In this document: positions 1 through 64,000 of the stretch, piece by piece | Layout: the number at the start of each line of letters is the position of its first letter | How positions within the stretch are numbered: the first letter of the stretch is position 1 | Source of the DNA: a phage | DNA length: 64,000 nt | Sequence record: PZ386977.1 | Direction: 5' to 3' (one strand) | The notes under the pieces: generated by a model | What the model was told of the DNA's origin: nothing | What the model saw: the letters and a program-made list of their open reading frames with translations, nothing else | Database searches by the model: none | Position numbers and translations under genes: made by a program

Positions 1-1839
<1,839 letters not shown>

Positions 1840-1866
1840 AAATAAAGCAAATTAAGAGGAATTAAA

Positions 1867-3849
1867 ATGTCACTTCTCTCTCCGGGCGTTGAGCTCAAAG
1901 AAACTACCGTACAGAGTACTGTAGTTAATAACTCCACTGGTACTGCTGCCCTGGCCGGAAAATTCCAATGGGGACCTGCATTCCAGATTAAACAAATCAC
2001 TGATGAAGTTGCATTAGTTGATATGTTTGGTACTCCTAATACGGATACAGCAGATTATTTCATGTCTGCTATGAACTTCCTTCAATATGGTAATGACCTT
2101 CGTGTTGTACGCGCAGTTGACCGTGATACTGCTAAGAACTCATCTCCTGTAGCAGGCAATATTGAATTCACAATCTCTGCTACTGGTAGTAACTATGCAG
2201 TTGGTGATAAAATTATCGTTAAGTATTTGACCGAAACTGTTGAAGCAGATGGTTATGTCACTTCAGTTGATGTCGATGGTAAAATTCTTAACATTTATAT
2301 CCCAACCGGTAAAATTATTGCTCGTGCAAAAGAAATTAATGAATATCCGGCATTGGGTTCTAACTGGACCGCCGAAGTTGCCAGTTCTTCTTCTGGACTT
2401 TCTGGCGTTATTACAATTGGTTCTATCGTAACCGATTCGGGTATTCTGTTAACTGAAGTTGAAACTTCTGAAGAAGCTATTACTTCTCTAACTTTCCAAG
2501 AATCTATTAAAAAATATGGTGTCCCAGGCGTAGTTGCTCTTTATCCTGGTGAACTTGGCGACCAGCTCGAAATTGAAATCGTATCTAAAGCAGACTATGA
2601 CAAAGGTGCTTCAGCCCAGTTAAAAATTTATCCTGATGGTGGTACTCGTGCATCTACGGCTAAAGCAATCTTTGGATATGGCCCACAGTCTGATGACCAA
2701 TATGCAATTATAGTTCGTCGTAACGATGCTGTAGTTCAGAGCGTAGTTCTTTCTACTAAACGTGGTGAACGCGATATTTATGGTAGTAATATCTTTATTG
2801 ATGATTTCTTTGCTAAAGGTGCAAGCAATTATATTTTCGCTACTGCACAAGGTTGGCCAAAAGGTTTCTCTGGCGTAATCAAACTGGGTGGTGGCTTATC
2901 ATCTAATGAAACGGTTGACGCTGGTGATTTAATGGAAGCTTGGGATTTGTTTGCTGACCGCGAATCTGTTAATGCGCAGTTGTTTATTGCAGGTTCTTGT
3001 GCAGGTGAATCTTTAGAAGTTGCTTCTACAGTTCAGAAACATGTTGTAGCAATTGGTGATTCTCGCCAAGATTGTTTGGTTCTTTGCTCACCGCCACGTG
3101 CAACTATAGTCGGTATTCCTGTTAATCGTGCAGTTGATAATCTGGTTGATTGGCGTACTGCGTCAGGAACTTACACTGATAATAACTTTAATGTAAGTTC
3201 TACTTATGCTGCTATTGACGGTAACTATAAATATCAATATGACAAATATAATGACGTGAATCGTTGGGTTCCATTAGCTGCTGATATCGCTGGTCTTTGT
3301 GCTCGTACAGACAATATTTCTCAGCCTTGGATGTCTCCAGCCGGTTATAACCGTGGACAAATTCTTAACGTTATTAAGCTTGCAATTGAAACTCGCCAAG
3401 CGCAGCGTGATCGTTTGTATCAGGAAGCTATTAACCCTGTTACTGGTACCGGTGGTGATGGGTATGTTCTGTACGGTGATAAAACTGCCACTTCTGTTCC
3501 TTCACCATTTGACCGTATTAACGTTCGTCGTTTGTTCAATATGGTTAAAACGAACATTGGTTCAGCATCCAAATATCGCCTGTTTGAATTGAACAACGCA
3601 TTTACCCGTTCTTCTTTCCGTACAGAGACTTCTCAATATCTACAGGGTATTAAAGCTCTCGGTGGTGTATATAACTTTAAAGTTGTTTGTGATACTACCA
3701 ATAACACCCCAGCAGTTATCGACCGTAATGAATTTGTAGCTACTTTCTACTTACAACCAGCCCGCTCGATAAATTATATTACGTTGAACTTTGTAGCAAC
3801 AGCAACTGGTGCCGATTTCGACGAACTAATTGGTGCTGTAGGTGCCTAA
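1867..3849 (+). CDS. 18: tail sheath protein (gp18)
   Basis: 660-aa ORF, size and position match T4 gp18; late promoter and RBS upstream. Confidence 0.93.
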   Translation: MSLLSPGVELKETTVQSTVVNNSTGTAALAGKFQWGPAFQIKQITDEVALVDMFGTPNTDTADYFMSAMNFLQYGNDLRVVRAVDRDTAKNSSPVAGNIEFTISATGSNYAVGDKIIVKYLTETVEADGYVTSVDVDGKILNIYIPTGKIIARAKEINEYPALGSNWTAEVASSSSGLSGVITIGSIVTDSGILLTEVETSEEAITSLTFQESIKKYGVPGVVALYPGELGDQLEIEIVSKADYDKGASAQLKIYPDGGTRASTAKAIFGYGPQSDDQYAIIVRRNDAVVQSVVLSTKRGERDIYGSNIFIDDFFAKGASNYIFATAQGWPKGFSGVIKLGGGLSSNETVDAGDLMEAWDLFADRESVNAQLFIAGSCAGESLEVASTVQKHVVAIGDSRQDCLVLCSPPRATIVGIPVNRAVDNLVDWRTASGTYTDNNFNVSSTYAAIDGNYKYQYDKYNDVNRWVPLAADIAGLCARTDNISQPWMSPAGYNRGQILNVIKLAIETRQAQRDRLYQEAINPVTGTGGDGYVLYGDKTATSVPSPFDRINVRRLFNMVKTNIGSASKYRLFELNNAFTRSSFRTETSQYLQGIKALGGVYNFKVVCDTTNNTPAVIDRNEFVATFYLQPARSINYITLNFVATATGADFDELIGAVGA

Positions 3850-3881
3850 TAAGACGCCTGATGGGCTATTTCGGTAGCCCA

Positions 3882-3889
3882 TATAAATA
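3882..3889 (+). promoter_or_regulatory. late promoter TATAAATA upstream of gene 19, preceded by stem-loop 3863..3880
   Basis: TATAAATA motif; hairpin GGGCTA-TTTCGG-TAGCCC immediately 5' of it. Confidence 0.65.
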
Positions 3890-3961
3890 TACTATATCGT
3901 TTAAAAATTAATTCTATGGGCATCTGGTTAATCCTAAGCCCATATTACTACAGAGGCTAAT

Positions 3962-4453
3962 ATGTTTGTAGATGACGTAACTCGTGCCTTCGAATCAGGT
4001 GATTTCGCTCGCCCTAACCTGTTCGAAGTAGAAATCTCTTATCTTGGGCAAAACTTTAGCTTCCAGTGTCGTGCTACGGCTCTTCCTGCTGCAATCGTTG
4101 AAAAGGTTCCTGTTTCTTATATGAACCGTAAAATTAACGTGGCCGGTGATCGTACATTCGATGATTGGACTATTACAGTAATGAACGACGATGCTCATAG
4201 TATTCGTCAGAAATTTGTTGATTGGCAAGGTATTGCAGCAGGTCAAGGTAATGAAATTACCGGTGGTAAACCTGCTGAATATAAAAAGTCTGCTATCGTT
4301 CGTCAATTTGCTCGTGATGCTAAAACGGTCACTAAAGAAGTTGAAATTGTTGGCTTGTGGCCTACTAACGTTGGTGAAGTATCTCTTGACTGGGATTCGA
4401 ATAACGAGATTGAAACGTTCGAAGTAACTCTTGCTCTTGATTGGTGGGAATAA
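3962..4453 (+). CDS. 19: tail tube protein (gp19)
   Basis: 163-aa ORF directly after sheath gene, T4 gp19 size. Confidence 0.93.
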   Translation: MFVDDVTRAFESGDFARPNLFEVEISYLGQNFSFQCRATALPAAIVEKVPVSYMNRKINVAGDRTFDDWTITVMNDDAHSIRQKFVDWQGIAAGQGNEITGGKPAEYKKSAIVRQFARDAKTVTKEVEIVGLWPTNVGEVSLDWDSNNEIETFEVTLALDWWE

Positions 4454-4501
4454 TCTGGTTGGGGAGAAATCCCCAGCTTCCCGTGATGACGGAGAAGTCC
4501 A

Positions 4502-4509
4502 TATAAATA
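4502..4509 (+). promoter_or_regulatory. late promoter TATAAATA upstream of gene 20
   Basis: TATAAATA 29 nt upstream of ATG; hairpin GGGG-AGAAAT-CCCC at 4461..4474. Confidence 0.65.
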
Positions 4510-4537
4510 TAACTATAATTCCCATTCGGAGAATACA

Positions 4538-6109
4538 ATGAAATTTAATATCTTAAGTTTGTTTGCTCCATGGGCAAAAATGGACGAACGTGATTACAAA
4601 GACCAAGAAAAAGAAAATTTAGAATCGATCACCACACCAAAATTAGACGACGGCGCGAAAGAATACGAAGTATCTGAAAATGAAGCACAGCAAACATATA
4701 ATGCTATGTTTCAGAGAATGTTCGGTAGCCAAGAACCAGGGCTCAAATCAACCCGTGAATTAATCGATACGTATCGAAATTTGATGACGAACTATGAAGT
4801 GGATAATGCAGTCTCTGAAATAGTTTCTGATGCTATCGTATATGAAGATGATACAGAAGTCGTTTCTATAAATTTAGACAACACAAAATTTAGTCCAAAT
4901 ATAAAATCAATGATGTTGGATGAATTTAACGAAGTGTTGAATCATTTATCTTTCCAACGTAAAGGTTCAGACCATTTTAGGCGTTGGTATGTAGATTCTC
5001 GAATTTTCTTCCATAAAATTATTGACCCTAAACGCCCTAAAGAAGGTATTAAAGAGCTTCGTCGTTTAGACCCACGTCAAGTTCAATATGTCCGTGAAGT
5101 TATTACAACCACTGAAGCCGGTGTTAAAATAGTCAAGGGTTATAAAGAATATTTCATTTATGACACATCACACGAATCTTATGCTTGTGATGGTCGCATA
5201 TATGAAGCTGGCACAAAAATAAAAATCCCTAAAGCCGCGATTGTTTATGCCCATTCTGGTTTAGTTGATTGTTGTGGTAAAAATATCATTGGTTATTTGC
5301 ATCGGGCTATTAAGCCGGCGAACCAATTAAAACTTCTTGAAGATGCCGTCGTAATTTATCGTATTACTCGTGCTCCCGATCGTCGTGTATGGTACGTTGA
5401 TACAGGTAATATGCCTTCAAGAAAAGCAGCAGAACATATGCAACATGTTATGAATACGATGAAAAACCGTATTGCATATGATGCTACTACAGGCAAGATT
5501 AAAAACCAACAGCATATTATGTCGATGACCGAAGATTATTGGTTACAACGACGTGATGGTAAAGCAGTAACAGAAGTTGACACATTACCAGGTGCAGATA
5601 ATACCGGAAATATGGAAGATGTACGTTGGTTCCGTAATGCGCTTTATATGGCTTTACGTATTCCTATTACCCGTATTCCAAGTGACCAAGGTGGTATACA
5701 GTTTGATGCTGGTACTTCTATTACACGAGATGAATTGTCATTTGGTAAATTTATTCGTGAGCTGCAACATAAATTTGAAGAGATATTCCTAGACCCGCTT
5801 AAAACTAATTTAATTCTTAAAGGAATTATTACAGAAGATGAGTGGAATGATGAAATAAATAATATTAAGATAAAATTTCATCGGGATAGTTATTTCTCGG
5901 AATTAAAGGATGCTGAGATTCTGGAGCGTCGCATTAATATGCTTCAGATGGCCGAACCATTTATTGGTAAATATATTTCTCACAGAACAGCTATGAAAGA
6001 TATTCTTCAGATGTCTGACGAGGAAATTGAACAAGAGGCTAAGCAAATTGAAGAAGAGTCGAAAGAGGCTCGTTTCCAAGACCCCGACCAAGAACAAGAG
6101 GATTTTTAA
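4538..6109 (+). CDS. 20: portal vertex protein (gp20)
   Basis: 523-aa ORF; position between tube gene and prohead core genes as in T4. Confidence 0.93.
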
Positions 6110-6345
6110 TGGACGATTTAATTCAAGCTATTAAATCAAACGACCTCGTTGCTACTCGAAAGTTTTTTGAAAGTGCAATGGCAGAAAAAACGGTTCGTTT
6201 GATTGAAGCACGCAAAGCAGAAATCGCTTCTCAATTTTTGATTGAAGGCGAAGAACCTGAAGAAGAAAAGAAAGCTAAAGCTTCGGAAGACGACGCTGAT
6301 GAAGGCGATGACGACGAAGACGAAGATGATGAGGACGATGAATAA
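6109..6345 (+). CDS. 67: prohead core protein (gp67)
   Basis: 78-aa ORF with poly-Asp/Glu C-terminal tail; start overlaps gp20 stop. Confidence 0.85.
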
Positions 6346-6770
6346 TGTATCTTATCCCTGAATCTTATGAATTGGTACTCGAAAATGTCGAAGCACTTAT
6401 TCCTGAAGCACAGGGCCGAATCGATGCATTGTCTTCTGCTCTCGATATTGACGATATAAATACTATTATCGAGAACATGCTTGAAACTGAAACGGATTTA
6501 GCTGTTGCAATGGCTTCCATTATTAATGAAGAACAGTTAAATGAGTTTATCGTTAAACATGTTTCTTCTCGTGGTGAAGTCACCCGCACTAAAGACCGTA
6601 AAACTCGTGAACGTAACGCGTTCCAAACAACCGGTCTTTCTAAAGCAAAACGTAGACAAATCGCTCGTAAGGTCGTTAAAGCTAAAAAAGCTAACCCTTC
6701 AGGCCAAGTTAAAGGCTTGCGTAAGCGTAAAAAAGCTCTTAAACGTCGTAAAGCATTAGGATTAAGCTAA
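6345..6770 (+). CDS. 68: prohead core protein (gp68)
   Basis: 141-aa ORF with basic C-terminus; translationally coupled between 67 and 21. Confidence 0.85.
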
Positions 6771-7411
6771 TGAATAAACCCGAGTTACTTATTGAAACTT
6801 GGGGTCAACCCGGTGAGATTATTGATGGCGTTCCAATGTTGGAATCTCATGATGGAAAAGATTCTGGCTTAAAACCAGGGCTTTATATAGAAGGTATTTT
6901 TCTTCAGGCAGAGGTTGTTAACCGAAATAAACGTTTATATCCTAAACGCGTTTTGGAAAAAGCAGTAAGTGACTATATTAAAGAACAAGTCGAAACCAAA
7001 CAAGCCCTTGGAGAATTAAACCATCCACCTCGTGCAAATGTTGACCCTATGCAAGCCGCTATCATTATTGAAGATATGTGGTGGAAAGGAAACGATGTAT
7101 ATGGACGTGCTAGAATTATTGAAGGCGACCATGGTCCCGGTGATAAATTAGCTGCTAATATACGAGCTGGTTGGATTCCAGGTGTTTCCTCTCGTGGTCT
7201 TGGTTCTTTAACCGACACCAATAAAGGGTACCGTATCGTGAACGAAGGATTTAAATTAACCGTCGGTGTAGATGCCGTATGGGGACCTTCTGCTCCAGAT
7301 GCTTGGGTTACTCCTAAACAAATATCAGAATCAGAAAATTCGGTGGAAATCACCAAAAACAGTGCTGATGAAGCATTTAAAGCTCTCGCAGAGAGTTTAA
7401 AAGCATTATAA
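6770..7411 (+). CDS. 21: prohead core protease (gp21)
   Basis: 213-aa ORF, T4 gp21 size and position. Confidence 0.9.
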   Translation: MNKPELLIETWGQPGEIIDGVPMLESHDGKDSGLKPGLYIEGIFLQAEVVNRNKRLYPKRVLEKAVSDYIKEQVETKQALGELNHPPRANVDPMQAAIIIEDMWWKGNDVYGRARIIEGDHGPGDKLAANIRAGWIPGVSSRGLGSLTDTNKGYRIVNEGFKLTVGVDAVWGPSAPDAWVTPKQISESENSVEITKNSADEAFKALAESLKAL

Positions 7412-7414
7412 ATA
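7407..7414 (+). promoter_or_regulatory. late promoter TATAAATA upstream of gene 22
   Basis: TATAAATA overlapping the gp21 stop codon. Confidence 0.6.
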
Positions 7415-7444
7415 ATAATGTAATCTAAACCACAGGACACTAAA

Positions 7445-8257
7445 ATGATCAAAGAACAACTTTTGAAAGAAGCTCAGAATATCGAGACTTCAGTTGCTCT
7501 TAATAGTGTTTTCGAATCAGTAGAACTGTCTCCGGACGTTAAAGCTAATTTCAGCACTGTATTCGAAGCCACCGTTAAGCAGGAAGCAGTCAAACTAGCT
7601 GAATCTCATATCAAAGCTATCGCCGAAAAAGCCGAAGAAGAAGTTGAAAAGGCTAAAGAAGATGCTGAAGAGAAAGCTGATAAAAAATTGGCTGAACAAG
7701 CTTCTAAATTCCTGGACCATCTTGCAAAAGAATGGCTCGCAGAAAACCAAATCGCAGTTGATAAAGGCATTAAAGCTGATTTGTTCGAATCCATGCTTGG
7801 TGGTCTGAAAGAACTGTTTGTTGAACATAACGTTGTTGTTCCAGAAGAATCTGTAGATGTTGTAGCAGAAATGGAAGAAGAGCTGGCCGAACATAAAGAA
7901 GAAACCGCTCGTTTGTTCGAAGAAGTTACCAAACGTGATGCATATATCAATTACGTTCAGCGTGAAACCGCTATTAATGAAAGCGTAAAAGACCTGACTG
8001 AATCTCAGAAAGAAAAAGTTATTGGCCTGGTTGAAGGTATGGATTATTCTGACGCATTTGGTACTAAGTTAACTGCTATTGTAGAAATGGTTAAAGGTTC
8101 TACTAAAGAAGAAGCCGATATTACCGAAAGTATAAATACAGTTGACAATGACGCTGCCGGTCTTAATTTTGTTGCCGAAGCAGTTGACACTACCACAACT
8201 CAGGTAGAACAGAATTCTAATGTAAGTTTATATGCGAAAGTCGCATCTCGTTTCTAA
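7445..8257 (+). CDS. 22: prohead core scaffold protein (gp22)
   Basis: 270-aa highly acidic, helical, E/K/A-rich ORF immediately upstream of the major capsid gene. Confidence 0.9.
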   Translation: MIKEQLLKEAQNIETSVALNSVFESVELSPDVKANFSTVFEATVKQEAVKLAESHIKAIAEKAEEEVEKAKEDAEEKADKKLAEQASKFLDHLAKEWLAENQIAVDKGIKADLFESMLGGLKELFVEHNVVVPEESVDVVAEMEEELAEHKEETARLFEEVTKRDAYINYVQRETAINESVKDLTESQKEKVIGLVEGMDYSDAFGTKLTAIVEMVKGSTKEEADITESINTVDNDAAGLNFVAEAVDTTTTQVEQNSNVSLYAKVASRF

Positions 8258-8274
8258 TTTAAAGGTTAACACAA

Positions 8275-9843
8275 ATGACTACTATCAAAACTAAAGCTCA
8301 GCTCGTAGACAAATGGAAAGAACTGCTGGAAGGTGAAGGCCTGCCGGAAATCGCTAATAGCAAGCAGGCTATTATCGCTAAAATCTTCGAAAACCAGGAA
8401 AAAGATTTCGAAGTATCCCCTGAATATAAAGACGAGAAAATCGCTCAGGCATTTGGTTCTTTCTTGACCGAAGCTGAAATTGGTGGTGACCACGGTTATA
8501 ATGCTCAGAACATCGCAGCAGGTCAAACCTCTGGTGCAGTAACCCAAATTGGGCCGGCAGTTATGGGTATGGTTCGTCGTGCTATTCCTAATCTGATCGC
8601 TTTTGATATTTGTGGTGTTCAGCCTATGAACAGCCCTACCGGTCAGGTATTTGCTCTCCGTGCAGTATATGGTAAAGACCCTATCGCTGCTGGCGCTAAA
8701 GAAGCTTTCCATCCGATGTATGCCCCAGACGCGATGTTCTCTGGACAGGGTGCTGCTAAGAAATTCCCAGCTCTGGCTGCTGACACTACTACTGTTGTAG
8801 GTGATATCTATACTCACTTCTTCCAAGAAACTGGTACTGTATATCTGCAAGCTTCTGCTATCGTAACACTTGATTCTGGTGCAACTGATGCAGCTAAATT
8901 AGATGCAGAAGTTAAGAAACAAATGGAAGCTGGTGCACTGGTAGAAATCGCTGAAGGTATGGCTACTTCTATCGCTGAACTCCAGGAAGGTTTCAACGGT
9001 TCTACCGACAACCCGTGGAACGAAATGGGCTTCCGTATCGATAAACAAGTTATCGAAGCTAAATCTCGCCAGCTGAAAGCTGCTTACTCCATCGAATTGG
9101 CACAAGACCTCCGTGCAGTACACGGTATGGATGCTGATGCTGAACTGAGCGGTATTCTGGCTACAGAAATTATGCTAGAAATCAACCGTGAAGTTGTTGA
9201 TTGGATTAACTACTCAGCACAGGTTGGTAAATCTGGTATGACACTGACTCCTGGTTCTAAAGCTGGTGTATTTGACTTCCAGGACCCGATTGATATCCGT
9301 GGTGCTCGTTGGGCCGGTGAAAGCTTTAAATCTCTGTTGTTCCAGATTGATAAAGAAGCAGTTGAAATTGCTCGTCAAACCGGTCGTGGTGAAGGTAACT
9401 TCATTATCGCTTCCCGTAACGTAGTTAACGTACTGGCTTCAGTTGATACTGGTATTTCTTACGCTGCACAAGGTCTGGCTTCTGGTTTTAATACCGACAC
9501 TACTAAGTCTGTATTTGCCGGTGTACTTGGTGGTAAATACCGCGTATACATCGACCAGTATGCTAAACAGGATTATTTCACCGTTGGTTACAAAGGCGCT
9601 AACGAAATGGATGCAGGTATTTACTATGCTCCTTATGTTGCACTTACCCCACTGCGTGGTTCCGATCCTAAGAACTTCCAGCCGGTAATGGGCTTTAAAA
9701 CTCGTTACGGTATCGGTGTTAACCCGTTTGCTGAAAGTTCCCTGCAGGCTCCAGGTGCTCGCATCCAGTCCGGTATGCCGTCTATCCTGAACAGCCTTGG
9801 TAAGAACGCTTACTTCCGCCGTGTATATGTAAAAGGCATCTAA
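8275..9843 (+). CDS. 23: major capsid protein (gp23)
   Basis: 522-aa ORF, T4 gp23 size and position; strongly biased codon usage typical of a highly expressed late gene. Confidence 0.95.
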   Translation: MTTIKTKAQLVDKWKELLEGEGLPEIANSKQAIIAKIFENQEKDFEVSPEYKDEKIAQAFGSFLTEAEIGGDHGYNAQNIAAGQTSGAVTQIGPAVMGMVRRAIPNLIAFDICGVQPMNSPTGQVFALRAVYGKDPIAAGAKEAFHPMYAPDAMFSGQGAAKKFPALAADTTTVVGDIYTHFFQETGTVYLQASAIVTLDSGATDAAKLDAEVKKQMEAGALVEIAEGMATSIAELQEGFNGSTDNPWNEMGFRIDKQVIEAKSRQLKAAYSIELAQDLRAVHGMDADAELSGILATEIMLEINREVVDWINYSAQVGKSGMTLTPGSKAGVFDFQDPIDIRGARWAGESFKSLLFQIDKEAVEIARQTGRGEGNFIIASRNVVNVLASVDTGISYAAQGLASGFNTDTTKSVFAGVLGGKYRVYIDQYAKQDYFTVGYKGANEMDAGIYYAPYVALTPLRGSDPKNFQPVMGFKTRYGIGVNPFAESSLQAPGARIQSGMPSILNSLGKNAYFRRVYVKGI

Positions 9844-9867
9844 TCTTAATTGATTAAATCTTATTTT

Positions 9868-9893
9868 GGGAGACTTCGGTCTCCCATTTTTGG
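9868..9893 (+). terminator. intrinsic terminator after gene 23 (GGGAGAC-UUCG-GUCUCCC hairpin plus U-run)
   Basis: perfect 7-bp GC-rich stem, UUCG tetraloop, followed by ATTTTTGG. Confidence 0.85.
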
Positions 9894-9895
9894 TT

Positions 9896-10165
9896 TTATT
9901 TCTGTGCAATTTTGATGTAAGTTTTCAAAATATTTTGCCAATTAGGCATACCTTCTTGGACATATGCCGGAGAACCATCTTTGTTTTTGAATGATGCAAG
10001 TTTATCAGTGGCCCAATAACCTTTAGCTCGAGCTTCAGAATCAACTTTCATCCATACTTTGTTGAAGGCATTACCATTAACTTTTGCACCATATTTTTCT
10101 ACTAACTTAACTGCTTCAGCTTCCAGAACTTTTAAAGTATCTCGTAAGAAACGTGCTTTAGTCAT
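9896..10165 (-). CDS. hypothetical protein (89 aa), antisense accessory gene in the 23-24 junction
   Basis: ORF with RBS GGAG and its own early promoter; no recognisable motif. Confidence 0.6.
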   Translation of the reverse strand: MTKARFLRDTLKVLEAEAVKLVEKYGAKVNGNAFNKVWMKVDSEARAKGYWATDKLASFKNKDGSPAYVQEGMPNWQNILKTYIKIAQK

Positions 10166-10194
10166 TTTGTTTACTCCTCTGTAGTTGATAAGTC

Positions 10195-10225
10195 TATAGT
10201 ATCACATACCAAATACGTTGTAAAC
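10195..10225 (-). promoter_or_regulatory. T4-type early promoter (GTTTAC -35 / TACTATA -10) for the 89-aa ORF
   Basis: minus-strand GTTTAC and TACTATAG elements with about 17-nt spacing. Confidence 0.6.
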
Positions 10226-10231
10226 AATCTT

Positions 10232-10239
10232 TATAAATA
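10232..10239 (+). promoter_or_regulatory. late promoter TATAAATA upstream of gene 24
   Basis: TATAAATA 27 nt upstream of ATG with RBS AAGGAAA. Confidence 0.65.
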
Positions 10240-10266
10240 ATCTATATCACATAAGGAAAAAATGCA

Positions 10267-11550
10267 ATGAGTAAAATCCAAAAATTATTGCGTGAATCTA
10301 CAACGTCTACTAGCAACTCAATTGGTCGCCCAAATCTCGTTGCTTTGACTCGCGCTACGACTAAATTAATATATTCTGACATTGTAGCAACACAAAGAAC
10401 TAATCAACCTGTTGCTGCTTTTTATGGTATCAAATATCTTAACCCAGATAACGAATTCACATTTAAAACCGGTGCTACTTATGCTGGCGAAGTTGGATAT
10501 GTAGACCGAGAAAAAATTACCGAACTCACAGAAGAATCAAAAGTCACACTAAATAAAGGTGATTTTTTCAAATATAATAATATCGTCTATAAGGTGTTAG
10601 AAGATACACCATTTGCAGATATTCAAGAAAGTGATCTAGAATTAGCTCTTCAGATTGCAGTCGTTCATTTAAAGGTACGGTTATTTTCAGATGCAGCGGT
10701 AACAAGCAAATTTGAAAGCTCTGATAGCGAAATTTCTGATGCAAGATTCCAGATTAATAAATGGCAAACTTCAGTCAAATCTCGTAAACTTAAAACTGGC
10801 CTCACGGTTGAATTAGCGCAAGATTTGGAAGCGAATGGATTTGATGCCCCTAACTTCTTAGAAGATTTGCTTGCTACTGAAATGGCTGATGAAATTAATA
10901 AAGATATTCTTCAGTCTTTAATTACTGTATCGAAACGTTATAAAGTTACTGGAATTACTGACACCGGATTTATTGACTTGAGCTATGCATCCGCTCCAGA
11001 AGCAGGTCGTTCATTATATCGAATGGTGTGTGAAATGGTATCACACATTCAAAAAGAGACAACTTATACTGCAACGTTTTGTGTAGCCTCAGCTCGTGCA
11101 GCTGCTATTCTTGCTGCTTCTGGTTGGTTAAAACATAAGCCGGAAGATGACAAGTATCTTTCACAAAATGCTTATGGATTCTTGGCAAATGGATTACCTC
11201 TTTACTGCGATACCAACAGTCCGTTAGATTATGTTATTGCGGGTGTTGTAGAAAATATCGGCGAAAAAGAAATTGTAGGGTCCATCTTTTATGCTCCATA
11301 CACTGAAGGAGTAGATTTAGATGACCCAGAACATGTTGGTGCATTTAAAGTTGTAGTTGATCCAGAAAGCTTGCAACCATCTATAGGTTTATTGGTTAGA
11401 TATGCTTTATCTGCGAATCCTTACACAGTAGCAAAAGACGAAAAAGAAGCGAGAGTAATTGATGGTGGGGACATGGATAAAATGGCAGGACGTTCAGACT
11501 TGTCTGTTTTACTCGGTGTTAAATTGCCTAAAATTATTATAGATGAATAA
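10267..11550 (+). CDS. 24: capsid vertex protein (gp24)
   Basis: 427-aa ORF, T4 gp24 size; gp23-paralogue position. Confidence 0.93.
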   Translation: MSKIQKLLRESTTSTSNSIGRPNLVALTRATTKLIYSDIVATQRTNQPVAAFYGIKYLNPDNEFTFKTGATYAGEVGYVDREKITELTEESKVTLNKGDFFKYNNIVYKVLEDTPFADIQESDLELALQIAVVHLKVRLFSDAAVTSKFESSDSEISDARFQINKWQTSVKSRKLKTGLTVELAQDLEANGFDAPNFLEDLLATEMADEINKDILQSLITVSKRYKVTGITDTGFIDLSYASAPEAGRSLYRMVCEMVSHIQKETTYTATFCVASARAAAILAASGWLKHKPEDDKYLSQNAYGFLANGLPLYCDTNSPLDYVIAGVVENIGEKEIVGSIFYAPYTEGVDLDDPEHVGAFKVVVDPESLQPSIGLLVRYALSANPYTVAKDEKEARVIDGGDMDKMAGRSDLSVLLGVKLPKIIIDE

Positions 11551-11552
11551 AC

Positions 11553-11581
11553 AAAAAAAAGGGACCGTAAGGTCCCTTTTT
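11553..11581. terminator. bidirectional intrinsic terminator between gene 24 and rnlB
   Basis: A8 - GGGACC-GUAA-GGUCCC - U5; serves convergent genes. Confidence 0.85.
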
Positions 11582-11583
11582 AG

Positions 11584-12582
11584 TTATGATACTAATTCAA
11601 TCCATGCAGGACGCAGAACATCTTGCACCATTCGGACTAATTCTTTCTTAACAAGATTCGGATTATCGGATGATGTTAATACAATACCTTCACGAGAAGT
11701 TTCTTCCAGAATATCTTGAACAGTCAATCCCATCACTTTGCCGAAATCTTTTGGCGTTACAGTCCCAATCTTAGAAATCACATTATTAACACGGTTTAAT
11801 GTAACATAACAAGCTAGGACATCAAGCAAGTTTTTGTCAATTTCGGTTAATGGAACCTGAGTTTTAATAGGCTTATCAGACTTTTTCTTTTCACTGAATT
11901 TAGAGTTCTTACACTTAATAGCTACACGAGTACCGTTTGGCAGCCATTTAGGGAAACAAGGCTTCAGAACATAACCTTCTGCCGTATTATCGCCAATAAC
12001 ATTAGCATCAAATACACAATTATTTGCTTCAACAAGGTCTTCTGACGCAGTAGCATTATAAGCGGCTAAGACGGAATCAAGGTCATTTGGAATCATGATA
12101 AGAGAATCAAATGTTCCACGACCAAGCATTGGTGCCATTTTAAAACCGAATTCATTACAGATATCTTGCATTTCGTAATCGGTCAAATACGTATTATCAC
12201 CACTTTCTGTATTGATAATGATATCGAACACATAAAAATCTTTTTCACCGTAGTCAACACCTTTCTGGATTCCACCACCAGCGAATTCACCGAATACTTG
12301 ATATGATACGGCTCGAGCTGTGTACATGAATTCCTGAACGGCTTTAATAGCTTTATCATACTTCTTGAGTACGATTTCATAACCATAAAAATCTTCTGCT
12401 GGAAGAATAGGGCCTGTGCGCTTGGCGCATGTGACGTTGTCACGTTCTATAATTAAACTAAAGTTGGTCCCATGGATTTTCTCACGTGCTACCCAAACAC
12501 CAGTAGTCAAACCATTAGTGTAGAGTTTTTCAATAAACTTAGAGTTGTAGTGGTTTTCAAGACTGCTGTATTTCTTAAACAT
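11584..12582 (-). CDS. rnlB: RNA ligase 2 (Rnl2)
   Basis: 332-aa ORF; nucleotidyltransferase motif I KIHGTN (adenylated lysine); T4 position after gene 24. Confidence 0.9.
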
Positions 12583-12701
12583 AAATCACCATTATAAATA
12601 ATAATATCAAAATAATTAGCAGAGACTCTATCTCTGACCGGATGTTTAATTTGAATGGATAGAACCTAGATTCATTATACCATCAAAAAATGTAAAGCAT
12701 A

Positions 12702-12953
12702 TTAGAACTTGATTTCTATCCAGTGCCCATCACGTTGGTCGTGATTAATTTTGTACTGAAAGCCATTATCACGTAACCACTGCCCGACTTGCTCGGTGAT
12801 AGTTAAATCATTCTTTGATGGATAGTACGTGAATTGTGTCTGGCCTTTATCAGCGGCTTTCTCTGCCATCACAGAGAAGTTAGTAATAAAATCACTCAAC
12901 AAATTAGCTTTAGTGGCCAGCGCCCTTTCTCTTAATTCCTGTGCAAAACTCAT
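12702..12953 (-). CDS. hypothetical protein (83 aa), positional counterpart of T4 24.2
   Basis: ORF overlapping the next by ATGA. Confidence 0.55.
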   Translation of the reverse strand: MSFAQELRERALATKANLLSDFITNFSVMAEKAADKGQTQFTYYPSKNDLTITEQVGQWLRDNGFQYKINHDQRDGHWIEIKF

Positions 12954-13150
12954 TTCTTCACCTTTTTGTTAATAAAACGTTTACGGTATACAACTTTTTC
13001 TTTTGCTTTAAACTTTGACCGAGCTGTCTCGGCTTTAGTCCATAGTAATCCAACTTCTTTAGGTTGTAAACCGATTTTTTGAGCAATTTCTACGAATGAA
13101 AATCCTGCCTCATGTAATGTATAAACTTCAACTTCAGCTCTCATAATCAA
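12950..13150 (-). CDS. hypothetical small protein (66 aa) with helix-turn-helix-like segment and basic tail
   Basis: segment GFSFVEIAQKIGLQPKEVG resembles an HTH; positional counterpart of T4 24.3. Confidence 0.5.
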   Translation of the reverse strand: MIMRAEVEVYTLHEAGFSFVEIAQKIGLQPKEVGLLWTKAETARSKFKAKEKVVYRKRFINKKVKK

Positions 13151-13209
13151 TCCCGTATTATTTGGTTTGTGCCATTATATACATCGACCTCAAGTTGTGT
13201 TTTGTATGC

Positions 13210-13238
13210 TTTAAAACGAAGAAAGGGGCCGAAGCCCC
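13210..13238 (-). terminator. intrinsic terminator after hoc (GGGGC-UUCG-GCCCC hairpin plus U-rich tract)
   Basis: hairpin 13225..13238 followed on the minus strand by UUUCUUCGUUUU. Confidence 0.7.
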
Positions 13239-13244
13239 TTACGA

Positions 13245-14663
13245 TTATGGATATGTATAGATGATACCAGTTTCCAAAGCAGTTTTATGGATGATGTATC
13301 CATTACGTGATTCTTGAACATCAACTTCAGGATAGTCTTTCATCATCTTCTGAAGAGTGTAACGATGCAAGTAGTACTTACTATCCGGGTCGTCGGTTTT
13401 CCAATCTTTACCTTCTTCAGTCATTTTTTGGATTTCATCCATAACCCACCAACCGCACCAGATGTAAGCTGAAGTACGATGTGGAAGAGGATGAACATAA
13501 GGTAATTCACCTTCTGGTTCCGGAGCAACTTTATCAGTTACCTGAACTTGACCTTCTGCTGTAATAGTTTTGCTATCGTAATCAGTTGCAGTAATAGTTG
13601 CAGTAACTTCAATAGTTTGACTTCCAATAGACGAGGTATCAACGGTATATACATTAGTTGACCCTTCTACAGGAGAAGAATCTTTCTTCCATGAATAAGT
13701 AATTTGTGCTTCTGGTGGTGCATCAGTGACATTAGCAGTAAATGTGGCTGAAGCGTCTTGCTGAACATTAATAGAAGGAGGGGTCAACGTAACCTGTGGA
13801 TTCATTGTCTTCTTATTTACTGTCAAAGACACTGGTGACGATTCTACTGTTTTATCATCATAATTGGTTGCAGTCACCGTGACAGAACAAGTTATAGACT
13901 TAGTTCCTTCAGATGTTGGTATATATTTAAAGGTTGATTGCGTTTTACCACTAATAGTAGAACCATCAACTTTCCATGTATAAGCAATAACGGCACTAGC
14001 AGGTTGATTGCTTACATTAGCAGTGAATGTTGTTGCTGTTCCAATTTCTACTGCCGCCGGAGAAGCCGGAGTTACAGCCAATGTGGTGGTCTGAGCCTTT
14101 TTATTAACAGTCAATGATACTTCATTAGAAGTAACTTGTTTAGCATCATAATCCGTCGCAGTTACTTGGGCCACACATTTAATTTTTTTAACTCCGCTTG
14201 TGGTAGGAGTGTAATTGAATGTAGCAGAAGTTGCTTCGCTCACAGGAGAACCATCTACATACCACTGATAAGTAGCAGATGCGCCTGAAGGTTGAGAAGC
14301 TAAAGCCGCAGTAAATTTAACAGCTGTTCCGATTACTCCAGCAGCAGGGCTATCAGGAGTTATAGCCAGAGTAGTTGTCTGAGTTTTATTTTTAACCGTG
14401 ATAGTCGTAGTAATTTCTGCTGTTTCAGCTTCAGCTTCTGGAACTGTATTTGTTGCAACTACTTTAATAGTCTTTTGACCGGCAGGTCCCTTTAGTATAT
14501 AACTAAAAGTTGCTTCAGCTCCATCTTGTGGAACATCATCCACAGTCCAAGCATATGTAATAGTTCCACCTTCAGCCTGACCATCTGGTGTGGCAGTAAA
14601 CTGCTGAGTCTGTCCTATAACTCCAGTAGGTGTTTTAGGAGTTATATTAACTGTAAAAGCCAT
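13245..14663 (-). CDS. hoc: Hoc outer capsid decoration protein, with four tandem Ig-like domains plus a capsid-binding C-terminal domain
   Basis: 472-aa ORF; four repeated units of about 95 aa with conserved T-A-T-[DN]-Y-D motifs; C-terminal WCGWW region; located between 24.x ORFs and inh as in T4. Confidence 0.88.
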   Translation of the reverse strand: MAFTVNITPKTPTGVIGQTQQFTATPDGQAEGGTITYAWTVDDVPQDGAEATFSYILKGPAGQKTIKVVATNTVPEAEAETAEITTTITVKNKTQTTTLAITPDSPAAGVIGTAVKFTAALASQPSGASATYQWYVDGSPVSEATSATFNYTPTTSGVKKIKCVAQVTATDYDAKQVTSNEVSLTVNKKAQTTTLAVTPASPAAVEIGTATTFTANVSNQPASAVIAYTWKVDGSTISGKTQSTFKYIPTSEGTKSITCSVTVTATNYDDKTVESSPVSLTVNKKTMNPQVTLTPPSINVQQDASATFTANVTDAPPEAQITYSWKKDSSPVEGSTNVYTVDTSSIGSQTIEVTATITATDYDSKTITAEGQVQVTDKVAPEPEGELPYVHPLPHRTSAYIWCGWWVMDEIQKMTEEGKDWKTDDPDSKYYLHRYTLQKMMKDYPEVDVQESRNGYIIHKTALETGIIYTYP

Positions 14664-14672
14664 AAGTTATCC

Positions 14673-15341
14673 TTATTTTAATGTTATGAAAGAAGAATTA
14701 CGAGTTTCACGAATTAGAACTGATCCATCGCGATTAATATAATAAATTAAGCTAAATAATGTTTGGTGAGCAGAAGCATGTACAAAACTAGTTGGGCGAG
14801 ATTTCCAATCTGGGGTTTCGGCTATCCATTGATAAATCCACCAAGGAACAGTAACATATCCTGGGGCTTTGCCTAATTTAATTAGTGTAGGACTAAAATT
14901 TTCAGGCAGAACAAATTTTACTTCTTTATTTACCTCTGTCTCAGACTCTTTTTCAGATTCAACAACCTGAGTAATTGCTTCTTCGAATTTATCATGGTCG
15001 AATTCTTTTTCTTGTTCGACAACTTCTAATACTTCAACTTGTTCTGTTGGAGAATCAAACAACAGAATAGCTTCTTCTTTAACTTCTTCGTTAGTGAAAT
15101 TAACACCGTCCACATCATCTGCGGCAGTAATTAAATCAGTGATAGATAATCCATCAGTTTCAGGTAATGGTTCATCAGCCAGTGCGTTAAGAGCTTCTTC
15201 GATATCAATAACAATATTATCGAATGATTTTGTTTTCTTAACACTAATGCCAAATTGTTCCGCATATTCAAACAGTTTAGCTTTGGCTTCCTTTTTATCA
15301 GAAAGAGCACGTAACTCTTCAATATAGTCTTTATCGATCAT
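14673..15341 (-). CDS. inh: Inh, inhibitor of prohead protease
   Basis: 222-aa acidic ORF immediately upstream of hoc on the same strand, as in T4. Confidence 0.65.
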   Translation of the reverse strand: MIDKDYIEELRALSDKKEAKAKLFEYAEQFGISVKKTKSFDNIVIDIEEALNALADEPLPETDGLSITDLITAADDVDGVNFTNEEVKEEAILLFDSPTEQVEVLEVVEQEKEFDHDKFEEAITQVVESEKESETEVNKEVKFVLPENFSPTLIKLGKAPGYVTVPWWIYQWIAETPDWKSRPTSFVHASAHQTLFSLIYYINRDGSVLIRETRNSSFITLK

Positions 15342-15354
15342 GATATTTCCTCAT

Positions 15355-15362
15355 TATAAATA
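15355..15362 (+). promoter_or_regulatory. late promoter TATAAATA upstream of uvsW
   Basis: TATAAATA 30 nt upstream of the uvsW ATG. Confidence 0.6.
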
Positions 15363-15391
15363 TAACTATATTTATTACATGGTAATTTGAC

Positions 15392-16906
15392 ATGACTGAC
15401 ATTAAAGTACATTTTTATGATTTTAGTCACGTGCGCATTGAATGCGACGAAAGTACGTTTTACGAACTTCGTGACTTTTTTAGCTTTGAAGCTGACGGGT
15501 ATAAATTTAACCCAAAATATCGCTATGGGCAATGGGATGGTAGAATTCGACTTTTAGATTACAATCGTTTGTTACCATATGGACTTGTAGGACAAATAAA
15601 AAAGTTCTGTAACAATATGAGTTATTCTGTATGGATTGACCCTAAAATCTTTGAGACTGAAGACCTTACCAGGGAAGATTTTGACGCATGGCTTTCTAAA
15701 CAAGAAATTTATTCAGGCAACACAAAAATCGAACCACATTGGTATCAAAAAGATGCAGTATATGAAGGTCTAGTTAATCGTCGTCGAATTTTAAACCTTC
15801 CGACATCAGCAGGTAAATCACTAATCCAAGCACTTTTAGCTCGATATTATCTAGAGAACTATGAAGGTAAAATTCTCATTATCGTCCCTACAACAGCATT
15901 GACAACCCAGATGGCTAATGATTTTGTTGATTATCGCTTGTTTAGTCATTCGATGATTAAGAAAATTGGCGGCGGTGCTGATAAAGCAGACAGAGCTAAA
16001 AACGACGCTCCAATTATTGTTGGCACATGGCAAACAGTAGTTAAGCAGCCTAAAGAATGGTTCTCTCAATTTGGTATGATGATGAACGATGAATGCCACT
16101 TAGCAACAGGCAAAAGTATTTCTTCAATCATCTCAGGATTAAATAATTGCATGTTTAAATTCGGTTTATCCGGCTCATTAAGAGACGGAAAAGCCAATGT
16201 AATGCAGTACGTAGGTATGTTCGGCGAAATCTTCCGTCCTGTTAGCACGTCTAAATTAATGGAAGACGGTCAAGTAACTGAGCTTAAGATTAATAGTATT
16301 TTCCTTCGTTATCCGGACGAATTCACCGTTAAATTAAAAGGTAAAACATACCAAGAAGAAGTTAAAATTATTACCGGACTAAAACGACGTACAAAGTGGA
16401 TTGCTCAACTTTCGGTCAAATTAGCTAAGAAAGACGAGAACGCCTTTGTAATGTTTAAACACGTTACACACGGTAAAGAAATATTTGAAGCTATTAAAGA
16501 GCTTGGATACGAAAAAGTTTATTACGTATCAGGTGAAGTTGATACTGAAACACGTAACGCACTTAAAGTCATGGCAGAAAATGGTAAAGGCATTATTATT
16601 GTCGCATCATATGGAGTATTCTCTACCGGTATTTCAGTCAAGAATCTTCATCATGTTATTTTTGCCCATGGTGTTAAATCAAAAATTATCGTACTTCAAA
16701 CAGTAGGTCGTGTGCTTCGTAAGCATGGTTCTAAAGCTGTTGCTACAGTTTGGGATCTCATCGATGACGCAGGTGTAAAACCTAAATCATTAAATACTAA
16801 AAAGAAGTATACTCATCTTAATTACTTGTTAAAACACGGTATTGATCGTATCCAACGTTACGCTGATGAGAAATTTAACTATGTAATGAAAACAATTAAT
16901 TTATAA
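15392..16906 (+). CDS. uvsW: UvsW DNA/RNA helicase (SF2)
   Basis: 504-aa ORF; Walker A PTSAGKSL, DExH box MMNDECHLA, helicase C-terminal motifs. Confidence 0.92.
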   Translation: MTDIKVHFYDFSHVRIECDESTFYELRDFFSFEADGYKFNPKYRYGQWDGRIRLLDYNRLLPYGLVGQIKKFCNNMSYSVWIDPKIFETEDLTREDFDAWLSKQEIYSGNTKIEPHWYQKDAVYEGLVNRRRILNLPTSAGKSLIQALLARYYLENYEGKILIIVPTTALTTQMANDFVDYRLFSHSMIKKIGGGADKADRAKNDAPIIVGTWQTVVKQPKEWFSQFGMMMNDECHLATGKSISSIISGLNNCMFKFGLSGSLRDGKANVMQYVGMFGEIFRPVSTSKLMEDGQVTELKINSIFLRYPDEFTVKLKGKTYQEEVKIITGLKRRTKWIAQLSVKLAKKDENAFVMFKHVTHGKEIFEAIKELGYEKVYYVSGEVDTETRNALKVMAENGKGIIIVASYGVFSTGISVKNLHHVIFAHGVKSKIIVLQTVGRVLRKHGSKAVATVWDLIDDAGVKPKSLNTKKKYTHLNYLLKHGIDRIQRYADEKFNYVMKTINL

Positions 16907-16931
16907 GGGCTTCGGCCCTTAGGAGATAAAA

Positions 16932-17165
16932 ATGGTACTTGAATTTAAACAATTTTTATACGAAGCATCTATTGACGAATTCATGGGTAAAATTGCTAGT
17001 TGTCATACCCTAGAAGGGCTTGAAGAATTGGAAGCTTATTATAAGAAACGTATAAAAGAAACGGAATTAAAAGATACAGATGATATTTCTGTCAGGGATG
17101 CCTTAGCAGGTAAGCGTGCCGAACTTGAAGGCGACGATGATGAGGATGAGGAAGAAGACTTCTAA
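16932..17165 (+). CDS. uvsW.1: UvsW.1 small acidic protein
   Basis: 77-aa ORF with poly-acidic C-terminus, RBS AGGAG, directly after uvsW. Confidence 0.8.
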   Translation: MVLEFKQFLYEASIDEFMGKIASCHTLEGLEELEAYYKKRIKETELKDTDDISVRDALAGKRAELEGDDDEDEEEDF

Positions 17166-17221
17166 TTAAAAAAGGCCCGACCTTTTTGGAAGGGCCAAAA
17201 CCATAGGCAAAAAAGGTAACA

Positions 17222-17389
17222 CTATAGTAAAAGTTGGGTTTCGTTCAATTGCTCTTCTGAACTTTCTGAAACCGGCAATTGTTGTACATAATTATAACAA
17301 GGACCAGGATGTGCTGGACCTTTGTCTGTTTCAACAACCAATGCAGAATCGATTGGAGTTTTACAGACAACACAAATCTTATCTGACAT
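17222..17389 (-). CDS. small Cys-containing protein (55 aa), positional counterpart of uvsY.-2; below the ORF-track size cutoff
   Basis: translated by hand: MSDKICVVCKTPIDS...; strong RBS AGGAGG 6 nt upstream of ATG; clean ORF. Confidence 0.6.
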   Translation of the reverse strand: MSDKICVVCKTPIDSALVVETDKGPAHPGPCYNYVQQLPVSESSEEQLNETQLLL

Positions 17390-17421
17390 GATTGCCTCCT
17401 AAGTTGAAATTACATATCTAT

Positions 17422-17646
17422 TTATACCACTCGCATGCACATATCTATACCCATATCTTTTGTATAAAAATACTCGTCGATGTACCCGGCAAACTTCCCT
17501 TTAATATAAAGGACGTCTTCGCCACAAGGATGGTCTGCCAGGATACGAATATCCTGACGACGTAGACGATACTTTTCCATTAAGAATTTAATTTCGGTTT
17601 CAAATTCTTCATCATTATTAAAGGCATCTTCAATTGAATAACGCAT
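17422..17646 (-). CDS. hypothetical protein (74 aa), positional counterpart of uvsY.-1
   Basis: ORF translationally coupled to the uvsY stop. Confidence 0.6.
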   Translation of the reverse strand: MRYSIEDAFNNDEEFETEIKFLMEKYRLRRQDIRILADHPCGEDVLYIKGKFAGYIDEYFYTKDMGIDMCMRVV

Positions 17647-18059
17647 TATTGCCCCGCTTCAAATTCTCGCATATCCTGGATATGTTTAAGTGCAAAACTA
17701 CGAGACTTAACTGCGTCAAGTGCACCACTACAGAACTCAAGTAAAATTCCCCAGTATTGTAAAGTAGTCTCTATTTTAAGCACATCTTTATCTGCGGCCA
17801 GGACAGTTTTCATTTCAGATTTCTCATATCGGTCCATACTGAATTCATCACCGTCACCTCGTCCCGAGTAGTAGTCTAATCTTGCTTTTAGAGCAGTTTT
17901 CTTCTGAGTCTCTATACGCAACATTTCTTTACGAATAAATGAGTGCTTACGTAGCCATTTGCTGTATAACTTAACATTATTCGCCGTCTCATATTGCAAC
18001 TTTGTAGTATCAATAGCTAAGTCTGCGTCTAACTCTTCCTGTAAATCTTCCAGCTTCAT
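17646..18059 (-). CDS. uvsY: UvsY recombination mediator
   Basis: 137-aa product from internal Met MKLEDLQEEL with upstream AG-rich RBS; the 164-aa track ORF is an N-terminal over-extension. Confidence 0.88.
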   Translation of the reverse strand: MKLEDLQEELDADLAIDTTKLQYETANNVKLYSKWLRKHSFIRKEMLRIETQKKTALKARLDYYSGRGDGDEFSMDRYEKSEMKTVLAADKDVLKIETTLQYWGILLEFCSGALDAVKSRSFALKHIQDMREFEAGQ

Positions 18060-18139
18060 AATGTTCTCTCTTTTAACTAATAATCTCCCGGCTGTATCGG
18101 AAGGACCTAAAACCATTATACATAGGTTGCCTTGAAGCA

Positions 18140-18538
18140 TTACACTCTATTGCTTGACGCTAACTGAAGTTTAATTTGTTCAATATCGTCAGGGTTGTCT
18201 ACGACTGAAAATCTAATCTCTACTATAACTGTATAGTCATCATATACTGGCGTTACACTTACAGAAAGTTTGTCGATGCGTGGCTCATAGTTACGAACAG
18301 CTGCCTGGATATTACGCTCAATAGTATCGGCTGTAAGTGGTGTCATGTTCTCGAAAAGTTCATCAACCAAATCGCATCCAAATTCAGGGTCGAAGGGTCG
18401 TGAGCCTTTTCTAGTTGTCACTATACCAAGAAGACTATTTTTAATAGAACGAAGTCCTACAGAACGAGCAACGTCCTTGTTCCAATCCATACGCATTTCT
18501 GGGTCGATATCTGAATAAAGTTTATTGATATTAGACAT
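18140..18538 (-). CDS. 25: baseplate wedge protein (gp25)
   Basis: 132-aa ORF, T4 gp25 size and position. Confidence 0.92.
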   Translation of the reverse strand: MSNINKLYSDIDPEMRMDWNKDVARSVGLRSIKNSLLGIVTTRKGSRPFDPEFGCDLVDELFENMTPLTADTIERNIQAAVRNYEPRIDKLSVSVTPVYDDYTVIVEIRFSVVDNPDDIEQIKLQLASSNRV

Positions 18539-19164
18539 TATAGTAACTCAAAGAATTCTTTGAGGCCTCGTATTGTGTGAACGTGTGACGCCCCACATTT
18601 GGGACATTTAATAGGGGTTGCCAGATAAATTGACGGTGATACCAAAAGATTTTTAATATTGATCATGTCATCTTCTGTTATAAGGCCGTAAAGGTCGTTT
18701 ATTTCTGCTTCAGTTAAATCTTCAACAGGGATGGACTCTCCATTGACAAAAACAGCCTCAATACATGAAGCAATCATCAATGCGATATTTTTATCATCAA
18801 ATAATTTAGGTTGACGGAACTTAATTTTAATACCACTGAACGAATACCAGGGATCGGCCTGTTCATCTAATTGAGTGTGCAATAAATTCATATAGACTTG
18901 AAATGAATGCCCACAGGAACAATTCCAGGTGTGTTCTTGATTCACTTCACCCAATGAATGTGCCCAAAGATTTACCAACAATAGCTCGGCTTCTTGTTTA
19001 GTCAAGTTTTTAGCATTAGAGCAATTAGTGATAATATTGTTCACTGCTGATTCAATAGTACCGGTAGCCCGTGCACCTATGAGTCCTAAATATTCTTTTA
19101 AAGTAAAGGCTCTACAATTCACTTCTTTATCGCCTAAACGTACTGTAAACGTATATTTGTACAT
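18538..19164 (-). CDS. 26: baseplate hub protein (gp26)
   Basis: 208-aa ORF divergent from gene 51, as in T4. Confidence 0.88.
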   Translation of the reverse strand: MYKYTFTVRLGDKEVNCRAFTLKEYLGLIGARATGTIESAVNNIITNCSNAKNLTKQEAELLLVNLWAHSLGEVNQEHTWNCSCGHSFQVYMNLLHTQLDEQADPWYSFSGIKIKFRQPKLFDDKNIALMIASCIEAVFVNGESIPVEDLTEAEINDLYGLITEDDMINIKNLLVSPSIYLATPIKCPKCGASHVHTIRGLKEFFELL

Positions 19165-19186
19165 GTTAACTCCTTTATTGTGTATT

Positions 19187-19194
19187 TATAAATA
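19187..19194 (+). promoter_or_regulatory. late promoter region between divergent genes 26 and 51
   Basis: TATTTATAAATA contains TATAAATA readable on both strands. Confidence 0.6.
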
Positions 19195-19211
19195 ATAGAA
19201 AAGGAGTAATT

Positions 19212-19964
19212 ATGGCTAATATAATTCGTTGTAAATTACCGGATGGTGTTCATCGTTTTAAGCCGTTCACTGTGGCGGATTATAGAGACTTTTTACTAGT
19301 TAGAAATGATATCGAACATCGTTCGCCGCAAGAACAAAAAGAAATAATTGCCGATCTGATTGATGATTATTTTGGCGAGTACCCTAAAACATGGCAACCA
19401 TTTATATTCCTGCAAGTTTTTGCAGGCTCTATAGGCAAAACAAAAGTTCCCGTTATTTTCACTTGCCCTAAATGCTCTAAAGAAAAAACTGCACCATTTG
19501 AGATATATCAAAAAGAACTAGTCGAACCTGAACTTGATGTTGCTGGTATAAAAATACGTTTTTCTTTCCCTGAAAAGTTTTATGACAATAAAGCATTAAT
19601 GATAAGTGAAAACATAAAAGAAATATATTATAACGATGAATGGTACCCATGGAATGATTTGACTGAAGAGAACCAAATCCAAGTAATAGAAGCAATAGAT
19701 ATTGACTCTCTTGAGAAGGTTATTGCTTCTATGAATCCTATTAATTTGACCCTTAGATTAGGTTGTTGTGAACGTCATGTTAAAACATATACTGATATCT
19801 TAGAGGTTTTTAAATTGTTAGTTAACCCTGATGAGATTTTTACATTCTATCAGATAAACCATTCACTTGTAAAGAGTCAATACACATTGGATTCTATTAT
19901 GCAAATGATTCCTGTTGAACGTGGTATTGCTTTAACATTAGTAGAAAAGGACCATAAAAAATGA
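19212..19964 (+). CDS. 51: baseplate hub assembly catalyst (gp51)
   Basis: 250-aa ORF; position and size as T4 gp51. Confidence 0.88.
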
Positions 19965-21133
19965 CAGTATTCCAACGTCCAGGATATCCTAACTTAAGCG
20001 TTAAATTATATCAAGATTATTCGGCTTGGCAAGAAAATAGATACGTTGAACTCGCAGCAACAATAACAACTTTAACCATGCGAGATTCGCTATATGGAAG
20101 AAATGAAGGGATTCTTCAATTTTATGACACTAAAAACATCCACACTAAAATGGACGGTAGACAGATAGTTCAAATCTCTGTTTCAAATTCAAACACACCT
20201 CTCCAAGTTAGAACTAGAATTTACGGATGTAGACATTATTCTGTGTCTGTGGACTCAAAAGGTGACAATATTATTGCAATTGAGCTTGGAACAATACATT
20301 CTATAGAGAACCTTAAATTTGGGCGTCCATTCTTCTCGGACGCAGGCGAATCTATACGTGAAATGTTAGGTGTCATATATAAAGACCGTACGTTAATTAC
20401 TCCGCCAATAAACACTATTAATGCTTATGTTCCTGATATTCCTTGGACAAGCACATTTGATGATTATTTGGCATATGTCAGAGAATTAGGACTTGCTACA
20501 GCGAGTGATAAGTTCGTATTCGTATGGCAAGATATTTTAGGCGTAAACATGATTGACTATGATACTCTTATTGGTCAAGAAGGCATTAAGATGATTGTAG
20601 GTGAGCCAAATACTGTAGGTCAGTATATTCAAGAGCTTGAGTATCCATTAGTATGGGATTTTACCTGGATGACTAAAGCCAACCAATTTACAAGAGACCC
20701 TATTAAAAACGCCACAATATTCGCCCATTCATTTTTAGATACATCTATTCCGGTTATTGTTACAGGTGATGGTGATAATGCTATTCTTGTGTCAAGATCT
20801 GGCGGATATTCCGAAATGACCTATCGTAATGGATTTGAAGAAGCAAGTCGTCTTCAGACAATGGCTCAATATGACGGATATGCTAAATGCACTACTACAG
20901 GTAATTTTAACATAACGCCTGCTACTAAAATTATATTTGTTGACCAAAAGAACCAATTCAAATCCGAATTTTACGTAGATGAAGTTATTCATGAGTTATC
21001 AAATAACAACTCACAAACTCATCTTTACATGTTTACCAACTCAATGGTGTTAGAACCTGTTAACCCAGTTAAGGTTAAAAATGAACTTAAATCTGATTCT
21101 ACCTCTAAAGAAAATAATTCTACCACAGTCTAA
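19961..21133 (+). CDS. 27: baseplate hub subunit (gp27)
   Basis: 390-aa ORF, T4 gp27 size. Confidence 0.9.
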
Positions 21134-21614
21134 TAAAAAGGTAATGATTCCTAAATTAGGGCTCAAACATTATAATCTTTTAAAGGACGTTAAAGGTCCT
21201 GATGAAAACATGAAAATCTTAGCTGATTCTATTTGTAAAAATATGAGTCCTGCAGATTTTGATTTTGCATGTCTACACATATTGGAATTTAATAACAAAC
21301 TTAAGTCTGAAGTTGAAAAAGATGGATTCACTTATAAACTAGATGACGTCTATGTATGTCAACGAACAGAATTCCAATTCCAAGGTAATACTTTTTATTT
21401 TAGACCCCCAGGCAAATTTGAACAATTCGCTACAATCAGTGAAATGTTATCAAATTGCTTAATAAAAGTTAATGACGAAGAGAAAGAAATTTCTTTCCTT
21501 GAGATGCCTGCTTTTGTAATCAAATGGGCAGAAGACCTTTCGACAACTATTGCTATTCCAGGCCCTAATGGCCCTATTAAGGGTATAGCAGAAATTATTG
21601 GATTGCTTGAATGA
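21081..21614 (+). CDS. 28: baseplate hub distal subunit (gp28)
   Basis: 177-aa ORF overlapping the gp27 3' end. Confidence 0.85.
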
Positions 21615-23383
21615 AACCTGAAGAAATGAAATCCATGCGTAGAAATAAGGTCATTGCCGATAATAAACCACAAAAAGTAGCTGCTGTTGCAGCTACCGAT
21701 TCATTAGAAGCATTGAATGATATTTCATCAAAACTAGACGATGTCCAAGCCGCGTCTGAACTCACATCACAAAGTGTAGAAGATAAAGGCAATGGAATTA
21801 TTGAATCAATTGGAGACTTAAAGAATTCGACAGATAATACTGCTGAAGGCACTGAGCTTATTGCAGAAGTTATCGAAAAACAAACTGAAGTCACTAAAAG
21901 TATAAACGAAGTTTCCGACGCAATAAGCTCTAAGTTAGACCGATTGGCTACCCTATTAGAGCAAAAATTACAAACATCTACTGCTATTCAAAACACAGGA
22001 AGCAACTCTCTTGCAGTAATTGAGAACGCAATACCTGTTAAAGTAGTTGATAATGAAACTTATGATGAGTTGTTTAAAGCGTTACCAACACCTGAAAAGG
22101 TTGATAATAAACCTGATGAAGATTTCTTCCCTGCTCCTGTTCAAGAAAGTGCTAATCCGACTTCTGATTCTAAAGGTGGTATTGACTTTAAATTGAGTGA
22201 TAAAATTGCAATGCTCACTAAAACGGTTCAAACCGGGTTTAATAAATCAATATCTATTTCAGACAGAATTGCTGGAATGCTTTTCAAATACACTATAACG
22301 GCTGCTATTGAAGCAGCAAAAATGGCCGCACTTATTCTTGGTATTGTTATCGGTATTGATTTATTGATAGTCCATTTCAAATATTGGACAGACAAGTTCA
22401 CTTCTGCCTGGGATTTATTTGATGAAAACTTTACTAAATTCTCCGATGAAGCTAAAGAGTGGGGTAAATTCTTAAGTGATATATTCACTTCTATTGACTC
22501 GATAAAACAACTGTGGGAAGCTGGAGACTGGGGTGGTTTAACTGTCGCTATTGTTGAAGGTGTAGGAACTGCACTACTTAACTTAGGCGAGTTAATTCAA
22601 TTAGGAATGGCTAAACTCTCTGCGTCTATATTGCGTGCTATAGGTTTTGGCGATACCGCGGACGAAATAGAAGGACGTGCTTTAGAAGGATTCCAAGAAA
22701 CTACTGGGAACAAATTAAAGAAAGAAGACCAAGAGAAAGTCGCTAAATATCAAATGAAACGTGACGATGGGGAATTAGGAACCGTTTCTAAAGGTCTTGA
22801 TATGTTACAACGCGGCAAAACATTCGTTACTAACTGGGTTCGTGGTAATGACAATAAAGAAGAGTTTAGTACAAGCGATGAGCGTGCTGCGGAATCAGCA
22901 AAATTAAAAGAGTTACCTGAAGAGGAGCGTAAAGAGGCATATATAAAAGCTAATGAAACTCGTGCGGCACTAGTTAGATTTGAGGATTATATCGATAAAA
23001 TCGATATGACTAATCCAGAAAATGCTAAAAACGTCGAGAAGTCTTATGCTGATTTAAGTAAACTTATTAAAGACCCTGAACTTAATAAAACTCCTGTTGT
23101 TAAAAAGGAAATAGATGCTAGATTTGAAAAGCTAAATAATAAAATGGCTGAAGCCAAAAAGGCTCAGACAACAGTTAAGCCTGAATCTTCGACTAAATCT
23201 CCGGAAGCAAAACAAGTTCAGTCAATAGAGAAAGGACGTGCTTCTGAATCTAAACAACAGCAACCGGTAGCGGCTATTAGTAACACAAATAATGTCGTCA
23301 AAAAGAATACCGTAGTCCAGAATATGACCCCTGTAACAAGTACAACGGCTCCTGGAATTTTCCATGCCACCGGTGTTAATTAA
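21611..23383 (+). CDS. 29: baseplate hub / tail length determinator (gp29)
   Basis: 590-aa ORF, T4 gp29 size; internal hydrophobic segment. Confidence 0.9.
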   Translation: MKPEEMKSMRRNKVIADNKPQKVAAVAATDSLEALNDISSKLDDVQAASELTSQSVEDKGNGIIESIGDLKNSTDNTAEGTELIAEVIEKQTEVTKSINEVSDAISSKLDRLATLLEQKLQTSTAIQNTGSNSLAVIENAIPVKVVDNETYDELFKALPTPEKVDNKPDEDFFPAPVQESANPTSDSKGGIDFKLSDKIAMLTKTVQTGFNKSISISDRIAGMLFKYTITAAIEAAKMAALILGIVIGIDLLIVHFKYWTDKFTSAWDLFDENFTKFSDEAKEWGKFLSDIFTSIDSIKQLWEAGDWGGLTVAIVEGVGTALLNLGELIQLGMAKLSASILRAIGFGDTADEIEGRALEGFQETTGNKLKKEDQEKVAKYQMKRDDGELGTVSKGLDMLQRGKTFVTNWVRGNDNKEEFSTSDERAAESAKLKELPEEERKEAYIKANETRAALVRFEDYIDKIDMTNPENAKNVEKSYADLSKLIKDPELNKTPVVKKEIDARFEKLNNKMAEAKKAQTTVKPESSTKSPEAKQVQSIEKGRASESKQQQPVAAISNTNNVVKKNTVVQNMTPVTSTTAPGIFHATGVN

Positions 23384-23391
23384 GGATTATT

Positions 23392-24501
23392 ATGATTAGT
23401 GTAAAAGAAATAGTAGTAGATGCAAAGGATTTAAATAAAGCAATCCCAGTCTCAGAAAGTGCCGGGCAAAGCACTAAAACCGAAACAACTACTAAAACTT
23501 ATGTTGCTCAATTTCCTACAGGAAGAGCAGCCGGAAATGACTCCACAGGAGACTTCCAGGTAACAGACCTTTATAAGAATGGATTATTATTTACCGCGTA
23601 CAATATGTCTGCACGCGATTCAGGATCCCTCAGGAATTTACGTCCGGCGTATGCGGGGACTTCATCTAATGGTATCATATCAGATTTAACTGATAATGTG
23701 AAAGATGCAGTGACTAAATTCTCAAATGGATTGCTTCCTGCCGGAGCTAATAAGCCTACTATAAACAAAACTCCTGTTGCTAATATACTTTTGCCACGTT
23801 CCAAATCTGATGTTGATACAACTTCGCATCGTTTTAATGATATCGGTGATAGCCTTATTACTAAAGGTGGAGGTACTGCTACAGGTGTTTTAAGTAACAT
23901 TGCTTCTACTGCAGTCTTTGGTGCATTAGATTCTATTACTCAGGGGCTTATGGCTGATAACAACGAACAGATTTATACGACTTCTCGTAGTATGTATGGT
24001 GGTGCCGAGAACCGTACTAAAGTCTTTACATGGGATTTAACTCCACGTTCAACTGAAGACCTTATGGCTATTATAAACATTTACCAGTATTTTAACTATT
24101 TCTCATATGGCGAGACCGGTAAATCACAGTATGCCCAAGAGATTAAAAGTTATTTAGACGAATGGTATCGTTCAACGTTTATTGAGCCTATGACGCCAGA
24201 TGATGCAGTAAAAAATAAGACATTGTTTGAAAAGATTACTGCGTCATTAACAAACGTATTAGTTGTAAGCAACCCTACAATTTGGATGGTTAAAAACTTT
24301 GGTTATACATCTAAATTTGATGGATTAACTGACGTATTTGGTCCATGCCAAATACAAAGCGTACGTTTTGATAAAACTCCAAATGGACAATTTAATGGTC
24401 TTGCTGTTGCTCCTAACTTACCGTCAACATTTACGTTAGAGATAACAATGCGAGAAATTATTACATTAAACCGTTCTTCACTTTATGCGGGGACTTTCTA
24501 A
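23392..24501 (+). CDS. 48: baseplate tail-tube cap (gp48)
   Basis: 369-aa ORF, T4 position. Confidence 0.88.
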   Translation: MISVKEIVVDAKDLNKAIPVSESAGQSTKTETTTKTYVAQFPTGRAAGNDSTGDFQVTDLYKNGLLFTAYNMSARDSGSLRNLRPAYAGTSSNGIISDLTDNVKDAVTKFSNGLLPAGANKPTINKTPVANILLPRSKSDVDTTSHRFNDIGDSLITKGGGTATGVLSNIASTAVFGALDSITQGLMADNNEQIYTTSRSMYGGAENRTKVFTWDLTPRSTEDLMAIINIYQYFNYFSYGETGKSQYAQEIKSYLDEWYRSTFIEPMTPDDAVKNKTLFEKITASLTNVLVVSNPTIWMVKNFGYTSKFDGLTDVFGPCQIQSVRFDKTPNGQFNGLAVAPNLPSTFTLEITMREIITLNRSSLYAGTF

Positions 24502-25463
24502 TGTACTCTTTAGAAGAATTTAATAACCAAGCTATAAATGCAGATTTCCAACGAAACAATATGTTTAGTTGTGTATTTGCTACCACACCATCAACCAAAT
24601 CGTCTTCACTAATTTCGTCAATTGGTAGTTTTACTTATAATAACTTAGGGTTGGATTCCGATTGGCTAGGATTGTCTCAAGGTGATATCAATCAGGGCAT
24701 AACAACCCTGACTACAGCAGGAACACAGAAATTAATTCGAAAATCAGGTACAAATAAATATCTGATTGGAGCAATGAGCCAACGTACGGTACAAAGCTTG
24801 TTAGGTGAGTTCACGGTAGGAACTTATCTGATAGATTTCTTCAATATGGCATATAATAATACAGGTTTAATGATTTATTCTGTAAAAATGCCTGAGAACC
24901 GATTATCGTATGAAACAGATTTCAACTATAACTCACCGAACGTCCGAATTACCGGTCGTGAAATGGACCCGTTAGTAATAAGCTTTAGAATGGATTCCGA
25001 AGCATCTAACTTTAGAGCAATGCAAGACTGGGTAAACTCAGTCCAAGACCCTGTAACAGGTCTTCGTGCTTTACCACAAGACGTCGAAGCAGATATTCAG
25101 GTTAATTTACATGCACGAAATGGTTTACCACATACAGTTACCATGTTCACTGGATGTATTCCTGTTAGTGTCTCTTCTCCTGAGTTAACATATGATGGTG
25201 ATAATCAGATAACAGTTTTTGACGTAACATTTGCTTATCGCGTTATGCAATCAGGTGCTGTAAATAGACAGGCCGCTTTAGAATGGCTGGAATCAGGACT
25301 TATTAGTAGTGTTTCAGGAATGTTTGGAAATAATCAGAATGATTCTGGGCTAGGAAGTGCAGTATCAAGACTTTCTAGATTAGGTGGGACCGCTGGAGGT
25401 GTGTCTAATATAAACACAATGACAGGTATGGTGAATTCTACATCAAGAGTTTTAGGACTATAA
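24501..25463 (+). CDS. 54: baseplate tail-tube initiator (gp54)
   Basis: 320-aa ORF coupled to gp48 stop. Confidence 0.88.
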   Translation: MYSLEEFNNQAINADFQRNNMFSCVFATTPSTKSSSLISSIGSFTYNNLGLDSDWLGLSQGDINQGITTLTTAGTQKLIRKSGTNKYLIGAMSQRTVQSLLGEFTVGTYLIDFFNMAYNNTGLMIYSVKMPENRLSYETDFNYNSPNVRITGREMDPLVISFRMDSEASNFRAMQDWVNSVQDPVTGLRALPQDVEADIQVNLHARNGLPHTVTMFTGCIPVSVSSPELTYDGDNQITVFDVTFAYRVMQSGAVNRQAALEWLESGLISSVSGMFGNNQNDSGLGSAVSRLSRLGGTAGGVSNINTMTGMVNSTSRVLGL

Positions 25464-25464
25464 G

Positions 25465-25489
25465 AAAAAGGGAGACGTTGTCTCCCTTT
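25465..25489. terminator. bidirectional terminator hairpin (GGGAGAC-GUU-GUCUCCC) between gene 54 and the alt cluster
   Basis: A-run, 7-bp GC stem, T-rich 3' flank. Confidence 0.75.
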
Positions 25490-25495
25490 AAGGGT

Positions 25496-25789
25496 TTATT
25501 TACGGAATGAAAGGAATGCTGGTGCTCGGAATGGAGTATCATCTTTAGAGTATTTAACTAATACGACCATTGGTACCTCTGTTTCTAAATGACCCGTCAC
25601 TACACCGATAAAAATTTGATCAGTGTGCTCAGGGTCACGAAAGTTTTTAAGAGGTTCCATAGCAATATGGAATGCACCTGGGAATACTCGATTCAATTCG
25701 TCAATCACGGCTTCGTTAAAAACATCATCCGCTGGGATAGCATCTTCAACTACTAGTTCTTGACCATTAAAGCGAAGCATAGATTTCAT
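25496..25789 (-). CDS. hypothetical protein (97 aa), positional counterpart of alt.-1
   Basis: start set at Met MKSMLRF with RBS GAGGAAA; the longer track ORF reads through its own promoter. Confidence 0.6.
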   Translation of the reverse strand: MKSMLRFNGQELVVEDAIPADDVFNEAVIDELNRVFPGAFHIAMEPLKNFRDPEHTDQIFIGVVTGHLETEVPMVVLVKYSKDDTPFRAPAFLSFRK

Positions 25790-25815
25790 AACGTTTTCCT
25801 CATGTTGTTGATAGG

Positions 25816-25848
25816 ATAATAGTATCACACATCCATGTGTTTGTAAAC
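25816..25848 (-). promoter_or_regulatory. T4-type early promoter (GTTTAC ... TACTATTAT)
   Basis: minus-strand -35 GTTTAC and -10 TACTATTAT, 18-nt spacing. Confidence 0.6.
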
Positions 25849-27935
25849 TATCCTTGGACAAATTTAAACGGAACTGATTCTAAATCCATTAAAGATGCTA
25901 ACAATTTCAAACCTTTAGGTGCACTAGTTTTTTCTACAAATGAAGAGAACGATACCGGCTCATCTGATTCAATTTCACCCGTCATAGCAACTACCTCGCC
26001 TGTTTCCATGAGAACATCGCCATCGTAAATGACAGCTTCGTCCAACTGGTCCGAGGACATGACTTCAGCTTGAATAAATTTAAGGTTGGATTCTAAACCT
26101 GCACCAGTGTCAGATGACGCATCTGTAATTTTATTTATCTGTAAGAGAATGCCTCTAGGCAAAATAATTTCTTGCTCATTAGGGTGATTACTCAACTGGC
26201 CTGGATAAATCACGTTAACTTTATGAGCGCCATCAATAGCCCATCCAACATTAACACGAATTTGTTCTGGCGCATGCATAGCGGTACGCACCAGACTAGG
26301 AGAAATAGTAACACCTTCATCATTATTGTCAATGTTAAGCTCTTTGCGAACTTCTTCAGGAGCAAGTCCAAGGGCAACGTTCTCTTTAAACCCACCGAAA
26401 ATAATAGGAGCTAATGAAGTGGAAACATAGTTTCTGAAGTAGAATACCTTATTTTTAACCATTGCTTCATAAATAGGCATTCTGATAGACTGGGCTCTAT
26501 ACAACGTTAGTCCTTCAGGTAAACGGTCTCCATTTAAAAACGCCGAATCAAGACCATCAATAGCGCGTTTAACTTCATCTTCATCTGCAACATCATAAAA
26601 ATCTGGTTTATAACGGCCTAACAACATATTATTGATATCGGTATACGCGGAAGAGGCATATTCACGAATAGCTCGTTTTTCAGCAACAGAGTATTGTTGA
26701 GGGTCCCGATTCATTGTTATATTAAAGGTGCCTCTAGCCGATTCTCGTGCATAAGTATACATCACATTAGACAAGAACGCTGATTTACGTTGTTTCCAAG
26801 TTTTTTCAGATACTTCAGCTAAAACATCGTCGGCCAGTTGGAAATTATCACGTCTAAAATCTTCAAACCATTCGTCTTTAATAGAGTCCGCAATTTCGTT
26901 TGCAGCTTCAACAAAAGCAGCTAATGCTTTAACAGATGTTGTTTTTTCGGTTTTAATTTTCTTAGCAAACTTTTCTAAAGTTGGCTTAATAACACTACCA
27001 TAAGAAACTTCATCAGCAAATCTAAAGGATTCATCAATACGATTATAAATCTTATTTTCGATATCAGCAACTAAAGTGCCTTTTGCTGTGGACGATGCTT
27101 GGGCTAGTACGATTTCATATGCTTCAGGAAGTAATTCGGCTGTAGCTGGGCCACTAACTTCTTTAGCAGAATTTTCGTATTTCTGGAATAACTCACCTTC
27201 TTGGCGGTCAGCTTCTAAAGATTGACTTGCTGCAATAGCACGACGAGAAATTTTAGTACGAGCAATAACAGGCTTATCTTTACGTTTTTCTTCTACAGCA
27301 GCAATAGAACCAGCGATAGCCGTTTCTTTGGTGACCTTTTCACCGGTCTTTTTACTCACATAAACTTCGCCAACATCAGAATCTACTTTCGTGTACAACT
27401 CTGTGTTAATGTTAGGGATGCCTTTAATATCTTCAATGTTGGCATTTTTACGAACCATCATCACATAGGTGTGTTTACCTGTGAATTGATACATTGCCGA
27501 CAATACTTTAAAACGACCACCGGTTTTAGTAGAAACTAAACGAGCAAGAAGAGTTTGAAGCTGCTGTCCACGTCCTTTCAATTTCTTAGTAGGGAACCGG
27601 AACAGAACCGCATCCATACGAAGAGCTTTAACCTGTTCATATACTGTATTGAAAATAGTGTTGATTGCATCAATAGGAGCAGGACCAAGGCCATTTTTCA
27701 ATTCAGCGAGATTACCCTTTTCAGACAGACTCATAATAACAACATGAGCATATTTGTCGCCAAGTTTAACTTGTTTTACAGCATCGCCTTCAGAAAGGTA
27801 AGAGAATAAGCGAACTACGATGTTTGTATCGATATCACCAATTTTCCAGACTTGTGGAACTTTAGCTTTAGGGTTCAAATTGACGACAGGAAGACTGCCT
27901 TCAGATTCAAACACTTCATTTAATTGTTCAGACAT
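25848..27935 (-). CDS. alt: Alt, NAD-dependent ADP-ribosyltransferase (virion-packaged)
   Basis: 695-aa ORF; R-S-E ART triad elements (YRAQS..R, STS, EQEIILPRG) in the C-terminal half. Confidence 0.88.
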   Translation of the reverse strand: MSEQLNEVFESEGSLPVVNLNPKAKVPQVWKIGDIDTNIVVRLFSYLSEGDAVKQVKLGDKYAHVVIMSLSEKGNLAELKNGLGPAPIDAINTIFNTVYEQVKALRMDAVLFRFPTKKLKGRGQQLQTLLARLVSTKTGGRFKVLSAMYQFTGKHTYVMMVRKNANIEDIKGIPNINTELYTKVDSDVGEVYVSKKTGEKVTKETAIAGSIAAVEEKRKDKPVIARTKISRRAIAASQSLEADRQEGELFQKYENSAKEVSGPATAELLPEAYEIVLAQASSTAKGTLVADIENKIYNRIDESFRFADEVSYGSVIKPTLEKFAKKIKTEKTTSVKALAAFVEAANEIADSIKDEWFEDFRRDNFQLADDVLAEVSEKTWKQRKSAFLSNVMYTYARESARGTFNITMNRDPQQYSVAEKRAIREYASSAYTDINNMLLGRYKPDFYDVADEDEVKRAIDGLDSAFLNGDRLPEGLTLYRAQSIRMPIYEAMVKNKVFYFRNYVSTSLAPIIFGGFKENVALGLAPEEVRKELNIDNNDEGVTISPSLVRTAMHAPEQIRVNVGWAIDGAHKVNVIYPGQLSNHPNEQEIILPRGILLQINKITDASSDTGAGLESNLKFIQAEVMSSDQLDEAVIYDGDVLMETGEVVAMTGEIESDEPVSFSSFVEKTSAPKGLKLLASLMDLESVPFKFVQG

Positions 27936-27970
27936 AGTGTTTTCCTTTTAGTAATAATTTATATTTATGC

Positions 27971-27990
27971 CAAAAAGAGCCCGAAGGCTC
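27971..27990 (-). terminator. intrinsic terminator (GAGCC-UUCG-GGCUC plus U5) downstream of the ligase operon
   Basis: hairpin 27977..27990 followed on the minus strand by TTTTTGG. Confidence 0.8.
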
Positions 27991-28179
27991 TTAATCCACA
28001 ATCGGGAGCAAAGTACGATAAACTTCAAAATTAGGGCCTTTTTCGTACCCATTAACGTTATCTACGAAAACCCGATACGAATTTTCATTAGGAAAATCTA
28101 ATATAATCTGAGAGCAAGAGGTGGAAACATCTCCACCATCCTTCTTAGCGACAACTACTGTTTCTAAATAAGCTTTCAT
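27991..28179 (-). CDS. hypothetical protein (62 aa) translationally coupled to DNA ligase
   Basis: ATG overlaps ligase TAA (TAATG); track ORF starts at an upstream GTG. Confidence 0.55.
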   Translation of the reverse strand: MKAYLETVVVAKKDGGDVSTSCSQIILDFPNENSYRVFVDNVNGYEKGPNFEVYRTLLPIVD

Positions 28180-29672
28180 TATAAACCTGTCTGGGACCAC
28201 GGTCCAAATACGTCTTCAAACGAATCCGCTTCTGTTTTATCAAAACGGAACCCTTTAATAATCGGAAGGAAAATACCTACAGTACCTTCACGGCCTTTAG
28301 AATGAACCCAACCATTACATTCACAATCAGCGATACGTCCAATTAATTTACCTTCACGAGCTTCGGCCATTAATCGTTCACGGTCTAAATCATGACGCTC
28401 GTCTAAAGGAATAAGAACCTTTACACCGTCAACTGTTTTATGAGTTGTATCTTTAAAACCTGAACCACAATCGGTTGTAATACGACGACAACGTGATACG
28501 AGTTCGACACCACCTAATTTGTTAGGATCTTTAGAGTGTTCATAGTATCCTACAACTTCTAAAGCGATATCAATAACTTCTTTAAATTTAATTAGATTCT
28601 TAGAGCGTTTGTTTTCCCAATATGAATCACGGTTTTTAAGGATAATACCTTCAAGACCTTGGTCAACATATTTTTTATAAACCACTTTAGCTTCGTCAAG
28701 ATTACGAACTAACTGATTTTCAATTGGTTCAATTCGCTTAAAGCCTTCAGCCATATTTTCAAGAGCAGTAAAACGAACATCGTATTTCTGACCTTTAATT
28801 TTGCCATCAGAATAGACTTCATCTAAAGGAACATAGTCCCAGGCTTGAAGAACCATACCTTCCGCTTCTTTAGGAGAAATAGTCCCTTGAAGAGATTTAT
28901 TTGCTAAACCATTTGAAGTGCTACGGTCTGCAACTTGTACTTCTTCGGATTCTTCATTATCACCAAATAAGAACGACAGGTCATTTCCTGAGCTCACAGC
29001 CTTTTTAATATCAAATGAATGATAAACCAATTCACCGTCGATTAAAACCCCATTAGGGTGTTTTTCACGGGCTTCTTTAGTCATTTCCATTAGTTCATCT
29101 GCTAATAGGGTAAGACCATGGTATTCGTTACCGGCACGAGAAAAGAATTGAACACCATCATCGCGAACTTCAGCGAAACAACGAGCACCATCTGCTTTTA
29201 ATTGGGCAAATGCGGGCCATTTAATATTTTTAGTAATCAATTTCTCGTCATATGCAGATGCTAACATCTGTGGTTGCAATTGAATAAGCCCAGGCCACAC
29301 CTTATTCGCGATAGACACTGAAGCACCTACTTCAAGGTCGCGCATCATTACACGACGAAGGACTTCTACATCATCAGGTTTACCGTCAGCGATATAACCC
29401 ATGAGCTCTTTAATTGCAGCATTACCAGTGAGTTTACGAGTGGCTAATGTGAACTCAATAAAATCCAACATGTCATCTAATTCAAGAAGACCATACGCTT
29501 GAGACCTTTCACCTGGTCCTGGCCATTTCTTAATATAATACTGAATGCCACGTGCATACGTTAAACGATATACACGTTCAAGTAATTTGTTGTCCTTATT
29601 TTTCTTAAGGATTTCTTGTTTTGTTTTAGTAGAACCGATCGCAGCTATTTGGTTTAAAATATCTAAAATCAT
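28179..29672 (-). CDS. 30: ATP-dependent DNA ligase (gp30)
   Basis: 497-aa ORF; adenylation motif KADGAR; T4 position next to alt. Confidence 0.93.
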   Translation of the reverse strand: MILDILNQIAAIGSTKTKQEILKKNKDNKLLERVYRLTYARGIQYYIKKWPGPGERSQAYGLLELDDMLDFIEFTLATRKLTGNAAIKELMGYIADGKPDDVEVLRRVMMRDLEVGASVSIANKVWPGLIQLQPQMLASAYDEKLITKNIKWPAFAQLKADGARCFAEVRDDGVQFFSRAGNEYHGLTLLADELMEMTKEAREKHPNGVLIDGELVYHSFDIKKAVSSGNDLSFLFGDNEESEEVQVADRSTSNGLANKSLQGTISPKEAEGMVLQAWDYVPLDEVYSDGKIKGQKYDVRFTALENMAEGFKRIEPIENQLVRNLDEAKVVYKKYVDQGLEGIILKNRDSYWENKRSKNLIKFKEVIDIALEVVGYYEHSKDPNKLGGVELVSRCRRITTDCGSGFKDTTHKTVDGVKVLIPLDERHDLDRERLMAEAREGKLIGRIADCECNGWVHSKGREGTVGIFLPIIKGFRFDKTEADSFEDVFGPWSQTGL

Positions 29673-29938
29673 TTGATGTCCTCGATTTTGGTTACGGTTC
29701 TATTATAAGCCACTTCATCTAGAAGCGATTTCAGCGTTTTCTGATAAGTGGTAATCCATTTGCCGAGTCCTTCAACATAATATTCTGAAATGTAGATGAA
29801 CCCTTGTTCAACACACTCTTTAAATATTTCTGCGTCTTTTACTGAACGAAACATTGGCCAGTCTCGAAAGAACATATTAACGTGACCGTAGTCACGCGTT
29901 GTGTTTTTGCCATTTGTAATATCATGAACTACAAACAT
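29669..29938 (-). CDS. hypothetical protein (89 aa), positional counterpart of 30.1
   Basis: ORF coupled to ligase start. Confidence 0.55.
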   Translation of the reverse strand: MFVVHDITNGKNTTRDYGHVNMFFRDWPMFRSVKDAEIFKECVEQGFIYISEYYVEGLGKWITTYQKTLKSLLDEVAYNRTVTKIEDIK

Positions 29939-29940
29939 AA

Positions 29941-30777
29941 TTAACCCTTAGTTGTGCCGTAACCTTGTGGAACTGCCCAATACGGAGGAACAGGATGTTC
30001 GCCTACATTAGTGTATCGCCAATGAGGCTGCATATCGGTTGGTCCTGGAGTTCGCCAAGTATACGGATTCGACGGAGCGCCAATTTGATTAGGCCATGCA
30101 CTTGGACTTGTTGCACCAGATTCTTTAAGCAAATCCGCCAATCGTTTTAAAAGGTCTTCACGATCTGAATCTGAATTATGCTCTGGCGGAACCAATCGAG
30201 ATTCAATATCATCCCACGTGTGTACACGTTGTGCAGTGCGAGGAATATCATCACGTTCACCACGAGCCAACCAATAAATCGGTACATTAAGAATTTCTGC
30301 CGCATGGTCACAGTGATGAGCTAAATCGTCAACGTAACAAATCACGTTATATTTTGTTTTAGCTAGTTCGAATAATTGTTCCTTTGAAGAATCATGACCA
30401 CACATCATTACTTCAGAGAAAGCGCCTGGGAACAAAGCATTCAAATTAAATTGTCTATTCAATCGAGCATCAATTGAATCACCTAGCGCCGTCACGGCTA
30501 CAAAATTATAGTCTTCTTTTAGTTTATTGATAACTCGAAGAGCATCTGAATAAGGCGCTAAGTAACGAATAAAATCAGAGCTATTATATTTTTCTATTAA
30601 TTGTTTACCAAGGTTATCGTCGGTATTGAACAGTTTACCAGGAGAAATAAATTTTTCGTCCTGAATCATTTTTAAAATATGTTCTAATGGAAGATTATAT
30701 TTTTGGGCAAAATAAGGAAGTCCAGATTGCCAGCTTAAACATACACCATCGATATCAGTCAAAATAGTAGGCTTCAT
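29941..30777 (-). CDS. HAD-superfamily phosphatase-like protein (278 aa) with Pro/Trp/Tyr-rich C-terminal tail
   Basis: motif I LTDIDGV, motif IV YVDDL; positional counterpart of T4 30.2. Confidence 0.65.
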   Translation of the reverse strand: MKPTILTDIDGVCLSWQSGLPYFAQKYNLPLEHILKMIQDEKFISPGKLFNTDDNLGKQLIEKYNSSDFIRYLAPYSDALRVINKLKEDYNFVAVTALGDSIDARLNRQFNLNALFPGAFSEVMMCGHDSSKEQLFELAKTKYNVICYVDDLAHHCDHAAEILNVPIYWLARGERDDIPRTAQRVHTWDDIESRLVPPEHNSDSDREDLLKRLADLLKESGATSPSAWPNQIGAPSNPYTWRTPGPTDMQPHWRYTNVGEHPVPPYWAVPQGYGTTKG

Positions 30778-31241
30778 AAAGAGTCTCTTAATAGGTTTAA
30801 CACATCAATAAATTCAGCTTCTGTTAGTATTGTATCATCTTTTGTTAGGTGGCTGGCCATGCTGTGCTTCAAAATTTTTCCTTTAGAGGCTTGTAACGCA
30901 TCACGAAACCCTTTGTTTTGGATCGCGGCTTCAAAATATGCATTTGTGTATAATTCTTTCCATGCTTCGGAGTATCTTGAAAATGGAACTCCTAACCAGA
31001 AGAGAGTCCCACGGTCCTGAGCTCTTGAATAAGACCTTCCAGCTTGCTGTGCAGCCAATCCAGACAACCCAAATATACGTCTTTGTTGTTCAACATTTTT
31101 CACCTTACATCCTTGGAGAAATCCTTCAAGACCTCCGAATTGAATACCATCCATAACAAAAGGCCATTGGGCAAAGTTACTTAATGCACATGACAGCCAC
31201 TTGAAATTACTTCTTATTTCTAATTCAGACATCTTTAACAC
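30774..31241 (-). CDS. hypothetical protein (155 aa), positional counterpart of 30.3
   Basis: ORF overlapping neighbours. Confidence 0.6.
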   Translation of the reverse strand: MLKMSELEIRSNFKWLSCALSNFAQWPFVMDGIQFGGLEGFLQGCKVKNVEQQRRIFGLSGLAAQQAGRSYSRAQDRGTLFWLGVPFSRYSEAWKELYTNAYFEAAIQNKGFRDALQASKGKILKHSMASHLTKDDTILTEAEFIDVLNLLRDSL

Positions 31242-31443
31242 TTATAATTTCAACATCAGCCCAATGACCGTATCCAGGTATACGATCTTCGATAGATAAA
31301 TTTCTGTCATTTTTAGGCATTTTAATTGACGTAACGTATGGTTCTAAACGGTTTTCTGCATAATACGGAAAAACGTCTGTTACACGATAAGTAACTTCAA
31401 TCATTTCCGTACCAAACAATTTCTGGATTAGTTTATTCAACAT
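31225..31443 (-). CDS. hypothetical protein (72 aa)
   Basis: ORF in tightly packed early cluster. Confidence 0.5.
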   Translation of the reverse strand: MLNKLIQKLFGTEMIEVTYRVTDVFPYYAENRLEPYVTSIKMPKNDRNLSIEDRIPGYGHWADVEIISVKDV

Positions 31444-31630
31444 GTTTCAACCCTTTAATAGGAGATAACTCTTTACCCATACGTATGTCAGAAGTCCCAT
31501 CAACCCATTGAACAGCATACGCTTCATTGATAATTCCAGCGGCAGTTTTAAATTCATTGAGAACTTTAAAAATCATCCCAGGGATTCCAACACCTTTTAA
31601 TTGGACTGTTTGTGCTATTAAAAATTTCAT
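31433..31630 (-). CDS. hypothetical protein (65 aa)
   Basis: ORF in tightly packed early cluster. Confidence 0.5.
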   Translation of the reverse strand: MKFLIAQTVQLKGVGIPGMIFKVLNEFKTAAGIINEAYAVQWVDGTSDIRMGKELSPIKGLKHVE

Positions 31631-31684
31631 ATTTTTCCACTTACTAAAGAAATCATTATACTCTAATCCGTCCTTGGATGTACA

Positions 31685-32299
31685 CTACTTAATGAAATTA
31701 ATTTCTACCGGATGAACAACAGGTTGAGCAGTGATATATTGAGTAATTGCTTTCATGACTAGAGCTTCAGAACCAGGATTTTTCTCAACGAATTCACGTG
31801 CTCGGTTATGAGCTTCGAGTTCACTCAATAAACCGGAACGTTGGCATCCACGGTCTTGAGTACCCTGTTCAGATAAAAGGACTACTACATATTTTTCATC
31901 GTCGTAGGGCTTAGCCAGTTGAGCAAATGTTCCTTTACTTCCAAAAGGAGAGTTATGACGCCACATCACGCCGTGAGGAGTTTCAACCTTCGTATATTCG
32001 TGCGGGCCATTTTTCTTAGTTTCTTGATGTGGAACTTCATAGACCTTAGGGTTAGGACATTCAATAAAATGCTCATCTAAATCGGTCGAGAATATTAAAG
32101 TAAAACAATTACTGAATTTACCAACACCGGCCTGATAAATTTTACCTTCAGAAGTTCTAATTTCACAAACCGAGCCGGCATCAGTAACTTCTAAAACTTC
32201 AAAAGGCTCGATAAGGTCATATGAGAACATGTTTTTAAGGCGTGGAGTAATATCCCCATTTTTAAAATTCATTTTATAAAAAGTATTAACTTTAAACAT
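31685..32299 (-). CDS. hypothetical protein (204 aa)
   Basis: start set at Met MFKVNTFYK with RBS GAGGAAA; the longer track ORF reads through the upstream hairpin. Confidence 0.6.
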   Translation of the reverse strand: MFKVNTFYKMNFKNGDITPRLKNMFSYDLIEPFEVLEVTDAGSVCEIRTSEGKIYQAGVGKFSNCFTLIFSTDLDEHFIECPNPKVYEVPHQETKKNGPHEYTKVETPHGVMWRHNSPFGSKGTFAQLAKPYDDEKYVVVLLSEQGTQDRGCQRSGLLSELEAHNRAREFVEKNPGSEALVMKAITQYITAQPVVHPVEINFIK

Positions 32300-32334
32300 A
32301 ATTTCCTCAGTGGGAGCCGAAGCTCCCAATTAAT

Positions 32335-32700
32335 TTAGATATCAAATTCGTTAAGAACTACATCAAAGATTGCTTCGAGATGTTCAGGTTTAGCTCGGTT
32401 GCTCAGGATATGACGAATCCAAGTTTTAACCAGAAGTTTACGATTATCACCATTCCAGCAAGGATGAGTACCTAAATCACGCTGACGGAAATCATCATCT
32501 AATGCAATTTTAAAATTTGAACCTTCCATCGTGATTGAAACCGTGATACCATTTTCAAATCGCATATAAACGTAATTAGGAGTCATGCACTGTTCGATTT
32601 CACAAACTGTACCGTTTTCGTGTTTCCATAAGCAAATAACTTCAGAAGAACCAGCAATACCGTTAGAAACATATTTACGTTCGAAGTTGGTGTAGTTCAT
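32335..32700 (-). CDS. hypothetical protein (121 aa), CMTP-motif paralogue A
   Basis: ORF with own early promoter; shares GCMTP/CMTP motif with next gene. Confidence 0.55.
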   Translation of the reverse strand: MNYTNFERKYVSNGIAGSSEVICLWKHENGTVCEIEQCMTPNYVYMRFENGITVSITMEGSNFKIALDDDFRQRDLGTHPCWNGDNRKLLVKTWIRHILSNRAKPEHLEAIFDVVLNEFDI

Positions 32701-32739
32701 TTTATTCTCCAGATGTTTAAGTTGTTTGTTGGTACAGGT

Positions 32740-32770
32740 CTATAATAACATAACCTGTACCAAAGTAAAC
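32740..32770 (-). promoter_or_regulatory. T4-type early promoter
   Basis: minus-strand GTTTAC -35 and TTATTATAG -10. Confidence 0.55.
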
Positions 32771-32774
32771 TGTT

Positions 32775-33143
32775 TTATGCAACTTTAATCCAATTGTCTA
32801 AATTTAAAACACCTTTGGCTTTCATTTTTTCGATCAGGTTATCTGCTGTAATGCGTCCATTTTGATACCATGTAACATCTTCAGAGTAACCAGTTTCTTC
32901 GTCAACATATGTTTCTGAACGAATTTTACCGGTAATAATAGTTTTTAATTCATATGTGTCACCTGTGAAAAAGTTTGCTAACACAATTTTCCAAGAGAAA
33001 TCATCAGAAGGACCTTCAGGGGTCATACAACCTACGAACTCAAATTGCTCTTTGTATAACATCCACTGGAATTCTTTAATTTCGATAGCTTTATAACCGT
33101 CATGGTCTTTACATTTGATGTATGAGTTCAGATTGATTTTCAT
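32775..33143 (-). CDS. hypothetical protein (122 aa), CMTP-motif paralogue B
   Basis: ORF with own early promoter. Confidence 0.55.
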   Translation of the reverse strand: MKINLNSYIKCKDHDGYKAIEIKEFQWMLYKEQFEFVGCMTPEGPSDDFSWKIVLANFFTGDTYELKTIITGKIRSETYVDEETGYSEDVTWYQNGRITADNLIEKMKAKGVLNLDNWIKVA

Positions 33144-33184
33144 TTTGTTCTCCAGGTTGTTTTATTGATTAGGTGGTACAAGTC

Positions 33185-33214
33185 TATAGTAACACATCCT
33201 ACAGGAGAGTAAAC
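33185..33214 (-). promoter_or_regulatory. T4-type early promoter
   Basis: minus-strand GTTTAC -35 and TACTATAG -10. Confidence 0.55.
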
Positions 33215-33244
33215 ATCTTTTTAAACTTTTTCTGCCCTAAACGC

Positions 33245-33268
33245 ACAAAAGGGAGACCGAAGTCTCCC
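33245..33268 (-). terminator. intrinsic terminator (GGGAGAC-UUCG-GUCUCCC plus U4)
   Basis: identical stem to the terminators at 9868 and 48035. Confidence 0.8.
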
Positions 33269-33273
33269 TAAAA

Positions 33274-33453
33274 TTATGCAACAACCTTTCCAAAACGAGA
33301 AGCATCATCTCGAAGAACTGCACGTGCTCTGCGCATGATCTTCTCAACTGTTTGATTAATACGAGAGTTCGACCCACGCTTGTATCCAGCGCGTTTAGAG
33401 GTACCATCAACTTTCTTTTCAACTGCTTTCTTTGCTTTAGCTTGTTTTGCCAT
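33274..33453 (-). CDS. small basic protein (59 aa), unannotated in the ORF track
   Basis: hand-translated MAKQAKAKKAVEKKVDGTSKRAGYKRGSNSRINQTVEKIMRRARAVLRDDASRFGKVVA; terminator 6 nt after stop; weak AG-rich RBS. Confidence 0.45.
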   Translation of the reverse strand: MAKQAKAKKAVEKKVDGTSKRAGYKRGSNSRINQTVEKIMRRARAVLRDDASRFGKVVA

Positions 33454-33748
33454 TATAAATTCTCTTTAAATGAAAATGCAGGACTTATTGACATTGCCTG
33501 CGCAAGCCCTCAAGGGGAACATAGGTTTTGGATATTTAACGACAGGATAACCATAAACCCGTCATCATACCAACCACGACTTAGACAGATAACCTTTTTC
33601 TGACGCGTGATAGTACAAAATACATTCAAGAGGTACACCGTAAAACTGCCGGGGTCTTAAAACTATAATGATTCGCAAATCATTAATCAGACAGTTCGAC
33701 GGCTCCTCGATTTTCTAGCCGCACTTAAGGTAGCGAATCACCTAAAAC

Positions 33749-33997
33749 TTATTTAAGGGTAATAACAAAATGACGTACTGCTTTACGAGCTGCAGAAGCC
33801 AAAGGCTTAGCATATTTCAGTTCATCTTTTGCTTCCAGTTCAGAGGCCAAAGCTGCCTGAGCAGGATTCAGATGTTTGAAATATCGCAGGATTTCCAGTG
33901 CTTCAGCTTCAACATCAATTGAAGCGCCGTAGTTTTCGTGACCGTTATTCCATGCGTTGCGTTGCAGTTCAAGAGCGTGTTGTAATTGTTTAATCAT
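33749..33997 (-). CDS. rIII: rIII lysis-inhibition accessory protein
   Basis: 82-aa ORF, exact T4 rIII size, located next to gene 31. Confidence 0.8.
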   Translation of the reverse strand: MIKQLQHALELQRNAWNNGHENYGASIDVEAEALEILRYFKHLNPAQAALASELEAKDELKYAKPLASAARKAVRHFVITLK

Positions 33998-34121
33998 TTT
34001 AAATTCTCAATTCGAGATAATATTTAGTAGCCACGTTCGTCTGAATTTCACCTTCTTTCGACAAGTCTCTCGGTTGTAGGCTACCGCTTAGAAGAGTGTT
34101 CTCTTCATATAGTTATTTATA

Positions 34122-34454
34122 TCACTTATAAAGACACGGAATAGCTTTATAGTGGCATGTTACGAATTTCTGTTTAATTTCTTTAGGTTGTTTAAGTCCC
34201 AAAGCCACAAATGGATGTGGAACATTTCGAATTTGTCCAACTGGTAGTGGAGTCAAATCACCGACTTCAACAAAACCTTCAGGAACATCAGGACCTACAG
34301 AATGAACTACACATAGTTCAGGAACTTCACCTTGAACACGTTTACCAATCACAAGTCCTGATTCGGTAACTTCTTCATCACCTGCTTGAGCGGGTTCAGA
34401 AACCAGAATGACATATTCACCAACAGCACGAATTGGGAGTTGTACTTCAGACAT
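34122..34454 (-). CDS. 31: head assembly co-chaperonin (gp31, GroES analogue)
   Basis: 110-aa ORF at T4 gene 31 position. Confidence 0.8.
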
Positions 34455-34511
34455 CTTATTTCCTTGTTGTTTGACGATAGATTAATAATACCATACTATT
34501 CGTAAAGCATA

Positions 34512-34820
34512 TTACATAAGAAGCAAACGTTCTACCGGAGTACCATCAACCGAAATTACTTTATCAAGGCGGAAAGAACGCCACTGACCTAACTTGGTAT
34601 CGAATGCTCGAACTGATTCACGAGGTTCATAACGAACTTCTGTTGCCGGATTGTTATTTTCATATTTGACTTCAAGTTCATCACGAGAAGCAAACATCGT
34701 GCGAACATCACCATTAGCCTTTTCAAATATAACACAATGAACGCCTACAGACAGAATAGTTTTAATACGTTCACGAAGAACCATAGTTTCTTGTTCAGTT
34801 AAAATCATATTATTCACCAC
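34512..34820 (-). CDS. hypothetical protein (102 aa), positional counterpart of 31.1
   Basis: ORF overlapping the cd stop region. Confidence 0.55.
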   Translation of the reverse strand: MVNNMILTEQETMVLRERIKTILSVGVHCVIFEKANGDVRTMFASRDELEVKYENNNPATEVRYEPRESVRAFDTKLGQWRSFRLDKVISVDGTPVERLLLM

Positions 34821-35391
34821 AAAAGTTTCGGATTTGTTCCCAATTCAGAGAACGAAGATTATTACGAGAGTACTGAATTACTTCAATACCGGCTTGTTTA
34901 AGAATGTCTGCCCAATTTTCAGGAGATCTGTCATATAACTCAGCGTATACAACCTTTTTAATACCTGACTGCGTAATAGCTTTAGTGCAATCAGGACATG
35001 GAGAAAGCGTAGTATATAACGTAGCACCTTCAATAGAATTACCTTTACGAGCTGCAAATAAAATTGCATTCAATTCTGCATGTATTTCGTTATTAGCAGA
35101 CCATGCACTATGAGCAGCCCGATGTTCTTTAGCTAAAACAAAATTATCTACCCGTCCAAATGCTGTAGTGCCTTCTTTATGTCCAGCAACGATGGCTGGG
35201 ATTGGTTTATTCTTCAACCAACCATTTTCAGATGCATGTTCGCAACAGTTAACGCCACCTGCAGGTGAACCGTTATATCCAGTAGAGATAATGCGTCCAT
35301 CTTTTTCAATGACGGCACCAACTTTCCATGAACAACATTTTGATTCTTGAGAAATCAGATATGCAATCTGAAGGTATGTGCTAGCTTTCAT
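34810..35391 (-). CDS. cd: dCMP deaminase
   Basis: 193-aa ORF; zinc-binding motifs HAELNAI and SPCPDC. Confidence 0.93.
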   Translation of the reverse strand: MKASTYLQIAYLISQESKCCSWKVGAVIEKDGRIISTGYNGSPAGGVNCCEHASENGWLKNKPIPAIVAGHKEGTTAFGRVDNFVLAKEHRAAHSAWSANNEIHAELNAILFAARKGNSIEGATLYTTLSPCPDCTKAITQSGIKKVVYAELYDRSPENWADILKQAGIEVIQYSRNNLRSLNWEQIRNFCGE

Positions 35392-36383
35392 TATTGAACC
35401 TTATTAATATAAGTTAACAGCTCTTTAGTTTGTTCCCAACTGATGCACGCATCGGTAACGGAAATGCCATAGGACATATTATCAGAAATTTTTTGATTTC
35501 CTTCATGTAGGAACGATTCTATCATAATTCCTTTGACCAAATCATTAGCTGCTAAATTTTTACCAATACCAATTTGATTGCTATAATGCCCTTCAGCGTT
35601 TGCATGGCTACAGTCAACCATTACATAATGATTCAGACCTACTGCCCTTGCTTTGTTAGAAGCTTCTTGAATATCAGAAGAATGATAGTTCGGGCCGTTG
35701 GTCCCGCCACGCAATACGATATGCGTATTCTGATTACCTTCAGCTTCAACAATGCCTACAGTACCATCGACGTCCATACCCATATACCGATGAGGCCAGG
35801 CGGCACTATACATCGCGTCTGTAGCTACTTTAATAGAACCATTGGTTGCGTTCTTGAAGCCTACGCACATCGGTAGACCTGAAGCAATTTCACGATGTGT
35901 CTGACTTTCAGTCGTACGGGCGCCAATAGCAACCCATGAGAAAATACCAGAAAGATACTTAATCGTGAATGGGTCTAATACTTCAGTTGCTAATGGAAGT
36001 CCCATACGTAGAAGTTTACGACACAATGTTCGTGCAACTATAAGACCGTGGTTCATATCAAAACTTCCGTCAAGATATGGATCATTTACAAGACCTTTCC
36101 AACCTACGGTAGTTCGAGGCTTTTCAAAATAAACGCGCATCACTAACAGAACATTAGGAAGACGAGTTTGAAGTTCAGCCAGACGTTTGCCGTATTCAAC
36201 AGCAGCAATAGGGTCATGAATTGAACAAGGACCTACAACAATAAGTTTGCGTGGGTCTTCACCATTCATAATCGAATTAACTTGTTCGCGATGAGAAGCC
36301 ACTTGTGATGCGTAAGCTTCCGACAAAGGAATAATCTCAGCCAGTTCTTTTGGAGAAATAAGTTTTCCGACGACAGGTAACAT
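35391..36383 (-). CDS. 3-deoxy-D-arabino-heptulosonate-7-phosphate (DAHP) synthase, class I (AroG/AroF/AroH type)
   Basis: 330-aa ORF with motifs GPCSIHD, KPRTTVGWKG, GARTTESQ, LRGG, DCSHAN, ESFLHEGNQ, TDACISW; stop overlaps cd start (TAATG). Confidence 0.9.
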   Translation of the reverse strand: MLPVVGKLISPKELAEIIPLSEAYASQVASHREQVNSIMNGEDPRKLIVVGPCSIHDPIAAVEYGKRLAELQTRLPNVLLVMRVYFEKPRTTVGWKGLVNDPYLDGSFDMNHGLIVARTLCRKLLRMGLPLATEVLDPFTIKYLSGIFSWVAIGARTTESQTHREIASGLPMCVGFKNATNGSIKVATDAMYSAAWPHRYMGMDVDGTVGIVEAEGNQNTHIVLRGGTNGPNYHSSDIQEASNKARAVGLNHYVMVDCSHANAEGHYSNQIGIGKNLAANDLVKGIMIESFLHEGNQKISDNMSYGISVTDACISWEQTKELLTYINKVQ

Positions 36384-36503
36384 AACAATCCTTAGGAGAT
36401 ATAAACAGATTCTGATTCAACAATACCTTTAACCGGATTAGACAGGCTAAGTTGGTAGTGCTCAGATTTATGACCATTCTCGATAGTAATGAGATAACTC
36501 TCA

Positions 36504-36740
36504 TTATAGTGTTCCGTATACTCGAGTTGCTTCAACAAGACCATCACTGCCTAATTTAAGATTAGTAATTTGGTCACCATCTTTAGGATTAACGATTACG
36601 AGAAAAGAACGTGGAGATTCTTGAATAACTCGTAATGTTGCATCTTGGAAACGTTCAGACACTTTATTGATGAGTGCTTGAGCAAATTCTTTTACTTTAA
36701 TCTGAAATTCGTGTACTGTAATTGGGTTTTCACTTAGCAT
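36504..36740 (-). CDS. hypothetical protein (78 aa)
   Basis: ORF with RBS GAGGAAA and early promoter upstream. Confidence 0.55.
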   Translation of the reverse strand: MLSENPITVHEFQIKVKEFAQALINKVSERFQDATLRVIQESPRSFLVIVNPKDGDQITNLKLGSDGLVEATRVYGTL

Positions 36741-36800
36741 TTCTATTTCCTCATTTGTTGGTAGAGTTATAGTATCACAACTCCACCGTGTTGTAAACCA

Positions 36801-37076
36801 TTAAATTGCTTTGCATTCAATTTTTTGTGTACCGAAATTGATATCACATTGGATAACTAAATCGCCGTCAAGATCAAATACCACTATGACGTGTGCAGAC
36901 CCAGGGAGAAGAGTAATAGCAATAGAATCTACTTGGTCTGGGAGCAAAGCATTGAGTACATGAGTTAGTTGAGCATGAACTCTGAGTTCGGCTGCATTAT
37001 CAAGCACTTCAAACATATTATTAGCAATAATCTGACTGAAGACTACCTTTACAATTTCAGAATAAGTTGGGAACAT
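36801..37076 (-). CDS. hypothetical protein (91 aa)
   Basis: ORF in early cluster. Confidence 0.55.
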   Translation of the reverse strand: MFPTYSEIVKVVFSQIIANNMFEVLDNAAELRVHAQLTHVLNALLPDQVDSIAITLLPGSAHVIVVFDLDGDLVIQCDINFGTQKIECKAI

Positions 37077-37083
37077 AATTACC

Positions 37084-37308
37084 TCAGTGTACAGTATTTA
37101 CTTTAACTCGAACAACAAATCGCTCGGTCGGTTCACCTACAGGAACAAACTCTACATGATATTCGCCTTTGTAACGAGTATTCAGATCATTACGAATTCC
37201 TGCGAGTTTGTTAATTAATGTAGGACTCATATTAAGTCCCACTAGTTTACGAAGCATTTTGTATGCTTCATCTTCGATTTCATGATGTTTATCGTACATA
37301 GTTTTCAT
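37084..37308 (-). CDS. hypothetical protein (74 aa)
   Basis: ORF in early cluster. Confidence 0.5.
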   Translation of the reverse strand: MKTMYDKHHEIEDEAYKMLRKLVGLNMSPTLINKLAGIRNDLNTRYKGEYHVEFVPVGEPTERFVVRVKVNTVH

Positions 37309-37479
37309 TTAACCATTCAATTGCCTGGTCGACGTTATCAAATATACCACCGTCCAAACGTTCTTCATGCTCATAGTCCAGCACATCAATACCGAACTGT
37401 CCATTTACTAAAGGCCAGGCAACAAACAAATATTCTTTATGCCGTTCAATGGCCTCAATCACTTCATATAATCGTTTCA

Positions 37480-37480
<1 letters not shown>
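37289..37480 (-). CDS. hypothetical acidic protein (63 aa)
   Basis: ORF coupled to pseT start. Confidence 0.5.
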
Positions 37481-38566
<1,086 letters not shown>

Positions 38567-38567
<1 letters not shown>

Positions 38568-38866
38568 TATTTTATTCCTAAGAAAATTTCAAGAATACGA
38601 ATGTTATGCTCGCGCCGGTCTTTATTAATTTCAGCAACGTTTTTATTAATTGACGTACTTCTAACGTTTGAAGAAATAAATTTAATCATATGACTTTTGA
38701 GTTGTTGCAAATCCAACCCTTTTTCTTTAGCAGCTTTACGAAGAGCTTTACCTGCTTCATCTAGCGCCTTTGCTGCATCTTTGTCATAATTGCCAAGTGA
38801 CATTCCGCGACAGATATCAATATACTCATCAGACCGTTTGATGTAATTCTCTAGTAATGTTTTCAT
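38567..38866 (-). CDS. hypothetical protein (99 aa)
   Basis: ORF in early cluster. Confidence 0.5.
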
Positions 38867-38923
38867 TTAGATTTCCTCAATTATCCATAGGAGCATTATA
38901 ATCTGCTCCTGAGAGTTTGTAAA

Positions 38924-39148
38924 CTATTTTACTAAAGATTCAATATACTCGTGAAGAGCTTTAGTCGCTACTGCCCACTTATTCTGATATTCATTTTTCA
39001 GATTAGCACGAGACTGAACTAACAATCGGTCATTAGTCGGAGGCAAAGATTCTAATCGTTGAATCTGGCGCCCATAAATCATAGCCGCCATTTCAGATTC
39101 ATAGATAAGCCCTTTAATGTATTCATGCTGTTCTTTAGTCATTGGCAT
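38924..39148 (-). CDS. hypothetical protein (74 aa)
   Basis: ORF overlapping the o-spanin stop. Confidence 0.5.
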   Translation of the reverse strand: MPMTKEQHEYIKGLIYESEMAAMIYGRQIQRLESLPPTNDRLLVQSRANLKNEYQNKWAVATKALHEYIESLVK

Positions 39149-39429
39149 TTTTCCTCTTTTAAACCACTACGATAATAACATATCATAGTCTTCTGGTCAT
39201 GTACATATCTTTTTACGTCGTTTAACCAGATACGAAATTCTTGAGAGTCTTCAAACGGCATTCCAACCCACGGATTACCATCAATAACCTTTACTTGCCA
39301 TTTCTGGTTATATTCAACAATAGATTCAGGCCATGGCGGATGTAAAGTTTCTTTAGGGCTTAAGGGCACATCCTGGGCACATCCAGCCAAAATACCAATA
39401 GATAATACAACTGCGGTTAATTTAATCAT
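39139..39429 (-). CDS. o-spanin (outer-membrane lipoprotein spanin subunit)
   Basis: 96 aa; signal peptide with lipobox LAGC; gene overlaps the i-spanin gene by 4 nt; T4 pseT.2-like. Confidence 0.75.
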   Translation of the reverse strand: MIKLTAVVLSIGILAGCAQDVPLSPKETLHPPWPESIVEYNQKWQVKVIDGNPWVGMPFEDSQEFRIWLNDVKRYVHDQKTMICYYRSGLKEEKCQ

Positions 39430-39782
39430 TCTGAGAGCTTCCTGAGGTCTTCTGCAAAGGAATCGAAGGACCTGTTGATTTGTTTTTCGACCAATCCTGG
39501 TTTACTTGCCACCACGTTCTTCTTCTTCGAATCCTTACGGAGCTTTTCATTTTCAGCCTTAAGTTGGTCAACTAAAACACGATTCTTATAAGTCATTTCT
39601 TCGATTGACTGATATTGAACCTTGAAGTCGTCTAATACTTTAGCATTGTTTTTAGCAGTCTCTTTAACAGAAGCCAATTCAGTATTCAGCGAATCAACTT
39701 TGTTGTTTAAGACAACTATTGTTACCGTAGAAACTAGAGCAAAAGCTGCTACTATAGCGTAAATCGGATTTACTTTAAGCAT
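39426..39782 (-). CDS. i-spanin (inner-membrane spanin subunit)
   Basis: 118 aa; N-terminal transmembrane helix IYAIVAAFALVSTVTIVVL followed by a charged coiled-coil region; T4 pseT.3-like. Confidence 0.75.
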   Translation of the reverse strand: MLKVNPIYAIVAAFALVSTVTIVVLNNKVDSLNTELASVKETAKNNAKVLDDFKVQYQSIEEMTYKNRVLVDQLKAENEKLRKDSKKKNVVASKPGLVEKQINRSFDSFAEDLRKLSE

Positions 39783-40270
39783 GTTTTAATAATCTCAATG
39801 ATTTCATCTCGGGACAATCCATTGATAAGAACGGTTTTCAAACCATCACACTGGATTTTGTATGATTCAAACATTACACACAACTCTTCCGCTGTATGAT
39901 ATGGACTTGAGATTCCGAGACGGTTGAATTTGTCGGTAAGAGGGTCGCAAATGATGTAGAATTTTATACCTGCGATATGTACGTTGGGTTGACTAATATT
40001 AATGAACACATTAGCGTCGTATTTAGTCAAATTGTTTTGAAGAAATTCTACCATAGCATTAACTGCTTCTGGCATTGCTTCGCGTTTCTCTTCAGCGTAT
40101 CGGGTGGAATATTCCTTTTGCTTTAACTTCTTTTTAGCATTTTTCGCTAGAGTAGTACGAAGGTCCGTAAGATAACCAACTGCACGGCCTTTCTTAAAGA
40201 CCCGGATTCCATCTGTAGAATCACCAAATGCTGCCACAACCATATCGTTAGTAATCAATTGCATATTCAT
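39770..40270 (-). CDS. alc: Alc-like protein (host transcription shut-off factor)
   Basis: 166-aa ORF at the T4 alc position between spanins and rnlA; no independent motif. Confidence 0.6.
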   Translation of the reverse strand: MNMQLITNDMVVAAFGDSTDGIRVFKKGRAVGYLTDLRTTLAKNAKKKLKQKEYSTRYAEEKREAMPEAVNAMVEFLQNNLTKYDANVFINISQPNVHIAGIKFYIICDPLTDKFNRLGISSPYHTAEELCVMFESYKIQCDGLKTVLINGLSRDEIIEIIKTCLK

Positions 40271-40332
40271 AATTTTCTCCTCGTGTTGTTGATAAAAACC
40301 ATAGTAACACCATCCTTGGTGTTTGTAAACCG

Positions 40333-41466
<1,134 letters not shown>

Positions 41467-41512
41467 TCAGTTAGTTTTTTTAAATTGTACCACAATCCTT
41501 GTGGTATGTAAA

Positions 41513-41923
41513 CTACTTTTTCTTATGTTGGATATTCCAAGGCGGGTTGAACTTTTTGATAAAAAGCGGTTCTTCAAGGTCCATTGTTGCGATGGTCATT
41601 GAACCAAGTTCGTTGGTGACTGAAAGGTCAAAACATTGGCGGGCCCAGAATTCAACCTTTTTGCCTTGCATTAAGGCATCCAAAATCATAAGTGATTTTC
41701 TTGAATCTGAAGTCTGGTCTTTTCGATTTATGGCTGTTCGATAATAGTTAATACGTTTCTTTAAATTCTTGGTTTTACCAATATACACAAGTTCGTCATC
41801 TATAGCAATAGCATATATGACATTTTTCTTATTAGGGACATCAACTGTTTTAATTGTTGCATCTTCTAATAGCTCCAATTCTGTATATTTAATAAAGGAA
41901 TATTCGGCGGCGATATCTTTCAT
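41513..41923 (-). CDS. denA: endonuclease II (GIY-YIG family)
   Basis: 136-aa ORF; VIYAIAIDDELVYIGKT GIY-YIG-like N-terminus. Confidence 0.88.
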   Translation of the reverse strand: MKDIAAEYSFIKYTELELLEDATIKTVDVPNKKNVIYAIAIDDELVYIGKTKNLKKRINYYRTAINRKDQTSDSRKSLMILDALMQGKKVEFWARQCFDLSVTNELGSMTIATMDLEEPLFIKKFNPPWNIQHKKK

Positions 41924-41949
41924 AATAAAGTGGGACCGAAGTCCCGTCC

Positions 41950-43128
41950 TTAGAAATATTTTTTGTATGAATTGATTACATTTTGGTCTACATCATTATC
42001 AATTTGTGCTACAAGATAAGAACTGATTTCAACTTCCTGAGGAGCGGCTTGAACTAAATCAGAGTTCAGGTATTCACGAATCCAAGGATACGGATGCTTG
42101 GTCGGAGCATCAGTGATTGGGCATGGCAACCCGCACTGTTTCATACGAGACACAGTCAAGTAATCAACAAAAGCACACATACTTTGCGTATTGATACCTG
42201 GACATGTACCATCTTTAAAGAGGTGTGCAGCCCATTCCTTCTCTTGACTATTTACTTCCATAAAAATGTCAACTGCTTCTTGTTCACATTCTTTAGCAAT
42301 TTGAACCCACTCATCGCCATCAGTACCAGATTGAAGTTGACGGATAATGTACTGAGTACCCTTGAGGTGGAGTTGTTCGTCACGAGCAATGAACTTCATA
42401 ATCTTTGCATTACCTTCCATAATTTCCATATTTTTATGGAAGTTGAAAGTACAAGCAAAAGATACATAAAAACGAATAGCTTCCAGGGCATTGATAACGT
42501 GAAGACAGAGATAAAGCGACTTCATCAGGTCTCGTTTACATTCTTCCAAATGAGTGAGACTGTTTGAATATGCTTCTAAATCATATTCATTTTCGGAAAA
42601 ACATTTAAAAATTTCTTTAGCATTTTCCCATTCACGTGTTTTAACCAGAACATCATCGTAATATTTACCTATTGATTCAGCTCGTTTCATGATTGCTTCG
42701 TCTAATACAATCTCATCAAATACCTTAGATGGGTCTGTATAAAGATTTCGCATAATATGAGTATATGAACGAGAGTGAATAGTTTCACTGAATGTCCATG
42801 TTGCAACCCATGTATCTAATGAAGGGTCAGAAATAAGTGCCATAAGTACCGCAGATGGGGCCCTGCCTTGGATAGAATCTAATAATGATTGATACTTAAG
42901 ATTGTTTGTAAAGATGTCCTGTTGGAACTGAGGAAGCTTATTGAACTGCGCAGAGTCCAACATCAAGTTTACCTCTTCTGGGCGCCAGAAAAACGACAAT
43001 TGCTTTTCAATAAGTTCTTCAAAAACTTTATGTCGCTGAATATCATAACGTGCGAGGCCAAGACCAGAACCAAAGAACATCGGTTCATTCAAAACATCGA
43101 CTTGTTGCGTGTTAAAAACTGTACTCAT
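41950..43128 (-). CDS. nrdB: ribonucleotide reductase small subunit, uninterrupted (no intron)
   Basis: 392-aa continuous ORF, ferritin-like di-iron family. Confidence 0.92.
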   Translation of the reverse strand: MSTVFNTQQVDVLNEPMFFGSGLGLARYDIQRHKVFEELIEKQLSFFWRPEEVNLMLDSAQFNKLPQFQQDIFTNNLKYQSLLDSIQGRAPSAVLMALISDPSLDTWVATWTFSETIHSRSYTHIMRNLYTDPSKVFDEIVLDEAIMKRAESIGKYYDDVLVKTREWENAKEIFKCFSENEYDLEAYSNSLTHLEECKRDLMKSLYLCLHVINALEAIRFYVSFACTFNFHKNMEIMEGNAKIMKFIARDEQLHLKGTQYIIRQLQSGTDGDEWVQIAKECEQEAVDIFMEVNSQEKEWAAHLFKDGTCPGINTQSMCAFVDYLTVSRMKQCGLPCPITDAPTKHPYPWIREYLNSDLVQAAPQEVEISSYLVAQIDNDVDQNVINSYKKYF

Positions 43129-43182
43129 TATATTTTCTCACTTAGTTATAACTCATCCATGAGTAAATTATAATCAAAAGTC

Positions 43183-45438
43183 TTAAAGCTTACAAGCAGA
43201 ACAATCTTCAGCTTTAGGTGTTTCTAATTCATAGTCATCTGTACCTGACCCATCACGAGTGTTATGATAGTAGAGGTTTTTTCCGCCAAAGTACCAGAAG
43301 TAAAGCAGATCGTCAAGCATTACTGACATTGGCACTTTACCTTTCTCAAATACTGCAGGGTCATAGTAAGTATTAGCAGAAGCAGATTGGCACACCCATT
43401 TCAACATGATAGCAACTTGGGTCAAATAAGGTTTATTACCTTTCTTAGCAAGTTTCCACGCGTAGTCGTAAAGACCCATGTTATGTTCTATATTAGGAAC
43501 AACCTGACGGAAGTTGCCTTCTTTAGATTCTTTAATACTCACTGGACCACGCGGCGGTTCAATCCCGTTTGTAGAGTTTGATACTTGACTGCTTGACTCA
43601 CAAGGCATGAGAGCGCTAAGTGTACTGTTACGAATTCCGTGTTCTTTGAGTTCAGCTCGAAGTTCTTCCCAGTCACAGACGTAGTTCGGGGCTGCGATTT
43701 GGTCAATCTTTTTATTGTACCAGTCGATAGGTAATTCGCCTCTAGACCATTTAGTGTCTGAATAATACTCGCAACATCCTTTTTCTTTGGCGAGTTTGAT
43801 TGAAGCTTTGATAAGGCCATATTGCAATCTCTCAAACAATTCATGAGTCAAATCGTTAGCGTCTTCATATGAAGCGAAGTTAGAAGCTAACCATGCAGCA
43901 TAGTTCGTAACACCAACACCAAGATTACGACGCTTTTTGGCTTTTAAAGCTTCTGGAACCGGATAATCTTGATAGTCTAACAGGTTATCAAGTGCACGTA
44001 CTTGTACTTCAGCAAGTTCATTAATTTTATCTTGGTCTTGCCAATCAAATTTATCTAACACGAATGCAGATAATGTGCATAAACCAATTTCAGCATCAGG
44101 ACCATTCACATCATTAGTTGGAATAGCGATTTCACAACATAAGTTACTCTGACGAATTGGAGCTTTTTCACGAATAAATGGAGTGTAGTTGTTCGTGTTA
44201 TCAACGAATTGCGGATAAATTCGAGCAGTGCCAGAACGTTCAGTCATGAACAATTCAAAGAGTTCTAGTGCTTTGATTCTTTTCTTTCTGATTGTTGGGT
44301 CTTTTTCAGCTTTCTCATAAAGCTCACGGAATTTATCTTGATCTTCAAAGAACGAGTAGTATAGTTCGCCTGACATTTCGTGAGGGCTAAATAAAGTAAT
44401 ATAATCATTTTTACCAAGGCGTTCCATCATAAGGTCATTAATCTGAATTCCGTAGTCCATATGTCGAATACGGTTTTCATCCACGCCTTTGTTATTTTTC
44501 AGAACTAATAGGTTCTCTACTTCTAAGTGCCACATTGGATAATACGCTGTAGCAGCACCGCCACGAATACCGCCTTGAGAACAAGATTTTACTGCAGTTT
44601 GGAAATGTTTCCAGAATGGAATAACACCTGTATGTCGAACTTCACCCATACCGATCTTAGAACCTTCTGCACGAAGCATACCAACGTTGATACCAATACC
44701 AGCTCGTTTAGAAATATATTCAATAATTGATGCTGAAGTTTTGTTAATAGATTTTAACGAATCACCGGCTTCAATAACTACACAACTAGAGAACTGGCGA
44801 GTTGGAGTACGAGCACCTGCCATAATTGGGGTTGGCAATGAAACTTGATGAGTAGAAACGGCGTCATAAAAACGAATAATATGTTTCAAACGGTCATGAG
44901 TTTCATCTTGATGTAAGGCCATACCAATAGCCATGATAGCAAACTGTGGAGTTTCATAAATCTTCCCAGTTGTTTTATCTTTAACCAGGTATTTTTCTTT
45001 AAGCTGCATAGCACCAGCATAAGTCAGATCAAAATCTCGCTCATGTTTAATCCGAGAATCAAGATAAATGATTTCTTCTGCAGAATATCTAGACAACAAC
45101 TCAGGATCGTATTTGCCTTCATTAACACAATACGAGATATGGTCGATAAAAGCAGGAGGTTCAAACTGACCATACACATCTTTACGAAGTGCGAACATTA
45201 ATCCTTTAGCGGCAACATATTGATAATCAGGTTCTTCGACAGAAATCGAGTTAGCTGCAACTTTAATACAAATCTTCTGAATATCTTTGGTGCTCATCCC
45301 GTCAACAAGATGGGTCTTAATTTCTTCGTACAATTCATATGGGTCAATTTGTGTTCCTTCACACTGCCAAGTTAAGACTTGAATAATTTTCTGTGCATCA
45401 AAATTTTGGGATACACCACTGCTCTTAGTTACTTGCAT
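43183..45438 (-). CDS. nrdA: ribonucleotide reductase large subunit
   Basis: 751-aa ORF; active-site motif SNLCCEIA. Confidence 0.95.
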   Translation of the reverse strand: MQVTKSSGVSQNFDAQKIIQVLTWQCEGTQIDPYELYEEIKTHLVDGMSTKDIQKICIKVAANSISVEEPDYQYVAAKGLMFALRKDVYGQFEPPAFIDHISYCVNEGKYDPELLSRYSAEEIIYLDSRIKHERDFDLTYAGAMQLKEKYLVKDKTTGKIYETPQFAIMAIGMALHQDETHDRLKHIIRFYDAVSTHQVSLPTPIMAGARTPTRQFSSCVVIEAGDSLKSINKTSASIIEYISKRAGIGINVGMLRAEGSKIGMGEVRHTGVIPFWKHFQTAVKSCSQGGIRGGAATAYYPMWHLEVENLLVLKNNKGVDENRIRHMDYGIQINDLMMERLGKNDYITLFSPHEMSGELYYSFFEDQDKFRELYEKAEKDPTIRKKRIKALELFELFMTERSGTARIYPQFVDNTNNYTPFIREKAPIRQSNLCCEIAIPTNDVNGPDAEIGLCTLSAFVLDKFDWQDQDKINELAEVQVRALDNLLDYQDYPVPEALKAKKRRNLGVGVTNYAAWLASNFASYEDANDLTHELFERLQYGLIKASIKLAKEKGCCEYYSDTKWSRGELPIDWYNKKIDQIAAPNYVCDWEELRAELKEHGIRNSTLSALMPCESSSQVSNSTNGIEPPRGPVSIKESKEGNFRQVVPNIEHNMGLYDYAWKLAKKGNKPYLTQVAIMLKWVCQSASANTYYDPAVFEKGKVPMSVMLDDLLYFWYFGGKNLYYHNTRDGSGTDDYELETPKAEDCSACKL

Positions 45439-45525
45439 ATATTCCTCAGTATAGGTTGATAGACATTACTCCAAACGGGATAGTATTTATCCCGTTAATT
45501 TATTATACACTTTTAAACTGAAGCG

Positions 45526-45780
45526 TTAATTATCCTCAGCAATAATTTCTTCGTATTCTTTAGGTGTCAAGACTGTGATATCGAAATAAACCAATGGTTC
45601 TTTTTCCATACCGTAACCACCACAAAATTCACGATATTCATAAATTCGTTCATGTGAATAACAAATGAATCGTTCACCTTTAATTGTGATTTCACTATTT
45701 GGTGAAGGGATATCCAGTTCACTTGGATTTTTCATTTCAAAAATTGTGGTGCCATATGAATTAATAAAACGTAAAATCAT
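45526..45780 (-). CDS. hypothetical protein (84 aa), positional counterpart of nrdA.1
   Basis: ORF between td and nrdA. Confidence 0.55.
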   Translation of the reverse strand: MILRFINSYGTTIFEMKNPSELDIPSPNSEITIKGERFICYSHERIYEYREFCGGYGMEKEPLVYFDITVLTPKEYEEIIAEDN

Positions 45781-45781
45781 T

Positions 45782-46642
45782 TTATACCGCCATTTTAGCT
45801 TTGATAACTGGATGAGATTCGTAATTTTTAAGAACGAAATCGGAATGTATCATCGTTCCAGTAACCCAGTCCATTTGGATTTTTGTAGGCCAATTCTCAA
45901 AATTACTAGGCCAATTAATTTCAAGAGAACATAACTCTTTAGGTTCACGACGAAGAACTTCTTTGCATTGTTCTACATGATTGCTGTAGATATGCGTGTT
46001 GCCGCCTGAGAACACTAAATCACCTGGGATAAGGTTACACATCTTCGCTACAATATGCGTCAAGGCAGCGTACGAGGCAATGTTGAACGGCAGGCCCAAG
46101 AAAACATCTACACTGCGTTGATACCATTGTAAATCAAGATGTCCATTACGCACATTAAATTGATAGAACATATGACAAGGAGGAAGAGCCATTTGATTTA
46201 TTTCGGCCGGATTCCATGCAGAAACTATTTGACGACGATCATTAGGAAGAGCTTTAATACGGTCGATAGTTTTGACCAATTGGTCTACACCACCAAAATC
46301 ACGCCATTGTTTACCGTATATAGGACCAAGTTCACCACTATGATAACCAAGGTCTTTTGCCTGATTTTCGTAATTATCGTCCCAAATAGTTTTACCTTCA
46401 ATTAGACTACCATGAGTACGAAGACGTAATTCATTAACATTAGTAGAACCGGACATGAACCACAGTAACTCGGCAATACAAGCTTTCCATGCTAATTTCT
46501 TAGTTGTTACCGCAGGGAATCCTTTAGTCAGATCCCAACGTAATTTAGTTCCGAACAGGGCAATTGTTCCTGTGCCTGTACGGTCGTCTGTTTCGTAGCC
46601 ATTTTCTAGGATATCATTAATCAGGTATTGGTATTGTTTCAT
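45782..46642 (-). CDS. td: thymidylate synthase, uninterrupted (no intron)
   Basis: 286-aa continuous ORF; catalytic motif ALPPCH. Confidence 0.95.
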   Translation of the reverse strand: MKQYQYLINDILENGYETDDRTGTGTIALFGTKLRWDLTKGFPAVTTKKLAWKACIAELLWFMSGSTNVNELRLRTHGSLIEGKTIWDDNYENQAKDLGYHSGELGPIYGKQWRDFGGVDQLVKTIDRIKALPNDRRQIVSAWNPAEINQMALPPCHMFYQFNVRNGHLDLQWYQRSVDVFLGLPFNIASYAALTHIVAKMCNLIPGDLVFSGGNTHIYSNHVEQCKEVLRREPKELCSLEINWPSNFENWPTKIQMDWVTGTMIHSDFVLKNYESHPVIKAKMAV

Positions 46643-47226
46643 TTATACACACTCTCAGTAATTTCGGTGAGTTCATCGATTCTGTAGTAATGAGATTCTA
46701 CCATAGAACGTTGAAGCATAATATCTTGGACGAAATCTTTATCAAGTTGAACATCAGAATTAACACGACATTTCTTAATGATTTTAGTCATCACGATTTC
46801 ATCGGCATAAGGCAGCGCCTGTTTTAATAAAGCAGGACCGCCAATAACCGAGACATCAACATGTTCAGTAGAAAGTTTAAACGGTACGTCGGTTGAAGGG
46901 CTGAACAAGTTAATTTCACTACCCATTACCAAGGTAATAAATTCTGCTTGGGTGATATAGAAATGTGCAAGTTCGTCGGTTTTAGTCCTAGGCAGTTTTC
47001 TGGCCATATCGGTGACAACCACATGAGTACGATCCGGGAGTAGACGAGGTAATGATGCAAAAGTCTTAGCACCCATAACCAATACAGTGTTTTTAGTGCG
47101 AGCAACAAAGTTACTCATATCTTGTTTGATATGCTTCCACGGCAGTCCATCACCTAATCCAAAAGCATATTCCAGTTTATCATCAACTGTTTTAGATGGT
47201 GCGCATGCGAATACTAATTTAAGCAT
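46639..47226 (-). CDS. frd: dihydrofolate reductase
   Basis: 195-aa ORF; GLPW motif; coupled to td. Confidence 0.9.
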   Translation of the reverse strand: MLKLVFACAPSKTVDDKLEYAFGLGDGLPWKHIKQDMSNFVARTKNTVLVMGAKTFASLPRLLPDRTHVVVTDMARKLPRTKTDELAHFYITQAEFITLVMGSEINLFSPSTDVPFKLSTEHVDVSVIGGPALLKQALPYADEIVMTKIIKKCRVNSDVQLDKDFVQDIMLQRSMVESHYYRIDELTEITESVYK

Positions 47227-47228
47227 TT

Positions 47229-47477
47229 TTATTTCCTCAGATTTTTCTTAACAACCTTCCAATCAGCTTTGAACATTTCAACGTCAGAGTGGTGAATCCA
47301 GAATCCTGCGCTTTCACCGTCTTCGTAAAGTGGACATCCATCGCATTCTTCGTTCCAGCCCATTTCACGTAAAGCTTCTTCAGCTTGTTCAAGGAGTTCA
47401 GCATCTTTACCGACGATGTTGAAGTACCATTTACCTCTAACTTCAGAATCTTTGATGCTCTGGCGTTGCAATCTCAT
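47229..47477 (-). CDS. hypothetical protein (82 aa), frd.1 position
   Basis: ORF upstream of frd. Confidence 0.55.
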   Translation of the reverse strand: MRLQRQSIKDSEVRGKWYFNIVGKDAELLEQAEEALREMGWNEECDGCPLYEDGESAGFWIHHSDVEMFKADWKVVKKNLRK

Positions 47478-47540
47478 TTTATTCTCCTCTTCACTTTTAT
47501 TTGATAGGGCTACTATAACATAACCCTATCTGATTGTAAA

Positions 47541-47945
47541 CTACTTTTTAAAAGTTTTTTGCAAAAGTTCGATGATTTCGTCGACGTTGGTTTCATCTAC
47601 GATACAATGGATTTTTGTTACACCTAAAGTTATACCTTCGTTAGTAGGTTGAGGCTTTACTAAATCTACCTCAGTAAAGTACTCAATAAAGTATTTGAAC
47701 TCATCAGGATAAATCTCAAAATAAGTTTCAATTTCACCACCGGCAGAACATACAGTACCATCTTCCATAGTTACACTTACTACGTTTGGCGTATCGCTAT
47801 CGTAATCAGGTTCCATTCCGTTTACAACAAAACTAGGCCCATGGAGTTCAATCAGTTTTAACATCTTAGCGTTATTATGTGGTGCTTCTTGAACAAAGTC
47901 ATCTTTAAATAAAGGATTAATGATATAAGATTTTCCGATTTCCAT
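47541..47945 (-). CDS. hypothetical acidic protein (134 aa), frd.2/frd.3 position
   Basis: ORF with early promoter upstream. Confidence 0.55.
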   Translation of the reverse strand: MEIGKSYIINPLFKDDFVQEAPHNNAKMLKLIELHGPSFVVNGMEPDYDSDTPNVVSVTMEDGTVCSAGGEIETYFEIYPDEFKYFIEYFTEVDLVKPQPTNEGITLGVTKIHCIVDETNVDEIIELLQKTFKK

Positions 47946-48030
47946 TTTGATTTCCTCATGTTGTTGATAAGTCTATATTAACACATCCAGGGAAGAAGTA
48001 AACAACTTTTTCGGCAATTTACAGATACTC

Positions 48031-48052
48031 AAAAGGGAGACCGAAGTCTCCC
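48031..48052 (-). terminator. intrinsic terminator after gene 32 (GGGAGAC-UUCG-GUCUCCC plus U4)
   Basis: hairpin 48035..48052 followed on the minus strand by UUUUGAG. Confidence 0.8.
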
Positions 48053-48058
48053 AATTTA

Positions 48059-48958
48059 TTATAGACCAGCTAACAGGTCATCGAGGTCGCCGTCGTCAGA
48101 AGACGAGGAACTCATGAAGTCATCTTCAGTTTTTGCAGAACCAAAGGCTTCCATGTCTTTATCAAAATCGTCAAGGTCAGAAGCAACTTTATCTGCAACA
48201 GAAGCTGCGGCAGCTGCTGCACCACCAAGAGCGGCAGTACCAAGAACTTGATTAAATTTAGTATTCAATTCTTCAAACGATTTGAACTTATCTTTAGAAG
48301 TCATTTCAGAAAGGTCAACCATTTGTTCGAACAATTCTTTCTGGAAAGATTCATCATCAATGTTTGGAATCGCAGATTGATTCAGGAATTTAGATTCATC
48401 GTAGTTACTGAAACCAGAAACCTGTTTAACTTTCAGCACAAAGTTAGCACCTTCCCATGGGCAAGTTACATCAACAGGAGTTTCACCCATTTCAGTATCG
48501 ACTGCAATCATTGCATTGATTTTGTCCCAAATCTTTTTACCGAAACGATATTTGAATACTTTACCTTCATTATCTGGAGCTTGTGGGTCTTTAACAACCA
48601 GGATATTAGCCCAATAAGAAGTTTTACGTTTCAGTTGAGAATATTCTGTTTTGTTTGTATTGTATAGGTCATTTTTACTAATGTACTGACATACAGGACA
48701 AGAGTCATAATCGCCGTGTGTAGATGAACAGGTTTCAATATACCATTTGCCATTTTTCTTGAACCCGTGGTTAACAAGAATTGTAAACGGAAGTGCGTCA
48801 TCTGTTTTTGCCGGCAGGAAACGAATTACCGCTTGACCATTACCGGATGCATCGAGTTTCAGCTTCCATTCACCTTTATCTTCTGAAGAGAAACCTTTGT
48901 TACCATTCAGTTTAGCCATCTGAGCTGCGAGGTCTGCGGTACTTTTACGTTTAAACAT
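48059..48958 (-). CDS. 32: single-stranded DNA-binding protein (gp32)
   Basis: 299-aa ORF; Zn-binding Cys/His cluster and acidic Ser/Asp-rich C-terminus. Confidence 0.95.
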
Positions 48959-49029
48959 TTTTATTTGCCTTTATTTAGATTATTAATTAAATTTTACAGT
49001 TGGTTGCTACGACACTTATACCTCGTAGC
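48959..49029 (-). promoter_or_regulatory. gene 32 mRNA leader: hairpin/pseudoknot-forming element plus AU-rich unstructured tract (autogenous translational operator)
   Basis: minus-strand GCUACGA-N10-UCGUAGC hairpin (49006..49029) followed by about 45 nt of A/U-rich sequence ending at the gene 32 AUG. Confidence 0.6.
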
Positions 49030-49076
49030 TGGTATGTTTTATTTATACGGTAATTCTAACACAGATAGAATAAAGC

Positions 49077-49730
49077 TTAATACTTACATGATTTGATTGT
49101 TTCTATGAACAATTTCTTAGCAGCATTTCCATCGATTTGAAGTATTTTTCGATATGCCTTTAATTTGGTAGAATAATTTTGCCAGACTAAATTGTCAGTG
49201 AGTTCGTCATGCTTATCTATAATATTCAAAAATGAGTCCAACAATAAGAAAGTCTCAAATGAAATTATATTGCTTTGTAGCAATTTGAATATGTAGCTCG
49301 ACTGAACGTTGTTATTATAATCAAATATCTCTTGAAGCGCACTAACTTCAACTTTCTTACTGAAATAGTAGATGTTACGTACGTCTTCAGCAAACGTCTC
49401 TTTAGCTTGTTTGAGACGTCCAATATATTCCCTATAGAAAACTAATGCATCAGCGTCTGATATCTCACCAATCCATGCGTCTTGGTTAGCAACTAAGTTA
49501 CTAATGAATATCAAGGTGAGTTCCTTCAATTTATATTTCTCTGCTAGTTTTTCAAAGAAATATTTATCTCGGCGTTTTTGATACGCATTATCCGAAACAC
49601 GCATGCACCAGTTATATTTGATTACGTCATACCGACCATTAAAATGTTGTTTGCACATCAAGTATAGTTTGTATACCGATTTTCCGTTAATATAACGTTC
49701 TCCGTCAGGAGGCATGCGTATTTTAATCAT
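49077..49730 (-). CDS. 59: helicase loader (gp59)
   Basis: 217-aa ORF, exact T4 gp59 size, immediately upstream of gene 32. Confidence 0.88.
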   Translation of the reverse strand: MIKIRMPPDGERYINGKSVYKLYLMCKQHFNGRYDVIKYNWCMRVSDNAYQKRRDKYFFEKLAEKYKLKELTLIFISNLVANQDAWIGEISDADALVFYREYIGRLKQAKETFAEDVRNIYYFSKKVEVSALQEIFDYNNNVQSSYIFKLLQSNIISFETFLLLDSFLNIIDKHDELTDNLVWQNYSTKLKAYRKILQIDGNAAKKLFIETIKSCKY

Positions 49731-50065
49731 AATAAGAAATCTAACGTATTAGTTTTTTCACCACGAGCAACTGATGGGCGAAGCATGTTTTCGTCAATTG
49801 CTTCGCTTGTAATTTTTTCAACAATTCCTGTAGGAATAAATTTAGCAAATTGCGTTTCTGGAATAGAATTTTCTTCTAAGAAAGCAGTTGTTGCTTCTAA
49901 ATAAGACATACCAAATTGTTCAACCATAGATTCGATAATGAATCCGTTTTCTTGTCGGTCAAGCAATTTAGCGATATCATCTTTATCATGTTTTACTGCT
50001 AATTCTTGTTCAGATAAACCGGCCTCATCAACCGGTTTAATATCACTTAGTGAAAACTGTGTCAT
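49727..50065 (-). CDS. 33: late transcription co-activator (gp33)
   Basis: 112-aa ORF, exact T4 gp33 size. Confidence 0.85.
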   Translation of the reverse strand: MTQFSLSDIKPVDEAGLSEQELAVKHDKDDIAKLLDRQENGFIIESMVEQFGMSYLEATTAFLEENSIPETQFAKFIPTGIVEKITSEAIDENMLRPSVARGEKTNTLDFLL

Positions 50066-50312
50066 AAAGCTCGACTACCTCTTCGTTTTCAGCTTCAAAT
50101 TGGTCACGAGCGTCTTTATGATAAAGAGCTAACAAACGATTAAACATTTTTCCATCGACGCCAAGTTCTTCTTTAGCACGAGTACGAATGTCTTTAATCA
50201 GTTCATTATAACCAGAAATTTTAAGTTTGTTATCGGAAGCTTCCTTGACTAGTTTAGCCAGTTCTTCACCATGCACATCTTGATTAAATTCAACTGCTTC
50301 TTTCTTAGCCAT
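50043..50312 (-). CDS. dsbA: DsbA double-stranded DNA-binding protein
   Basis: 89-aa product from Met MAKKEAVEF with RBS GAGG; the track ORF is 6 codons longer. Confidence 0.75.
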   Translation of the reverse strand: MAKKEAVEFNQDVHGEELAKLVKEASDNKLKISGYNELIKDIRTRAKEELGVDGKMFNRLLALYHKDARDQFEAENEEVVELYDTVFTK

Positions 50313-50319
50313 GTTTACC

Positions 50320-51237
50320 TCAGAATTCATTAATTACACTTGTTAATTTAGAAAGACCAGATTTTACAAAATATGAATAAATCTTGCCTTTAGGTTGTTG
50401 TTTATATGAGTTATAATACTCTATAATGGTTGAAGCAATATTATCAGGGATATAATCAAAATCAATGAGAACCAAATTTTCTTGATACCGTTTATATTCT
50501 TCTGCACTTAATAATACTTCAGCTTGAGAACGGTCATTGGCAATTGCTTCAATAATCGATGTTTTCATACTCGGAGTTCGTTCACCTTCAACTCGAGTAA
50601 ACCAGAAGTCACCACGAACTCGAACCGATGCGACACCATCCTTACGGTCACCTTTAAGAATTTTAGTCATGCAATCAATTTCAGCAGAACCATTTTTAAT
50701 TTTGACCCATTTTTTCTGTGGTGGTGACCATTGTTTAACGTTAGGATATTTGTGTAATTGTGTAAAGTCACCATCTGATGCAACAATACATACTTTATGT
50801 CCAGCTAATGACAAATATTTAGTTAATACACCGATATGGTCATCCGCTTCATACTTGTCAATATCCATTACAACGTATGGCATGTATTTCTTAATCTCAT
50901 CAACAACTTGATGGAGTGCAGTAAAATATCCTTCCCAATCCCACTTTGAAGCTTCACGGTCTGTTTTACGGTTTTTCTTGTAATAATACGCAAAGTCCCG
51001 ACGCCAATAACCTGAAGTGGCATTATCCATACACAATACAAATTTTGTATAGCCTTGCTTACGGAACATCACTACATTTTTACGAATTGAATTCAAGATT
51101 ACATGGCGAACCATCGGAACAGTAATTTTATCGCCGTCTTCAAAGTTGTTTAATGCGGCTGCCAGTGCAATGTTACTAAAGTCGGCAAGTGCAATACCTT
51201 CTTTGTAATCTTCATCCAACATCATTTCTAAATCCAT
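50320..51237 (-). CDS. rnh: RNase H (5'-3' exonuclease, FEN family)
   Basis: 305-aa ORF, T4 Rnh size and position. Confidence 0.9.
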   Translation of the reverse strand: MDLEMMLDEDYKEGIALADFSNIALAAALNNFEDGDKITVPMVRHVILNSIRKNVVMFRKQGYTKFVLCMDNATSGYWRRDFAYYYKKNRKTDREASKWDWEGYFTALHQVVDEIKKYMPYVVMDIDKYEADDHIGVLTKYLSLAGHKVCIVASDGDFTQLHKYPNVKQWSPPQKKWVKIKNGSAEIDCMTKILKGDRKDGVASVRVRGDFWFTRVEGERTPSMKTSIIEAIANDRSQAEVLLSAEEYKRYQENLVLIDFDYIPDNIASTIIEYYNSYKQQPKGKIYSYFVKSGLSKLTSVINEF

Positions 51238-51302
51238 ATGAACCTCTTGTTCAGTTAGTCAACTTGTCTATAGTAACACACTCATTTGAAAGCGTAAACT
51301 GG

Positions 51303-51310
51303 TATAAATA
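51303..51310 (+). promoter_or_regulatory. late promoter TATAAATA upstream of gene 34
   Basis: TATAAATA 30 nt upstream of ATG with RBS AAAGGAAA. Confidence 0.65.
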
Positions 51311-51340
51311 AGTATTATTGAAACAATAAAGGAAAAACGA

Positions 51341-54300
51341 ATGGCCGACATCAAACGTAAGTTCAGAGCCGAAGACGGTCTGGACGCCGGTGGCGACAAG
51401 ATTGTTAACGTAGCATTAGCCGACCGTACAGTAGGTACTGATGGCGTAAACGTTGACTTCCTGGTACAAGAAAACACCGTTCAAGTATATGATTCTACGC
51501 GTGGATATAACAAAGGATTTGTTGTTCTTTATGACAACCGTTTATATCAAGCAATAAATGATATCGTGTCTCCTTCCGGGGCATTTAACCTTTTACAATG
51601 GCGTGCAGTTCGTACTGATGCACAATGGATAACTGTCGCTTCTGGGAATTATCAACTTTCTTCAGGTGAATCGATTTCGGTTAACACTGGTGCCGGCAAT
51701 GATATGGTTTTCACGTTGCCAAATGCGCCGGTTGATGGTGACACTATTGTTTTGGCTGATATTGGTGGAAGAACCGGGGCAGTTAAAGTACAGATTAACG
51801 CGTCTGTGCAGAGTATTTTAAACTTTAGAGGCGAACAAGTTCGTACAGTTTTAATGACGCGTCCGCGTTCACAACTAGTGTTTGTGTTTAGTAATCGTTT
51901 GTGGCAGATGTATATCATTGATTATGGTAAAGAATCAATCACTGTTACACCTGCTACACCATATCAAGCGCAAGCAAACGATTTTATTGTTCTTCGTTTT
52001 ACTAGTGCAGCACCAATCGACATTACACTTCCACGTAATGCTAACAATGGTGATATAATCAGCCTAGTTGATTTAGATAAATTAAACCCACTGTATCATA
52101 CGATTATTAAAACATTTGATGATACAACGTCTATTGGCGAAGTCGGGACTCATATCGTCGAAGGCAGAACTTCTTCTGACGCGTTTTTTGTTTTTGATGC
52201 TGCAAATAGTTTATGGCGTATATGGGAAGGCGACCAGAAATCACGTCTTCGTATTATCCGTACAGATTCAAATATTCGCCCAAATGAAGAAGTTCTTATT
52301 TTTGGCACAAATAACGCTACAGCAGAAACTATTAATCTTACGCTGCCCACCGGAATTTTGAGTGGTGACACTGTTAAAATTTCAATGAACTACATGCGTA
52401 AAGGCCAAACAGTAAAAATTAAAGCTGCCGAAGGTGATACAATTGCTTCTTCTGTCGCATTACTTCAGTTCCCTAAACGTTCTGAATATCCACCTGATGC
52501 TCAATGGGTCTCTGTTACTGAACTAGAATTCAATGGCACTACTTCATATGTTCCTGTATTAGAATTAGCATATGTTGAAGACACCGATTCTGACACTCAT
52601 TATTGGGTTGTTCAACAGAATGTCCCTACAGTAGAACGTGTTGATGCTGGAACTGATGCTACACGAGCTCGTTTAGGTGTTATTGCTCTTGCTACTCAAG
52701 CGCAAGCAAATGCTGATTTAGAGAATACTCCAGCTAAAGAAGTGGCTATTACTCCTGAAACGTTGGCAAATCGTACAGCAACTGAAGCTCGACGTGGTAT
52801 CGCTAAAATTGCTACAACAGCACAGGTTAATCAGAATTCCACTGCAACATTTGTGGATGATACTATTGTTACGCCTAAAAAATTAAATGAGCGTACAGCA
52901 ACCGAAACTCGTCGTGGTCTTGCTGAAATTGCTACTCAGGCTGAAACAGATGCTGGTCTTGATGACACAACAATTATTACACCTAAGAAATTGCAGGCAC
53001 GTCAGGGTTCTGAAACACTATCGGGTATAGTTAAATATGTATCAACTACTTCTGCTACTCCTGCTGAAACTCGTGGAGCTGCAGGCACTAACGTTTATAA
53101 TAAAACCGTAAATAATTTAACTATTTCTCCTAAAGCCCTTGACCAATATAAAGCAACTTATGCTCAACAAGGTGCAGTAATTTTAGCTGTTGATAGTGAA
53201 GTAATTGCTGGTCAATCTCAGTCTGGATACTCTCATGCTGTAGTAACTCCTGAAACACTACATAAGAAAACTTCTACTGATGGACGTATTGGTTTAATTG
53301 AAATTGCTACGCAAGCAGAAACTAATGCTGGGACTGATTATACACGTGCAGTAACGCCTAAGACGTTAAATGATAGGAGAGCGACGGAAGGATTATCCGG
53401 CATAGCCGAAATTGCTACGCAAGTTGAATTTGATACTGGAACTGATGATACTCGTATCTCGACTCCACTGAAAATTAAAACTCATTTTGATTCTTCTGAC
53501 CGTACCAGTGTTAATTCTGATTCCGGTCTTATTGAAGAAGGAACCTTGTGGAACCATTATACTCTTGATATTTCTAAAGCAAATGAAACACAACGTGGTA
53601 CACTTCGCGTAGCGACTCAGGCAGAATCTAATGCAGGAACTTTAGATGATGTTCTTATTACTCCTAAAAAGCTTTTAGGGACTAAGTCCACTGAAACGTC
53701 TGAAGGTGTAATTAAGGTTGCTACTCGGGCTGAAACTGTAACAGGAACTTCTGCTAATACTGCTGTATCGCCTAAGAATTTAAAATGGATTGTCCAGAAT
53801 GAACCGACATGGGCTGCTACTACGGCAATTCGTGGATTCGTTAAAACTTCATCCGGTTCTATTACATTCGTTGGTGACGATACTCACGGTAGTACCCAGG
53901 ATCTGAATCTTTACGAGAAAAATAGTTATGCTATTTCTCCATATGAATTAAACCGTGTACTTGCTAACTATTTGCCATTAAAAGCAAAAGCTGCTGACGC
54001 AAGTTTATTAGATGGCATAGATTCATCTCAGTTCATTCGTAGGGATATTGCACAGACGGTTAATGGTTCACTAACCTTAACGAAACAAACTAATCTGAGT
54101 GCCCCTCTTGTATCATCTAGTACTGCTACGTTTGGTGGGTCAGTTTCGGCAAATAGTACATTAACTATTTCTAACTCCGGCACAGCTACTCGTCTGATTT
54201 TTGAGAAAGGACCTCAGACTGGAACTAACCCAGCACAGACGATGACTATCAGAGTATGGGGAAATCAGTTCGGTGGCGGATCAGATACAACACGTTCTAC

Positions 54301-55216
54301 TGTATTTGAAGTTGGTGATGAAACGTCTAATCATTTTTATTCTCAACGTAATAAAGATGGGAATATAGCGTTTAGCATTAATGGTACTGTAATGCCAATA
54401 AACATTAATGCTTCCGGTTTGATGAATGTTAATGGCGTTGCAACATTTGGTAGTTCAGTTACTGCTAATGGCGAATTTATCAGTAAATCACCAAATGCTT
54501 TTAGAGCAATAAATGGAAATTACGGATTCTTTATTCGTAATGCTGGTAATGACACCTATTTTATGCTCACTGCAGCCGGTGATCAGAGTGGTGGATATAA
54601 TGGATTACGTCCTTTGGCTATTAATAATCAGTCTGGTCAAGTAACGATTGGTGAAAGCTTAATCATTGCCAAAGGTGCTACTATAAATTCAGGTGGTTTA
54701 ACTGTTAACTCGAGAATTCGTTCTCAGGGTATTAAAACAACTGATTTATATACTCGTGCTCCTACCGCCGATACGACCGGATTCTGGTCAATTGATATTA
54801 ACGATTCGGCCACTTATAACCAATTCCCTGGTTATTTTAAAATGGTTGAAAAAACTAATGAAGTGTCTGGACTTCCATACTTAGAACGTGGTGAAGAAGT
54901 TAAATCTCCTGGTACTTTGACTCAATTTGGCAATACTCTTGATTCACTTTACCAAGATTGGATTACTTATCCAACAACTCCAGATGCACGTACCACTCGC
55001 TGGACACGTACATGGCAGAAAACTAAAAATTCTTGGTCAAGTTTTGTTCAAGTATTTGATGGTGGAAACCCTCCTCAACCTTCTGATATTGGCGCTTTAC
55101 CTTCTGATAATGCAACAATCGGAAACTTGACAATACGGGATTTCTTAAGGATTGGTAATGTCCGCGTTATTCCAGACCCTGTGAATAAATCTGTTAAATT
55201 CGAGTGGATTGAATAA
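51341..55216 (+). CDS. 34: long tail fibre proximal subunit (gp34)
   Basis: 1291-aa ORF; internal repeated motif family (R-x-x-L-G-V-I-A-L-A-T-Q-A-Q type). Confidence 0.93.
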   Translation: MADIKRKFRAEDGLDAGGDKIVNVALADRTVGTDGVNVDFLVQENTVQVYDSTRGYNKGFVVLYDNRLYQAINDIVSPSGAFNLLQWRAVRTDAQWITVASGNYQLSSGESISVNTGAGNDMVFTLPNAPVDGDTIVLADIGGRTGAVKVQINASVQSILNFRGEQVRTVLMTRPRSQLVFVFSNRLWQMYIIDYGKESITVTPATPYQAQANDFIVLRFTSAAPIDITLPRNANNGDIISLVDLDKLNPLYHTIIKTFDDTTSIGEVGTHIVEGRTSSDAFFVFDAANSLWRIWEGDQKSRLRIIRTDSNIRPNEEVLIFGTNNATAETINLTLPTGILSGDTVKISMNYMRKGQTVKIKAAEGDTIASSVALLQFPKRSEYPPDAQWVSVTELEFNGTTSYVPVLELAYVEDTDSDTHYWVVQQNVPTVERVDAGTDATRARLGVIALATQAQANADLENTPAKEVAITPETLANRTATEARRGIAKIATTAQVNQNSTATFVDDTIVTPKKLNERTATETRRGLAEIATQAETDAGLDDTTIITPKKLQARQGSETLSGIVKYVSTTSATPAETRGAAGTNVYNKTVNNLTISPKALDQYKATYAQQGAVILAVDSEVIAGQSQSGYSHAVVTPETLHKKTSTDGRIGLIEIATQAETNAGTDYTRAVTPKTLNDRRATEGLSGIAEIATQVEFDTGTDDTRISTPLKIKTHFDSSDRTSVNSDSGLIEEGTLWNHYTLDISKANETQRGTLRVATQAESNAGTLDDVLITPKKLLGTKSTETSEGVIKVATRAETVTGTSANTAVSPKNLKWIVQNEPTWAATTAIRGFVKTSSGSITFVGDDTHGSTQDLNLYEKNSYAISPYELNRVLANYLPLKAKAADASLLDGIDSSQFIRRDIAQTVNGSLTLTKQTNLSAPLVSSSTATFGGSVSANSTLTISNSGTATRLIFEKGPQTGTNPAQTMTIRVWGNQFGGGSDTTRSTVFEVGDETSNHFYSQRNKDGNIAFSINGTVMPININASGLMNVNGVATFGSSVTANGEFISKSPNAFRAINGNYGFFIRNAGNDTYFMLTAAGDQSGGYNGLRPLAINNQSGQVTIGESLIIAKGATINSGGLTVNSRIRSQGIKTTDLYTRAPTADTTGFWSIDINDSATYNQFPGYFKMVEKTNEVSGLPYLERGEEVKSPGTLTQFGNTLDSLYQDWITYPTTPDARTTRWTRTWQKTKNSWSSFVQVFDGGNPPQPSDIGALPSDNATIGNLTIRDFLRIGNVRVIPDPVNKSVKFEWIE

Positions 55217-55224
55217 GAGGTATT

Positions 55225-56352
55225 ATGGAAAAATTTATGGCTAAGTTTGGACAAGGATACGTCCAAACGCCATTTTTATCGGAAAGCAATTCAGTACGAT
55301 TTAAATTAAGCATAGCGGGCTCTTGTCCGCTATCAACATCTCCTGCTTATATTAAGTTCCAGGATAATCCACTTGGGTCCCAGGTTTTTTCCGTTGGATT
55401 AAACGTTCGTGTAATAAATCCTACAACAGGTGCAGTAGTTGAATCTAAGTCATATAATTTCTCTACTGAAAACGACGCCACGTCAAGTGCATTTGTTACT
55501 TTCATGGACACATATGCTTCAAATTTTATATTTGCTCTTGTTACTAATGCTAAAACAAACTTTCCTCCTGAAGTTCTTGCATGGTTTACTAAAGCTGGGA
55601 GTTCTGCTATTCCATTAGCTCAACAAGTTTTAAATATAGTGGACATTTCTTATTCTGCATTTTATATTTCTGGTAAGAATGCTATAGCACTAGAACATAT
55701 TAAGTATAGTAATAAGAAAACTTCAACCGACTATAGTACACCACTTGATGTTGTGTACGACACGATTGATGATATTGGTGCTACTGGCTTCCCTAGTCGT
55801 ACGTACGAATCGACAGACACATTTTTATCTGCTGTTGGAGGTACTAATAATGAAATTAAAAGGATGCCTACAACGTCCATTATTACACCTCTCGCCGGGT
55901 ATAAATTGAAGCCTGGAGATTTCCTTTATATGAAATTCCAACTAATGGCTGATGCCGATTTGTTAGCACAAGGGACGACACGACTTTCTATTCGTTTCTT
56001 TAAATCTCCTTCTACTTCACCTATTTCATTTAAGGATATAAACTTTGATGGGGCTGCAGGTGAATGGAAGATATATGAAGACTACATAGAAATTCCTGCT
56101 GGTGCTGATGGGTTCACGATTTATTGTTATCGTACAGCTCCAGACGGGCAAGGTGGATTAAGAAACGTTATATTCACTGAAGTATCATGTAATGGAAGCG
56201 TTTCAAAACCTGCGGAGTTTGGTATAAATGGTATTCGTGTAAATTATGTTTCAGAATCTTTAAGTGCCCCAGACATAATGACATTACCTACTCAATCTTC
56301 AACTGATACTGGTAAGGTATTTGGACAAGAATTTAAAGAAGCATCAGAATAA
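55225..56352 (+). CDS. 35: long tail fibre hinge connector (gp35)
   Basis: 375-aa ORF between 34 and 36. Confidence 0.88.
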   Translation: MEKFMAKFGQGYVQTPFLSESNSVRFKLSIAGSCPLSTSPAYIKFQDNPLGSQVFSVGLNVRVINPTTGAVVESKSYNFSTENDATSSAFVTFMDTYASNFIFALVTNAKTNFPPEVLAWFTKAGSSAIPLAQQVLNIVDISYSAFYISGKNAIALEHIKYSNKKTSTDYSTPLDVVYDTIDDIGATGFPSRTYESTDTFLSAVGGTNNEIKRMPTTSIITPLAGYKLKPGDFLYMKFQLMADADLLAQGTTRLSIRFFKSPSTSPISFKDINFDGAAGEWKIYEDYIEIPAGADGFTIYCYRTAPDGQGGLRNVIFTEVSCNGSVSKPAEFGINGIRVNYVSESLSAPDIMTLPTQSSTDTGKVFGQEFKEASE

Positions 56353-56357
56353 ATTTA

Positions 56358-56382
56358 GGGAGACTTCGGTCTCCCATTTTTG
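56358..56382 (+). terminator. intrinsic terminator after gene 35 (GGGAGAC-UUCG-GUCUCCC plus U5)
   Basis: hairpin then ATTTTTG. Confidence 0.8.
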
Positions 56383-56390
56383 TATAAATA
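56383..56390 (+). promoter_or_regulatory. late promoter TATAAATA upstream of gene 36
   Basis: TATAAATA immediately after the terminator, RBS AAGGAGA. Confidence 0.65.
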
Positions 56391-56414
56391 TGGTATACAT
56401 ATAAGGAGACAACT

Positions 56415-57074
56415 ATGGCCGATTTAAAAGCTGGTAGTACAACTGGCGGCGCTGTTATATGGCATCAAGGTAATTTCCCTTTAATGCCAGCAGGTGATGA
56501 CGTCCTGTATAAAACGTTTAAACTCTATTCAGAATATAATAAACCACAAGCGGCTGATAACGATTTCGTTTCTAAAGCTAACGGTGGTACTTATTTAAAT
56601 AAGGTAATTTTTAATAAAGGAATGACTGTCCCTGGCGCAGGATCAGGTGACAATGGTATTTTTGCTGGTCCTGGTGATAATGCCACGTATGATACTACAA
56701 ATATGGATATTGTTTCGTGGTACGGTATTGGTTTTAAATCATCACAAGGTTCAGCAGCCCGAACTGTTGTAATTAATACACGTAATGGTGATATTAGCAC
56801 AAAAGGTGTTGTATCAGCATCAGGTCAAGTAAGAAGTGATGCGGCTGCTCCAGTTGCAGTGAATGACCTTACTCGTAAAGATTATGTTGATGGACGAATA
56901 AATATTGTTACGGATAACGCAAATTCCCGTGTATTGCGTAAAGGCGATACCATGACTGGTACTTTAACAGCACCAAACTTTTTCTCACAGAATCCGGCGT
57001 CTGAGGCTAATCATGTTCCTCGTTTCGACCAGATTGTAATTAAAGATTCTGTTCAAGATTTCGGCTATTATTAA
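56415..57074 (+). CDS. 36: long tail fibre distal subunit, small (gp36)
   Basis: 219-aa ORF. Confidence 0.88.
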
Positions 57075-57082
57075 GAGGACTT

Positions 57083-60000
57083 ATGGCTACATTAAAACAG
57101 ATACAATTTAAAAGAAGCAAAGTGGCAGGAGTTAATCCTACTGCAGCACAATTAGCCGAAGGCGAATTAGCGATAAACTTAAAAGACCGAACTCTTTTTA
57201 CTAAAGATGACCTCGGTAATATTATTAGCCTAGGCTTTGCTAAGGGCGGGGATATTAATGGTAATGTAACTCAAACCGGCGATTATTTACAAAACGGCAC
57301 ATATAATCTTAATGGAAACCAGTTTGTTTATGCAGGAAAGTATATTGAATTCTTGCCAAAAACTGCTGGAAATGGTGCTTGGGCTAACCAACATTTGAAT
57401 AAAGCCCCTATCTTTACAGATTTAAGTTCAACTACTTCTGTTTCAGAATACCATCCGCTGATTAAACAACGCTATAAAGATGGAACTTTTTCTGCTGGTA
57501 CATTAGTAAACGAAGGTAGTTTTAAATTCCATTATATTGATGAAACCGGGACTTCAAAATACTGGACTTTTAATCGAAACGGTAATTTTCAAGTTGATTC
57601 CGGAAGTTTATTAGTATCTAATGGATATTTAGTTACTCAAAGTAATATTGAAACTAAAGCTGGTTCTTTAATTGGTCCTAAAGTTATTACCAAAAATATC
57701 AATGTGAGCACTAAATCTTGGGACACTAATATTGATACTGCATATGATTTAGTTTCATTACCGACTTGGCACTATATTCCAACCGAAACAGATTTGGATA
57801 CTAATGGTATAAACTACCTTCGTAAATTCCGCGGACATGTTTCTTCTGCTATTTTCCATGAAGTTGCTGATGCTCGTTCAGGTAAACCACAGAATATTTC
57901 GTATTGGACGGGACGTAATGCTGAAGTTTATCAATGGTCTTATACCACAGATGGGCGTATGTCTGTTGCTAATTCGATAGGTATAGGTCTTGCTGATGTT
58001 GGTGACCAAGGACGTTATCCATTGGTTTCGTTTGGTAAAGGTATTGCAATTGGTGACAATGATACTGGTATTAAATGGGTTCGTGACGGCGTTATCGATT
58101 TAGTTGCGAATGGTATTTCTGCCGGCACTATTCGTAATAACGGTATTAACAGTACTAAAAAATTGATGGTTGGTTATAGTCGAGATTCCGGTTCTACTTG
58201 GGATTTCCCAAATAATAACCAAGCAATGTTTACTGCGCGTACCGATGTTGATGGCAATAATAACGGTGATGGTCAGACTCATATCGGTTATAGCAGTAAT
58301 TCTAAAATGTATCACTATTTCCGTGGTACAGGTCGTATGTCTGTTAGCATGGGCGATGGACTTCTTGTTGAGCCTGGCATTTTAGATATTAAAACCGGTT
58401 CAAATTCGTTAAATTTGCGTGCTGATGGTACCATCGCTTCGGTTCAAACGTTAAAACTTAATAATGGATTATATTTTAATGGTGATGGAACTAATGCTTC
58501 TCTAGTTTTTAAAGCAGCTTCAGGTATTGATGGTACTAAGCAAATAATGTGGGAAGGTGGTACTCGTGCTGGGCAGAATAAAAGCTACGTAACTGTTAAA
58601 GCATGGGGTAATTCATTTAACGCATCCGGCGATCGTAATCGTGAAACTGTATTTGAAGTTAGTGACGGGCAAGGATATTATTTTTATTCACAGCGTGTGG
58701 CTCCAAGTGGCTCTGAAACTACTGGGCCTGTTGTAACCCAGTTCAATGGACAAGTTAATGCTAGAGGAAGCTTAATAACCGACGGAAGTCTTAGAGTTAA
58801 CGGATTAAGCACTCTAGTTGGCAACGTTACAATGAATAATGGATTGTTTGTTCAAGGTGGTGCCTCAATTACCGGACAGGTTAAAATTGGTGGAACAGCT
58901 GATGCATTAAGAATTTGGAATGCTGAATACGGGGCTATTTTCCGCCGCTCGGAAGCATCATTATATATTATTCCGACTCCTAAAGATGCTGGTGAAAGCG
59001 GTGGAATAAGTAATCTTAGACCATTGATAATAGAACTGAACACTGGCACAGTTAAAATGTCGCATGATGTTCATTTAGGAGATTCTGGATCTGGTACAGG
59101 ATTATTACAAGTAAGTAATAGTCTTAAAACTATTAAAATGATATGCCCAGTAACTATTAACGAACGTAATGCAGCGCTTACTCTAGATTCTCCTTCATCT
59201 TCTTCTGCTAATTATTTACAGGGTTCTAAAGCTGGAACTAGATCGTGGTATGTTGGTCTCGGTGGCTCTGGAAACGATTTATCACTTTATAGTCAATCTT
59301 ATGGACATGGTATTGTTATAAGCGATAATTTCGTGTCAATTAGTAAACCTCTTAAAGTTGGAAATGCTCAATTAGGTACTGATGGTAACATCACTGGCGG
59401 CACTGGTAATTTTGCTAACTTGAATACCACAATAAATAACCTTAAGACAGATATTGTCTCGAGTTACCCAATTGGTGCTCCGATTCCTTGGCCTACTGAT
59501 ACACCTCCTGAAGGTTATGCCATAATGGAAGGCCAAACATTTGATACTGGCTTGTATCCTAAGTTAGCTGCGGTGTATCCTTCTGGCGCTCTGCCTGATA
59601 TGCGTGGTCAAACTATCAAGGGTAAACCATCTGGGCGCGCTGTATTAAGTACAGAAGCAGACGGTGTTAAGTCACATAGCCATAGTGCAAGTGCATCAAG
59701 CACAGATTTGGGTACTAAGACCACTTCTAGTTTTGATTACGGTAGCAAAACGACTTCAAGCTTTGATTATGGTACTAAGACCAGTAATACCACTGGCAAC
59801 CATAACCATACGGTAAGTGGTAATACTAGTTCCGCTGGTGCGCACCAACACGCGCGTTCAGGTCCTCAGGTACAAGGCGGCATACCCACTAGCGTATTCT
59901 ATGATGGATACAATAGTGCGGGTCCAAACGGCAACGCTAAATTCACTGCAACCGTGAGTGGTGCTACTGCATCGTCGAATATGGCCAAAACTTCTTCAGA

Positions 60001-60220
60001 CGGTGCCCACACCCATAGTTGGTCAGGAACCACTAGCGCTACTGGTAACCATGCTCATACTGTGGGTATTGGTGCTCATACCCATTCGGTAGGTATTGGT
60101 GCTCATTCTCATACTGTTGCAATTGGTTCCCATGGACATACAATAACTGTAAATGCCACAGGAAATACAGAAAACACAGTTAAAAACGTTGCTTTTAACT
60201 ATATCGTTCGTTTAGCATAA
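57083..60220 (+). CDS. 37: long tail fibre distal subunit / receptor-binding fibre (gp37)
   Basis: 1045-aa ORF; C-terminal needle with repeated H-x-H boxes ([25 protein letters not shown]). Confidence 0.93.
59711..59770 (+). repeat. tandem 30-nt direct repeat inside gene 37 encoding G-[TS]-K-T-T-S-S-F-D-Y twice
   Basis: ggtactaagaccacttctagttttgattac / ggtagcaaaacgacttcaagctttgattat, differing mainly at synonymous positions. Confidence 0.8.
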
Positions 60221-60226
60221 GGAGAA

Positions 60227-60245
60227 GGGACTTCGGTCCCTTTTT
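60227..60245 (+). terminator. intrinsic terminator after gene 37 (GGGAC-UUCG-GUCCC plus U5)
   Basis: hairpin followed by TTTTT. Confidence 0.8.
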
Positions 60246-60250
60246 ATAAT

Positions 60251-60802
60251 ATGAAACTCTATCACTATTATTTTGACACTAAAGAATTTTACAAAGAAGA
60301 AAATTATAAACCATTAAAAGGCGTAGGATTTCCGGCTCATTCGACACCAAAAAAACCTTTAGACCCTAAAGAAGGCTATGCTGTTATATTTGACGAACGC
60401 GAGCAAGAATGGGTATATGTTGAAGACCATCGAGGAAAAACAGTATGGACATATGATAAGCAAAAAATTGTTATTGACACTCCAGGTGCTCTTAAAAATG
60501 TTACTACAGAAGAACCTGGTGAATTTGACCTTTGGACCGACGACGGGTGGAAGGAAGATGAAGCATATAAACGCGTAGTTCAACGTGATAAGAAAATTCA
60601 TGAACTCTATAAATTATTCAGTGTTTTAAGTTCTCTTATTGACGCAGAGGTTGCTAATAGAGAAGAAAAACGAAAATTTAAAGAGCTCAAAAAATTCTTT
60701 GCCCTTTTAGAAAAACATGAACATCTTGGCGGCGAATTCCCTAAATTCCCTGACCTTGAAAACAAATCTATTATCAAAGCGATTATAAATATCTTTAAGT
60801 AA
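60251..60802 (+). CDS. 38: tail fibre assembly chaperone gp38 (T4 type)
   Basis: 183-aa ORF, no glycine-rich hypervariable adhesin segments; follows gene 37. Confidence 0.85.
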   Translation: MKLYHYYFDTKEFYKEENYKPLKGVGFPAHSTPKKPLDPKEGYAVIFDEREQEWVYVEDHRGKTVWTYDKQKIVIDTPGALKNVTTEEPGEFDLWTDDGWKEDEAYKRVVQRDKKIHELYKLFSVLSSLIDAEVANREEKRKFKELKKFFALLEKHEHLGGEFPKFPDLENKSIIKAIINIFK

Positions 60803-60811
60803 GGAGGTATT

Positions 60812-61471
60812 ATGGCAACACCAAAAGTATCATTTTCGCCTAGTGATATTCTATTTGGGTTGCTAGATCGTATTTTCAAAGATAACGCTACTGGAAAGGT
60901 TTTAATGTCCCGAGTAGCGGTAATTATTCTTTTGTTCCTAATGGCACTAATATGGTACAAAGGAAGTATTTTGCTGGATTATTATGTAAGAGCTAAGTAT
61001 GATACTTATACTGAAATAATCCAAAAAGAACGAGCTTTACGTTTTGAATCTGCGGCTCTAGAACAACTGCAAATAGTTCATATCTCATCTGGTGCAGATT
61101 TTAGTGCTGTGTATTCTTTCAGACCTAAAAACTTAAATTATTTCGTCGACCTTATAGCTTATGAAGGCAAACTGCCTAGCACAATTTCTGAAAAGTCCCT
61201 TGGGGGATTCCCAGTAGATAAAACGGCCAATGAATATATAATTCATTTAAGTGGCCGTCATTTCTCGTCTAAATCAGAATTTGCATTTTTGCCTACAAAA
61301 TCTAAGACTGCCGAACTTTCTTATATGTATAGTTGTCCATACTTTAATTTGGATAACATCTACGCTGGAACTGTGACGATGTATTGGTATAAGGGGAGTA
61401 ATATACTTGAGGAAGATCGCTTAGCAGCTATATGCAACCAAGCGGTCCGAATACTAGGAAGGGCTAAATAA
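60812..61471 (+). CDS. t: holin T
   Basis: 219-aa ORF with single N-terminal transmembrane segment (VAVIILLFLMALIWY) and large C-terminal domain; follows gene 38 as in T4. Confidence 0.88.
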   Translation: MATPKVSFSPSDILFGLLDRIFKDNATGKVLMSRVAVIILLFLMALIWYKGSILLDYYVRAKYDTYTEIIQKERALRFESAALEQLQIVHISSGADFSAVYSFRPKNLNYFVDLIAYEGKLPSTISEKSLGGFPVDKTANEYIIHLSGRHFSSKSEFAFLPTKSKTAELSYMYSCPYFNLDNIYAGTVTMYWYKGSNILEEDRLAAICNQAVRILGRAK

Positions 61472-61744
61472 TTAGTTGTTAGAATACATCGCTAAATGAC
61501 GATAAATATTTTCAAAACCTTCATTGAATTCACTAATCAGTGTTTTCTTTTCTTCGGCAGTTAAATTTGTAATTAGTTTTCTAAAAGAATTCTGATTTAG
61601 CTGCCGACCATCTTTTTTAATTCCAATCTCATTCAAGAAACCGATAAAACTTGCTCGGTCTTCAACAATATCTTCCCTAGAGAATTTAATCAAAATAGAA
61701 GCAATAGTAATAATTTCGCGTACGATTTCAATGTCTTTATTCAT
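61472..61744 (-). CDS. asiA: AsiA anti-sigma-70 factor
   Basis: 90-aa ORF, exact T4 AsiA size, convergent with t. Confidence 0.85.
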   Translation of the reverse strand: MNKDIEIVREIITIASILIKFSREDIVEDRASFIGFLNEIGIKKDGRQLNQNSFRKLITNLTAEEKKTLISEFNEGFENIYRHLAMYSNN

Positions 61745-61790
61745 AACGTTTTATTCATTCCACTTAGTTGATATGGATATAGTACCATTA

Positions 61791-61952
61791 TCAGTGTTGA
61801 TTGTAAACGGCTTTTTCTACGCTTTTAACGTAATCAATGTAGTCTTCCTGTTCATACGAGTGTAAGGCCAAGAATGGAACTAATAGTTCATTATAGACTA
61901 AAGCCTCACGCTCACGTTCGGCCTCTACTACGTTCTGAAGATTATGACTCAT
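61791..61952 (-). CDS. hypothetical small protein (about 53 aa)
   Basis: start set at Met MSHNLQ with RBS AAGGAA; the longer track ORF overlaps arn by 65 nt. Confidence 0.35.
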   Translation of the reverse strand: MSHNLQNVVEAEREREALVYNELLVPFLALHSYEQEDYIDYVKSVEKAVYNQH

Positions 61953-62241
61953 ATTGTTCCTTATAACTATCAATGTAGTCCTGTATGTCGAAGAATGACA
62001 TTTCATATTCTAGGACATTAAGAGCCCGTTCTTCAGTATAGTCAGAACCAAAGACGATAGTGATTTCACCAGGCTTCATATGATTGAAATCGACACTAAA
62101 AGGAATACGAGAACATACTTCGTCTGCCATATCTACGATAACACTACGACACACTTCTCGGTTAACCTGATAAAGCTCTGCAAGTTCTTCACATCGAATA
62201 ACAAGTTCAGTGGCAGGATTTTCTTTGATTTTAGTAAACAT
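61942..62241 (-). CDS. arn: Arn-like protein (anti-restriction, McrBC inhibitor in T4)
   Basis: 99-aa acidic ORF at the T4 arn position between asiA and motA; assignment positional. Confidence 0.6.
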   Translation of the reverse strand: MFTKIKENPATELVIRCEELAELYQVNREVCRSVIVDMADEVCSRIPFSVDFNHMKPGEITIVFGSDYTEERALNVLEYEMSFFDIQDYIDSYKEQYES

Positions 62242-62315
62242 AGTCTTTACCCTTATGTTTTTGTTTACGCTTAGATTGAAGTTCTGATTTCTTCTTGTCC
62301 TTATGAACAGAAGCC

Positions 62316-62543
62316 TTATTGAAATCGTGTTTTGCTACAAGATTGTTCATAATGATTTATAACCTCGTTTAAACATTTGTCTGTGAAAGAAAACTTTTTA
62401 GCCACAGAACATTCAATAATATGCTCTTTCAAATCTTTAGGGTCGGTATAACCCATCTCAGTAATAAAGTGGCGAATTAAAGCTTTATTCTTATCATTAA
62501 CAGAATTAAAATAATCTGCTTTAGAATCAATTATTCTCATCAT
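62316..62543 (-). CDS. hypothetical protein (75 aa)
   Basis: ORF in arn-motA early cluster. Confidence 0.5.
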   Translation of the reverse strand: MMRIIDSKADYFNSVNDKNKALIRHFITEMGYTDPKDLKEHIIECSVAKKFSFTDKCLNEVINHYEQSCSKTRFQ

Positions 62544-62808
62544 CTAATTTCCTTAATTGATATTGCAACGAGCTAATAATTTCTTCGTTCATTTTAATAT
62601 ACATGTCGCGCAAGAAAGGTTTTAACCCATCACGAATAATTGCTAACGTATCACCTTTACATAAATTAACCAAATAAGGATGATCTAAAGCATCCCAACC
62701 AGGCTGATTAGCATACATACCATAATTTTCTTCCATCATAGCATTCAGGCGTTTGATATGATTAATGTGGGCTTCAATAGCATCAATCTGGAGTTGTTTA
62801 AGATTCAT
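62527..62808 (-). CDS. hypothetical protein (93 aa)
   Basis: ORF in arn-motA early cluster. Confidence 0.5.
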   Translation of the reverse strand: MNLKQLQIDAIEAHINHIKRLNAMMEENYGMYANQPGWDALDHPYLVNLCKGDTLAIIRDGLKPFLRDMYIKMNEEIISSLQYQLRKLDDENN

Positions 62809-63269
62809 TAGTAAAGGTCCTCAGAGTAAAGTTCTTTTTCATTACCACCACGTTCAATACGTACTTGTCCAGCGTAAGTTGCAATAATCATTGCTTCTTC
62901 ACGTGTCCAATAATTACTATATTGGTCAATAAACCCTTGGTCATCATCACAAACTTGTTGAGTAACTAATTGAGGTTTAACTACATCTAAAACTTCTGCC
63001 ATATCTTTAGAATAATGACGAGCACCTGGAATAATAAGAGTTCGTCCATCTTTTAATTTAAAACGGTTGGCTGCGCAGACAATTCGTCGTTGATACTTTT
63101 GGTTTTCATCCCAATACAGAGTCTGCCAACAGATTTCAGGAACTTCGTCTAAAACATTTTGTTCTGTATATTCACCACCGTAAGAAGCTAATTTAGCAGC
63201 CAGACTTTCCGGAGTCTCACGCGACAAAGCTTTATCTAACAGAGCTAAACGTTCTTTAAAAGTTTTCAT
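62808..63269 (-). CDS. hypothetical protein (153 aa)
   Basis: ORF coupled on both sides (ATGA overlaps). Confidence 0.55.
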
Positions 63270-63595
63270 TTAAACCATTCCTTAACACGTTGCCAAATAG
63301 ATTTTTGTGATTGTTTATTTACACCAATCGAACGAATAACCGGTTGTGACTGCTGATATTCTTTATAATCTTCTTTATAGATTTCGTAAGCTGCATCAAC
63401 AAATGAACTGATCGCTGCCATAAAGTTTTTACGAAGGCCAAATGGCGCGTCATTATTTTCACGAATAACCGTATATTGGCCTGCTTTAATCTTTACAATT
63501 GTCCCTAAATAAGCCCCGTGATACCAAATATCCCATCCTTCCTGAGTAGGTTCTGCACATTTACGAAGTTCGTTAATAATATTCAGCTTATTCAT
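63266..63595 (-). CDS. hypothetical protein (109 aa)
   Basis: ORF coupled to the 153-aa gene. Confidence 0.55.
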
Positions 63596-63605
63596 TATGT
63601 ATTCC

Positions 63606-64000
63606 TCACAGTACGTTAGTTACAAGTGTAATGATTTCTTTGGACACATTAGGGAAGTCAATATAAGTATATTTACCACCGATCTTAATCTTAACATCAT
63701 TTTCAAGAGAAGTAAACAGCTTTGATTCAGTTTCTGACATGTTGTATGCAAAGATTCTAAGAGCGCCATCTCGTCGAATTTCAATTTGGCGAATGCCTAG
63801 AACTCGTTTAGCGAATCGAACTTCTAAGTTACTACGGTTTTCACCAATTTCTTTAACTTCAACTTTATCTTTAATATTTTCAAAAACAAAGTTTGCTAAT
63901 TCATGCATTTCAGGAGTAACTCCACGTGCTTTTCTGGTGTTACGTTTCTGAAGAAGTTCTGGAGCATTTTCTTGGGCAAAGAGGTCTGCAGCTTTTTGGA
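63606..64000 (-). CDS. motA: MotA middle-transcription activator, 3' part (5' end lies beyond the window)
   Basis: reading frame is open to the window edge; translation ...LFAQENAPELLQKRNTRKARG... continues into the 100-aa track ORF; T4 position after arn cluster. Confidence 0.7.
   Translation of the reverse strand, partial: QKAADLFAQENAPELLQKRNTRKARGVTPEMHELANFVFENIKDKVEVKEIGENRSNLEVRFAKRVLGIRQIEIRRDGALRIFAYNMSETESKLFTSLENDVKIKIGGKYTYIDFPNVSKEIITLVTNVL

Follow-up and report, generated by a model that had tools for sequence, protein, structure and literature searches.

The end of the long tail fibre genes in this phage raises the question of which part of the fibre reads the host, and whether a short tandem repeat lying just upstream of the fibre tip contributes to that reading. 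The window analysed here is the whole stretch of 64,000 nt (record PZ386977.1), in which gene 37 lies between gp36 (PF03903) on one side and gp38 and holin t on the other (Pfam), and is 88-95% identical in nucleotide sequence to Mosigvirus gp37 genes. The initial annotation had described a T4-type metal-binding tip on gp37, a tandem duplication able to drive length variation and a gp38 chaperone; this interpretation turned out to be mostly right and is partly supported, although the role given to the repeat needs correction. Domain limits were taken from Islam et al. 2019 (PMC6957217), who place the stem of T4 gp37 at residues 882-931 and 960-1009 and its tip at 932-959, with seven irons. The features of the locus are as follows.

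57083..60220, plus strand: gene 37, encoding the 1045-aa distal subunit of the long tail fibre (open reading frame; Pfam gp37_trimer, Gp34_trimer and Collar)
59459..59671, plus strand: collar (D10) domain, N-terminal part, aa 793-863, aligning to T4 residues 811-881
59672..59851, plus strand: ascending stem arm, aa 864-923, with boxes 1-3 (T4 882-931 plus a 10-aa insertion)
59675-59683, 59801-59809 and 59843-59851, plus strand: ascending H-x-H boxes 1-3
59711..59770 (59711-59740 and 59741-59770), plus strand: two tandem decapeptide units G[TS]KTTSSFDY, 30 nt each (T4 has one)
59852..60007, plus strand: tip (head) cassette, aa 924-975, 52 residues long, lying between boxes 3 and 4 and predicted to form the surface that binds the receptor
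60008..60166, plus strand: descending stem arm, aa 976-1028, with boxes 4-8 (T4 966-1009 plus a 9-aa insertion)
60008-60016, 60050-60058, 60077-60085, 60104-60112 and 60131-60139, plus strand: descending H-x-H boxes 4-8
60050..60139, plus strand: four H-x-H boxes at 6-residue spacing, a 9-aa or 27-nt period (T4 has three)
60167..60217, plus strand: C-terminal strand going back into the collar, aa 1029-1045, aligning to T4 1010-1026
60222..60245, plus strand: UUCG-tetraloop hairpin in the intergenic gap of genes 37 and 38, with GGGAC-TTCG-GTCCC at 60227-60240
60251..60802, plus strand: gene 38, encoding a 183-aa chaperone of tail fibre assembly homologous to T4 gp38 and lambda Tfa

Only eight H-x-H boxes were found in gp37, starting at residues 865, 907, 921, 976, 990, 999, 1008 and 1017 (nt 59675-60139) and following the spacer pattern [39,11,52,11,6,6,6]. 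They contain all 16 histidines of the last 190 residues; the remaining 855 residues hold 11 histidines and no H-x-H. Shuffling of the last 190 residues gave a mean of 1.25 boxes, and eight or more boxes arose in 1 of 100,000 shuffles. At least eight boxes had been claimed, and the eight found occur in exactly the contexts listed; the stated span of the last 180 residues is off by one, box 1 beginning 181 residues before the C-terminus. In the descending arm, Tandem Repeats Finder detected a second repeat, absent from the initial annotation: a 27-nt period at 60050-60117, which corresponds to H-x-H-x-V-G-I-G-A units with 18-22 of 27 nt common between copies.

A phmmer search against the PDB retrieved 2xgf_A with an E value of 5.8e-86 in two stretches (query 1-179 and 201-272) covering collar, stem and C-terminus, and Pfam Collar (PF07484) matched aa 798-845 with an E value of 3.8e-11. 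In a global alignment with T4 gp37, all seven T4 boxes (883, 915, 929, 966, 980, 989 and 998) aligned to boxes of the window, and the stem showed exactly two indels, one of 10 aa in the ascending arm and one of 9 aa in the descending arm, the latter carrying the one extra box. The proposed metal-needle tip of T4 type is upheld on the basis of the 2XGF match, the Collar domain and the seven aligned boxes. Entry 2XGF is the structure of the T4 gp37 receptor-binding tip, reportedly described by Bartual et al. in 2010. In addition, the C-terminal strand (aa 1029-1045) is almost invariant among 52 homologues. An AlphaFold2 monomer of residues 774-1045, built from a 52-sequence alignment, was uninformative, with a mean pLDDT of 50.9 and a pTM of 0.21, an intertwined metal-bound trimer not being representable as a monomer; the sole hint in this model was a pairing of the two 11-residue spacers.

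These observations are best explained, with a probability of roughly 85%, by a Mosigvirus long tail fibre whose distal end follows the T4 plan, with an eight-box needle, a separate gp38, a tip cassette and OmpC as the probable receptor. The anatomy, the homology, the co-variation of the two arms and the cassette pattern are read directly from sequence, whereas the trimer fold, the identity and number of the metals, the chaperone role and the receptor are inferred. By analogy with T4, three gp37 chains would exit the collar as the ascending arm, build a small receptor-contacting head and return as the descending arm into the collar, forming a six-stranded needle that metal ions (Fe2+ in T4) would staple along its axis, each held by the H-x-H of three chains. 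Three of the eight boxes of the window protein lie on the ascending arm and five on the descending arm, compared with seven boxes in T4, and the chain carries an extra G-x-K-T-T-S-S-F-D-Y decapeptide on its way out and an extra H-x-H-x-V-G-I-G-A nonapeptide on its return.

The two arms of this hairpin vary together across the family. Among 226 parsed homologues (152 distinct C-termini and 52 architectures, comprising sequences from the homologue search, which returned 2313 database homologues in all, together with T4, JK42, AV118 and the window), the first ascending spacer has a length of 9+10n (±1) in 225, where n, ranging from 1 to 6, counts the 6-residue spacers that separate the last descending boxes; the single exception is an unparsable sequence with the second box missing. 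Similarly, both arms have equally many 11-residue spacers in 226 of 226. The fibre end has a hairpin topology with matching arms around a variable head, and the decapeptide duplication is half of a matched insertion pair, making the needle one rung longer than that of T4. In a linear register, which is arithmetic from the published T4 domain limits and not from structure coordinates, the ascending decapeptide region would run alongside the closely spaced descending boxes, so that the two insertions would add one rung, lengthening each arm by about 10 residues and providing a predicted eighth metal site.

A broader reading, to be taken as tentative, is that the T4/lambda-type needle is built like a modular ladder, with paired insertions setting its length. 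The pairs may consist of an ascending G-x-K-x-x-x-x-F-D-Y decapeptide and a descending H-x-H-plus-6 nonapeptide (1 to 6 seen), and second pairs of an ascending H-x-H-plus-11 and its descending counterpart (0 to 2 seen). Both the metal-site count and the distance to which the fibre tip reaches may then be quantised and evolvable, and the eight-box form may be the standard Mosigvirus length class and no oddity relative to T4. Should needle length be tuned to how deep the LPS or O-antigen layer is, this would provide a design rule for fibre engineering. The arm-matching rule implies that stem units should be added or removed in pairs, a constraint for tip grafts among T4-, Mosigvirus- and lambda-type fibres, and it should also be useful when H-x-H counts are annotated as 'iron-binding capacity'.

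The tandem 10-aa duplication at 59711..59770 is real and diverged in its DNA as claimed, its copies being identical at 23 of 30 nt and 9 of 10 aa and followed by the start of a partial third unit (GTK). It was confirmed by direct comparison; Tandem Repeats Finder, with scores down to 30, did not report the 30-nt repeat because its DNA copies are too diverged. The initial annotation had proposed that this repeat drives length variation in the specificity region, that is, a recombination-prone local repeat would yield copy-number or length variants that modulate host range. Such a role could draw on the unit count, which runs from 1 to about 6 across the family so that copy number has changed in evolution, and on an exact 13-nt repeat (GGTACTAAGACCA) whose two copies, 60 nt apart, begin unit 1 and the partial third unit; duplications in the C-terminus of gene 37 are also reported for T4 host-range mutants, by Tetart et al. 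in 1996 (cited in PMC5221442). However, the units belong to the conserved ascending stem, outside the variable tip and some 50 residues ahead of it, and are too dissimilar in their DNA for a repeat of near-identical units. Two units occur in all six close relatives compared (the window, phiD1, O157 typing phage 3, JK42, AV118 and F31), which span four different tips and in which the copies have 22-27 of 30 nt in common, and exactly two were likewise found in eight distinct sequences with the tip type of the window. The suggested search for copy-number variants in related isolates therefore returned a constant two copies, and the features of a contingency-type tandem repeat (copy number differing among close relatives and near-identical units) are absent here. 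Furthermore, since the decapeptide count is locked to the count of descending H-x-H units (225 of 226), a slip in one arm alone should put the hairpin out of register. A repeat that varies host range through its own length is consequently improbable, and the matched stem insertion remains the preferred explanation of the duplication.

The variable element of the gp37 C-terminus is instead the 52-aa cassette in the interval between boxes 3 and 4. It has no detectable similarity to the 34-aa equivalent of T4, and is identical at 49 of 52 residues to phiD1 and at 38 of 52 to typing phage 3. In comparison with AV118 and JK42, divergence of the DNA is limited to approximately 59781-60080, with flanks and gp38 at least 95% identical. 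The same tip allele is present in more than 50 sequenced phages, the tips of AV110, AV112 and AV113 are 95-96% identical to it in nucleotide sequence, and phage F31 has a 5-aa tandem duplication within the tip. A match that seemed 117 nt longer in O157 typing phage 13 was considered as a repeat expansion and ruled out, as it is a run of N in the record. Specificity is predicted to lie within the 52 residues 924-975, and the cassette is probably exchanged among phages via recombination in the conserved flanks of the stem.

Specificity could lie outside gp37 if gp38 stayed on the fibre end as an adhesin, as in T2, T6 and S16; both arrangements have genes 37 and 38 in this order, and the old T4 record X55191 names gp38 'receptor-recognizing protein 38'. 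Gene 38 begins 30 nt past the gene 37 stop, behind the tetraloop hairpin (dG -15.7 kcal/mol, z -4.1), and a scan for sigma-70 promoters and terminators over 56300-61600 gave counts at shuffle expectation. Its product has the same length as T4 gp38 (183 aa), to which it is 66.5% identical over 98% of its length; it is also 99.5% identical to the protein of p000v/ATK47 and about 32% identical to lambda Tfa (lambda orf-194) at 75% coverage. It matched PHROG 105 'tail fiber assembly' (E 4.9e-49) and reached Pfam Caudo_TAP (PF02413) with 22.1 bits, exactly the gathering cut-off of 22.1, whereas the Pfam GP38 adhesin was not found in it at E<=0.01. The absence of glycine-rich adhesin segments noted initially was reproduced, since glycine makes up 4.9% of the protein with a single GG dipeptide, and no glycine-rich adhesin motifs were found in its 183 aa, in contrast to adhesins of about 260 aa. 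A PDB sequence search with gp38 gave only weak glutathione-transferase matches (best whole-sequence E 2.4e-4, domain E 0.84), which were judged to be chance. Besides, gp38 is nearly identical among phages with different tips, and the gp37 end is a T4-type needle and not a cleavable intramolecular chaperone. An adhesin role for gp38 is thus very unlikely, and the T4-type chaperone assignment was retained. T4 gp38 is required for trimerisation of gp37 and is not in the virion (PMC3004832); by homology, gp38 together with gp57A would fold the gp37 trimer without becoming part of the fibre. As gp38 is a T4/lambda-type chaperone and not an adhesin, specificity sits in gp37, which supports the initial claim that host range is set by the gp37 tip.

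By analogy with related phages, the primary receptor is most likely the porin OmpC. Genome-wide screens identified OmpC as the primary and Kdo as the secondary receptor of typing phages 3 and 6, JK42, JK36 and JK45, and 17 of 17 screened Straboviridae with T4-type gp37 target OmpC (10.64898/2026.04.02.716166); mogra, moha, mobillu, JS09 and HX01 are not listed in the supplements of that receptor study. Typing phages 3 and 6 share the tip type of the window, although identity to the tip of the phage whose receptor was measured is only 73%. OmpC dependence was shown experimentally for AV118 and predicted for AV110, AV112 and AV113 (PMC10844046). OmpC is nevertheless a prediction for the window, as the closest tip relative, that of phiD1, belongs to a phage recorded on Yersinia pestis. 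With the same architecture, the tip might recognise the LPS core alone or another porin: it is unrelated to the OmpC/LPS-binding tip of T4, AV122 and AV116 have T4-type gp37 and were proposed to be LPS-dependent (PMC10844046), and on E. coli B the only receptor used by T4 is LPS (PMC6957217). This alternative deserves some weight but is less probable than OmpC, as all 17 screened phages depend on OmpC despite their widely differing tips, typing phages 3 and 6 with the tip type of the window included. Host-range prediction or engineering should therefore target gp37 residues 924-975, and neither gp38 nor the decapeptide repeat; the window carries a widespread allele of a textbook module, which predicts host reading through the gp37 tip, probably via OmpC.

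Among known systems, the gp38 adhesins of T2, T6 and S16 are similar in that they occupy the same locus and host range is determined at the fibre end; however, they are unrelated proteins, about 260 aa long, in which glycine-rich motifs flank hypervariable segments, and they cap a cleaved gp37; none of these features applies to the window (Trojet et al. 2011, PMC3157838). The Yersinia T4-like phages of PMC7917993 use T2/S16-type gp38 and were set aside as irrelevant for comparison. As in the T4/lambda receptor-binding protein family and lambda Stf/Tfa, the last ~215 residues of the fibre are followed by a downstream gp38/Tfa-like gene, and over the C-terminal 272 aa the fibres of E. coli prophages show 57-68% identity. 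Unlike lambda Stf/Tfa, the module sits on a T4-type fibre of 1045 aa in a lytic phage, and among these chaperones its gp38 falls in the T4 branch and not in the lambda/SEN5 branch. Typing phage 3 and phiD1 are listed in the T4/lambda enteric family of receptor-binding and assembly proteins (Magaziner & Salmond 2022, PMC9659904).

The T4 gp37 tip (2XGF; PMC6957217) has the same collar, H-x-H hairpin stem and C-terminal strand, and its head likewise lies between boxes 3 and 4. The collar and the flanks of the stem are 74-82% identical, the gp38 chaperone of T4 is also separate and equally long, and an equivalent intergenic hairpin (GGGGC-TTCG-GCCCC) is in the same place. The T4 tip differs in having seven boxes and not eight, a tip of 34 and not 52 residues, and a shaft that is only 8-50% identical over residues 101-500. 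Also close are the Mosigvirus relatives (O157 typing phage 3, JS09, HX01, APCEc01, AV110 and mobillu) and the Tequatrovirus phages phiD1 and p000v. In this Mosigvirus-and-related group (typing phage 3, JS09, phiD1 and others), the stem architecture [39,11,tip,11,6,6,6] is that of the window, the tip type is 87-98% identical in nucleotide sequence, gp38 97-99.5% in amino acids and the genome backbone 96-97% in nucleotides, and only point differences are seen, which in the tip affect 3 of 52 residues relative to phiD1 and 14 of 52 relative to typing phage 3. The locus is an ordinary T4-like (Mosigvirus) fibre end of a known family, already sequenced and published.

A complete T4-type long-tail-fibre block (gp34, gp35, gp36, gp37, gp38, and holin t) occupies 51341-61471 of the window. 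Over a 22-kb stretch upstream, DNA identity to Mosigvirus phages (O157 typing phage 3, mogra, and JM17 among them) is 96-97%, which by sequence identifies the source as an RB69-group T-even phage. The two genes of interest are:

57083-60220, gp37 (1045 aa)
60251-60802, gp38 (183 aa)

All elements listed in the initial annotation (H-x-H boxes, a duplicated decapeptide, and gp38) are present where it placed them. Exactly eight H-x-H boxes were found in gp37, starting at residues 865, 907, 921, 976, 990, 999, 1008, and 1017, and they contain all 16 histidines of its last 190 residues; among 100,000 shuffles of these residues (mean 1.25 boxes), at least eight boxes arose once. The tandem decapeptide G[TS]KTTSSFDY lies at 59711-59740 and 59741-59770, its copies being identical at 9/10 residues and 23/30 nt. 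A second repeat, absent from that annotation, was detected by Tandem Repeats Finder at 60050-60117, where a 27-nt period encodes H-x-H-x-V-G-I-G-A units.

The C-terminal 272 residues of gp37, which include a Pfam tail-collar domain, matched the sequence of the T4 gp37 tip crystal structure (2XGF) with an E-value of 5.8e-86. Islam et al. 2019 (PMC6957217) assigned T4 gp37 residues 811-881 and 1010-1026 to the collar, 882-931 and 960-1009 to the stem, and 932-959 to the tip, and gave seven coordinated irons. Global alignment with T4 gp37 from record OZ209023 showed the flanks of collar and stem to be conserved (residues 801-900 are 74% identical) and revealed an aligned window box for each T4 box (883, 915, 929, 966, 980, 989, and 998), so the proposed T4-type needle appears right at the sequence level. 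Exactly two stem indels separate the proteins: the second decapeptide adds 10 residues to the ascending arm, and an H-x-H unit that contains the eighth box adds 9 to the descending one. Between boxes 3 and 4, T4 has 34 residues whereas the window has 52, with completely different sequence. AlphaFold2, run on the tip as a monomer only although the predicted fold is trimeric and metal-bound, gave a pLDDT of 50.9. The T4 record itself reads NGIGVGG at residue 939 where 2XGF has NGTGVGG; this T939I change is the 'Nib' substitution, for which Washizaki et al. 2016 (PMC5221442) reported abolished growth on E. coli B.

The relationship between the two arms was examined by coding homologue C-termini as spacer lengths between successive boxes, e.g., [29,11,34,11,6,6] for T4 and [39,11,52,11,6,6,6] for the window. 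The 120 best matches of a 5.8-billion-protein search, 150 representatives of a 1.8-billion-protein library, T4, JK42, AV118, and the window yielded 226 sequences parsable from collar to C-terminus (152 distinct C-termini, 52 architectures). In 225 of them, the first, decapeptide-bearing ascending spacer measured 9+10n residues (±1), n being the count of 6-residue spacers that close the descending arm (1 to 6 observed); the other one, P0233, has no second box and is not scorable. The number of 11-residue spacers (0, 1, or 2) was equal on both arms in 226/226. Sequences skipped by a first, stricter parser proved on reading to be fragments, chimeric ORFs, or altered-anchor variants, and the complete ones fit the rule, e.g., P0129 (four decapeptides, five 6-residue spacers) and P0230 (a 19-residue first spacer, one 6-residue spacer). 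Judged from these comparisons, the decapeptide duplication is one half of a matched pair of stem insertions.

A structural basis can be proposed from T4 box positions, counted from the published domain limits rather than coordinates. Box 1 lies about 2 residues from the stem base, descending boxes 7, 6, and 5 at about 10, 19, and 28, box 2 at about 34, box 4 at about 42, and box 3 at about 48, so that the 29-residue decapeptide-bearing ascending segment would flank three closely spaced descending boxes. One added descending unit (9 aa) would then need about one more decapeptide (10 aa), keeping the hairpin in register; the window gp37 is accordingly predicted to have one more metal site, the eighth, and to gain about 10 residues of stem on each arm.

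The duplication had been proposed to be a local repeat of a kind that can drive length variation in the specificity region, which is not what was found: the units lie in the conserved stem, outside the variable part. Copy-number variants were sought in related phages, and exactly two units occur in 6/6 (phiD1, typing phage 3, JK42, AV118, F31, and the window), which carry four different tip cassettes, as well as in all sequences found with the window's tip type. Within each of the six phages the units share only 22-27/30 nt, and orthologues are at most slightly closer than paralogues (26.6 and 25.0 vs 24.6 of 30 nt), which indicates an old duplication kept by protein constraint.

Compared with AV118 and JK42, the DNA encoding the collar, the decapeptide units, the final boxes, and also gp38 is 95-100% identical, and identity drops to 45-58% only at about 59781-60080 (AV118) or 59841-60020 (JK42). 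Such a distribution points to a cassette flanked by conserved stem sequence as the location of specificity. The window's cassette (aa 924-975, 59852-60007) is common to more than 50 phage records at 87-98% nt identity, including phiEC1, phiD1, p000v, JS09, HX01, APCEc01, AV110, and mobillu. In Escherichia phage vB_Eco_F31, a close relative, a 5-residue tandem duplication (QGGVP twice) within this cassette gives a 57- instead of a 52-residue tip; thus, the length variation sought exists, but in the tip, and F31 is by its sequence a natural length variant within the receptor-binding head. Further upstream, AV118 and JK42 each match gp37 over residues 1-450 at about 98% identity, whereas residues 451-750 (58430-59330) are 98-100% identical to AV118 and only 28-88% to JK42; this mosaic shaft implies a probable second recombination cassette. 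Many tip homologues from E. coli genomes (P0042, P0048, P0050, P0055, and others) are labelled terminase or tape-measure or have an unrelated N-terminus, and look like chimeras or wrongly called ORFs from tail-fibre loci of prophages. Their identity of about 60-68% to the window tip shows that the lambda-Stf-type needle is widespread in prophages.

With regard to receptors, genome-wide screens assigned OmpC as primary and Kdo as secondary for typing phages 3 and 6, JK42, JK36, and JK45 (10.64898/2026.04.02.716166, 2026 preprint); typing phage 3 has the window's tip type (38/52 identical). OmpC dependence was shown for AV117 and AV118 and predicted for AV110, AV112, and AV113 (Vitt et al., PMC10844046), the last three having tips 95-96% identical in nucleotides to that of the window. 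By analogy with these phages, OmpC is therefore the best guess for the receptor, with roughly two chances in three. An LPS-core or other specificity is the less likely alternative, in favour of which the closest tip (49/52 identical) belongs to phiD1, a phage recorded on Yersinia pestis.

T4 gp38 is the assembly chaperone for gp37 (PMC3004832; PMC3157838). The window gp38 shares 99.5% identity with those of p000v and ATK47, 66.5% with T4 gp38 across 98% of its length, and about 32% with lambda Tfa; it matched PHROG 105 'tail fiber assembly' (4.9e-49), and its Pfam Caudo_TAP score exactly equals the gathering score. The T2-type GP38 adhesin family of Pfam gave no match, and neither a glycine-rich motif nor adhesin-type glycine-rich segments are present (4.9% glycine), which supports its designation as a T4-type chaperone rather than a T2-type adhesin. 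Phages that differ in their tips carry nearly the same gp38, as expected if the chaperone recognises the conserved part of gp37. A glutathione transferase-like resemblance of its C-terminal segment KFFALLEKHEHLGGEFPKFPDL (aa 141-170, 60680-60790) is probably due to chance, the plant PDB matches being weak (6to3, E 2.4e-4 for the whole sequence and 0.84 for the domain).

The gene 37 stop is directly followed by an AAGGAG motif, and the gene 38 ATG comes 26 nt later; the two are separated by a UUCG-tetraloop hairpin (GGGAC-TTCG-GTCCC, 60227-60240; dG -15.7, z -4.1), the whole spanning 60219-60251. At the same position, T4 has GGGGC-TTCG-GCCCC (3970-4003 of its record), a compensatory base-pair change. 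T4 gene 38 has been described with a split ribosome-binding site, which this arrangement appears to resemble; some relatives have the hairpin annotated as a terminator. A second CUUCGG-type hairpin (GGGAGAC-TTCG-GTCTCCC, then a T-run) lies at 56358-56375, immediately past the end of gene 35 and ahead of gene 36.

Overall, the needle and chaperone assignments of the initial annotation stand, and the role it gave to the repeat does not, the decapeptide being a stem unit paired on the other arm. The arm-matching rule was not found stated explicitly in the literature; its explicit form is the one addition of the present analysis and may help fibre engineering. All features tested at the sequence level place the module in the T4 gp37/gp38 family. 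The T4/lambda family of receptor-binding and assembly proteins has already been described, with typing phage 3 and phiD1 listed (Magaziner and Salmond, PMC9659904), both of which carry the window's allele; the fibre-tip/chaperone module is therefore already known and ordinary.

Follow-up and report, generated by a model that had tools for sequence, protein, structure and literature searches.

The block of small genes that lies between motA and arn in this phage is the known arn operon of T-even bacteriophages, here in a T4-like (RB69-type) phage and in its most intact form. Behind motA, seven real genes follow one another end to end: arn.4, arn.3, arn.2, arn.1, a 39-codon gene (henceforth referred to as orf39), a diverged arn and asiA.1. 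Our explanation, taken as a whole, is that an intact arn operon with orf39 as a real gene encodes host-takeover proteins, including an antitoxin mimic in Arn.3, and we assign this complete reading a probability of about 0.55. The products of the block would be small proteins, expressed early or in the middle period of infection, that mainly bind components of the host or of its defences. Since the genes have already been catalogued, the block as described is ordinary. Its importance lies largely in two of its members: a conserved 39-41-codon gene of the DUF7230 family, which is among the most widely kept in the region yet is missing from the T4 reference and BASEL annotations, and Arn.3, present in T4 as well, whose fold is predicted with confidence but has no match in the PDB, and which has a homologous module in common with the antitoxin of a system that specifically aborts infection by T-even phages.

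An intact arn operon behind motA

The window, i.e. the whole stretch of 64,000 nucleotides of PZ386977.1 that was analysed, comes from a Mosigvirus (RB69-like) genome. The five ORFs of the block were recovered on the minus strand at the coordinates given for them in the preliminary description, and the locus contains the following features:

63606..64000, minus strand: motA, 3' part, directly upstream of the block and running past the end of the window
63266..63595, minus strand: arn.4, 109 aa
62808..63269, minus strand: arn.3, 153 aa
63174..63269, minus strand: two-helix module of Arn.3, CmdA-antitoxin-like, residues 1-32
62811..63140, minus strand: T4_Y16D core of Arn.3, residues 44-153
62527..62808, minus strand: arn.2, 93 aa
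62316..62543, minus strand: arn.1, 75 aa, full-length form
62231..62350, minus strand: orf39, 39 aa, MNNLVAKHDFNKASVHKDKKKSELQSKRKQKHKGKDYVY, DUF7230
61942..62241, minus strand: ORF at the arn position, 99 aa
61791..61952, minus strand: asiA.1 homologue, 53 aa counted from the conserved MSHNL start
61472..61744, minus strand: asiA, closing the minus-strand cluster on its downstream side

The flanking genes are those of the middle transcription programme, MotA being the activator of middle transcription and AsiA an anti-sigma-70 factor. The 3' part of motA matches Pfam MotCF (E 5e-9) and relatives annotate MotA at the same position, asiA matches Pfam AsiA (E 2.4e-32) and is 73% identical to T4 AsiA, and the asiA.1 homologue was delimited from RefSeq coordinates in a relative and from its N-terminus, MSHNLE, which is kept across loci. 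BLASTP together with synteny identifies the ORFs between arn and motA as homologues of T4 arn.1-arn.4: the gene order is that of T4, and the matches are to T4 Arn.1 (79% over T4's 43 aa, E 7e-22), Arn.2 (40% identity, E 6e-21), Arn.3 (83% identity, E 4e-96) and Arn.4 (75% over T4's 68 aa, E 1e-37). It had been suggested that matches to T4 arn.x proteins of established housekeeping function would speak against a role in anti-defence; the matches are there but the established function is not, and they therefore neither refute nor confirm the anti-defence reading.

The genes are packed without gaps. A 10-nt gap separates the motA stop from the arn.4 start, and from there on each junction is an overlap: 4 nt (ATGA) between arn.4 and arn.3, 1 nt (TAATG) between arn.3 and arn.2, 17 nt (14 nt if the second ATG is used) between arn.2 and arn.1, 35 nt between arn.1 and orf39, and 11 nt both between orf39 and the 99-aa ORF and between the latter and asiA.1. 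As noted previously, the 39-aa frame runs across the end of the 75-aa ORF on one side and the beginning of the 99-aa ORF on the other, which leaves its codons 13-36 clear of any overlap. The description of the junctions as ATGA-type holds for arn.4/arn.3 alone and not for the 1- and 17-nt overlaps. A GAGG/AAGGA site lies 6-12 nt upstream of every ORF of the block, orf39 included, and the stop/start overlaps would allow translational coupling. The view of the block as one unit is upheld by this packing and by a preprint on T2 that reports a single transcript from arn.4 to arn, of which Arn alone has been characterised (bioRxiv 10.64898/2026.06.19.733364). Scans for promoters and terminators gave results at chance level, with no MotA-box/-10 pair within 61400-64000, and an Rfam scan gave no match.

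Arn.3 joins a conserved core to a module resembling the antitoxin CmdA

In Arn.3 (pI 4.9), a two-helix module at the N-terminus precedes the T4_Y16D core. The core is laid out as four strands, a helix, a strand and a helix, followed by a LYSEDLY tail, and in an alignment of 74 homologues it contains 11 invariant columns (R61, A66, A67, R84, H85, Q111, G112, F113, D115, R123 and Q135). As these are mostly polar (R61, R84, H85, Q111, D115, R123 and Q135), the remark that the 153-aa protein has an enzyme-like look was a fair one. The Pfam family PF26092 (T4_Y16D) is carried by 119 of the 120 Arn.3 homologues listed (up to 97% identity), and an exhaustive profile search with the core retrieved 3463 cluster representatives at E<=1e-3, in which the core either makes up the whole protein (90-110 aa) or forms the C-terminal end of a longer one (200-434 aa). 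The AF2 model of Arn.3 is confident (pLDDT 90) and matched no fold in the PDB. Foldseek searches of BFVD returned uncharacterised phage proteins and, marginally, three ‘large polyvalent protein associated domain’ proteins (E 0.017-0.11, TM 0.35-0.37), and no match of Arn.3 to a Pfam LPD family was found. The extensions of distant relatives carried no Pfam domains or names, their gene neighbours were uninformative, and a literature search for PF26092, Y16D and RB32ORF249c found nothing. The most likely task of the core is to bind or process nucleic acid or a small phosphorylated ligand, and it would function alone in phages without the hairpin.

The N-terminal module provides the one real support for the earlier nomination of the 153-aa protein as an anti-defence candidate. 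Residues 1-32 match the first 30 of the 77 positions of the PADLOC model PD-T4-9_B (E 1.2e-8), as do 13 of the 74 members of the Arn.3 family (best E 2.5e-10), and in BLASTP against CmdA itself 17 of 32 residues are identical (53%, E 3e-9). The match scores 83, about 16 standard deviations above shuffled sequences (19 ± 4, maximum 42), and the AF2 model places helices at residues 4-14 and 20-29. Judged by these comparisons, the first 32 residues of Arn.3 are homologous to the N-terminus of CmdA. CmdA is the antitoxin of CmdTAC (PD-T4-9), a toxin-antitoxin-chaperone defence that restricts Tevenvirinae and needs the degradation of CmdA by ClpP; CmdT together with CmdA is toxic when CmdC is absent (PMC11618068).

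Searches for the module elsewhere gave few results: a pattern scan of genome contigs produced no confirmed relative and a plasmid search no match. About half of the Arn.3-bearing phage records are without it (816 versus 1595). The same 30-residue module does occur in Acinetobacter phage LAPP1, where it is embedded in a 324-aa protein that is otherwise unrelated and has no toxin gene close by, and may for this reason be a generic helical hairpin.

Arn.3 as a candidate antitoxin mimic

The module shared with CmdA turns the label ‘function unknown’ into a counter-defence hypothesis that can be tested cheaply. On this hypothesis the Arn.3 hairpin would be a copy of the part of CmdA that holds the toxin in toxin-antitoxin-chaperone systems; by analogy with the TAC paradigm, we infer that the CmdA helices contact CmdT. 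Because Arn.3 has neither the chaperone-addiction tail nor the LAA degron, it could go on neutralising a CmdT-type mRNA ADP-ribosyltransferase once the host CmdA has been degraded, to an extent that would depend on the allele. That Arn.3 is a two-part counter-defence protein of this kind, able to keep CmdT neutralised in an allele-dependent manner, is possible but doubtful, and we hold at least as tentatively the evolutionary form of the proposal, in which T-even phages fused a copy of the CmdA hairpin onto Arn.3 to obtain a degron-free, chaperone-independent and allele-specific antitoxin mimic directed at CmdT-type toxins. If true, the mimic would explain how Bas35 and Bas38 escape CmdTAC, would be the first function for T4 arn.3, and would mean that the window phage, through an Arn.3 allele with 53% identity to CmdA, has a natural anti-CmdTAC factor.

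Bas35 and Bas38 are the two BASEL T-even phages unrestricted by CmdTAC, against which 12 of 13 were tested. In a comparison of Arn.3 alleles that covered 5 of the 13 BASEL T-even phages (Bas35, Bas38, Bas44, Bas46 and Bas47), the N-terminal BLOSUM62 scores against CmdA were 68 and 72 for Bas35 and Bas38 and 54 for both T4 and Bas44, and among the matches listed the Bas35 and Bas38 alleles were not found in another BASEL phage. However, the allele of the Mosigvirus phages Bas46 and Bas47 is at least as CmdA-like (score 75), and these phages are not named as CmdTAC exceptions (12 of 13 tested). T4 is strongly restricted by CmdTAC despite its Arn.3, and its escape mutants map only to alt.-3, with none in arn.3 (PMC11618068). 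Overall, across these 5 of 13 phages the correlation between Arn.3 allele and CmdTAC phenotype is mixed.

The same observations bear on a quite different explanation, which we consider a somewhat unlikely one overall, though a serious contender: that Arn.3 serves the metabolism of nucleotides or nucleic acids, as an accessory enzyme or by binding a ligand, with the hairpin as a generic oligomerisation or stability module and no link to CmdTAC. It would account for the core, with its invariant R, H, D and Q residues and its frequent occurrence alone, being the widely conserved part of the protein, for the hairpin in the unrelated Acinetobacter phage protein, and for the restriction of T4 and the absence of Bas46 and Bas47 from the reported exceptions. 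It fits poorly with a 30-residue match that is both specific and strong (E 1e-8 to 2.5e-10, far above shuffles), that is N-terminal in both proteins and that joins a T-even protein to a system acting only on T-even phages; nor did any metabolic family, fold or gene neighbourhood emerge in its support.

The remaining arn.x products and the ORF at the arn position

The alignment of the Arn.1 family contains four invariant residues, H41, C45, C57 and H64, which suggest a possible metal site, whereas residues beyond 65, the part overlapped by orf39, are variable. The 43-aa Arn.1 annotated in T4 corresponds to residues 30-72 of the 75-aa form, and 802 of the 807 phage records with Arn.1 cover at least 80% of the 75 aa. 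Arn.2 (pI 5.2), for which phrog_1844 is the sole family assignment, is present in 942 phage records. Arn.4 (pI 9.2) is predicted to be laid out as a helix, a sheet of 4-5 strands, a long helix, a low-confidence linker and a C-terminal amphipathic helix. Neither the single proteins nor all members of the Arn.1, Arn.2 and Arn.4 families gave a consistent Pfam family, an NCBIfam scan gave nothing meaningful, and PDB sequence searches with the 99-aa ORF product, orf39 and Arn.1-Arn.4 gave no match below E 0.1. Two PADLOC matches, of Arn.2 to Hp1 (E 0.0028) and of Arn.4 to REase_II (E 0.0018), were treated as chance. For Arn.1, Arn.2, Arn.4 and orf39, whose matches in Pfam, NCBIfam, PDB sequences and PADLOC were at chance level only (the DUF7230 assignment of orf39, below, aside), an anti-defence role is something that we infer from their setting.

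The protein encoded by the 99-aa ORF is acidic (pI 4.3, 21 D+E in 99 residues). The preliminary description had called this gene arn. Direct similarity to T4 Arn was not found, either by BLASTP or by phmmer against the PDB, but a family link was: hhalign against the T4 Arn family gave a probability of 69% (E 4.4e-5, 76 columns), reciprocal iterative HMM searches begun with the 99-aa ORF and with T4 Arn converge on the same 22 sequences, and in the BASEL annotations the 99-aa ORF of Mosigvirus is named Arn. The ORF encodes a diverged member of the Arn family, linked to Arn through intermediates only. Mosigvirus DNA carries arabinosyl-hmC, not glucosyl-hmC, so the target of the 99-aa Arn may differ from that of T4 Arn. 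T4 Arn is a DNA-mimic protein that inhibits McrBC restriction, and its structure has reportedly been described by Ho et al. in 2014; the acidity of the 99-aa protein is compatible with a DNA-mimic surface and with McrBC inhibition.

We also considered whether the cassette, instead of countering defence, adjusts the expression of host or phage genes in the manner of MotA and AsiA, with Arn.1, for example, as a metal- or DNA-binding protein and orf39 as a nucleic-acid or ribosome binder. The location of the block between motA and asiA, the invariant His and Cys residues of Arn.1 and the basic character of the orf39 protein (pI 10.1, 12 K+R in 39 residues) are all in keeping with such a role. We nevertheless judge it unlikely: no helix-turn-helix, zinc-finger or RNA-binding family was matched at any threshold; the tail of orf39, basic in T4-like phages, is acidic in phi92-like relatives, so that basic charge is not the conserved feature; and Arn, the sole characterised member of the operon, is anti-restriction.

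orf39 is a genuine gene of the DUF7230 family

The 39-aa frame, which the preliminary description had listed as sub-threshold, was undersold. It is a genuine, widely conserved and independent gene under purifying selection. Its product matches Pfam PF23876 (DUF7230) over residues 2-37 (E 5.2e-13; bit score 49.3, cut-off 27), as do five of five diverse homologues, and it matches phrog_1359 (E 6e-22); close relatives already annotate it as a CDS. Homologues occur in 1413 phage records and form 812 clusters, all of 37-73 aa, with the family motif N-x-V-A-K-[HN]-x(2-4)-F-N-[KR]-[AG]-x-x-H-x-D-[KR]-K ... R-K-Q-K-H-K-G-K. A literature search for DUF7230 found no paper naming the family. Neighbours vary among 74 IMG/VR loci with orf39, and phages of the T4-like, KVP40-like and Aeromonas groups all keep the gene, irrespective of what surrounds it; in Aeromonas phage AsFcp_4 it is an annotated CDS without any overlap. 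An unannotated copy is present in T4.

Absence of codon-level conservation had been named as grounds for dismissing the frame; such conservation is present. Across 42 sequences the orf39 frame has pS 0.81 and pN 0.21 (pN/pS 0.26) with zero stops, whereas the other five frames all contain stops (29-304), four of them having ratios above 1.2 and the reverse frame that shares wobble positions 0.34. Heterozygosity at codon positions 1, 2 and 3 is 0.23, 0.19 and 0.50, and the SD-like sites of orf39 are conserved despite unrelated upstream contexts. It is therefore very improbable that the frame is a chance ORF, or a coupling or leader device that would serve the expression of the downstream arn by being translated, whatever its sequence. 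Either might be supposed for a short, lysine-rich frame that overlaps both neighbours, that ends 11 nt inside arn, and that is unannotated in T4 RefSeq and the BASEL genomes. Against both readings stand the breadth of its amino-acid-level conservation, a pN/pS ratio obtained with synonymous sites saturated, a Pfam score above the gathering threshold, and the occurrence of orf39 without a downstream arn-family gene. An ArfA-like role for orf39, in which the basic tail would be inserted into the mRNA channel of the ribosome, is hardly credible. It was prompted only by a resemblance in sequence (NNLVAKHDFNKASVHKDKKK...RKQKHKGK versus the ArfA sequence) and was rejected when no Pfam ArfA match was found, when the family profile retrieved no ArfA at E<=10 from all PDB chains (which presumably include ArfA-ribosome complexes), and when hhalign gave a probability of 0.3% over 7 aligned columns. 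As a host-takeover protein, orf39 would most likely dock onto a conserved host protein through its invariant 22-residue N-terminal motif, and its tail would modulate that docking.

Comparison with known systems

The operons of T4 and T2 have the same order between motA and asiA.1/asiA, and all four arn.x genes are clearly homologous. They differ from the window in that T4 RefSeq gives truncated forms of arn.1 (43 aa) and arn.4 (68 aa), whereas the window phage has products of 75 and 109 aa with normal ATG starts; in addition, the Arn.2 of the window is only 40% identical to that of T4 and its arn is undetectable by BLASTP. In T2, a 70-nt ‘intergenic region’ and an ArcZ site have been described at the 3' end of arn.2 (bioRxiv 10.64898/2026.06.19.733364). 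No such gap exists in the window phage because arn.2 overlaps arn.1, and the T2 ‘intergenic region’ of that ArcZ/RNase E study appears to be coding sequence of the longer Arn.1, for which TTG would be the start in T4/T2; this affects how the constructs of that study are read.

The 99-aa ORF resembles T4 Arn in position, in size (99 versus 92 aa), in acidity and in a common C-terminal motif, [DE]-x-[LI]-[EQ]-D-Y-[FI], but shares no direct pairwise similarity with it. orf39 has the length and motif of the members of DUF7230 and PHROG 1359 and is an ordinary member of the family, without any difference. In the family T4_Y16D (PF26092), of which the Arn.3 core represents the founding type, many members differ from Arn.3 in consisting of nothing but the core or in having a different extension at the N-terminus.

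Arn.3 and CmdA share, by homology, their N-terminal ~32 residues, with two helices at the extreme N-terminus of both (PMC11618068), and then part: CmdA continues into a long unstructured chaperone-addiction domain and ends in ...ELDLAA, with the LAA ClpXP degron, whereas Arn.3 continues into the confidently folded T4_Y16D domain and ends in ...YSEDLY. Their surroundings differ likewise, the E. coli cmd locus comprising CmdT, CmdA and SecB in a P2-like prophage, so that CmdA adjoins genes for an ADP-ribosyltransferase and a SecB-like chaperone, whereas arn.3 adjoins neither, its neighbours being arn.4 and arn.2. A parallel in logic is provided by phage antitoxin mimics such as Dmd of T4, which acts against RnlA/LsoA: as proposed for Arn.3, the phage supplies a protein in place of a labile antitoxin of the host, and abortive infection is averted. 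However, Dmd is unrelated in sequence to the host antitoxins, whereas Arn.3, in which the mimic activity is putative, is truly homologous to CmdA over a single module within a larger protein.

Organization of the arn block

Over its final 2.6 kb, the window shares 98-99% identity with T-even phages of the Mosigvirus (RB69-like) group, e.g. Shigella phage SHSML-52-1 and Escherichia phage phiEC1. Following two plus-strand genes, 38 and t, this part contains a minus-strand cluster. In the direction of transcription the order is motA (which extends past the window end), the 109-, 153-, 93-, 75-, 39- and 99-aa ORFs, asiA.1 and asiA. The sequence of the 39-aa ORF and all ORF coordinates given in the preliminary description matched exactly.

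ORFs of the arn block and the junction of each with the next gene
63266-63595, minus strand: arn.4, 109 aa; ATGA
62808-63269, minus strand: arn.3, 153 aa; TAATG
62527-62808, minus strand: arn.2, 93 aa; 17-nt overlap
62316-62543, minus strand: arn.1, 75 aa; 35-nt overlap
62231-62350, minus strand: orf39, 39 aa; 11-nt overlap
61942-62241, minus strand: 99-aa ORF; 11-nt overlap with asiA.1

In relatives, the 109-, 153-, 93- and 75-aa ORFs are annotated as conserved hypothetical proteins of the Arn.4-Arn.1 type, and BLASTP against T4 proteins gave identities of 75% (Arn.4), 83% (Arn.3), 40% (Arn.2) and 79% (Arn.1). The block corresponds to the arn operon already known; its families are catalogued and the functions of its proteins are putative. 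Annotations frequently give arn.x genes the product name 'anti-restriction nuclease'; this label has spread from gene names, and the function it implies is only putative. The ORFs had been described as one translational unit joined by ATGA-type overlaps: the block is indeed without gaps and each ORF is preceded by its own GAGG/AAGGA site, but ATGA occurs at arn.4/arn.3 only and the other junctions differ. A mechanical ORF list started asiA.1 at an upstream ATG (71 aa, 61791-62006); the start MSHNL is conserved across relatives and gives 53 aa (61791-61952), so that the overlap with the Arn-like gene is 11 nt and not 65 nt.

In T2, arn.4-arn.3-arn.2-arn.1-arn are reported to form a single abundant middle transcript, Arn being the only member of the operon with a known function (bioRxiv 10.64898/2026.06.19.733364). 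Consensus scans yielded promoter-like and terminator-like sites no more often than expected by chance; 61400-64000 contained no MotA-box/-10 pair, and an Rfam search gave no match. The sole terminator-like hairpin of the block (62677-62696) lies within arn.2 and contains a MotA-box-like TGCTTTA, with no TAnnnT -10 element at the correct spacing; the count of such sites was at chance level. In the window as a whole, 17 copies of the middle-promoter pattern TGCTTNA-N(10-14)-TANNNT were found, mostly on the minus strand, against 6.1 ± 2.6 expected (maximum 12 in 100 shuffles), an excess consistent with genuine MotA-dependent promoters elsewhere in the window.

Evidence for orf39 as a gene

Comparative sequence evidence added by the present analysis shows that the 39-aa frame is a genuine gene. 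It matches Pfam DUF7230 (49.3 bits; gathering score 27) and PHROG 1359, is annotated as a CDS in relatives (BI097_gp073; 'RB32ORF249c') and was detected by tblastn in 1413 of 50,697 phage records, including Klebsiella, Enterobacter, Cronobacter, Edwardsiella, Morganella, Vibrio KVP40-like and Aeromonas phages; a profile search returned 812 clusters, each of 37-73 aa and none named. Codon-level conservation in relatives, on which the preliminary description had made the frame depend, was borne out by pooled Nei-Gojobori counts from 42 gap-free homologues (pS 0.81, pN 0.21, ratio 0.26, no in-frame stops). Four of the other five frames had ratios >1.2 and the wobble-sharing reverse frame 0.34, with 29-304 stops in each of the five. 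Heterozygosity at codon positions 1, 2 and 3 was 0.23, 0.19 and 0.50; codons 1-12, which overlap arn.1, are the most conserved stretch of orf39, and the part of the arn.1 tail lying under them varies or is missing. The homologue in Aeromonas phage AsFcp_4 is free of any overlap. Among 74 IMG/VR loci, the upstream neighbour was arn.1, arn.2, arn.3 or an unrelated gene and the downstream neighbour T4-type arn, the 99-aa type, asiA.1 or another gene, and orf39 was also found in loci devoid of any arn.x gene; Shine-Dalgarno-like sites lie 5' of its start even where upstream contexts are unrelated.

The T4 copy, between arn and arn.1, is 79.5% identical, uninterrupted and absent from the RefSeq annotation (DUF7230 gene MNNLVAKHNFNKASVHKDKKKAFKESNRKQKHKGKVYDY, 2584-2700 of the NC_000866 locus, L003), and the position is likewise without annotation in BASEL genomes. 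The family is characterized by the motif N-x-V-A-K-[HN]-x(2-4)-F-N-[KR]-[AG]-x-x-H-x-D-[KR]-K, followed in T4-like phages by R-K-Q-K-H-K-G-K. Since phi92-like phages retain the first 22 residues and have an acidic tail, we infer that the functional core is the N-terminal motif and not charge; this motif might dock onto a conserved host component. A suspected likeness to ArfA was rejected, as both tests (family profile against PDB; hhalign) were negative.

Arn.1, Arn.2, Arn.4 and the 99-aa ORF

No relative of Arn.1, Arn.2 or Arn.4 was found in Pfam (local copy), NCBIfam or PDB sequences; tblastn detected them in 807, 942 and 1001 phage records, respectively. Arn.1 residues H41, C45, C57 and H64 (H-x3-C-x11-C-x6-H; window 62349-62423, residues 41-64), invariant in seven of seven diverse aligned homologues and also present in T4's truncated form, may constitute a small, putative metal-binding site. 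RefSeq T4 arn.1 has 43 aa, and the frame upstream is open (T4 2807-2893, corresponding to window 62457-62543). The extended T4 form begins with TTG where the window phage has ATG; aligned over 74 residues, it shares 70% identity with the 75-aa form. The T4-window pN/pS is 0.30 in codons 1-29 and 0.26 in the annotated core. Because this upstream frame is open and conserved, the 70-nt 'intergenic region' to which the preprint on ArcZ in T2 assigns an RNase E site (bioRxiv 10.64898/2026.06.19.733364) is probably Arn.1 coding sequence.

T4 arn.4 is annotated as 68 aa (T4 3835-3957, corresponding to window 63470-63595). The T4 reference strain has ATA where the window phage and relatives have the ATG start; its 41 upstream codons remain intact and are conserved, and identity across the full 109 aa is 78%. 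Arn.4 ends in a conserved amphipathic helix (residues 99-109, window 63269-63301) with a hydrophobic moment of 0.67, modelled by AF2 as a helix at 100-107 preceded by a low-confidence linker. It may resemble the helices that target proteins such as MinD and FtsA to the membrane. Bas35 WilhelmHis (L092, 7841-7996) has an additional 51-aa ORF inserted between arn.4 and arn.3, which is absent in the window, T4, Bas38, Bas44, Bas46 and Bas47.

The 99-aa ORF had no BLASTP match to T4 Arn, and none of the PDB chains recovered with phmmer was named Arn. Small family alignments of the two were matched by hhalign (69% probability, E 4.4e-5, 76 columns), and HMM iteration over 1003 ORFs from fetched loci converged from either seed, via intermediates, on the same 22 sequences, which have a C-terminal [DE]-x-[LI]-[EQ]-D-Y-[FI] motif in common. 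The protein is acidic (pI 4.3), and the Mosigvirus ORF is annotated as Arn by the BASEL authors. Taking these results together, we assign it to the Arn family as a diverged member of putative activity, a link added here.

A CmdA-like module in Arn.3

Arn.3 residues 1-30 match positions 1-30 of the 77-position PADLOC model PD-T4-9_B (E 1.2e-8), which was matched by 13 of 74 Arn.3 family members (best E 2.5e-10). PD-T4-9 is the toxin-antitoxin-chaperone defence CmdTAC, in which the antitoxin CmdA is component B. With primer sequences from the Nature paper's supplement as query, we found an actual CmdA in E. coli N2250, where a P2-like prophage encodes it (MLSFEQRMALLNKALQQYNPESLYEKLSSYPA...ELDLAA); at the N-terminus, 17 of 32 residues are identical to Arn.3 (E 3e-9), and the BLOSUM62 score is 83 versus 19 ± 4 in 5000 shuffles (maximum 42). 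Nucleotide identity is 51% and third-position identity 31%, so that, by this comparison, the module is not a recent transfer. AF2 places Arn.3 helices at 4-14 and 20-29, and CmdA likewise begins with a pair of helices. The two-helix module also occurs in Acinetobacter phage LAPP1 (L088, 3001-3090; VKPFEERLELLDKALSKETPESLAEKLQSY; 77% identical to Arn.3 residues 1-30), mid-way in a 324-aa protein without a Pfam match, 5' of a Cas4-like gene; judged from these alignments, it is a module that moves between unrelated phage proteins. The N2250 prophage (L089, 1929-3142) contains a complete cmdT-cmdA-cmdC locus flanked by a DinI-like gene and the portal gene, and among 5426 complete E. coli genomes just 3 matched the cmdA 5' primer region.

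The Arn.3 family is Pfam T4_Y16D; the 1595 phage records that contain it extend to Ackermannviridae (Salmonella phage Det7) and to Pseudomonas phages. Its core of ~95 residues, with 3463 cluster representatives in an exhaustive profile search, is standalone or C-terminal in longer proteins, whose N-terminal extensions had no Pfam domain. Across 74 homologues, 11 columns are invariant (R61, A66, A67, R84, H85, Q111, G112, F113, D115, R123, Q135) and the LYSEDLY end is conserved. Foldseek against BFVD gave many matches to uncharacterised phage proteins and marginal ones to 'large polyvalent proteins' domains (E 0.017-0.11); a PDB fold search with the predicted model found no solved structure resembling Arn.3.

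New from this analysis is the testable hypothesis that Arn.3 is an antitoxin mimic, whose hairpin would take CmdA's place on CmdT-type toxins yet be non-degradable; we consider it plausible but less likely than not, at roughly 25-30%. CmdTAC restricts only Tevenvirinae. Bas35 and Bas38 are the two T-even phages of BASEL listed in the CmdTAC paper as escaping restriction, and both carry non-T4 Arn.3 N-terminal alleles (one being MKTFEERLEMLNVAL...) that occur in no other BASEL phage among the matches listed.

BLOSUM62 scores of Arn.3 N-termini against CmdA
This window: 83
Bas46, Bas47 (Mosigvirus): 75
Bas38: 72
Bas35: 68
T4, Bas44: 54

Against this role, Bas46 and Bas47 score 75 but are not named as exceptions; since testing covered 12 of the 13 T-even phages in BASEL, one or more Mosigvirus phages must have been restricted. 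In T4, escape mutations fell in alt.-3 alone (PMC11618068), and the module also lies within an unrelated Acinetobacter phage protein and in only about half of Arn.3-bearing phage records (816 vs 1595). What suggests a mimic is the homology to CmdA, together with the triggering of CmdTAC by CmdA degradation (PMC11618068) and the features in which the two proteins differ: CmdA has an unstructured chaperone-addiction tail and ends in ELDLAA, whereas Arn.3 is without this tail and without an LAA end, terminating in SEDLY.
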